Shown: positions 1 through 24,000 of the stretch, in pieces | Position numbering within the stretch: position 1 is the first letter of the stretch | How the letters are laid out: every line of letters begins with the position of its first letter | Assembly: GCA_020353515.1 (NCBI GenBank) | Contig: CP070695.1 | Coordinates: forward strand, 2,436,913 to 2,460,912 | Reading direction: 5' to 3' | DNA from: Candidatus Heimdallarchaeota archaeon | GTDB taxonomy: Archaea > Asgardarchaeota > Heimdallarchaeia > Hodarchaeales > Hodarchaeaceae | Length of the DNA stretch: 24,000 nt | Made by a program: the position numbers and the translations under genes | Notes under the pieces: model-generated | Database searches by the model: none | Seen by the model: only the letters and a program-made list of their open reading frames with translations | Told to the model about the DNA's origin: nothing

Positions 1-122
1 TCAATATCTATATCAGGTCGTATATAACACTCCTTATTAATGTCTTGACAAGGAAAATTATGACAATCTACGTCTTTCACGTTTATAACCCTTCTTTGTC
101 TTATTGTTTCTTCATGTAGAAG

Positions 123-1370
123 TTATAGTGAAAGAATTAACCAAAAAATGCCATACATAATAATAACTACAATTAAAAGAAGAAAAATTGTTAATCCATA
201 TTTAGCGAAAATCCCTGGAGTGTATGGTTCAGGTGGAAGAAAATGTTTTAATGGTTCGTTTTCATCAAATATCATCTCAATATTTCGTTTTTTCAGCTCC
301 TCAAAGAATAAATCTGGAACAGTAGCAGGTAAAGCTTCTGGGGGGAGAACTCCCGTTCCACTTATTTTTCCTTCAGCATAAAATTGAGCTGCAATTGCTG
401 CAGGAATTCCTGTAAGCTCACCCATGGCAATACTCGGTGTACAATAAACCCAATGGACAGGTTTATCATTATAAGATCCAAAAATATCTACACGTGCCGA
501 TGAGGCTGGGATTCCCCCTGTTGCGAAAAGCTTCTCAGTTGCATGAATAACTTTAGCCCAAAATTTTTGGCGAGATCTGCCTTGAATCAGATGAAGGTGT
601 TTAAATGATTCCAAAACTTTGTTATTCCAATCAGGTGTCAATCCCCCTTTTAGTGTACACTCCGTAACATTCGGTAAGAATCTGGGAATTGAAACTGGTT
701 CAGGATGTCCCCAATCAAAGATATTCACTTTGTTAATAGGGAGTGGAAAATCAATTTTGACATTTCCTTTTCCAGCAGGCGCATTTATGAATTTTCCATT
801 TTGATAAGAAGGAAAACTTCCCGTTACAGCATAATAAACGTGGAGAATCACTGCAAAACCCTCCGAATCAGCTGCCCCTCCTGCCCAGGATATATTAAAT
901 CGTACAGGGCCAGTATCTAGTTTATTATATGCACGAAGAGCCATCAAATTTGTCAAACCTGGAGTCCAACCATATCCAATGAAAATTGGGATACTGGCTT
1001 CTTTAGCAGCAATATCCATTTCCAGTACTTCTTGAGTAGGATCAGGATCATCACATATATCAACTAAAGGAATTTTTGCTTCAATAGCAGCACGAGCAAT
1101 TTTAGGGCCGAAGAAGTAGAATGGGCCAATGGCTGAACAAGCTATATCATAATTCTTCATTAGATGAACTAGTTCGATATGATTGGTAGCATCAACTTTA
1201 ACGAAATTTAATCGGGAGTCTTTCAATTGGGACATCAATTGGGTCGCCTTTTTCTCATTAATATCCGCTATTCCTATTTCTGTCCACATCGTACCAAATT
1301 TCACTGCATCTTTGACAATGTAACTTCCCATGTCTCCTGCTCCACCTAAAATTAATAATTTCACATTCAT
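123..1370 (-). CDS. Saccharopine dehydrogenase-like NAD(P)-binding oxidoreductase with a C-terminal hydrophobic tail anchor
   Basis: 415-aa ORF. The N-terminal Rossmann motif is LILGGAGDMGS (GxGxxG). Length and layout fit the saccharopine dehydrogenase/homospermidine-synthase-like family. The last ~25 aa (GLTIFLLLIVVIIMYGIFWLILSL) form a predicted TM helix. GGTGA directly abuts the ATG. Confidence 0.7.
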   Translation of the reverse strand: MNVKLLILGGAGDMGSYIVKDAVKFGTMWTEIGIADINEKKATQLMSQLKDSRLNFVKVDATNHIELVHLMKNYDIACSAIGPFYFFGPKIARAAIEAKIPLVDICDDPDPTQEVLEMDIAAKEASIPIFIGYGWTPGLTNLMALRAYNKLDTGPVRFNISWAGGAADSEGFAVILHVYYAVTGSFPSYQNGKFINAPAGKGNVKIDFPLPINKVNIFDWGHPEPVSIPRFLPNVTECTLKGGLTPDWNNKVLESFKHLHLIQGRSRQKFWAKVIHATEKLFATGGIPASSARVDIFGSYNDKPVHWVYCTPSIAMGELTGIPAAIAAQFYAEGKISGTGVLPPEALPATVPDLFFEELKKRNIEMIFDENEPLKHFLPPEPYTPGIFAKYGLTIFLLLIVVIIMYGIFWLILSL

Positions 1371-1614
1371 TCACCGTTTTTCTGTGATTAAGTCTCCAAT
1401 GATAAAAGGGCTGCTTTGGTGTACCCCAATCTTCCTTGATTGATAATTTTCGTAGTAAATTCACCACCAATGAGTGAATATCGTGAAGAAATCAGTAGTA
1501 TTAGATTGTATGATATAATAAAATTTACCCTCCCAAAATTTGGTTCATAGTAATTTTTTGAACCATTTATTCCTAGCTTTTATCAGTATAAGTTAATTGA
1601 TGGTTGATTAGATG

Positions 1615-2826
1615 TTATTTTAGCTCTAATGATTTTTCCAATGTCGAAAAATTACGATGACCTGTTTTTTCTACCGCAACAGTATCCTCAATTCGAATTC
1701 CCCATTTACCTGGATAATAAACCCCTGGCTCGACAGTTACGACATCCCCCTCAGCTAAGATGCTCTTTCTTGTAAAACTCAAGTAAGGCATTTCACCAAT
1801 GGTCAAACCAACTCCGTGACCTAAACCATGAATAAAACCCTCTTCCATAGCCATTCCAGGGTGTTTCATATAGTATAAAGGAGTTTTATGATTGCGCTTT
1901 TCAAGAATTTCACACACACTCTTGGAAATTACTTGACCATCAGTACCAGCGGTAATTTGGTCAAGGGCGGTTTGTTGAGCTACAGCAACATCCTCATACA
2001 TTGTTTTAATTTCCTTAGATGCATTCCCGATAACAAAAGTTCTCGTTGTATCAAAACAATACCCTGAGGAAATATCCTGCGGGAATATATCAAAAACAAT
2101 AGGAATTCCTGTCTTAATTTTCCGTTCGGGGGTTCCATGGTTATGAGGATCAGCCCCATCTGGGCCTGGAGCAAAAATTGTATCATGAACTGCTAATAAA
2201 TTTGTCTCAACAAGCTTTCGATTAATAAAGGCCTTTACATCTGAAACTGTTAAGGAAGTCTGCTTGTACTGAACAGTATCCCCAGATACAGAACTGTTTC
2301 TGAGCATTTCCAAAGTTTTTCGTACCACAACTTCAGTCTTATTGGCTACATCAGCAATTAGATCAAGTTCATGGGAACTCTTTGTTCGACGAACTCGCTC
2401 AATTAAATCCGGTTCTGCGAGAACTTCATAACCTTGTTGCTCTAAACGACGTGTAATATCAATAGCTTGACCTGCTTCAATCATTCCGCTCAGAATAATT
2501 TTTTTCTCCACACCCAGTTCTTTAAGTACTTTATCATACATTCTTATTCGAGCTTCATCAATTCCGTGGTCTTGTATCAACTGGAGATAATTATAGTGAG
2601 AGCTTGATAGTACATTTTTGACCAAACCCTTTTTAGCGCTCCCGATATCGAGATCTCCTACAATTAGTAAAGGATCCTCACCAGCTTTCTTAATATATAA
2701 CCCACCTCGTGGAATGTTACAACCACAGACATAAGTAAGGGAAGGATTGCCAGATGTACTCTGTCCTGTGATAATAATAGCCTCAACATTGACCTTATCT
2801 AGTTCAGTATCTAAATCCTCAATCAT
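1615..2826 (-). CDS. Xaa-Pro aminopeptidase / M24B metallopeptidase
   Basis: 403-aa ORF with a creatinase/prolidase-like N-domain plus a pita-bread C-domain. Metal-ligand motifs are present: FDTTRT, HGLGHGVGLTIGE, VVTVEPGVYYPGKWGIRIEDTV. Confidence 0.85.
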   Translation of the reverse strand: MIEDLDTELDKVNVEAIIITGQSTSGNPSLTYVCGCNIPRGGLYIKKAGEDPLLIVGDLDIGSAKKGLVKNVLSSSHYNYLQLIQDHGIDEARIRMYDKVLKELGVEKKIILSGMIEAGQAIDITRRLEQQGYEVLAEPDLIERVRRTKSSHELDLIADVANKTEVVVRKTLEMLRNSSVSGDTVQYKQTSLTVSDVKAFINRKLVETNLLAVHDTIFAPGPDGADPHNHGTPERKIKTGIPIVFDIFPQDISSGYCFDTTRTFVIGNASKEIKTMYEDVAVAQQTALDQITAGTDGQVISKSVCEILEKRNHKTPLYYMKHPGMAMEEGFIHGLGHGVGLTIGEMPYLSFTRKSILAEGDVVTVEPGVYYPGKWGIRIEDTVAVEKTGHRNFSTLEKSLELK

Positions 2827-2930
2827 TGTTAATCATTTTCCATTAGATCATTTTTCGTTTTCTTTTAAGCCCAAAAATCGGGTTTATAAAAAAGAATTTG
2901 TACTAACTGATCAGAGCCTTATATTGTGGA

Positions 2931-2966
2931 GGAAAAAGAAAAAGGGAGAATAACCCTTTTCTCCCC
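2931..2966 (-). terminator. Hairpin plus oligo-T tract downstream of the large surface-protein gene
   Basis: Read on the minus strand: GGGAGAA-aagggtta-TTCTCCC, followed by TTTTTCTTTTT. It lies ~50 nt after the TGA at 3019-3021. Oligo-T tracts are the usual archaeal termination signal. Confidence 0.45.
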
Positions 2967-3018
2967 ATTTAAGTGTCTCACACTCAACCAATGGAGTTTT
3001 GAAAGTCTATAAGCTCAA

Positions 3019-6000
3019 TCAATGTCTTCTTCGCAAGAAAACAAGTACTGATAATATAGCAAATCCTGCAATTAACGCTGTAAAGCCTGGTGTTGATACA
3101 CTAGGACGCTCGATACTTGTGGTTGATGTGGATGGTTCAGGTTCTGTTGTGGTGGGAGCCGTAGTACCGTCAGGCTCAACTGGAATCGTAGTTGTAGGTT
3201 CTGGTTCAGGTATCTCAACCGTGAACCAAACACTTGTTTCCCCTGTATTTCCGACGAGATCACTCGTATAGATAACAAGATAATGTGAACCTTCTGATAA
3301 TGACCCTAGTAAAGTATTACCTGTGATAGTTATATTTGTGGCCCCATCCAGAGAGTACCCAATCCAGGAAGCGGGTTCGTCGATTGTAAAGTCAATCCAG
3401 ACTTCATCTGTTGTATATGTGACATTCATCGGACCAGCTAGGTCAATATTTGGATTAAGGGTGTCTATTGTAAACCAATCAACAGTAAAACTACCTGAAT
3501 TTCCTGCAAGATCGTTGGTATAGATGGTAACATTATGGGTGCCTTCCGAAAGGGAGTCTAGTAACTTGTTTTCTGTAATTGTCACATTTGCAGCCCCATC
3601 GAGAGAATACCCAATCCACGAAGTGGGTTCATTCACAGTAAAGTTTAACCAAATACTGGAGCTGGAATAACCTTGATTGGTAGGATTAGTAATGGTTATC
3701 TTAGGTGGATTAACGTCGTATTGACCCCATACTCGGAAGGAAAAATCAAACCCAGGATCTGATTCTTCTAAGCTACTGATTCCCCGATAATAATTGGAAC
3801 TCACTCCAGGGATACCTCTCCAGTAATAACGATTTGCTGGTCCAGTAGATGGGGTATCAGTGCAAATGGAAATGTTGTAGGACTGACCAGCTATTAAGTG
3901 TAATGAACCAGGGATCGAGATATTCACCCAACCCAAAATGGTGATATCAGTTGGAAGTATCATTGTTTGCCATAGAATGTTTTGACCTTGTGATATATTA
4001 ATCAAAACATTGCCAGGATCTCCATCTCTTGTGATATAAAGATCTAACCGTGTTAAGGTATCATAGACTGGGATAAATTCTTGCCAGCGGATTAAATCCT
4101 CATCAAGCATGACAGAAAGGCCTGTACTATCTTGGACTTGATCTAAATATGCACTTCTATCGCAGAACAACCCTGTGGTCTTGAACGCATAGTCGAATGT
4201 AGGATTACTTGCCTGTTTATTAGTAATTCCCCGTGTATAATTAGATATTGGATGGCCCATCCATAAATAATATTGGGTCAAAGGGATGTAGGGATCCTCA
4301 CTCCGTACATAAATATAGTAAGAATTCTCTGGAATTAATGACAATGGCGCAGGGAAAGATATACTCACCCAACCTTCTGTCACAGGCATATCAGCTTCGA
4401 AGATAGTAGTAATCCAGAGTGTTGATTGATCATCAGTAATATTCACTAGGACATTCCCAGGATCACCAATTCTTTTGAAGTAGAGGTCTAGTTGAGTTAA
4501 CGTGGAATAATATGGTTTGAATTCTTGCCACGCATTCCAAGAATTACTAAAGAAATAACCTTCATCAATACTATCCTGGATTTGATCTGTAAACCCACTA
4601 AGATCACTCGATCGGATCCATGTCCGAAACGCGTAGTCATATGTAGGCCAACCTGACTGCACATTTGTATCACCTCGAGTATAATTGGATACAATGTGAC
4701 CGCTCCAGGCATAATAATGTGTACCTGAAACCATAGGATCAACACTCCGAATATAGATATAGTAGGAATTTCCAGGAATTAAAGGAAGAGCGGATAGGAA
4801 GGAAATACTCACCCAGCCACCTGGTGCTGGGATCTCCGCTTGGGAGACAGTGGTATTCCAAACAGTGGTCTGACCATCGGTAATATTCACCAAAACATTC
4901 CCTGGATCCCCCATTCTCTGGATATTGAGATCAAGTTGAGTTAACGGGGCAAATAATGGTACAAATTCTTGCCATGCGTTCCATGAATCAGTAAAAGCAA
5001 AACCATAATTCACAGCTTCTTGTACTTGGTCTAGGTAAGTAGCTGTATCACTTGGAGTACTCCATGTTCTGAAAGCAAAGTCATATGTGGGCCAACCATC
5101 ACCAACACTAGGCATTCCTCTATAATAATTGGACTTAATAAATCCCCTCCAGACATACTGGTTGTCAACATCAGGAGAAGGAGCATCACTTCCAACAGAA
5201 ATAAAATATGATTGTTCAGGAACCAAAGGGAGGGCAGGATCAACTGAAATGTTTATCCAACCAAAAGTGTTGATATCTGCTTCCAAGATGGTGGTATTCC
5301 AAAGCGTTCTGTGTCCATCACTTATTTTAATTTGCATATTCCCAGGATTGCCGTATTTGTTAATATAAAGATCCAAACGAGTCAGGGTTGAATATAAAGG
5401 CTTGAATTCTTGCCAGCGGATTACTTCAGCTTCAAACCAAAAGCCGTAATTAACTCCGTTTTGTGTCTGGTCTAAATATATCTCTCTGTCATTTGATAGA
5501 CTCCATGTCACAAAAGTAAAATCAAAATTAGGTTGAGTAGTGATGCTACTAACTCCGCGTGTATAATTAGAGTTGAGATGCCCATCCCAAGTATATCGAT
5601 CACTAGTGGATGTAGAATCTGTGTCACTCCTAACATAGATGTAATACAACCGCTCTGGGATTAAAGGAAGCGCTGATTCCAGAGTAATGTTCACCCAAGT
5701 AGCCCCACTCATAATATTTGCTTCCAATACAGTGGTGTTCCATAAGGATTGCTGGCCATCTGTAATGTTAACCAACATATTCCCAGGATTACCAATTTTA
5801 TCAACATTAAGATCTAATCGAGTTAAAGTAGAATACATTGGTCTGAACTCCTGCCAGCGAATTACTGTGTCATCAAACCAATAACCATAGTTCTCGTCTC
5901 CCTGTGTTTGGTCTAGATCTTCACCTATCTCATAAGCTCCTGATGTTTGAAATATAAAAAAGCCTGATATAATCAGCAAGAACATTCCTAAAATTAAGAA

Positions 6001-6039
6001 CATTGACTTTTTCTGTCTTTTAATAGTGAACATTATCAT
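3019..6039 (-). CDS. Large repeat-containing cell-surface (S-layer-like) glycoprotein with PGF-CTERM archaeosortase sorting signal
   Basis: 1006-aa ORF. Signal peptide (KRQKK + hydrophobic core + SGA). Five ~147-aa repeats and two ~85-aa Ig-like repeats. Thr/Pro/Glu-rich linker (EPEPTTTIPVEPDGTTAPTTTEPEPSTSTT). C-terminal PGFTALIAGFAILSVLVFLRRRH, i.e. PGF + TM + basic tail. Many N-x-S/T sequons. AGGAG lies upstream of the ATG. Confidence 0.88.
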   Translation of the reverse strand: MIMFTIKRQKKSMFLILGMFLLIISGFFIFQTSGAYEIGEDLDQTQGDENYGYWFDDTVIRWQEFRPMYSTLTRLDLNVDKIGNPGNMLVNITDGQQSLWNTTVLEANIMSGATWVNITLESALPLIPERLYYIYVRSDTDSTSTSDRYTWDGHLNSNYTRGVSSITTQPNFDFTFVTWSLSNDREIYLDQTQNGVNYGFWFEAEVIRWQEFKPLYSTLTRLDLYINKYGNPGNMQIKISDGHRTLWNTTILEADINTFGWINISVDPALPLVPEQSYFISVGSDAPSPDVDNQYVWRGFIKSNYYRGMPSVGDGWPTYDFAFRTWSTPSDTATYLDQVQEAVNYGFAFTDSWNAWQEFVPLFAPLTQLDLNIQRMGDPGNVLVNITDGQTTVWNTTVSQAEIPAPGGWVSISFLSALPLIPGNSYYIYIRSVDPMVSGTHYYAWSGHIVSNYTRGDTNVQSGWPTYDYAFRTWIRSSDLSGFTDQIQDSIDEGYFFSNSWNAWQEFKPYYSTLTQLDLYFKRIGDPGNVLVNITDDQSTLWITTIFEADMPVTEGWVSISFPAPLSLIPENSYYIYVRSEDPYIPLTQYYLWMGHPISNYTRGITNKQASNPTFDYAFKTTGLFCDRSAYLDQVQDSTGLSVMLDEDLIRWQEFIPVYDTLTRLDLYITRDGDPGNVLINISQGQNILWQTMILPTDITILGWVNISIPGSLHLIAGQSYNISICTDTPSTGPANRYYWRGIPGVSSNYYRGISSLEESDPGFDFSFRVWGQYDVNPPKITITNPTNQGYSSSSIWLNFTVNEPTSWIGYSLDGAANVTITENKLLDSLSEGTHNVTIYTNDLAGNSGSFTVDWFTIDTLNPNIDLAGPMNVTYTTDEVWIDFTIDEPASWIGYSLDGATNITITGNTLLGSLSEGSHYLVIYTSDLVGNTGETSVWFTVEIPEPEPTTTIPVEPDGTTAPTTTEPEPSTSTTSIERPSVSTPGFTALIAGFAILSVLVFLRRRH
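3214..3723 (-). repeat. Two tandem ~82-88 aa Ig-like/beta-sandwich coding repeats
   Basis: aa 773-860 and 861-942 align with each other: WLNFTVNEPTSWIGYSLDGAANVTITENKLLDSLSEGTHNVTIYTNDLAGNSG versus WIDFTIDEPASWIGYSLDGATNITITGNTLLGSLSEGSHYLVIYTSDLVGNTG. Confidence 0.75.
3724..5934 (-). repeat. Five tandem, diverged ~441-444 bp coding repeats (about 147 aa each) inside the surface protein
   Basis: The landmark (Y)LDQxQ recurs at aa 42, 189, 336, 484 and 632. Shared blocks are xWQEFxPxYSTLTxLDL, GxPGNxLVNITDGQ, LWNTT, GWVxIS, LPLIPxxSYYIYVRS, SNYTRG and FDYAFRTW. On the plus strand the complement of the WQEF codons recurs near 4085, 4528, 4972, 5413 and 5855. Confidence 0.85.
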
Positions 6040-6237
6040 ATTAATTATTATCTCCTTGCATGTAAGTGATGACTCTTAAAAATTCTCCTTCCCGATGTAT
6101 AAATAATTTTCTAAATGAAGGATTTTCTCTCGTCTATAAGGATAAGGAATCCCAACATTAAAGAGAAGGAGATTAATTCAATTTTATACCAAGTAAATAT
6201 CATAAAATAAAAAAGAAAGTATTACGGGGTAATTTTT
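6040..6237. promoter_or_regulatory. Divergent intergenic promoter region with TATA-like boxes for both flanking genes
   Basis: TATAAATA at 6098-6105 lies ~59 nt upstream of the minus-strand ATG at 6039. TTTTATAC at 6182-6189 lies ~50 nt upstream of the plus-strand ATG at 6238. This is pattern matching only. Confidence 0.3.
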
Positions 6238-7278
6238 ATGCCAATTGAAACAAAAATTACCAATATGTTCGGAATTAAACATCCTATTATTGCTGCACCA
6301 ATGGCTCCTTTCCACACTACTGAGCTAACTATTGCGGTTTCCGAAGCAGGGGGATTAGGTGTTCTTTCTCAAATTGGTCTTCTAGATGAGGACAGAAATC
6401 CTGTTGATGTGATGAAAAAGAATATGCAGTATGTTGTTGAACATACAGACAAACCTTTCGGATTTAATATTCGAACTTCTAGATTAGAACCCTTTGCATC
6501 AGCTTTATGTTCTGAAATCCCAAAATTCATCCTAGGAAATCGAAGAATAAAGGAGCAGTGCGTTTATGCTCTAACAAGTGCAGGCTCACCAAAACCACTC
6601 CCAAGTTCTAAATCGTTTCAGGAATTGAAAAGGAGCTCTCAGATTAAGCATTTTCATGTTGCGCCAGCTTTATGGTTAGCTAAAAAATGTGTTGATACTG
6701 AAGTCGACGGATTAGTTGTTACAGGTAATGAAGGGGGTGGACATCAATCATATGAAAAGGTGAGTTCCCTTGTACTTCTTCAGCAAGTACAGCAAGAATT
6801 TCCAAATATTCCCCGTATTGCATGTGGAGGTTTTGCGACAGGTGAGGGATTAGCTGCAGCTCTATCACTTGGAGCAGGCGCAATTGCCATGGGATCCCGT
6901 TTTATCGCTTCAAAAGAATGTGAATTTCATGATACATACAAGAATGTCGTTCCACCTGCTAAAGCTCAAGATACCATACTTGTTACAGGGATATTAGGTC
7001 CTATTCGACTGTGGAAGAATAAGTATAGTCTCCACCACGATTTGGTAGCTACTAAGGAGGAAAAGATAACCCAGGAATCAGGGATGGATAAAGAAGAATT
7101 GGGGGCAGCAGCACGAGCATATGATTTAGCATACCAAGGAAATGTCGATGATGGGGCAGTTCTTCTAGGACAAAGTATTGGTCTGATTGAAAGCATTGAA
7201 AATGTTTCAGTTATAATTGAAAGAATAGTGAGAGACGCTGAAAAAGCGATTAAAGATACAGTAAGTTATTTCAAATGA
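6238..7278 (+). CDS. Nitronate monooxygenase (2-nitropropane dioxygenase) / FabK-like FMN-dependent oxidoreductase
   Basis: 346-aa ORF. The N-terminus FGIKHPIIAAPMAPFHTTELTIAVSEAGGLGVL matches the NMO family signature (PIIQAPMAG...AAVSNAGGLG). Later motifs are VTGNEGGGH and GAGAIAMGSRF. Confidence 0.8.
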   Translation: MPIETKITNMFGIKHPIIAAPMAPFHTTELTIAVSEAGGLGVLSQIGLLDEDRNPVDVMKKNMQYVVEHTDKPFGFNIRTSRLEPFASALCSEIPKFILGNRRIKEQCVYALTSAGSPKPLPSSKSFQELKRSSQIKHFHVAPALWLAKKCVDTEVDGLVVTGNEGGGHQSYEKVSSLVLLQQVQQEFPNIPRIACGGFATGEGLAAALSLGAGAIAMGSRFIASKECEFHDTYKNVVPPAKAQDTILVTGILGPIRLWKNKYSLHHDLVATKEEKITQESGMDKEELGAAARAYDLAYQGNVDDGAVLLGQSIGLIESIENVSVIIERIVRDAEKAIKDTVSYFK

Positions 7279-7391
7279 TGAAATTATACAAAATAGATTG
7301 AGGGATTTATACAAAAAATAAACACAAAGTTGGTTTACATACAATCCTCTCTGAAACCCAGAAGGTACCACACTATCTACGTGATAAAATC

Positions 7392-9110
7392 ATGATTTCA
7401 CCAAATTCTGAAAAAGACCATTTAGGAAAAGACTTCATTCGTAAAATGATTTCGGAAGATGTGAAAAATAATAAAAACAATGGCCGAGTCCATACCCGTT
7501 TTCCTCCTGAACCAAATGGCTGGCTCCATATAGGCCATGCAAAATCAATTCATCTCAATTTCACTATCGCAGAAGAATTCAATGGATTATGTAATTTACG
7601 GTTTGATGATACTGATCCGGCAAAAGAAAGTATGGAATACGTTGAAGCCATAAAAAAAGATGTTCAATGGCTTGGGTTCGATTGGGAGGATAGACTCTAT
7701 TTTGCTTCAGATTATTTTGAACAGTTATATCAATTTGCTATAGAACTGATTAAAGCTGGTAAAGCGTATATCTGTGATTTGAGTGTTTCCGAAATTAAAG
7801 AACAAAGAGGAACCTCTGAAGAACCAGGGATTGAAAGTCCGTATCGGAACCGATCAGTAGAGGAAAATATTGATTTATTCGAGAGGATGCGTAAAGGAGA
7901 GTTTGAAGACGGTTCCCGAGTGTTACGGGCTAAGATTGATATGACTTCTCCTAATATGCTAATGCGTGATCCAATTATGTACCGAATCAAGAGAGAAGCA
8001 CATTATAGAACTGGAAACGATTGGGTAATTTATCCCAGTTATGATTATACTCACGGTCAGTCTGATGCAATCGAAGGAATCACACATTCACTCTGTTCTT
8101 TGGAATTCGAAACTCATAGACCTCTTTATAATTGGTATAGAGATCAATTGTTAACTTTAAACTTACTTAAATTCTGCCCAGAGCAGACTGAATTTTCACG
8201 ATTGAACTTGACATATACTGTTATGAGCAAACGACGCTTATTAGAATTGGTTGAAGGTGGACATGTTTCTGGTTGGGATGATCCCCGTATGCCAACTCTT
8301 GCTGGTTTACGAAGACGTGGACTGCCCCCTGAAGCTATTAGGCGTTTCTTAGCAAAAGTAGGCATTTCTAAAAGGGAGAACTATATTGATGTGGGTCTCT
8401 TAGAATCCTGTATTCGTGAGGAATTGGATGAAACGTGTAAACGTGTGATGGCTGTATTACGGCCTTTAAAGGTTATCATCCTGAATTATCCTGAAGGTGT
8501 TGTTGAAGAGTTAGAGGCATCCAATCATCCTAAAGATTCAAGTATGGGCTCGCGAAAAATTCCATTTTCACGGATACTGTATATAGAGCGTGATGATTTT
8601 CTTGAAGATCCACCTAAAAAGTTCTATCGATTAGCTCCTGGAAGAGAAGTCCGATTACGATATGCCTATTTCATCAAATGTGTTGATGTTATCAAAGACG
8701 GAATAAATGGCGAGATTAAAGAAGTACATGTGACTTATGATCCAGAGACTAAAGGAGGATTTGCTCCAGATGGACGTAAAGTGAAAGCTACTCTCCACTG
8801 GGTTTCAGCGAACCATGCAATTCCTGCAGAAGCACGTTTATATGATCGGCTTTTTATTAAGGAAAATCCAATGGACGATGCTAACTTCATTAAAAATCTA
8901 AATACTGATTCATTAGAGAAGCTAACCTGTTTTGTGGAATCAAGTCTTGTGAGTGCGGCTCCAGGAATGAGATACCAATTTGAACGATTAGGATATTTCT
9001 GCGTGGATTCAGTTGACTCCTCAGGTAAACGACTGGTCTTCAATCGAACAATAACTTTACGCGATACTTGGTCTAAGCTCAAACAATCCCAAAAAAGGAT
9101 GAAAAAATAA
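7392..9110 (+). CDS. glnS: Glutaminyl-tRNA synthetase (glutamine--tRNA ligase), bacterial type
   Basis: 572-aa ORF. The HIGH region is [23 protein letters not shown] and the KMSKS region is VMSKR. Blocks [69 protein letters not shown] and [12 protein letters not shown] are collinear with E. coli GlnRS as I remember it. That includes the C-terminal beta-barrel anticodon-binding domains. Confidence 0.92.
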
Positions 9111-9169
9111 TTTATCCTTTTATCACAAAAATCTAGTAATTTTACGTCCTTTTCATGTTAAAAGGGTGA

Positions 9170-9241
9170 CAGCCCCGCCCAGAATCGAACTGGGGTTATA
9201 GGATTCAGAGTCCTAAGTGATAACCGCTACACCACGGGGCT
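9170..9241 (-). tRNA. tRNA-Gln (anticodon CUG)
   Basis: Minus-strand read: AGCCCCG TG GTGT AGCGGTTA TCAC T TAGGA CTCTGAA TCCTA TAAC CCCAG TTCGATT CTGGG CGGGGCT G. This gives a clean cloverleaf with a 7-bp acceptor and 5-bp anticodon and T stems. The T-loop is TTCGA, the anticodon is CTG, and no CCA is encoded. Confidence 0.88.
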
Positions 9242-9286
9242 CATCATGCGAATCATCATATTTAAGTCAAGTATAGAAGAAAGAAA

Positions 9287-9359
9287 CAGCCCCGCCCAGA
9301 TTTGAACTGGGGTCGAGAGGGTCAAAGCCTCTTATGCTAGTCCACTACACCACGGGGCT
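9287..9359 (-). tRNA. tRNA-Gln (anticodon UUG)
   Basis: Minus-strand read: AGCCCCG TG GTGT AGTGGACTA GCAT A AGAGG CTTTGAC CCTCT CGAC CCCAG TTCAAAT CTGGG CGGGGCT G. The anticodon is TTG. The acceptor stem and T stem are identical to the neighbouring tRNA-Gln(CUG). No CCA is encoded. Confidence 0.88.
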
Positions 9360-9463
9360 TCAATATCTTTCTTTTTCTGATTGATAATATCCACTCTCAA
9401 AAATCTATATATCTGTTACTTTTGAATTGATTCTCTCAAAGAACCCTTTAAATTTCTCTGAAT

Positions 9464-10957
9464 TTAATTTCCATTATTTTTAGGAATTGAGAAAGAAAAA
9501 TTACTGCCTCCATCTTCTCCTTCTGATTCAACCCAGATTCTCCCCTCATGTAATTCGACAATGGATCTTGAAATATAAAGACCTAATCCAAGTCCTTGAC
9601 CTTGAACCCTGGTGACATTTTCGTTCTTTTGTAAATCAAAAATATTATCAAAATCATCAGGATGAATTCCTCTTCCCTCATCTTTAACTGAAATCACGTA
9701 CTCATGTGTAGTTTCTCTTATTGTAACGACAATTTCCCCCTCATCAGAAAATTTGACTGAGTTTTCTATCAAGTTGCGGAGTACTTGGTCAATCCTGTCT
9801 GGATCAATGTTTACTTTGTCAAATGATTCATCATCTTGTATCATATAACTTATCTTCAGGTTATTTTTCTCAACATATTTTTGCATATTTTTTACTGTAT
9901 TCACAACAATTTCTCTCAAATCAACTAACTCTTTTTCTAATTCAAATAAACCTCTCCTCAAACGAGCTAAATCATAACTCATATCGGTCATTTTTTCTAT
10001 TCGATGATAATTTCTTTGAATAACATTGAATGTTTTTTGACGTTGTTCCTTAGTTAAATTTCCTTTGTTTTCATCCCGATGGAGTAACTCGATATTCCCC
10101 CACATTATAGATAATGGTGTCCGCATCTCATGTGAGGCAAAATCCATCAACTGATTCTTAATTTCATCTAATTCCTTTAATTCTTCAAGTTGGAATTCAA
10201 TAATCTGCCACGCGATATCCCTTAGGTGTTTCCGAGTAAGGACAATTATAATAATACAGATTACTAATCCAACGGTATTTAAAACCCCTCCAATAAATAA
10301 GAAGTCTGTTGTCCGTCCAATGGCTTTGATTGTTTCCCCAATTCTACCAAACAACCATGCAACAGCAAAGAACTTCAAATATTCCTGTTTTACAAGGAAT
10401 TTTCCTTTTTTGGGGAAAAAAATGTTCGAAAACCTTTGTGAAAAGCAGGTTATTACAAAAAATCCAATTATTGATTCTGCTACCAATAGAAATAGGAAGT
10501 ACCATATATCTGTCAAGAACAATTGAAAAACCGATGCAAGGATCAGAGTTCCCCGATCAAGTAGTAAATATCTAAGTATGGAGAAAAAACCAAAAAACAA
10601 GCAAATTCCAACAAGAATTTTCTGAATTGTGTTTTGATATGAGAATTCTGCTTCTGCAATTACAAATAAAGATAGAAAAATTAACAAGGAAGTAATTGAA
10701 ATTATTGTTAAGACACTAGTAACAGTATTGAAAAATTCTAATCCTTGGCTGTACAAAGAGACATAGAGATACTGAGTAAAGTGATAACCAGTCATAGCAC
10801 TGTAGGTGACTAATAAAGCTTTGTTTATCTGCGTACGAAGGTCTTGACCATCAAGAAGATAGAATAATCCCATGAAAAGGAACAACAAGGATAAAATGGT
10901 ATTAGATACGTATATAAACGATAAATATATATTTGTTAATGTGATAGCCAATACCAT
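9464..10957 (-). CDS. Membrane sensor histidine kinase (multi-TM N-terminal domain + HisKA + HATPase_c)
   Basis: 497-aa ORF. About 240 aa of hydrophobic helices are followed by a coiled coil. The H-box is FASHEMRTPLS, the N-box is LRNLIENSVKF, and the G-boxes are DEGRGI and GQGLGLGLYISRSIVELHEGRIWVES. No response regulator is adjacent. Confidence 0.88.
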   Translation of the reverse strand: MVLAITLTNIYLSFIYVSNTILSLLFLFMGLFYLLDGQDLRTQINKALLVTYSAMTGYHFTQYLYVSLYSQGLEFFNTVTSVLTIISITSLLIFLSLFVIAEAEFSYQNTIQKILVGICLFFGFFSILRYLLLDRGTLILASVFQLFLTDIWYFLFLLVAESIIGFFVITCFSQRFSNIFFPKKGKFLVKQEYLKFFAVAWLFGRIGETIKAIGRTTDFLFIGGVLNTVGLVICIIIIVLTRKHLRDIAWQIIEFQLEELKELDEIKNQLMDFASHEMRTPLSIMWGNIELLHRDENKGNLTKEQRQKTFNVIQRNYHRIEKMTDMSYDLARLRRGLFELEKELVDLREIVVNTVKNMQKYVEKNNLKISYMIQDDESFDKVNIDPDRIDQVLRNLIENSVKFSDEGEIVVTIRETTHEYVISVKDEGRGIHPDDFDNIFDLQKNENVTRVQGQGLGLGLYISRSIVELHEGRIWVESEGEDGGSNFSFSIPKNNGN

Positions 10958-11131
10958 TTCACCTTATATCAAAATTCGAGATTTTTGGAAGCACTCTTAA
11001 ATTAACCCAAAATATAACTTCAAGATTAGAGTGTCCTCTTTTCTCTAAATCAACAATATTATGTAAAAATAACTAAACATATCTAGAGAACTTGTTCTGA
11101 AATTCAGCAAAAAAATTGATTTATTGCCTAG

Positions 11132-12289
11132 TTAAGATACAGGTTTCCACAAAATGCCAAGCTCTTCAGCTTTATCACGAGCTAGGGTCAATTCTTCAAA
11201 GGTAATCCCTCGATTGATTTCGTTAAACTTATCACTGTGCCTACGAACCTGATGCATTGGCCGATATTGCCCCATTATATTAACCAACGCTTTTGGGACG
11301 TTTTTAGCACACCATTCTAAGATTGGGTAAGTATCAGCTTCTATTCGCCCTGGCATTACTAAATGTCGAATTACAATCTCACCAGATCCTTGATCGTGCG
11401 CCATTTTTATGTTCCGAGTAATTACTTCCCAATAATTTGGGATTTTGGACATCCGTTGAGCAAAATGGTTATCAGCGTATTTTAAATCAGGAAGCCAGAA
11501 ATCCATGACTTCTAGCAAAAGTTTCATCCCCTCAATACTAAGATACATATTTGAATTCCATAATTGACAAATATTAACCTTGAAATCATGTAAAGAATAC
11601 AGAATAACATGAAGGTTCGAGGTAGGATCACCACCAACCCAATTAATGTTCCGGGCTCCTTCACGTGCTAGTGCTCCTGCTATAAGGGCAATTTGTTGAG
11701 GAGTTCGATCAACCCCGTCAAGAATTTCCCCACTTTTTGTATCTCGCCATTCTTGACTTATGGAATGATTCTGACAAAAAACACATTTAAATGTGCATCC
11801 TGAGAAAAAAATTGTTCCTGAAGGTCTTAAGACTGTCTCTTCTCCTGTATGCAGAAAAGCAGAACTAACAATTGCATCCTTTCCTACTTTACAAACACCA
11901 AGTTCCCCAGTTTCACGATTTTTCTGACATTTACGCTCACAAAAACAACATTCTTTCAGCATCTCATTAGCAATTTTAATCTTCAAATCAAGAAAGGAAG
12001 GCTTTACTGATGCCGGAACTTTATTTGAGTGAACTCCTTGATCATATTCTGTTATAAAGGATGAAAATTCTTGAGTCAATCGTTCGTGTTCTTGCCAGAG
12101 AGTAGATAAATCACTATTTAATTTGATATCTGTCGAAATTCCTTTTGCTAAAAGATAGCGTGCGATTTTTTCTTCTTTAATTAGTTGATAATAGCGGTTT
12201 AGGCGACTAACAACTTCAGGGATTTTCCATACAGAAACAGAATCAGGTCGTGTACGCCACATTTTTCTCTGATATATTTTGAACCTCAC
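11132..12289 (-). CDS. Radical SAM enzyme, PflX-like (COG1313, pyruvate formate-lyase-activase-related)
   Basis: 385-aa ORF. The CxxxCxxC radical SAM cluster motif is in FFSGCTFKCVFCQNHSISQ. An upstream Cys-rich segment is CCFCERKCQKNRETGELGVCKV, and HTGEETVLRPSGTIFF is typical of the PflX family. Confidence 0.78.
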   Translation of the reverse strand: MRFKIYQRKMWRTRPDSVSVWKIPEVVSRLNRYYQLIKEEKIARYLLAKGISTDIKLNSDLSTLWQEHERLTQEFSSFITEYDQGVHSNKVPASVKPSFLDLKIKIANEMLKECCFCERKCQKNRETGELGVCKVGKDAIVSSAFLHTGEETVLRPSGTIFFSGCTFKCVFCQNHSISQEWRDTKSGEILDGVDRTPQQIALIAGALAREGARNINWVGGDPTSNLHVILYSLHDFKVNICQLWNSNMYLSIEGMKLLLEVMDFWLPDLKYADNHFAQRMSKIPNYWEVITRNIKMAHDQGSGEIVIRHLVMPGRIEADTYPILEWCAKNVPKALVNIMGQYRPMHQVRRHSDKFNEINRGITFEELTLARDKAEELGILWKPVS

Positions 12290-12362
12290 ATATTAAAAAA
12301 TGTCTAGAAGATTATAGGATTCTATTCTGTGATAACCACATTTTCAAGAATGTACAGACATT

Positions 12363-13154
12363 TTACAGAAATGTGAGTAAGAATAATGTTGAAATACCGA
12401 CTAATATGAAAATTAAACCCATAGCAAATGTTAAAGTTGTTTCATTTAACCTGTTTGAAAATACGGAACCCACACTACCACTAATTACCGCCCCAATGCT
12501 AATAATCAATCCATATTCAAAATTAATGTATCCCTGAATTGAATACCCTATCACACCTGAAAGAGCAATGATTGCCATGATCGCTGTCGCTGTCCCAACA
12601 GCAGTATGAGGGGGATACTGGAATATCACCAATAACACGAAAATTATCATCATCCCGCCCCCTGCTCCAAATATTCCACTCATTAAACCGATAAATAATC
12701 CGATCGATGATATAACAATCTCTTTTTGCCGTTCTGACTGAAATATTACTTTTTGTGATCCTGTTTTTTCAGGAGTCTTTCGTTGTTTGAAACTCCTAAA
12801 CAGGATGATTATCCCGATTCCAATGAAAATCAAGCAAACTAAATTACTTAAAGAAGCTTCACCTGTATTTACAGCCACTAGTACTCCTATTTGGGAACCC
12901 ACTAAGGCAGTAATAATTAATAGGAGAGTAGCGCGTAAATCGACTTTTTCCTTACGAAAAAAAGATATAGCAACAATGGTGGCACCAACCATATCAACGA
13001 ATAAACTTGTTCCAATCGCAGAATAGATTGACGTTGAGTAGAATAGGAGGAGGATAGGGACAACAAACACAGATCCGCTTACGCCAAGAAGACTGATAAT
13101 AAGTCCCACAGCTAATCCTAATATCAAGAGGCTACTTAGAGTTAAGAAATCCAA
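12363..13154 (-). CDS. TSUP / TauE-SafE family anion (sulfite-type) permease
   Basis: 263-aa polytopic membrane protein with two internal halves. Each half has G-rich motifs (LLGVSGSVFVVP and IFGAGGGMMII). The start is TTG, preceded by AGGTGA 6 nt upstream, immediately after the stop codon of the upstream gene. Confidence 0.78.
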   Translation of the reverse strand: MDFLTLSSLLILGLAVGLIISLLGVSGSVFVVPILLLFYSTSIYSAIGTSLFVDMVGATIVAISFFRKEKVDLRATLLLIITALVGSQIGVLVAVNTGEASLSNLVCLIFIGIGIIILFRSFKQRKTPEKTGSQKVIFQSERQKEIVISSIGLFIGLMSGIFGAGGGMMIIFVLLVIFQYPPHTAVGTATAIMAIIALSGVIGYSIQGYINFEYGLIISIGAVISGSVGSVFSNRLNETTLTFAMGLIFILVGISTLFLLTFL

Positions 13155-13167
13155 CGTTTTTCACCTC

Positions 13168-14154
13168 TCAGATCATTTCTGGATTGAGTGTTCGATTATC
13201 AAACTGAGTTTTCAACTTATTGTATTCCATACGACTAAATGGACACTCTTTAATGCAAACAGAACATCCATGATAGTCTAAAAACACAGGAAAACAGTAC
13301 TCATTTGTAATATGCGTCAATAGGCCATTTTCATGTAAAGTGGGTTCTTCTTGAATAGCAAATCCAGGGCATTTTCGGATGCAACGACCACACGTTTGAC
13401 AAAAGTGTGCTATCCATTCGTGAGGATTTCCTTGCGCAATTGGTAAATTCTCAATACTAGTGTAGATAGCTGTGAGTCTTACTCGTGGCCCGTTTTCAGG
13501 AGTGATTATTAAACCATGTCTCCCATGGTATCCAATTCCAGCAAGTTCTGCAAGAGGAGGATATAGTACTAAACCTCCCAACGGATGCCCTGCTTGAACA
13601 GAAAAACCTTCTTGTCTAAGAAATGTAGTCAAGCGATTTGATGTTTTACCAAGATCATCATATGTTTGCATTATCATATAAGCTGTTTCTGAACTTGGTG
13701 CTTTCTCTATTTTATCTCTATCCATTTCCATTGAAAGAATGATGACATTTTCGTGTAAAACAGCCTTATCTTTAAAAATCAATTTTCTTGGCAGCTTTAT
13801 ATACCCGATTGACGAGATTCCTAGTGATTTTGCATAGTTCTCAAAGGCTTGAAGTTGTTCATCTGTAATCGTTTTTTTCGAAACAACAGGATTTTGATCA
13901 ATTGTTGTTAATGATCTCTTGATATTCTTGATATTAGAGGGCATTACTCGCATTGTTCGAAATGAAGTAATCGGAAGTCTAGAATAATGCTTTACACCTT
14001 CGAGTACTATATCAAATCGCTCTGGTGATTCCTTATTACTCTTGATAACATTTTTATGACTGCTAAACTTAGATTCTTTGTTTAAAATACTCTGAAATTG
14101 CCATGTGGCCAAAGAATTCACAAAAAAATTCATTAGTCTAGCTCTGATACCCAT
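13168..14154 (-). CDS. QueG / reductive-dehalogenase-superfamily iron-sulfur protein (2 x 4Fe-4S ferredoxin motifs)
   Basis: 328-aa ORF. The core AELAGIGYHGRHGLIITPENGPRVRLTAIYTSIENLP resembles the QueG/RdhA block. It is followed by CQTCGRCIRKCP and CSVCIKECP cluster motifs. No twin-arginine signal is seen. Confidence 0.6.
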   Translation of the reverse strand: MGIRARLMNFFVNSLATWQFQSILNKESKFSSHKNVIKSNKESPERFDIVLEGVKHYSRLPITSFRTMRVMPSNIKNIKRSLTTIDQNPVVSKKTITDEQLQAFENYAKSLGISSIGYIKLPRKLIFKDKAVLHENVIILSMEMDRDKIEKAPSSETAYMIMQTYDDLGKTSNRLTTFLRQEGFSVQAGHPLGGLVLYPPLAELAGIGYHGRHGLIITPENGPRVRLTAIYTSIENLPIAQGNPHEWIAHFCQTCGRCIRKCPGFAIQEEPTLHENGLLTHITNEYCFPVFLDYHGCSVCIKECPFSRMEYNKLKTQFDNRTLNPEMI

Positions 14155-14230
14155 ATCGGCACCTGAAACGAGATAACAATGCTGTTTTCATATCTATTTT
14201 GCAGAGTTTTTTAAATCACATTAAAAATTG

Positions 14231-14956
14231 TCATTCTATCATCTCATTGATTTGTTTTACAATCGCTGAGATCATGATATCAACAATTACTTTTCCTTTT
14301 TCTCGTGTTGCTACGGTGGGATCCCCCCAGATTCCAGTTGGAGAAAAATGACCATCACCTTTTGGATCTCGTGTTAATCCTCTTCTATTTGGTCTCAAAT
14401 CTAAATCTTTGACCGCTTTGGACATATCCACTGTATCAGGAGCTATGTGAAGCATGATGGAAGTTTCTTCTTCATCAGCGTGAGATCCTCCCTCTTGAAC
14501 AAGTAGATTATCGGGTAATTCTTTGGAGATGTCTAGGACATTGAAATACTTTAGAGTTATATTTTCCTCACCTAGGATCTTTGCTGCCTGTTCTAATGGC
14601 AGGAGAGTAGAAACTCCAGTGTTTAGTATGTAAAATTTCTTAATTCCATACAAACTCATTGATTGACAAATCTCTACTACTATACTGCAGAAAGTTTCCT
14701 TTTTGAGTGTAATAGAGCCTGGATATTCTGTAAATGCGGGATAATACCCATACTGTAGTGTTGGAAGCACAATTGTAGGAATTTTGTCTTTCACTTGTTC
14801 TTTAAGAAATTCTGCTAACAAGAAATCGTTATTCAGTTGTAAATGGGGCCCATGTTCTTTGGTACGAGCTCCTAGAGCTATTAGAGCTACTTCATAGCTA
14901 TTAATAGTTTCTTCTGCCTCAATCCATGTTAAGTTCTCTAATTCTATACTTTTCAT
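14231..14956 (-). CDS. Creatininase-fold amidohydrolase (creatinine amidohydrolase / ArfB-MftE-like family)
   Basis: 241-aa ORF. Family hallmarks: an early metal-ligand region (TKEHGPHLQLNNDF), YGYYPAF...PGSITL, and GGSHADEEETSIMLHIAPDTV. Confidence 0.72.
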   Translation of the reverse strand: MKSIELENLTWIEAEETINSYEVALIALGARTKEHGPHLQLNNDFLLAEFLKEQVKDKIPTIVLPTLQYGYYPAFTEYPGSITLKKETFCSIVVEICQSMSLYGIKKFYILNTGVSTLLPLEQAAKILGEENITLKYFNVLDISKELPDNLLVQEGGSHADEEETSIMLHIAPDTVDMSKAVKDLDLRPNRRGLTRDPKGDGHFSPTGIWGDPTVATREKGKVIVDIMISAIVKQINEMIE

Positions 14957-15109
14957 CCCAATCTACTTCAATTTACTAATACATGATTTTTGATTAGATA
15001 GAAAGAGAGATAATCATTGCATATTAAGATTATTCTTGTCTTCTTAAAAGTAATTTCTGATAAATCATCAAAGGAATAATGCATTTTCCTGAATTTTAAG
15101 GCGAAATTT

Positions 15110-15871
15110 ATGGAAGAAAAGAAAGAGAATACTTTTACTAGTCTTTTTGATGATGCTAAAGCCGTAGATATTAGAGGATGGGACTTTTCTTACGTTAAGG
15201 AGAGGATGACTTCAGAACCTCTTCCTTGGGACTATAGAAAGATAATCCTTCCATATGTAAAAAAAGCAAACTGCATGTTAGACATGGGTACTGGAGGAGG
15301 AGAATTTCTATCATCATTAGATCCATTACCAAAGGTTACATTTGCAACAGAAGCGTATCCCCCCAATATTCCTATTGCAAAAGAGACACTTGATGGCTAT
15401 AACGTTAAATTAGTTCCAGTAACACAACACGAAAAACTACCTTTACCTGATGATTTCTTTGATCTGATAATCAATCGTCATGAATACTATTGCCCAGAAG
15501 AAATATACAGAATACTTAAACCTCAAGGAATATTTATTACCCAACAAGTAGGACGACTCAATAATATTGAATTAAATCGATTTTTTGGTGATGTGAGTTA
15601 CAAAGATTGGGAATGGGATCTAAAATACGCATCACAACAATTGAAGACGAATGGATTCAGCATACTTAACAGTGAAGAAGCCACAATAAATGAATATTTT
15701 AGAGATATTGGAGCAGTAGTGTTTTATCTGCGTATAATCTCATGGCAGATCCCTAATTTCAATATTGATGAAAACATCAAGAAATTTAAGGAATTACATT
15801 CAATAATTCAGAAAGATGGACTATTCAAAACTCATGCTCATCGATTTTTGATTATCGTAAAAAAAGAATGA
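15110..15871 (+). CDS. Class I SAM-dependent methyltransferase
   Basis: 253-aa ORF. Motif I is MLDMGTGGGEFL, followed by the acidic loop and the post-II block (DLIINRHEYY...LKPQGIFITQQ). Confidence 0.75.
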   Translation: MEEKKENTFTSLFDDAKAVDIRGWDFSYVKERMTSEPLPWDYRKIILPYVKKANCMLDMGTGGGEFLSSLDPLPKVTFATEAYPPNIPIAKETLDGYNVKLVPVTQHEKLPLPDDFFDLIINRHEYYCPEEIYRILKPQGIFITQQVGRLNNIELNRFFGDVSYKDWEWDLKYASQQLKTNGFSILNSEEATINEYFRDIGAVVFYLRIISWQIPNFNIDENIKKFKELHSIIQKDGLFKTHAHRFLIIVKKE

Positions 15872-16091
15872 AATTAACAACATTAAGTTGAAAATACTGC
15901 ATTTCCATTGATTTAATCTACAAATAGCTTTTGAAATCCCAGGAAAGGAGCCACTGTTACATTAAAACGAGTTTTTCTTCTATATGCCTTTAAAATACAA
16001 TAATCAGATTCTCTAATTTGGATAAATTCTTATATTCTCAATGTGATTATTTGTTTATCCAATAGTTATCTTGGAAAGGTGAAAATAACAA

Positions 16092-16430
16092 TTGGCTACA
16101 GTAACTTTATGCTGGCAAATCTCTAATATCCTTTTGTTATTCACCTTATTCATAGCTGTCCTCGGCTTATTAAGTCGAATTCATTGGATTTCGATTGGTC
16201 GTATCAGTAGATATAATGTTTCTTTTTTATTATTTTATATATTTAGTATTTGTGCGATATTTTTGCAATGGTTAGTTATTAATGGTTCTTTGATGTTCTT
16301 GCCGTCTTCATCAACCTATACTTATATCGCTCTTTGGTTCAAGGGGGCCTTATGTTCTTTAATCTTGTCCTCATTCTTTCTTATCTACATTGGTCAGCAC
16401 AGTTTTGTGATTAGAAAATTTTCGACATAA
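16092..16430 (+). CDS. Membrane protein, N-terminal 3-TM segment of a probably interrupted 7TM sensor gene
   Basis: 112-aa hydrophobic ORF. The start is TTG with GGTGA 9 nt upstream. It ends at TAA 16428-16430, in the same reading frame as the next ORF. Confidence 0.5.
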   Translation: MATVTLCWQISNILLLFTLFIAVLGLLSRIHWISIGRISRYNVSFLLFYIFSICAIFLQWLVINGSLMFLPSSSTYTYIALWFKGALCSLILSSFFLIYIGQHSFVIRKFST

Positions 16431-16481
16431 AAATACTATTCACACTTTATCGCAGTATTTTATTTCTTTTGTATTGGAATC

Positions 16482-17162
16482 TTGATCTTTTTAATATTCA
16501 CTGATGTAACAGTAATTGATATTATTGATAATAGCCCCTCGTTCGATTTTAATCCTCCTATTACTCTTGTTTTAACTGCTTTATATGGCTCACTCAGTGG
16601 AGGATTGTTCGCTTTTATCTCATTGCGATCGAGAATCCGAACGTTTAAAGAACCAGTTAAGGATTTAATACCAATATATCCATTTTATCTAGGGTTCACT
16701 TTAATTGGAGGATGTTGCCTCATATTTATTGGTTTCATTATAATTTTTGATCCAGTTCTAGGTTCTATGTGGCCATGCTTACGGATGTTCTTATCTTCCA
16801 CTATCTATCTTATCTTCTTATGGTTTCCAACAATGGAATCAATGTTTGAGATCTTTTTTCAAAGCCGTATGGACAGAATTGAAACAGTACTGGGTAGGGA
16901 CAAAGTATTAGACATTATCGATCACGATCTAGCTAATGTTACACAGATTCTCCATACATATTTTGAAACAATTCAACTATCTGATCAGGAGAGAGAGTTT
17001 TTAAAGAAGCAAGTTGACCGCATGAACAAACTAATAACAGAATCACGAGCTATAGTGATACACGAAGATGATATGTTAGTACAGGAATTAATGAGATTTT
17101 ACAAATCAACACGTGTTCAAAACAATCTTTTAGATAAATCCAAAACAAAAAAAGAAGCCTAA
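16482..17162 (+). CDS. Membrane protein with 4 TM helices plus a HisKA-like (DHp) domain and no ATPase domain; continuation of the preceding ORF
   Basis: 226-aa ORF in frame with 16092-16430. The frame is open from 16431, and the first TM helix (HFIAVFYFFCIGILIFLIFT) starts upstream of the called TTG. The C-terminal region LDIIDHDLANVTQILHTYFETIQLSDQEREFLKKQVDRMNKLITESRAI fits the histidine-kinase H-box/DHp pattern. No N/G1/G2 boxes follow. Confidence 0.55.
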   Translation: MIFLIFTDVTVIDIIDNSPSFDFNPPITLVLTALYGSLSGGLFAFISLRSRIRTFKEPVKDLIPIYPFYLGFTLIGGCCLIFIGFIIIFDPVLGSMWPCLRMFLSSTIYLIFLWFPTMESMFEIFFQSRMDRIETVLGRDKVLDIIDHDLANVTQILHTYFETIQLSDQEREFLKKQVDRMNKLITESRAIVIHEDDMLVQELMRFYKSTRVQNNLLDKSKTKKEA

Positions 17163-17318
17163 AACCATTAATTTTCTGTACCGACTGGATTCTATAATAC
17201 TTTCTTGCCATTTAATAGAATGGATGATTCATTGGGATTTGTAAATCCATTTAGTAAGGTTAAAAAATTCTTACTCATTTATTACATATTTTCATAAAAA
17301 ACAGCAGGTGAATATTAG

Positions 17319-17939
17319 ATGAAAACAAATCAAGTAATAAAAATAATAATTCCATTAGTACTCTTATTGGGTGCCGCTACTGCTTTTATTGTTGCGGTTA
17401 TTGGTAGCCAGCAAGTGAATACTACAGCAGAGACTCAAGAGTCAAATCAAGCTACTAGTGCCTACATAGCTTTCCTCTATATTGAAGGTGTTGATGGTGA
17501 AGCTCAAGCACAGGATCATGAAAATTGGATTGAGGTTCTTGCTTATTCCCATAATGTTATGACCGCGGATCCAACAGGTGCAGTCCGCACTGCAGGCTCA
17601 GTACAGCACGCTCCACTTCGGATTACCAAAATGGTAGATAAGGCCTCACCTAAACTGTACGAAAAGTGTGTTAACGGTGAAACGATCGTTTCAGTAAAAC
17701 TGGATTGCTGCACAGCCTTTGGCGAAGACTTGAAAGTGTTCTATCAAATTGAACTGCAGAATGCAATGATCACTTCAGCTCAAGATTTTGGTATAGTAGC
17801 AGGAGAAGGAATTCCTACTGAGACTGTTTCTTTCACATATGAATCCATTAGATGGACATATTCGGAATTTGATGCTGCAGGTCAAAAAAAGGGAGATATA
17901 CAAACACCTTGGATCTCCACAGAGACCTCAGAAACCTAA
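17319..17939 (+). CDS. Hcp/TssD-family (type VI secretion tube protein fold) protein with N-terminal signal peptide or signal anchor
   Basis: 206-aa ORF with AGGTGA 7 nt upstream of the ATG. aa 1-30 are K-rich plus a hydrophobic helix (IIIPLVLLLGAATAFIVAVIG), followed by a polar linker. From aa ~48 the sequence aligns block by block with Hcp1: IAFLYIEGVDGEAQAQDHENWIEVLAYSHNV, LRITKMVDKASPKLYEKCVNGE, YQIELQNAMITS and PTETVSFTYESIRWTY. Confidence 0.85.
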   Translation: MKTNQVIKIIIPLVLLLGAATAFIVAVIGSQQVNTTAETQESNQATSAYIAFLYIEGVDGEAQAQDHENWIEVLAYSHNVMTADPTGAVRTAGSVQHAPLRITKMVDKASPKLYEKCVNGETIVSVKLDCCTAFGEDLKVFYQIELQNAMITSAQDFGIVAGEGIPTETVSFTYESIRWTYSEFDAAGQKKGDIQTPWISTETSET

Positions 17940-17966
17940 TAAATCAAGAAAAACCGTTGACCAATA

Positions 17967-18641
17967 ATGAAAAAGTCGAAGACTCCTTTTTTAATAGTCA
18001 TATTCGCATTAGTCGGTTGTACCTTGAGCCCATCTATAGCTAATCAACAAACTATCGACATTCTACAAGTAACGAAGATTGGTTCATCTGTCTCAATTTT
18101 TCTAGATTTTGATCTGAACTCAACCTCCCAGCTTGATTCAAATAAATCATTAGCAGTATTAGTCGTATTTACTCAAGATGAACCATTCGTAATTGAGGCA
18201 ACGATGTTATTCTTCCATACAGTAGAAGAAGACTTCCTTTTCTGGATGCTTGGAGATCCCTATACTCAAGCCCAGATCTGGCAATTAGGTGTTGAAAATG
18301 AGCATTTTCAAACTCAAAATGAATTATTAACTTTGAATTTCATAGAATACCTTGGTATCACCAAACCCGAAATAAATCCTTTTGTGATAGCTTTAATCGC
18401 TTCAGGTGAAGTAAATAATCAGACAAATGATTTTAGACCAATTTTAGAGCAATTTGTAATGTTTTTACCTATACATTATGAATTTCCAAGCATAGAGCAG
18501 CCAGGTACTACTGAAGAGACATCAGCTAAAAAATCGTCTCAAGGAAGCGTGGGTGGTCTTACACCAGGTTTTACAATCCTTTCTACTGTGGGTATCTTTC
18601 TTTCAACACTCATTGTACTAAGATTCAAACGGAAAAAGTGA
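17967..18641 (+). CDS. Putative lipoprotein with PGF-CTERM sorting signal, otherwise uncharacterised
   Basis: 224-aa ORF starting 27 nt after the Hcp-like gene. The N-terminus MKKSKTPFLIVIFALVGC carries a lipobox-like LVGC. The C-terminus has a Thr/Ser/Glu linker, then PGFTILSTVGIFLSTLIVLRFKRKK (PGF + TM + basic tail). Confidence 0.72.
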   Translation: MKKSKTPFLIVIFALVGCTLSPSIANQQTIDILQVTKIGSSVSIFLDFDLNSTSQLDSNKSLAVLVVFTQDEPFVIEATMLFFHTVEEDFLFWMLGDPYTQAQIWQLGVENEHFQTQNELLTLNFIEYLGITKPEINPFVIALIASGEVNNQTNDFRPILEQFVMFLPIHYEFPSIEQPGTTEETSAKKSSQGSVGGLTPGFTILSTVGIFLSTLIVLRFKRKK

Positions 18642-18695
18642 GAAATCAACATAAAAGGTACAAATAGTGAAAAATTGGCTAGTTTTAATAGCACG

Positions 18696-19550
18696 TCAGA
18701 TATCGTGGTTCTTTCGAAGATAGCTAACTTCTCCCTCCTCTTTTTGATTGTGATTTTTCCCATATTGTTTCATTAAGTACTTGTAGCTATACCAATACTG
18801 GAACCCAAGCTTTTCATATAACACAATTGCTTTCCTATTCTCTTTCTCAACATGAAGCCAGCAGATAGTTGCACCATGATTTCTACCCCATTCTATAGCT
18901 TCAGTTAATAGAGAAAAACCAATTTTTTGTCTTCTATGATCAGGGTGAATGAATAATTCAGCAATATAGAGGTATCCTTGGGGATCTAAAATAGCCATAA
19001 CAGAACCAACAATAGAATTCTCTTTCTTTGCTAAAATAAAACGCTTTTTTGGAATTTTAATTCGTTGTGTTACCTCAAGCATGATGTTTTGATCTTCAGT
19101 ATAATTTGAGGAGAAAGTTGTCAAAAATTCAGAAAATTCAGAAGATTGTTCTTCAGTGACTTCATAAACAATTTCTTCATTCAGTTTAGTCTGTAATTCT
19201 TGAATTTCTAAACCCATAGTATTTATTGAGTAGTCACTATACATATAACCCCGATTACGTAATTTTTCCTCAAGTTCTGAAGGATAAAAATAGGACGATA
19301 ATTTGAATCTCGCTGGTAAGTTATATTTTCTATAAGCTGATTCCACAAAATCAATATCTTTTTCTAAATTGATGCCAGTATACTTCACGGCTAAAACGGA
19401 GTTAGATCGACCAGTATTACCTCCAGTAAATGTTAAAATCCAACCATTCAAAAAAAAATAGTGTTTTGGAGGCCAGATGTTAAAAAATATCTTCTGATAT
19501 TTTATTATCTCTTCTTTTGATAGCATCAATCCCACTGATCTTTGGATCAT
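18696..19550 (-). CDS. GNAT family N-acetyltransferase (two-domain)
   Basis: 284-aa ORF. The C-terminal GNAT core is YIAELFIHPDHRRQKIGFSLLTEAIEWGRNHGATICWLHVEKENRKAIVLYEKLGF. The N-terminal GWILTFTGGNTGRSNSVLAV block is typical of tandem-GNAT proteins. Confidence 0.8.
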   Translation of the reverse strand: MIQRSVGLMLSKEEIIKYQKIFFNIWPPKHYFFLNGWILTFTGGNTGRSNSVLAVKYTGINLEKDIDFVESAYRKYNLPARFKLSSYFYPSELEEKLRNRGYMYSDYSINTMGLEIQELQTKLNEEIVYEVTEEQSSEFSEFLTTFSSNYTEDQNIMLEVTQRIKIPKKRFILAKKENSIVGSVMAILDPQGYLYIAELFIHPDHRRQKIGFSLLTEAIEWGRNHGATICWLHVEKENRKAIVLYEKLGFQYWYSYKYLMKQYGKNHNQKEEGEVSYLRKNHDI

Positions 19551-19864
19551 ATCATTAGGCTAAAATAAGTAAAATGAGGAAGGAGAGATTCCATCTATTT
19601 ATATAAAATTTCTAATGGGCAAAAAAGTTACAGGAATATTCTTTCAGGCCTATTCATCTTTAACCTCTCTATGTGTGTTGAGAAAATCTCATGACTTAGT
19701 TATTTTTTGATTAGAATTCTTTCTCCCAATTCTTCCTCAATATAAGAACACGCTTAGGAAAGAAAAAAAATGAATTATTTAAAATAACCAGTAACCAATT
19801 TGATTTCATACTGGAAGATTTATAAGAATCATGGTTATTAAGTAGGTATCTAAAGAGGAAGTCC

Positions 19865-20395
19865 TTGAAGATGATAACAGTCACAAAGGAACAAAGGTTA
19901 GAAAATTATCCAATTAAAATTGTTTGTTCTTCGGTAACTCTAACAGTCATTAGTTATCTACTAGGTACACTTGTACTTTATGTTCTTCATCCATTTCTTG
20001 GAATTCTGTATCTCTTATTAGCAGTTTCTACAATTATTGTTAGTATGAAATTAAGGTGTTCGTATTGTTATTATCTTGGAAAGTACTGTAATTTTGGCCT
20101 GGGAAAACTTGCTGCTCTCTTTTTTAAAAAAGGAATTTCAAGAGAGTTTCAGAATCCTAAAAAAGTCATTTCAACGGCTATATTGAGTTTTGGAACAATG
20201 CTACTCCCAGTAATTACAGGATTCGGGTTAATACTGTTTTCTTTTTCTCTAATAAATTTTAGTCTTCTTTTGGTGTATATCTTATTTGGGATTTTACCAG
20301 GTTTTCTTGTCCGAGGTAATTTTTGTGATAAATGCATCCAAGGTCAGCTTGGTTGTCCAGCTTATCAGCAGATGATAAAAGGAAGGGAAAAATAA
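19865..20395 (+). CDS. Small polytopic membrane protein with two Cys clusters, function unknown
   Basis: 176-aa ORF. The called start is TTG at 19865, but ATG at 19871 is more likely. It has four hydrophobic helices. The Cys motifs are CSYCYYLGKYCNFG and CDKCIQGQLGCPAY. Confidence 0.6.
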   Translation: MKMITVTKEQRLENYPIKIVCSSVTLTVISYLLGTLVLYVLHPFLGILYLLLAVSTIIVSMKLRCSYCYYLGKYCNFGLGKLAALFFKKGISREFQNPKKVISTAILSFGTMLLPVITGFGLILFSFSLINFSLLLVYILFGILPGFLVRGNFCDKCIQGQLGCPAYQQMIKGREK

Positions 20396-20445
20396 AAGGA
20401 TGACCTAAATTAATCCCCTTAGAATATCAAAGGAATTATTTTCAA

Positions 20446-21405
20446 ATGGAAATACTTGAATATGATGAAGTAGACCCTCTCGATGTTCTTCAACTGAATT
20501 TAATGGCATTGGATTTTGCATTAACCCCTGAGCGAGTGAAATTAATCCGTCAGTATGACACCCGTGCTTTTCCGTGTTTTGCAATCTATGCCAGTATTAA
20601 TAATGTAATCACAGGCCAGGTTGGCCTTTTTCGCTTACCCATGGTATCTATAAATGGACCAGAAGATGTGGGTGGGGTCTGGGCGGTCTCTACACATCCT
20701 GAATATAAACGTAAAGGGATTGCAACGCGTTTATTAAATGAAGCTCATGAACGGATGCGAACAGAAGGATTGAGATTTTCTACTCTCGGAACTTCATCTT
20801 TTCGATTAGCTTACTCATTATACCTGAAATGTGGTTATCAGGATGTTTTCTCCTCAACATCAATATTACTGCCTCAAAAATTAATCCCAAGTTCATTTAT
20901 TTTTACTACCGAACAAGCTTCACAAGACAACTTACATCTTGCGGATTCCTTTTTTTCGAAAGTATCCAAGGGAGCCTTAGGTTTTTCCCATCGTTTTGAT
21001 GGCTTTCTCTCGACCATGTGTCGGATTGGTGAGATAGCAATGGGACCGATCTCAGAACATAGTGTATGGTTTATTAATAATGAAGGTAGATTGGTCGGGT
21101 ACGCAATTGTATCTGTCGCAGGCTCTATCCTCAAAATTCATGACATTCTTCTCGCAAGTGAAGTATCAGTGGTTGACGCGCTTCCCGCTTTAATTCAAAA
21201 TCTCCCATGTTCCTATGTTCATATTAAGTCAACTCACTCCTCGGTTACAAGAAGTTTAATCCGACTAGGAGGCCGCGTTGTTCCTCAAGATTGGAGTACA
21301 TTCATGATAAAATCACTAACAAAGGATGTGATGAAACTCGATCTAAAGAGTCACTTCGGTATTGGAACAGATAAATTCTTGTTCTCATGGCTAGATAGTA
21401 CATAA
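20446..21405 (+). CDS. Eis-like GNAT acetyltransferase (GNAT + C-terminal extension)
   Basis: 319-aa ORF. The acetyl-CoA binding block is GGVWAVSTHPEYKRKGIATRLLNEAHERMRTEGLRFSTL. Length and layout resemble COG4552/Eis-type enzymes. Confidence 0.7.
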   Translation: MEILEYDEVDPLDVLQLNLMALDFALTPERVKLIRQYDTRAFPCFAIYASINNVITGQVGLFRLPMVSINGPEDVGGVWAVSTHPEYKRKGIATRLLNEAHERMRTEGLRFSTLGTSSFRLAYSLYLKCGYQDVFSSTSILLPQKLIPSSFIFTTEQASQDNLHLADSFFSKVSKGALGFSHRFDGFLSTMCRIGEIAMGPISEHSVWFINNEGRLVGYAIVSVAGSILKIHDILLASEVSVVDALPALIQNLPCSYVHIKSTHSSVTRSLIRLGGRVVPQDWSTFMIKSLTKDVMKLDLKSHFGIGTDKFLFSWLDST

Positions 21406-21411
21406 CTAAAG

Positions 21412-21974
21412 TTAATCTAAGGCATCTAAACTCTCAGGTGGAGCTGCAATTTTTCCATTCAAGATTGGATCATTAGTTTCTTCTAGCCACTGGACTAACA
21501 TGGTTTTTAGGCTTCCCTTTATCTTAGAATACTCATGTTTGTTAGCTAGATTCTTCATTTCAAACGGATCATTCTCTAGATCATACAGCTCTTCTTCTTC
21601 TATAGGGATATTAAAATCAGGATTTTGTTTAATGTATATCTCTGTGGATTCTGTTGATGCAAAACCAATTGGAATTTCGAAGCGAGTTGGAATAGTCTCA
21701 AAATTCATAATAAATTTCCATTTTCTTGTACGAATTGCTCGCATTGCATTATAGCAATCATGATATGTCAATTCTGAGAAGATATGTTCTCGTTCTTTGT
21801 ACTCTTCGCCTTTTAACAATGGATAGAAACTTCGGCCTTTAACATCTTCTGGAACCTCCACTCCTACTAATTCTGACAATGTTGGGTATAAATCGATATT
21901 GGATGTCCATAACAACCAAAATAATCTCCAGTGTCATGAGTTATAATTAGGATAATGTTTGGGGTAGAATTCAT
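21412..21974 (-). pseudogene. Sulfatase (arylsulfatase family) remnant with a large internal deletion and frameshift
   Basis: The ATG at 21974 opens MNSTPNIILIITHDTGDYFGCYG, a typical sulfatase N-terminus. That frame then runs into a TAG at 21867-21869. A different frame (21412-21915, TTG only, no ATG) encodes the sulfatase C-terminal region (TSNIDLYPTLSELVGVEVPEDVKGRSFYPLL...LYDLENDPFEMKNLA). The catalytic C/S-x-P-x-R segment and the central ~250 aa are absent. Confidence 0.72.
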
Positions 21975-22028
21975 TATTTTCTTACTAATGAATATCTACT
22001 TATCATCCTTTTTGGAATATAGGAAGGA

Positions 22029-22313
22029 TTAATTTAACTCAAAACTATTCCAATTAGATTGTTTGACCATTAATGGAGACATTTTACTAAGTTGTTCTTT
22101 GAATACCCCCGATTTTGATACTTTAATGGCATCCTCTTTACTTTGCCAATAAGTAAGAAATGATAATTTATTGTTGTCTTGATTTATGACAAGTCTCCAA
22201 CCTTCCCATCCTTGTTGTTCTTGAAATAATGGGATTATCTCACATTCAATGAGAGTTGCTACATTCTCAGTATTTTCGCCTTTAATAAGGCCTGTAAATA
22301 AATTTGTATACAT
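22029..22313 (-). CDS. Small cytoplasmic protein, possibly ABM/Dabb (ferredoxin-like) fold
   Basis: 94-aa ORF with an ATG start. The pattern of a hydrophobic beta strand followed by W..S.EDA (LSFLTYWQSKEDAIKVSKSG) resembles antibiotic-biosynthesis-monooxygenase-like domains. This is a weak call. Confidence 0.4.
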   Translation of the reverse strand: MYTNLFTGLIKGENTENVATLIECEIIPLFQEQQGWEGWRLVINQDNNKLSFLTYWQSKEDAIKVSKSGVFKEQLSKMSPLMVKQSNWNSFELN

Positions 22314-22650
22314 TCTATTTTCACCTTTTTATTCGCTTTCAATTAAAGGATCCATTAAAAATTATTGATATTTTTCTATACGATATTCGTATATGATGAT
22401 ATTTAGTAGGAGGCAGAATCGGATTTTTTTAACTTGAAATCTAATCTGGTACAATTTAAAGCTGATTTGCTTGTTTTCTCTTCTCTTTCACATTATTTTT
22501 GATGAATTCTACCCTTATGAGAATTCACAATTTCCTTTCTGAAATCTGTCAAAAATTGATATTTTCCTTTTATAATTGATATAATTGCTTTAGGGTGGAG
22601 TTAAATAGCACTCACCTAAACAACGTTCTTCCTATCATACTTTTAAAATC

Positions 22651-23814
22651 TTAAGTTTCCCTTAAAGTAAATCGACTTCCAATGAGAAAGAGGACAAAGA
22701 AGAGAAGCATAGCAATCAGTTCACCATTGAAAATTTCCAAGACATATCCTTCAATTGAGATCCGTCGCAACAGATTAACACCATACGTCGTAGGTAATAA
22801 ATAACATACCCATTGAATAATCTTTGGGATTTGGCTAATCGGGATAACTATTCCTGAGAGTAATAGTGCAGGTAATATCACTAGAGGGACAAATTGGATT
22901 GCTTGAAATTCTGAGCGAGCAAAAGATGATAAAAATATTGCCAATACTAATCCTGTCCATCCAAGTATGACCGCACCGATATAAAGTGAGATATAATGTG
23001 CTAATGTAGTTCCAAAGGACACATTAAACAGAGCACGCGCGACAATAATTATCACGGTCGTTTGAGCCATACTAACAACTGAGAATGCTACCAGATAACC
23101 GATGATTATTTGGCCCTTATCGTGAGGACACTGCAGAAGCAATGGTAATGTCCCTCCTTTCCTTTCTCCGATCAAGTTCATCATAATGAGTATAAAGGAG
23201 AAGAAAAACACACCAAAAATAATCATTGCCGGAGCAAAAAAATCAAGAGTGGTCGAATCCTCTCCATAAGCATATTCTACATCAAATTTTAGATTTTCTC
23301 GTAAATCACCTGTAGCTTCTTGAAATGCTTCTTGGAATGCCTGAATTATAACACCTCCCTCTTGAGGATTGCTATTATCTAAAAACAACTTAATTGAAAC
23401 ATTTTCACCTGTAAAGGAAGCCAGATTGTAGGTAAAATTCTGAGGAATCCAAATGGCACATCTATATTGTTTGTCACGAACCAGTTCTTCTACTTCAGAA
23501 TATTTAAGAGTACTAAGAGTAACATCCACTTTTGCTGATTCATCAAGAGAATTAACTATTTTTGTTCCAAGTGAGGGTATGTCCTGATAAGTAAAGTTAA
23601 TGAAAGGATAAGTCGGAATTTGGACTATTCTTGTTACTCGTGCATCACTATCCTCATTGATGACAATGATTGGTTCATGTTCTATTTCCCCTCCAAAAGC
23701 AACACCAAAAACTATAATATATATGATTGGGGCAAATAATAACAATCCTAATGTCCGTCTATCGCGAAGGAGTTGTTTCCATAATCTTAGAGTTATTAAG
23801 TATGCAAATTTCAA
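22651..23814 (-). CDS. ABC-2 type transporter permease
   Basis: 387-aa ORF. An N-terminal TM helix is followed by a large extracytoplasmic loop and five C-terminal TM helices, the typical ABC-2 architecture. The TTG start overlaps the stop of the upstream ATPase (TTGA), with GGAGG 7 nt upstream. Confidence 0.85.
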   Translation of the reverse strand: MKFAYLITLRLWKQLLRDRRTLGLLLFAPIIYIIVFGVAFGGEIEHEPIIVINEDSDARVTRIVQIPTYPFINFTYQDIPSLGTKIVNSLDESAKVDVTLSTLKYSEVEELVRDKQYRCAIWIPQNFTYNLASFTGENVSIKLFLDNSNPQEGGVIIQAFQEAFQEATGDLRENLKFDVEYAYGEDSTTLDFFAPAMIIFGVFFFSFILIMMNLIGERKGGTLPLLLQCPHDKGQIIIGYLVAFSVVSMAQTTVIIIVARALFNVSFGTTLAHYISLYIGAVILGWTGLVLAIFLSSFARSEFQAIQFVPLVILPALLLSGIVIPISQIPKIIQWVCYLLPTTYGVNLLRRISIEGYVLEIFNGELIAMLLFFVLFLIGSRFTLRET

Positions 23815-24000
23815 GCTGTATCCTCCTTAATTAACTCAAAAAACATGTTCTCCATATTAATCTGCCCAGTTCGTTTCAACAGATTTTCTGGTGTATCAAC
23901 TGCTAAGAGAGATCCATCTCTCATCACACCCACTCTATCTGCCCATTCAGCTTCATTTAAATAGTGAGTAGTGACCAATATTGTGGTTCCTTGATCTTTA
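23811..24000 (-). CDS. ABC transporter ATP-binding protein, C-terminal part (gene continues beyond the window)
   Basis: The minus-strand translation from the window edge is KDQGTTILVTTHYLNEAEWADRVGVMRDGSLLAVDTPENLLK...EDTA*. It contains the H-loop/switch region (TTH) typical of ABC ATPases. Confidence 0.85.
   Translation of the reverse strand, partial: KDQGTTILVTTHYLNEAEWADRVGVMRDGSLLAVDTPENLLKRTGQINMENMFFELIKEDTA

Follow-up and report, generated by a model that had tools for sequence, protein, structure and literature searches.

Archaea have long been described as organisms without a glutaminyl-tRNA synthetase (GlnRS). According to reviews up to 2022, no archaeon has this enzyme, and Gln-tRNA formation in archaea invariably uses the amidotransferase GatDE (PMC9499178, PMC8762117). 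A proposed barrier that keeps GlnRS out of archaea is that archaeal tRNAGln is not a GlnRS substrate (Tumbula et al. 2000, as cited in PMC9499178 and PMC8762117). The identity elements recognized by E. coli GlnRS include the discriminator base, the pairs 1-72 and 3-70, G10 and the anticodon (PMC9976931), and the discriminator differs between the domains, being G73 in bacterial tRNAGln and A73 in archaeal tRNAGln (PMC9499178). The original prediction for the locus described here started from the same view, which is indeed that of textbooks and reviews but has become outdated. A GlnRS has been publicly annotated in GenBank since 2018 in Heimdallarchaeota B3_Heim (PWI47144.1), and the occurrence of GlnRS in Hodarchaeales receives a brief mention in a 2024 preprint. 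The statement that archaea lack GlnRS is thus outdated rather than overturned by our locus, which provides a clean and well-supported counter-example from the archaeal order that is at present considered the nearest to eukaryotes. What is new here lies in the tRNAs, as archaeal tRNAGln genes with G73 and A37 are located beside the synthetase gene.

The gene, glnS, is located at positions 7392..9110 (+ strand) of a 24,000-nt stretch of contig CP070695.1 from a Candidatus Heimdallarchaeota archaeon, hereafter the window. It is an intact open reading frame with an ATG start codon, and matches to TIGR00440, Pfam and the PDB identify its 572-aa product as a bacterial-type GlnRS. The NCBIfam glnS profile TIGR00440 scores 715.4 bits (cutoff 425.8), and the GlnRS family score exceeds those of the GluRS models; the archaeal gltX model reaches 345 bits, under its cutoff of 401.75. 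The mean identity of the window enzyme to archaeal GluRS is 36%, and the protein groups with GlnRS rather than GluRS, a distinction that the original prediction had proposed to check. A Rossmann catalytic domain (tRNA-synt_1c, PF00749, aa 33-346) is followed by two β-barrel anticodon-binding domains (tRNA-synt_1c_C, PF03950, aa 349-450, and tRNA-synt_1c_C2, PF20974, aa 467-539). The HIGH signature (aa 46-49, 7527..7538, + strand) aligns with E. coli His40-His43, and the KMSKS-class signature VMSKR (aa 277-281, 8220..8234, + strand) places Lys280 at E. coli Lys270. Further conserved blocks of 18, 10, 22 and 12 residues lie at aa 35-52 (containing HIGH), 67-76, 179-200 and 528-539. In a phmmer search of the PDB, the protein matches GlnRS from P. 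aeruginosa (5bnz, 696 bits), E. coli (666 bits) and human (469 bits), and the alignment to the bacterial structures is collinear over residues 12-563. The earlier description of an intact 572-aa GlnRS that carries HIGH, VMSKR and GlnRS-specific blocks, collinear with the E. coli enzyme, therefore holds, and all motifs quoted in it are found in the translation.

Residues near the substrates are highly conserved. The E. coli residues Arg30, Asp66, Tyr211, Cys229, Phe233 and Gln255, which form the glutamine pocket, are identical in the window protein. Equivalents of R30, H40, H43, D66, Y211, C229, F233, Q255, K270, R341, R402, R410, Q517 and R520 are kept in 50/50 sequences of the archaeal clade defined below; the last five are the residues that read the CUG/UUG anticodon. 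Both the identity of the enzyme and the conservation of its active site are clear from these comparisons, and the gene is expected, on the strength of this conservation, to encode a working GlnRS that makes Gln-tRNA(Gln) directly.

The closest described system is the bacterial GlnRS (E. coli GlnS, PDB 1GTS/1QTQ family; P. aeruginosa, 5BNZ), with which the window protein is collinear throughout (55% identity to E. coli). They share the three-domain architecture, the catalytic, glutamine-pocket and anticodon residues, and a bacterial-type acceptor loop. This acceptor-end binding loop, RGTSEEPG (aa 139-146, 7806..7829, + strand), is characteristic of bacterial-type GlnRS. The window enzyme differs from its bacterial counterparts in its archaeal host and at two acceptor-stem contacts: Ser142 replaces E. 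coli Leu136 within the loop, and Thr241, in the segment EFETHRPLY (aa 238-246, 8103..8129, + strand), occupies the site of the acceptor-stem specificity residue Asp235. The presumed substrates also differ, with A1-U72 and C3-G70 in place of the U1-A72 and G3-C70 of E. coli tRNAGln. The eukaryotic cytosolic enzymes (human QARS, 4YE6; yeast Gln4, 4H3S) belong to the same family and also form Gln-tRNAGln directly, in conjunction with an archaeal-type translation apparatus. However, they are only 41-48% identical to the window protein, have other indel states, are not its sister in the neighbor-joining tree, and carry an appended N-terminal domain of ~200-300 aa; the catalytic core of the window GlnRS begins at about aa 30, without such a domain. 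The best NCBIfam score (832 bits) is obtained over the GlnRS body with the Deinococcus-type GlnRS/YqeY fusion (NF011291; PDB 2HZ7), with the match covering profile positions 7-566 of 769, but the window protein ends at residue 572 and lacks the YqeY/GatB-like C-terminal domain. PGAP names the proteins of the archaeal clade after this fusion model. Compared to the canonical archaeal indirect pathway (ND-GluRS plus GatDE, with an A1-U72, A73 tRNAGln), the locus shares the archaeal tRNA body and A1-U72, and an archaeal GluRS gene adjoins glnS in relatives such as L084, but the window has a dedicated GlnRS and its linked tRNAGln genes are of the G73/A37 rather than the A73/G37 type.

To place the enzyme, a neighbor-joining (NJ) tree, a distance method only, was built on Scoredist distances from 318-322 sequences and 513 columns with 100 bootstraps, its root being set by two GluRS sequences. 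The named archaeal GlnRS are monophyletic in 93/100 bootstraps. Clustered at 90% identity, this archaeal clade comprises ~50 groups of sequences that carry the labels Hodarchaeales, Heimdallarchaeota or Promethearchaeota. The window protein is full length, and its conservation across the clade is 68-90% identity. On average it is 61% identical to 125 named bacterial GlnRS and 45% identical to 44 eukaryote-like GlnRS, with 59-69% identity to GlnRS of many bacterial phyla. The matches listed in the contig scan include at least 79 bacterial loci and at least one archaeal locus. All indel blocks that discriminate bacteria from eukaryotes are in the bacterial state in the archaeal clade, including the acceptor-binding loop (136-141), which is present in bacteria and the archaeal clade and is deleted in 77-95% of eukaryote-like sequences. 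At least 23 of the 125 named bacteria (median 116) fall outside the group formed by the archaea and their sister in every bootstrap replicate. The window GlnRS is thus of bacterial ancestry. The nearest bacterial sequences in the NJ tree are Desulfobacterota/Syntrophia-like sediment anaerobes, at low support; the internal bacterial nodes and the donor placement have bootstraps of 0-20. Unnamed proteins of ~70% identity that fall just outside the archaeal clade were considered as possible archaeal members and rejected, as their contigs carry TilS, a bacterial GluRS, RuvABC and HU.

Since the archaeal clade is monophyletic and nested within bacterial GlnRS, these sequence relationships indicate a single old bacteria-to-archaea transfer followed by vertical inheritance. 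The original prediction had offered horizontal acquisition of glnS, or membership in a clade where GlnRS is already the norm, as alternatives, and both turn out to be true together. GlnRS is widespread in the clade, which lowers the novelty of the finding and leaves the annotation intact. The further suggestion that the placement of this gene matters for the origin of GlnRS does not stand: the archaeal clade lies deep inside bacteria and not beside eukaryotes. As the gene is ordinary and bacterial in origin, it is uninformative about the origin of eukaryotic GlnRS, and the account of that origin is unchanged.

The host is genuinely archaeal, as the original prediction had proposed. The protein is encoded on a 4.94-Mb contig, and close homologues carry the names Hodarchaeales, Heimdallarchaeota or Promethearchaeota. 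In third-position GC content (GC3 0.28) and in codon usage (r = 0.94 against the remainder of the window), glnS matches its neighboring genes. In L084, glnS is flanked by the genes for ribosomal protein L40e and for an archaeal GluRS. Two PGF-CTERM proteins had also been named as archaeal hallmarks. The C-terminal pattern (PGF, hydrophobic helix, basic tail) is present in both ORFs (3019-6039, - strand, and 17967-18641, + strand), but the assignment is confirmed only in part: the first has no model hit, and the 21.6 bits of the second to Heimdall-CTERM (NF045529) fall short of the cutoff (24).

Two tRNA genes lie directly beside glnS. The tRNA-Gln(CUG) gene (9170-9241, - strand; ARAGORN, Rfam tRNA 62 bits, and sequence) is 60 nt downstream of glnS and convergent with it. 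Its acceptor stem is AGCCCCG/CGGGGCU, with A1-U72 and discriminator G73, its anticodon loop is CUCUGAA, with A37, and no CCA is encoded. The tRNA-Gln(UUG) gene (9287-9359, - strand; ARAGORN, Rfam tRNA 57.5 bits, and sequence) likewise has A1-U72, G73 and A37 (anticodon loop CUUUGAC) and no encoded CCA. Both genes end in CGGGGCU-G, and the two isoacceptors jointly read both Gln codons. The presence of A1-U72 and the absence of CCA agree with the original prediction; the assignment of both genes as tRNA-Gln and their G73 discriminator go beyond it. Sequence identity of the CUG isoacceptor is 79-84% with other archaeal tRNAGln, compared to 53-56% with bacterial tRNAGln, so by sequence these tRNAs are of archaeal origin and are not imported bacterial ones. 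Nevertheless, they depart from canonical archaeal tRNAGln, which has A73 and G37. Their agreement with the E. coli identity set is incomplete. The features shared with E. coli tRNAGln are G73, G2-C71, G10, U35, G36 and A37. The 1-72 pair is weak, as in E. coli, but inverted (A1-U72 versus U1-A72), and the 3-70 pair is also inverted (C3-G70 versus G3-C70). Position 38 is A in the CUG isoacceptor and C in the UUG isoacceptor, compared to U38 in E. coli. It is likely G73 and A37 that make the window tRNAs substrates of GlnRS.

The association between G73 and GlnRS extends beyond the window. The sample comprised 90 archaeal-type tRNAGln genes. G73 is present in all 14 of those adjacent to GlnRS, while none of the 69 genes with A73 is beside GlnRS (Fisher p = 3e-5, unbiased metagenome sample). 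A further 7 G73 genes have no GlnRS in the sequence available around each. Within the archaeal GlnRS clade, tRNAGln genes lie 39-2918 nt from glnS in the window, L001, L082, L083 and L085, and no tRNAGln was found within 10 kb of glnS in L081, L084 and L086. The link between G73 and GlnRS is evident from these counts. The locus L092, Aciduliprofundum-like by its GatD, carries a G73 tRNAGln 5.6 kb from gatD-gatE. Since G73 occurs there and at the 7 loci whose available sequence contains no GlnRS, it may pre-date the transfer, and its coexistence with gatDE means that G73 does not exclude the GatDE route. As to the order of events, the tRNAs may have been retuned once glnS had been acquired, or G73 may already have existed and allowed the transfer.

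The enzyme also changed within the archaeal clade. Thr is found at the position of E. coli Asp235 in 31/50 archaeal-clade sequences compared to 0/124 bacterial sequences, and the early archaeal branches have D or N at this position. Ser at the position of L136 is present in 13/50 archaeal sequences, all in the terminal subclade that contains the window, and neither substitution occurs in the 124 bacterial sequences. Early archaeal branches keep the bacterial residues, and the derived residues are found in the crown. D235T and L136S are subclade-specific and do not define the archaeal clade. When alignment positions were screened strictly for residues fixed in bacteria and fixed otherwise in archaea, only one trivial V/I site emerged.

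We consider it probable, with good confidence, that these observations reflect an old transfer of a bacterial glnS to the ancestor of Heimdallarchaeia/Hodarchaeales, followed by vertical descent, with the enzyme acting on retuned native tRNAGln. In this scenario, that ancestor would have acquired glnS in a single old horizontal transfer, and the gene would then have been vertically inherited. The substrates would be the host's own archaeal tRNAGln, carrying the G73 and A37 that bacterial GlnRS needs; the weak pair A1-U72, as well as G2-C71, G10, U35 and G36, would have been compatible beforehand. The two retuned isoacceptor genes would be those directly beside glnS. The enzyme in turn would have been altered at its acceptor-stem contacts, at E. 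coli D235 (to T) and then at L136 (to S). Such a history would constitute a natural experiment, in which a synthetase of foreign origin took hold in a host with tRNA that had been considered incompatible. As the linked tRNAs bear the discriminator base that bacterial GlnRS needs, the idea of a tRNA orthogonality barrier becomes directly testable, which also bears on how orthogonal aaRS/tRNA pairs are designed.

Several other explanations were weighed. The similarity of the protein to GlnRS of many bacterial phyla could in principle reflect a bacterial glnS fragment that was binned or assembled into an archaeal genome. We regard such a chimera as having a negligible chance of being correct, since the same gene order is found in L001 and in L082, an independent Promethearchaeota MAG that is syntenic with the window, archaeal tRNA genes are present 60 nt away on the same contig, and glnS has the composition and codon usage of its flanking genes. 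In addition, the ~50 distinct clusters of the clade originate from many samples, and the relative L081 is on a closed 3.16-Mb Heimdallarchaeota chromosome (CP070760.1). It is highly improbable that the Hodarchaeales gene is instead an archaeal ancestor or sister of eukaryotic GlnRS, inherited vertically after GlnRS had arisen in the Asgard line from which eukaryotes came. Among archaea, Hodarchaeales are reported to be the group most closely related to eukaryotes (10.1101/2024.07.04.601786), and glnS in L084 and L086 is in tandem with an archaeal GluRS gene, an arrangement superficially like a duplication. However, the tandem GluRS shares only 34% identity with the GlnRS, and its profile score is that of an archaeal gltX. 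Furthermore, the window enzyme is closer to bacterial than to eukaryotic GlnRS (61% versus 45%), and it has all of the bacterial indels but not the N-terminal domain of the eukaryotic enzymes. In the tree, no more than 2/100 bootstraps place eukaryotes with the archaea-plus-sister group, and a median of 11 nodes lies between eukaryotes and the archaeal clade. The unusual S136 and T235 might suggest a GlnRS-like paralogue that does not charge tRNAGln with glutamine, with, for example, a GluRS or regulatory role. This reading is also very unlikely, given the glutamine-pocket, ATP-binding and anticodon-reading residues in every archaeal-clade sequence, the full length and 68-90% identity across the clade, and the tight linkage to tRNAGln genes.

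A dual pathway is a more serious contender, and we regard it as quite possible, though not as the favored reading. Some bacteria keep both GlnRS and the indirect route. Here, GlnRS would operate beside a retained ND-GluRS/GatDE, with the G73 tRNAs common to, or split between, the two routes. All GlnRS-linked tRNAs keep A1-U72, the identity pair for GatDE (PMC9499178), and a G73 tRNAGln and gatDE are on one contig in L092. An extra A73/G37 tRNAGln is also present 3.3 kb from the G73 pair in L085, from the early-branching part of the archaeal clade, but its abnormal C33 could mean decay. Both window isoacceptors beside glnS are of the G73/A37 type, and the 24-kb window contains neither an A73 copy of tRNAGln nor gatD or gatE (NCBIfam and Pfam profiles). 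By tblastn with an approximate GatB seed sequence, gatD/gatE were found only in L092 and L132; as L092 is Aciduliprofundum-like, it says nothing about the genome of the window. Among the papers searched, none addresses whether Hodarchaeales have GatDE. Full replacement of GatDE may have occurred in the Hodarchaeales crown.

Returning to the transfer and retuning of native tRNAs, a second archaeal GlnRS clade, labelled Thermoplasmatota (L128, L150, L158; P0279), displays the same G73 linkage. Like the Hodarchaeales enzymes, its GlnRS is of the bacterial type and is encoded directly beside an archaeal tRNAGln(CUG) with G73. Unlike them, it has a tRNA that retains G37 and is encoded upstream, in the same orientation, and its proteins are 59-61% identical to the window protein and fall inside the Hodarchaeales clade in only 3/100 bootstraps. 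More tentatively, the GlnRS barrier may have been crossed at least twice independently, in Heimdallarchaeia/Hodarchaeales and in a Thermoplasmatota group, each time with a change from A73 to G73 in the native tRNAGln and with the tRNA and synthetase genes kept paired. The Hodarchaeales crown would have gone further, with A37, T235 and S136, and possibly with full replacement of GatDE. If so, convergence would have given the closest archaeal relatives of eukaryotes a direct route to Gln-tRNA that resembles the eukaryotic one. Exchange of a GlnRS-plus-tRNA cassette between these two clades was considered and is not supported, as 97/100 bootstraps keep their GlnRS apart. The G73 tRNAs of the Thermoplasmatota type share 86-93% identity with A73 tRNAs of the sample, and this closeness suggests a local origin.

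The ORF at 7392–9110 (+) reads through uninterrupted for 572 aa, as expected from the original prediction of an intact glutaminyl-tRNA synthetase (GlnRS), and the motifs quoted in its support are all found where expected: HIGH at aa 46–49, VMSKR at 277–281, and the blocks [14 protein letters not shown]...YRIK and [10 protein letters not shown]. Against the NCBIfam glnS model TIGR00440 (cutoff 426), the protein reaches 715 bits. A grouping with GluRS instead was checked, and the archaeal GluRS model gave only 345 bits, under its own cutoff. Pfam identifies the catalytic domain and both β-barrel anticodon-binding domains. The protein aligns end to end with the solved structures of GlnRS from P. 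aeruginosa (696 bits) and E. coli (666 bits), with weaker matches to human QARS (469 bits), yeast Gln4 (407 bits) and GluRS (≤275 bits). When mapped onto E. coli K-12 GlnS, the residues that we take to form the ATP/glutamine pocket and to read the anticodon (R30, H40, H43, D66, Y211, C229, F233, Q255, K270, R341, R402, R410, Q517 and R520) are identical in the window protein and in 50/50 members of the archaeal clade described below. Its annotation as a functional GlnRS is thus as secure as sequence alone allows. By family it is a bacterial-type GlnRS; PGAP names it a "GlnRS/YqeY fusion", which is unfitting because the YqeY domain is missing.

A bacterial-type enzyme on an archaeal contig could reflect contamination or a chimeric assembly. 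However, the nearest relatives (70–90% identity) are encoded in MAGs named Hodarchaeota, Hodarchaeales, Heimdallarchaeota or Promethearchaeota. The cluster of the window protein, which sits on a 4.94-Mb contig, includes PWI47144.1 from Heimdallarchaeota B3_Heim, and another member is encoded on the closed 3.16-Mb chromosome CP070760.1. A Promethearchaeota MAG (L082) matches the window in gene order, which runs M24 peptidase, DUF4082 surface protein, NMO-family oxidoreductase, glnS, tRNA-Gln, histidine kinase and radical-SAM enzyme. At two other loci (L084 and L086), the genes flanking glnS encode ribosomal protein L40e and an archaeal-type GluRS (NF003169, 545 bits). The two PGF-CTERM proteins originally cited as archaeal hallmarks were borne out in part: one window ORF matches the Heimdall-CTERM sorting signal, below threshold, while the product of 3019–6039 has no match to the PGF-CTERM model. 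The composition of glnS equals that of its neighbours (GC 0.38, GC3 0.28, codon usage r = 0.94), which argues that the acquisition is old. Taken together, these relatives, gene neighbourhoods, composition and sorting signal make contamination or chimerism very unlikely. L084 (10001–13795) and L086 (2467–6153) are early branches of the archaeal clade, in which L40e and RtcA precede glnS and GluRS follows in tandem; no tRNAGln is nearby.

The GlnRS/GluRS phylogeny called for by the original prediction was calculated by neighbor joining (NJ) on Scoredist distances (513 columns, 100 bootstraps) and is therefore distance-based. The input comprised 120 close homologues, 79 GlnRS genes from named bacterial genomes of ∼25 phyla among the matches listed, and 150 representatives of 50%-identity clusters, including eukaryote-type proteins with N-terminal extensions of 150–300 aa. 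The root rests on two Hodarchaeales GluRS only. All 19 of the 19 named archaeal GlnRS fell, with 31 unnamed proteins, into a single clade (bootstrap 90 in a first run); in a second run the named archaeal proteins were monophyletic in 93/100 replicates. The clade sits deep within the bacterial radiation. No replicate placed fewer than 23 of the 125 named bacterial GlnRS (median 116) outside the archaea-plus-sister group, and eukaryote-type GlnRS fell inside it in only 2/100. Syntrophales and Thermodesulfobacteriota are the nearest bacterial branches, but since support there is weak, we name no donor. Unnamed proteins just outside the clade proved to be bacterial from their gene context.

Independent characters are consistent with this placement. 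On average, the enzyme is 61% identical to bacterial and 45% to eukaryotic GlnRS, and the archaeal clade is bacterial in every indel block separating the two, among them the loop around E. coli Leu136 that binds the acceptor end. The earliest archaeal branches retain the bacterial L136 and D/N235; T235 appears in the archaeal crown (0/124 compared bacterial sequences have it), and S136 additionally in the terminal group of the window. Such polarity is consistent with a bacteria-to-archaea transfer and later adaptation to the new host. The original prediction had offered horizontal acquisition and clade norm as alternatives; both hold. It had also held that the placement matters for the origin of GlnRS, and for the eukaryotic enzyme the bearing is negative: being nested in bacteria, with bacterial identity and indels and a bacteria-to-archaea polarity, the window GlnRS is not a candidate ancestor.

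The A1-U72 tRNAs noted previously as archaeal are both tRNA-Gln, with the acceptor stem AGCCCCG/CGGGGCU. The two genes, one per anticodon (CUG, 9170–9241, −; UUG, 9287–9359, −), start 60 nt downstream of glnS. The CUG species shares 79–84% identity with other archaeal tRNAGln against 53–56% with bacterial tRNAGln, and both tRNAs are archaeal molecules. Both carry discriminator G73 and A37, while in published surveys archaeal tRNAGln has A73 and bacterial tRNAGln G73 (PMC9499178). As its identity elements, E. coli GlnRS uses the discriminator, pairs 1-72 and 3-70, G10 and the anticodon, and mutations in these lower activity by up to 10^5-fold (PMC9976931). G73/A37 tRNAGln genes also lie near glnS at L001, L082, L083 and L085; three archaeal-clade loci (L081, L084, L086) have no tRNAGln within 10 kb of it.

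L085, an early branch in a MAG labelled "Thorarchaeota", has two G73/A37 genes with encoded CCA adjoining glnS (12980–13171) and a third tRNAGln(UUG) (16503–16578) with canonical A73/G37 and an abnormal C33. The latter may be a relic of a tRNA system of the GatDE type (the archaeal indirect route, with GluRS) or part of a dual system. The same contig carries an IS605/TnpB element.

For a sample independent of GlnRS, metagenomes were scanned for the archaeal tRNAGln 5' signature and pooled with the earlier loci (n = 90 archaeal-type genes). A73 was found in 69/90, none of which (0/69) is near a GlnRS gene, while GlnRS-adjacent genes are G73 in 14/14 cases. In the metagenome sample alone, 5/9 G73 and 0/48 A73 genes adjoin GlnRS (Fisher p = 3e-5). 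However, an Aciduliprofundum-like locus (L092, by its GatD) encodes an intron-containing tRNAGln(CUG) with G73 (78–205) 5.6 kb from a gatD-gatE operon (5799–8245). G73 can therefore coexist with the indirect pathway; it neither excludes that pathway nor is sufficient evidence for GlnRS. Rather than evolving after the transfer, G73 may have existed first and made it possible. Archaeal tRNAGln genes at L118, L137 and L132 are interrupted by introns, located at or close to the anticodon loop or in the D-loop region, and ARAGORN miscalls these genes as tRNA-Arg or tRNA-Gly or misses them; at L132, GatE is 1.9 kb from an A73 tRNAGln.

Five metagenome cases (L107, L122, L128, L150, L158) belong to a GlnRS group distinct from the Hodarchaeales clade, with 59–61% identity to the window protein and placed outside that clade in 97/100 bootstraps. 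It has at least 120 clusters, one named Thermoplasmatota archaeon, and TFB, encoded at L150 (399 bits), shows from gene context that it is archaeal. Immediately upstream of the GlnRS gene, in the same orientation, is a tRNAGln(CUG) that combines G73 with a retained G37 and shares 86–93% identity with A73 tRNAs in the sample. Two archaeal lineages thus combine a bacterial GlnRS with native G73 tRNAGln. Several bacteria (L002, L014, L021, L046, L072), most of them Desulfobacterota relatives close to the archaeal clade, also have a tRNAGln(CUG) gene no more than 250 bp from glnS, so synthetase/tRNA linkage is not unique to archaea. Desulfobacterota GlnRS of ∼707 aa (P0050, P0063, P0090, P0103 and ∼20 others) carry a C-terminal PF01588 tRNA_bind (EMAP/Trbp111-like) domain.

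The GlnRS finding is real, rightly annotated and rightly read as a horizontally acquired clade norm. Public annotation already lists GlnRS in Hodarchaeales, and one preprint notes it briefly as a coxABC neighbour (10.1101/2024.07.04.601786). One review asserts GlnRS transfer to archaea without detail (PMC8879553), while others still state that archaea lack the enzyme (PMC9499178, PMC8762117). Our literature search found no analysis of archaeal GlnRS phylogeny, the second clade or the discriminator association. What the analysis adds is that the synthetase is linked to retuned native tRNAs, so that the "tRNA barrier" proposed to keep GlnRS out of archaea can be tested by experiment.

Other features of the window include the 1006-aa secreted protein at 3019–6039 (−), with five ∼170-aa repeats (weak DUF4082), Ig-like Big_13 repeats, a Thr/Pro-rich stalk and a C-terminus of PGF, helix and RRRH; L082 has a syntenic copy. 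The ORF at 21412–21915 (−) covers no more than the C-terminal portion of a sulfatase (SGSH_C/Sulfatase_C), and a 94-aa ORF lies upstream (22029–22313); this is probably a disrupted gene. An Hcp/TssD (type VI secretion tube) domain protein with an N-terminal hydrophobic anchor (17319–17939, +; Pfam T6SS_HCP 126 bits, TIGR03344 88 bits), an arrangement unusual among archaea and Hcp proteins alike, lies directly upstream of a Heimdall-CTERM-like surface protein (17967–18641).

Follow-up and report, generated by a model that had tools for sequence, protein, structure and literature searches.

Hcp (TssD) is taken to be diagnostic of type VI secretion (T6SS), a system that is not known from archaea. 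Hodarchaeales are the closest cultured relatives of eukaryotes, and the surface structures and syntrophic contacts of these archaea are still molecularly uncharacterised. The described systems that come closest to the locus considered here are the Hcp proteins of T6SS and the substrates of archaeosortases, the latter represented by the PGF-CTERM (TIGR04126, e.g. the S-layer glycoprotein of Haloferax volcanii) and Heimdall-CTERM (NF045529) families. Cultured Hodarchaeales carry helical surface filaments with a thickness of 15–25 nm at the contacts with partner cells, the composition of which is unexplained, and such filaments are absent from cultured Promethearchaeales (10.1101/2025.02.26.640444).

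In the 24-kb window, i.e. the whole stretch of DNA that was analysed, an Hcp-like gene is followed by the gene of a predicted surface protein, here called the partner. We think it probable that the pair represents a self-contained, T6SS-independent cell-surface module of Asgard archaea, in which a Sec-exported and tethered Hcp ring acts together with the partner. The conserved export leader and the invariant orphan surface partner indicate that the Hcp fold seems to be reused without an injection machine. An earlier note on this DNA had suggested such a repurposing of the Hcp fold as a Sec-exported, envelope-associated protein, a proposal that is supported by the match to PF05638 and by the conservation of the pair and of the leader.

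The two-gene locus and its Hcp core

The features of the locus are collected in Table 1. Both ORFs are as the earlier note had described them, with the second gene 27 nt downstream on the same strand, and the AGGTGA that it had placed ahead of the ATG was confirmed. Since the two genes share frame and strand, they are presumably expressed as a single transcript.

Table 1. Features of the Hcp-like gene and its partner, with positions in the 24-kb window (genes from the ORF reading of the window).
Feature	Residues	Position	Strand	Remarks
Upstream A/T-rich region		17260–17318	+	Putative promoter with the TATA-like elements TTAAAAAA (17260–17267) and TTTATTA (~17279–17285)
AGGTGA, Shine-Dalgarno-like		17306–17311	+	Read from the sequence; spacing of 7 nt to the Hcp-like ATG
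Hcp-like gene	1–206	17319–17939	+	206 aa, ATG start
Leader of the Hcp-like protein	1–29	17319–17405	+	Conserved tail MKTNQxx(R/K), then 21-aa hydrophobic helix IIIPLVLLLGAATAFIVAVIG
Linker of the Hcp-like protein	30–47	17406–17459	+	Polar and acidic; conserved motif (S/N)QQxN(T/A)(S/T); N-T-T sequon at aa 34–36
Hcp/TssD-fold domain	48–200	17460–17939	+	Complete; a short acidic tail and the stop follow
Spacer between the genes		17940–17966	+	27 nt
Partner gene	1–224	17967–18641	+	224 aa, ATG start
Signal peptide of the partner	1–26	17967–18044	+	MKKSKTPFLIVIFALVGCTLSPSIAN; contains the lipobox-like LVGC
Globular beta-rich domain of the partner	27–176	18045–18494	+	Two conserved sequons (NST, NxS)
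Stalk of the partner	177–198	18495–18560	+	Thr/Ser/Glu-rich, low complexity
C-terminal sorting signal of the partner	199–224	18561–18641	+	TPGFTILSTVGIFLSTLIVLRFKRKK and stop codon; PGF-CTERM / Heimdall-CTERM type

The Hcp-like protein belongs to the Hcp/TssD sequence family, with a similarity that far exceeds chance. Residues 52–181 match PF05638 with E=1.2e-36 and 126.3 bits (cutoff 23.5) over the full length of the profile (1–129 of 129), so that the family assignment across the whole core, already made in the earlier note, holds, and TIGR03344 (TssD) reaches 88.4 bits (cutoff 58.9). In a phmmer comparison with solved Hcps the best match was 7fcf (E=4.5e-29), and residue 48 of the query pairs with residue 1 of the crystal chains. 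The core is modelled by AF2 with a pLDDT above 95, and Foldseek aligns it to solved Hcps with E=6e-16, a TM-score of up to 0.93 and an rmsd of 1.4–3 Å. With an identity of 35–40% to genuine T6SS Hcps, and with the annotation of the family in public records (NCBI, JGI) as T6SS tube protein or effector, it could be supposed that the gene is an ordinary accessory hcp, whose product would serve as the tube of a T6SS, or of some other contractile system, located elsewhere in the genome, with a leader that is irrelevant or mis-called. This explanation is very improbable in the light of the leader and the surroundings of the pair.

The leader of the Hcp-like protein

The Hcp core is preceded by a basic stretch, a hydrophobic helix and a polar linker with an N-T-T sequon, all of which had been pointed out before and were confirmed. 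This 47-aa extension aligns residue by residue across ~42 Asgard orthologues, with a mean pairwise identity of 0.60 for the leader and 0.55 for the Hcp core; its conservation equals or exceeds that of the core, and purifying selection acts on it throughout the orthologues. Gly18 is kept in 42/42, Arg or Lys at position 8 in 41/42 and Pro12 in 36/42 of the orthologues, while positions 22, 26 and 29 are occupied by small residues. The uncharged run comprises 19–24 residues (mean 21.3) and is flanked by a net charge of +2.0 on the N-terminal and −2.2 on the C-terminal side (42 orthologues). In the AF2 model a helix spans residues 6–29, residues 30–46 are disordered (pLDDT <50), and the barrel follows.

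No in-frame ATG is present in the Hcp-like gene between the start and codon 81. A GTG occurs at codon 33, but this position is a valine in 25/42 orthologues, i.e. is not conserved. Together with the conservation of the leader across ~42 orthologues this rules out a mis-called start: a leader that is conserved at the protein level places the true start no further downstream, and the statements of the earlier note that the leader is truly part of the protein and that no alternative Met precedes the core were borne out. A functional TssD would be expected to have a leaderless, cytoplasmic start, whereas the core of this protein begins at residue 48. For an accessory hcp these results are difficult to accommodate, since every orthologue shows purifying selection on the leader, since a complete leaderless product lacks an ATG and would have the unconserved GTG33 as its sole candidate start, and since a co-translationally inserted anchor would leave the domain outside the membrane, where it could not be loaded into a cytoplasmic sheath.

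The leader would act as a signal-anchor or, alternatively, as a signal peptide of a specialised kind. Judged by the 19–24-aa segment, the invariant Gly, the conserved Pro and the cytoplasmic tail, a retained anchor would fit better than a cleaved signal. The hydrophobic run ends with G, S, T or A in 37/42 orthologues, and such a small residue would suit signal peptidase I as well; a conserved leader may also still be a specialised cleaved signal, e.g. of the YSIRK type. A sequon follows within 14 residues of the helix end in 31/42 orthologues. According to the rule for eukaryotic OST, a sequon too near the membrane is not glycosylated when the helix stays embedded, and the conserved linker sequon, which lies only ~5 residues beyond the leader helix, would thus be too close for glycosylation in an embedded state. 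An archaeal class III signal of the pilin or archaellin type was rejected for this leader, since a [KR][GAS] motif is lacking before the hydrophobic stretch: R/K8 (41/42) directly adjoins the helix, with I or V on its N-terminal side, and G, A or S are absent from position −1.

The small residue at the end of the run and the conserved sequon behind it would also suit a different product, in which the leader is cleaved, the mature Hcp starts at around residue 30, becomes N-glycosylated and stacks into rings or tubes, with the lipid-anchored partner as base, cap or coat. Hcp proteins by nature form tubes, with a width of ~9 nm. In its boldest form this alternative would account for the surface filament of Hodarchaeales, and the pair has turned up only in Asgard MAGs, most of which bear the labels Heimdallarchaeota, Hodarchaeota or Hodarchaeales. 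We regard such a released tube or filament as unlikely. The segment of 19–24 residues with its invariant Gly, the conserved Pro and the cytoplasmic tail fit an anchor better, the ~9-nm tube is thinner than the filaments of 15–25 nm, and single-chain relatives with six Hcp domains point to single rings. Moreover, the filaments have round tips of ~50 nm and could be something else, e.g. virus particles, and neither the preprint describing them nor the supplement files searched mention Hcp (10.1101/2025.02.26.640444).

The partner and the conservation of the pair

From its sequence, the partner is predicted to consist of a signal peptide, a beta domain, a stalk and a PGF-type tail. The complete members of the family all start with a hydrophobic segment, while the lipobox Cys (LVGC) is confined to the window protein and its closest clade; it is absent from about half of the family alignment and missing in the partners at four related loci (L001, L002, L004 and L005). 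The Cys thus appears to be a clade-specific and not a family trait, which speaks against lipoproteins as a description of the family as a whole. For residues 31–170 AF2 predicts mostly strands, with a pLDDT of 72–91, and the family contains a highly conserved stretch, MLFFHT...FLFWMLGDPYTQAQxWQxGxENEHF. The stalk has a pLDDT of ~30, and the T/S/E-rich insertion in the family alignment varies from roughly 10 to 45 aa; the mean column identity of the family is 55%.

The tail comprises the PGF motif, a hydrophobic helix and the basic cluster RFKRKK, and the family alignment shows conservation of this motif. The Heimdall-CTERM profile (NF045529) matches residues 199–223 with 21.6 bits, just below its cutoff of 24, and recognises 10/32 members of the family at E<0.01, while the PGF_CTERM profile (TIGR04126) gave no match to the partner at E<=1. 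Thus the earlier description of a protein with a lipobox and a PGF-CTERM anchor stands in part: both LVGC and a PGF tail are present in the window protein, but the lipobox does not extend to the family, and the PGF-CTERM label fits the visible motif, but not the profiles, the best of which is Heimdall-CTERM below its cutoff. A second protein of the window, encoded at 3019–6039 (−), has a weak PGF_CTERM tail (17.9 bits), which suggests that the sorting system is in use.

Apart from this C-terminal signal, the partner has no match in Pfam, NCBIfam, PHROGs or PADLOC, and no toxin, enzyme or immunity family was matched. Foldseek gave no significant result either, with a best E of 0.047 at TM-scores of up to 0.3 against the PDB (archaeal pilin, FlaF, T4 gp9) and a best E of 2e-3 at a TM-score of 0.18 against BFVD. 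A profile search of 5.8 billion proteins retrieved 49 proteins, all from Asgard archaea, with a gap between E=1e-27 and 0.01 in which no protein falls. The partner is an orphan, lineage-specific family that is confined to the same Asgard lineages.

In 18/18 distinct Asgard loci the two genes are neighbours that share a strand, down to a Hcp identity of 36%, so that the pairing proved to be conserved in relatives. All MAGs in which the pair was found are from Asgard archaea and bear the labels Heimdallarchaeota, Hodarchaeota, Hodarchaeales or Promethearchaeota, mostly one of the first three. No other genes are common to more than four of the 18 loci, and a third conserved gene was not found across them. 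Upstream in the window lie two membrane-protein ORFs (16092–16430 and 16482–17162), which have no family match and are not conserved with the pair.

The strict linkage, and an order of hcp followed by a small protein that mirrors bacterial hcp–effector pairs, would be compatible with a carrier and its cargo: the partner would be an effector- or ligand-like protein that is held in the lumen of the ring and acts on neighbouring cells, be it antagonistically or in contact with syntrophic partners. The partner domain of ~150 aa is small enough for the ~4-nm lumen. We nevertheless hold this to be quite unlikely, since the partner, unlike released effectors, has its own signal peptide, a stalk and a membrane-anchoring tail, and matches no toxin, enzyme or immunity family. 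In addition, a conserved immunity-like third gene is lacking, and a mean column identity of 55% gives the partner the slow evolution of a structural protein.

T6SS machinery, which the earlier note had not seen in the 24 kb, is likewise missing from our results: T6SS or CIS genes were not found in the window, T6SS core genes (tssA-M, vgrG, clpV) not in the window or among the called genes of six related loci, and T6SS, CIS or phage Pfam families not among the neighbours in 18 neighbourhoods of 6–10 kb per side. As a positive control, the nearest leaderless homologue examined, P0047, is embedded in a complete bacterial T6SS cluster. The contrast between the 18 neighbourhoods and P0047 speaks further against an accessory hcp, as does the fact that the tubes of CIS and of myoviruses belong to other families. 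In favour of an accessory hcp it can be said that genes related to contractile tails are reported from some Asgard MAGs: sheath homologues from MAGs of Lokiarchaeota and Thorarchaeota, and homologues of myoviral terminases from complete genomes of Heimdallarchaeota (PMC9230969).

Another explanation sees the pair as cargo of a provirus or mobile element, in which an integrated Asgard virus would have supplied a gene resembling a tail tube and one for an envelope or receptor-binding protein. The Hcp core matches PHROG 27303 (function unannotated) with E=1.2e-23, the neighbours of the pair vary between genomes, and at one locus (L005) an IS605 OrfB / Cas12f-like TnpB gene adjoins the pair. However, capsid, terminase, portal or integrase genes were not found in any neighbourhood examined, and a search among 2.9 million viral contigs gave no match. 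The phage database returned only hcp genes of bacterial type that lack a leader, and several of the records concerned are entire bacterial contigs. With a GC content of 0.35–0.40 the pair stays inside the range of the window (0.30–0.41), and, as only one Hcp-like match came from the genome of the window, the gene looks single-copy there. On this evidence a viral or mobile origin of the pair is hardly credible.

A probable wider class of exported Hcp-like proteins and comparison with known systems

A hydrophobic N-terminal extension is present in 110/164 close single-domain relatives, which suggests that the Asgard form represents a single lineage within a larger class of Hcp-like proteins that are exported. 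The leader that the earlier note had seen as a departure from canonical Hcp is thus real, but not unique. Besides Asgard archaea, leader-bearing forms occur in Planctomycetota, Verrucomicrobia and Dehalococcoidia, and include WP_007418924 of Pedosphaera parvula (Verrucomicrobia), MBN1369585 of a Dehalococcoidaceae member, which has a lipobox, and Planctomycetota proteins that combine a signal peptide with dockerin-like tails. Among the closest relatives, tandem arrays contain exactly six Hcp domains in 25 proteins, compared with 8, 6, 5 and 1 proteins that have 2, 3, 4 and 7 domains, respectively, and at least one six-domain protein, from Planctomycetaceae, starts with an export-type leader. 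This excess of six-domain proteins argues that exported Hcp-like proteins act as six-fold rings. In a neighbour-joining tree the Asgard clade (bootstrap 71/100) is enclosed by a leader-enriched group (0.71 versus a background of 0.51); the resolution of the tree is too weak to name the donor of the Asgard family. The searchable literature yielded no description of the leader-bearing bacterial proteins, and nothing relevant was found on Hcp in Asgard or Heimdall archaea, Heimdall-CTERM, signal-peptide Hcp or Planctomycetes Hcp; the "Hcp" of PMC11193907 is the hybrid cluster protein.

For the membrane-tethered ring with its surface partner, which we favour, the following steps can be envisaged. 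Both genes would be co-transcribed, as suggested by the 27-nt spacer and the invariant adjacency. The Sec pathway would insert the Hcp-like protein via its leader with the N-terminus in and the C-terminus out, a topology to which the charge distribution and the hydrophobic length point, so that the whole Hcp beta-barrel would be placed outside the cytoplasmic membrane on an acidic, sequon-bearing tether of ~18 residues. Six copies may then assemble into the ring that is typical of the Hcp fold, and since the symmetry puts six N-termini on one face, the plane of the ring would be parallel to the membrane beneath it, with the six leader helices possibly packing via Gly18 and the small residues 22, 26 and 29. 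N-terminal additions are compatible with ring assembly, since solved N-terminal Hcp1 chimeras are still hexameric (GspE-Hcp1, 4ksr/4kss; Vps4-Hcp1, 6ap1; TrwK-Hcp1, 7o42). The partner would be exported by its ordinary signal peptide, and an archaeosortase would turn the PGF/Heimdall-CTERM into a lipid anchor, as its C-terminal motif suggests, from which the partner would be separated by a glycosylated stalk. Finally, the beta-rich partner domain of ~17 kDa may bind to the ring, for which the strict co-occurrence argues, as does the analogy to Hcp rings that bind small hcp-adjacent proteins. The most likely physiological role would be that of a structural or adhesive surface complex.

The pair would thereby define a conserved archaeal lineage that sends the Hcp fold out through the general pathway, keeps it tethered to the membrane and couples it to a predicted surface glycoprotein specific to the lineage. 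This corrects the misleading annotation of archaeal genes in public records as T6SS tubes, and nominates two concrete candidate surface components for the archaea closest to eukaryotes. It also gives the tail-tube fold a second life outside contractile machines, which is supported by the leader-bearing bacterial relatives and by the six-domain, single-chain "rings". A much bolder reading, to which we give only a small chance, is that Sec-exported Hcp-like rings may form an unrecognised, cross-domain class of extracellular or surface structures derived from the phage tail-tube fold, and that in Hodarchaeales the Hcp-like protein and its partner could build the contact filaments, which are found on protrusions of the cells.

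Compared with the Hcp/TssD proteins of T6SS (Hcp1 of P. aeruginosa, 1Y12, and of A. baumannii, 4W64), the archaeal protein has the same full-length domain and the same predicted fold, with an identity of 30–40% to genuine T6SS Hcps, and probably also forms a six-fold ring. By contrast, it carries the conserved 47-aa export or anchor leader at the N-terminus, has short deletions in two loops of the alignment, and invariably occurs together with an orphan surface protein while T6SS genes are missing nearby (18 loci); its predicted topology would bar loading into a cytoplasmic sheath. In the bacterial leader-bearing proteins the Hcp domain likewise follows a signal peptide, a lipobox or a transmembrane anchor, and the loci inspected are without T6SS genes, as in Asgard archaea. 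However, the Asgard leader is distinguished by a conserved sequence of its own (MKTNQxxRIIIPxVLLLG...), unlike that of the bacterial forms, which have other neighbours and fusions (dockerin, Ig-like domains, HExxH motif), and the profile search found the partner family absent from bacteria. With the substrates of archaeosortases the partner shares the tripartite tail, the Thr/Ser-rich stalk preceding it, the N-terminal signal peptide and conserved sequons, but it falls below the curated cutoffs and has a globular domain without recognisable relatives; the S-layer protein of cultured Hodarchaeales is a different, homotetrameric protein (10.1101/2025.02.26.640444). The engineered Hcp1 fusions (4KSR/4KSS, 6AP1 and 7O42), which were made to impose a hexameric state on the attached protein, resemble the archaeal protein in that a polypeptide is joined to the N-terminus by a linker, and they retain the hexamer; yet they are artificial and cytoplasmic, whereas the N-terminal element of the archaeal protein is a natural, predicted membrane helix.

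The Hcp fold and its leader

By sequence and fold, the Hcp-like protein belongs to the Hcp/TssD family, as the earlier note had proposed: residues 52-181 match the whole PF05638 profile (E=1.2e-36), and the TssD model TIGR03344 is matched with 88 bits against a cutoff of 59. Comparison with solved structures (7fcf at 4.5e-29, then 4w64, 3eaa and 1y12) aligned residue 48 to residue 1 of the crystallised Hcps. The AlphaFold2 model, based on 34 homologues, comprises a helix (residues 6-29), a disordered segment (30-46) and a barrel whose pLDDT exceeds 95; the barrel resembles solved Hcps with a TM of up to 0.93 and an rmsd of 1.4-3 A. The NCBI entry for the identical protein reads 'MAG: type VI secretion system tube protein Hcp [Candidatus Heimdallarchaeota archaeon]', on a contig of 4,943,496 bp.

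The core is preceded by a leader of 47 residues, which in 42 orthologues follows the gap-free consensus MKTNQxx(R/K)-IIIPxVLLLGxATxFxVAxLG-(S/N)QQxN(T/A)S, with a mean pairwise identity of 0.60 versus 0.55 for the Hcp core. Gly18 is invariant (42/42), R/K8 and Pro12 are found in 41/42 and 36/42, respectively, and positions 22, 26 and 29 repeatedly hold small residues. Alternative in-frame starts are restricted to TTG17, GTG33, ATG81 and ATG105, of which GTG33 is not conserved. An annotation artefact is ruled out by the gap-free alignment and the conservation across the orthologues, so that the leader is truly part of the protein, as had been argued from the single sequence. The uncharged run spans 19-24 residues (mean 21.3) and is flanked by net charges of +2.0 on the N-terminal and -2.2 on the C-terminal side; in 31 of the 42 orthologues, an N-x-S/T sequon occurs no more than 14 residues further on. 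Such a pattern is characteristic of signal-anchors with N-in/C-out topology or of specialised signal peptides, and would place the Hcp domain outside the cytoplasmic membrane.

That the leader is retained is the least certain point of the overall reading. Cleavage would release the Hcp-like protein as a tube or filament, and would fit the small residue that ends the hydrophobic run in 37/42 orthologues as well as the conserved sequon only ~5 residues past the helix; we nevertheless regard this alternative as unlikely. In culture, Hodarchaeales bear round-tipped helical filaments of 15-25 nm thickness on protrusions facing their partner methanogens; these filaments are 'of unknown nature' and are absent from cultured Promethearchaeales (10.1101/2025.02.26.640444). 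A link to the Hcp-like protein is speculative, and Hcp is mentioned neither in that study nor in its searched supplement files (10.1101/2025.02.26.640444).

The partner protein and its pairing with the Hcp-like gene

The partner gene follows the Hcp-like gene after 27 nt, and its product is listed by NCBI as 'hypothetical protein JSW11_11440'. It consists of a signal peptide, a beta-rich domain of ~150 aa (AF2 pLDDT 72-91), a variable Thr/Ser/Glu stalk and the tail TPGFTILSTVGIFLSTLIVLRFKRKK. The domain contains two conserved sequons and the strikingly conserved MLFFHT..FLFWMLGDPYTQAQxWQxGxENEHF. The PGF-CTERM anchor assigned earlier stands as a PGF-type tail, but its best match is NCBIfam Heimdall-CTERM, at 21.6 bits under the cutoff of 24 (E<0.01 in 10/32 members of the partner family), and the haloarchaeal PGF_CTERM model does not match the partner. 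Similarly, the proposed lipobox, LVGC, is present in the window protein but confined to its closest relatives, so that the partner is not treated as a lipobox lipoprotein. The globular domain matched no Pfam, NCBIfam, PHROG or PADLOC family and no significant structural neighbour in PDB or BFVD. A profile search of 5.8 billion proteins yielded 49 partner-type proteins forming one family, all from Asgard MAGs where named, and nothing between E=1e-27 and 0.01. The partner resembles archaeosortase substrates in its termini, whereas its domain is new.

Features in the window and at related loci
Sequence	Feature	Coordinates	Strand	Remarks
Window	Hcp-like ORF	17319-17939	+	206 aa
Window	Partner ORF	17967-18641	+	224 aa; frame shared with Hcp-like ORF
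Window	AGGTGA	17306-17311	+	7 nt 5' of first ATG of Hcp-like ORF
Window	ORF just 5' of pair	16092-16430	+	TTG start; multi-pass hydrophobic product
Window	ORF just 5' of pair	16482-17162	+	TTG start; multi-pass hydrophobic product
Window	Sulfatase-like ORF	21412-21915	-	167 aa; matches sulfatase C-terminal part only (SGSH_C, Sulfatase_C)
Window	Predicted surface protein	3019-6039	-	1006 aa; DUF4082 and Big_13 matches at/below Pfam cutoffs
L002 (related locus)	Full sulfatase	7942-9243		433 aa; adjoins radical-SAM/SPASM maturase
L001 (CP070760.1, 3.16-Mb Heimdall genome)	Run of N	10941-11043		Cuts partner gene
L005 (JGI contig)	TnpB gene	9650-10939		IS605 OrfB / Cas12f-like; directly 3' of pair
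L025 (Planctomycetaceae MAG CAYYNP010000019.1)	ORF of six-domain protein P0095	2794-9444		2216 aa

At its C-terminus (aa 981-1006), the predicted surface protein weakly matches a tail of the PGF_CTERM type (17.9 bits), which suggests that C-terminal sorting of this kind serves other envelope proteins of the same genome. The two ORFs just upstream of the pair gave no family match and are not conserved beside it in other genomes; the second figures among the genes called on the metagenome contig L033. The sulfatase-like ORF may be truncated, a pseudogene, or mis-set in its start.

Contexts of the pair were collected by exact protein look-up and by scanning a single genome for each GTDB species. 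In 18/18 distinct Asgard loci the partner gene lies directly 3' of the Hcp-like gene on the same strand, and the pairing persists down to 36% Hcp identity ('Ca. Hodarchaeum mangrovi'), which bears out the expectation that the two are kept as neighbours. An all-against-all comparison of the flanking ORFs of these loci revealed no further gene common to more than four. In the CP070760.1 genome, two different 'partial' partner proteins are listed by NCBI (JSV04_05145 and JSV04_11885; P0093 and P0272), so that the genome may hold another copy, or L001 may be misassembled. As to the physiological role, a structural or adhesive surface complex is favoured; that the two products are a carrier and its cargo appears improbable.

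T6SS genes are absent from the 24-kb window, in agreement with the earlier note, as are contractile-injection and virion genes, and no called neighbour of the pair belongs to a Pfam family of T6SS, CIS or virion proteins. The setting of the close leaderless homologue P0047 (166 aa) is different: its gene forms part of a complete bacterial T6SS cluster comprising TssA, B, C, E, F, G, K, L and M. MAGs of Lokiarchaeota and Thorarchaeota have been reported to encode sheath homologues, and complete Heimdallarchaeota genomes to encode homologues of myoviral terminases (PMC9230969), which leaves room for a contractile element elsewhere in the genome; that the gene is an accessory hcp of such a system is very improbable. 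Cargo of a mobile element is more doubtful still: 2.9 million viral contigs contain no member of the family, the phage database matches are leaderless bacterial-type hcp genes only, and the pair does not stand out in GC content (0.35-0.40, within the 0.30-0.41 spanned by the window). The TnpB gene at L005 is the only mobile-element gene observed beside any copy of the pair. The remainder of the window holds ordinary archaeal housekeeping genes, including a class I Glu/Gln-tRNA synthetase, a histidine kinase, a radical-SAM enzyme, a TauE exporter and a creatininase-family protein, as well as methyltransferases, GNAT acetyltransferases, an ABC-2 permease and the surface protein.

Leader-bearing relatives among bacteria and archaea

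A HMMER search of 1.84 billion cluster representatives returned 6653 relatives, the best 150 of which were pooled with 61 homologues from the first search; a domain call was obtained for 209 proteins. Of the 164 single-domain proteins of this set, 110 are extended at the N-terminus by 18 aa or more that include a strongly hydrophobic 12-mer; these extensions are signal peptides, lipoboxes or anchors (proteins P0124-P0242; loci L008, L026, L031, L032). Thus, the leader noted earlier is confirmed but is not unique, and the archaeal family is part of a wider class of exported Hcp-like proteins that has gone unrecognised. Pedosphaera parvula (Verrucomicrobia), a Dehalococcoidaceae bacterium and several Planctomycetota provide named examples, as does a second Heimdall-labelled type, P0234 (MCH8906309.1, Ca. 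Heimdallarchaeota archaeon), which has an unrelated leader, MDYKLKNFTALVVTFLVVTSGIVLF..., and is positioned outside the main Asgard clade. Some leader-bearing relatives possess C-terminal dockerin-like tails. At L008, two signal-peptide Hcp genes (196 and 431 aa) are adjacent and T6SS genes are absent, and at L026 a secreted protein of 219 aa is encoded after an anchored Hcp.

Exactly six tandem PF05638 domains occur in 25 proteins of the pooled set (including P0095-P0103; chains of 970-2164 aa), compared to 2, 3, 4 and 7 domains in 8, 6, 5 and 1 proteins, respectively. P0095 combines its six domains with an export-type N-terminus (RLEPRLVLS), an Ig-like domain (Big_13), an HExxH motif and dockerin-like repeats. 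The six-domain proteins look like single-chain pseudo-hexameric exported Hcp rings, and a preference for six copies is expected if the functional unit of exported Hcp is a six-fold ring. Neighbour-joining trees with bootstrapping recovered the Asgard-type proteins as monophyletic in 71/100 replicates, and leader-bearing forms account for 0.71 of the enclosing clade versus 0.51 of the background, which weakly suggests an already exported ancestor for the archaeal family, and not direct descent from a T6SS tube gene. In the literature searched, we found neither Asgard homologues of Hcp nor Hcps with a signal peptide or with six domains described.

A candidate surface ring and the T6SS tube

An Hcp fold with a conserved export leader is strictly paired with an orphan surface-type partner, and injection machinery is missing nearby; this supports the earlier proposal of a repurposed, exported and envelope-associated Hcp. 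With moderate confidence, the pair is read as a membrane-tethered Hcp ring and its partner, acting independently of a T6SS. The two genes would be co-transcribed, and the Hcp-like protein would insert N-in/C-out and form a hexamer. Since all six N-termini share one face of such a ring by symmetry, it would lie parallel to the membrane on six short tethers, whose helices may pack via Gly18 and the small-residue face. The partner would be exported and glycosylated, with its PGF-type signal providing a lipid anchor, and its domain may bind the ring. That Hcp hexamers tolerate N-terminal additions is shown by PDB structures of engineered chimeras (GspE-, Vps4- and TrwK-Hcp1).

The finding supported here is an exapted, exported Hcp, presumably a ring, with a dedicated partner in an Asgard lineage, the archaeal lineage nearest to eukaryotes. 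Functional T6SS tube subunits are leaderless, cytoplasmic and tied to T6SS genes, whereas the Asgard Hcp-like protein carries a leader and its gene lacks such an association at the loci examined, so that the database label 'T6SS tube protein' misleads as to the function of these proteins.
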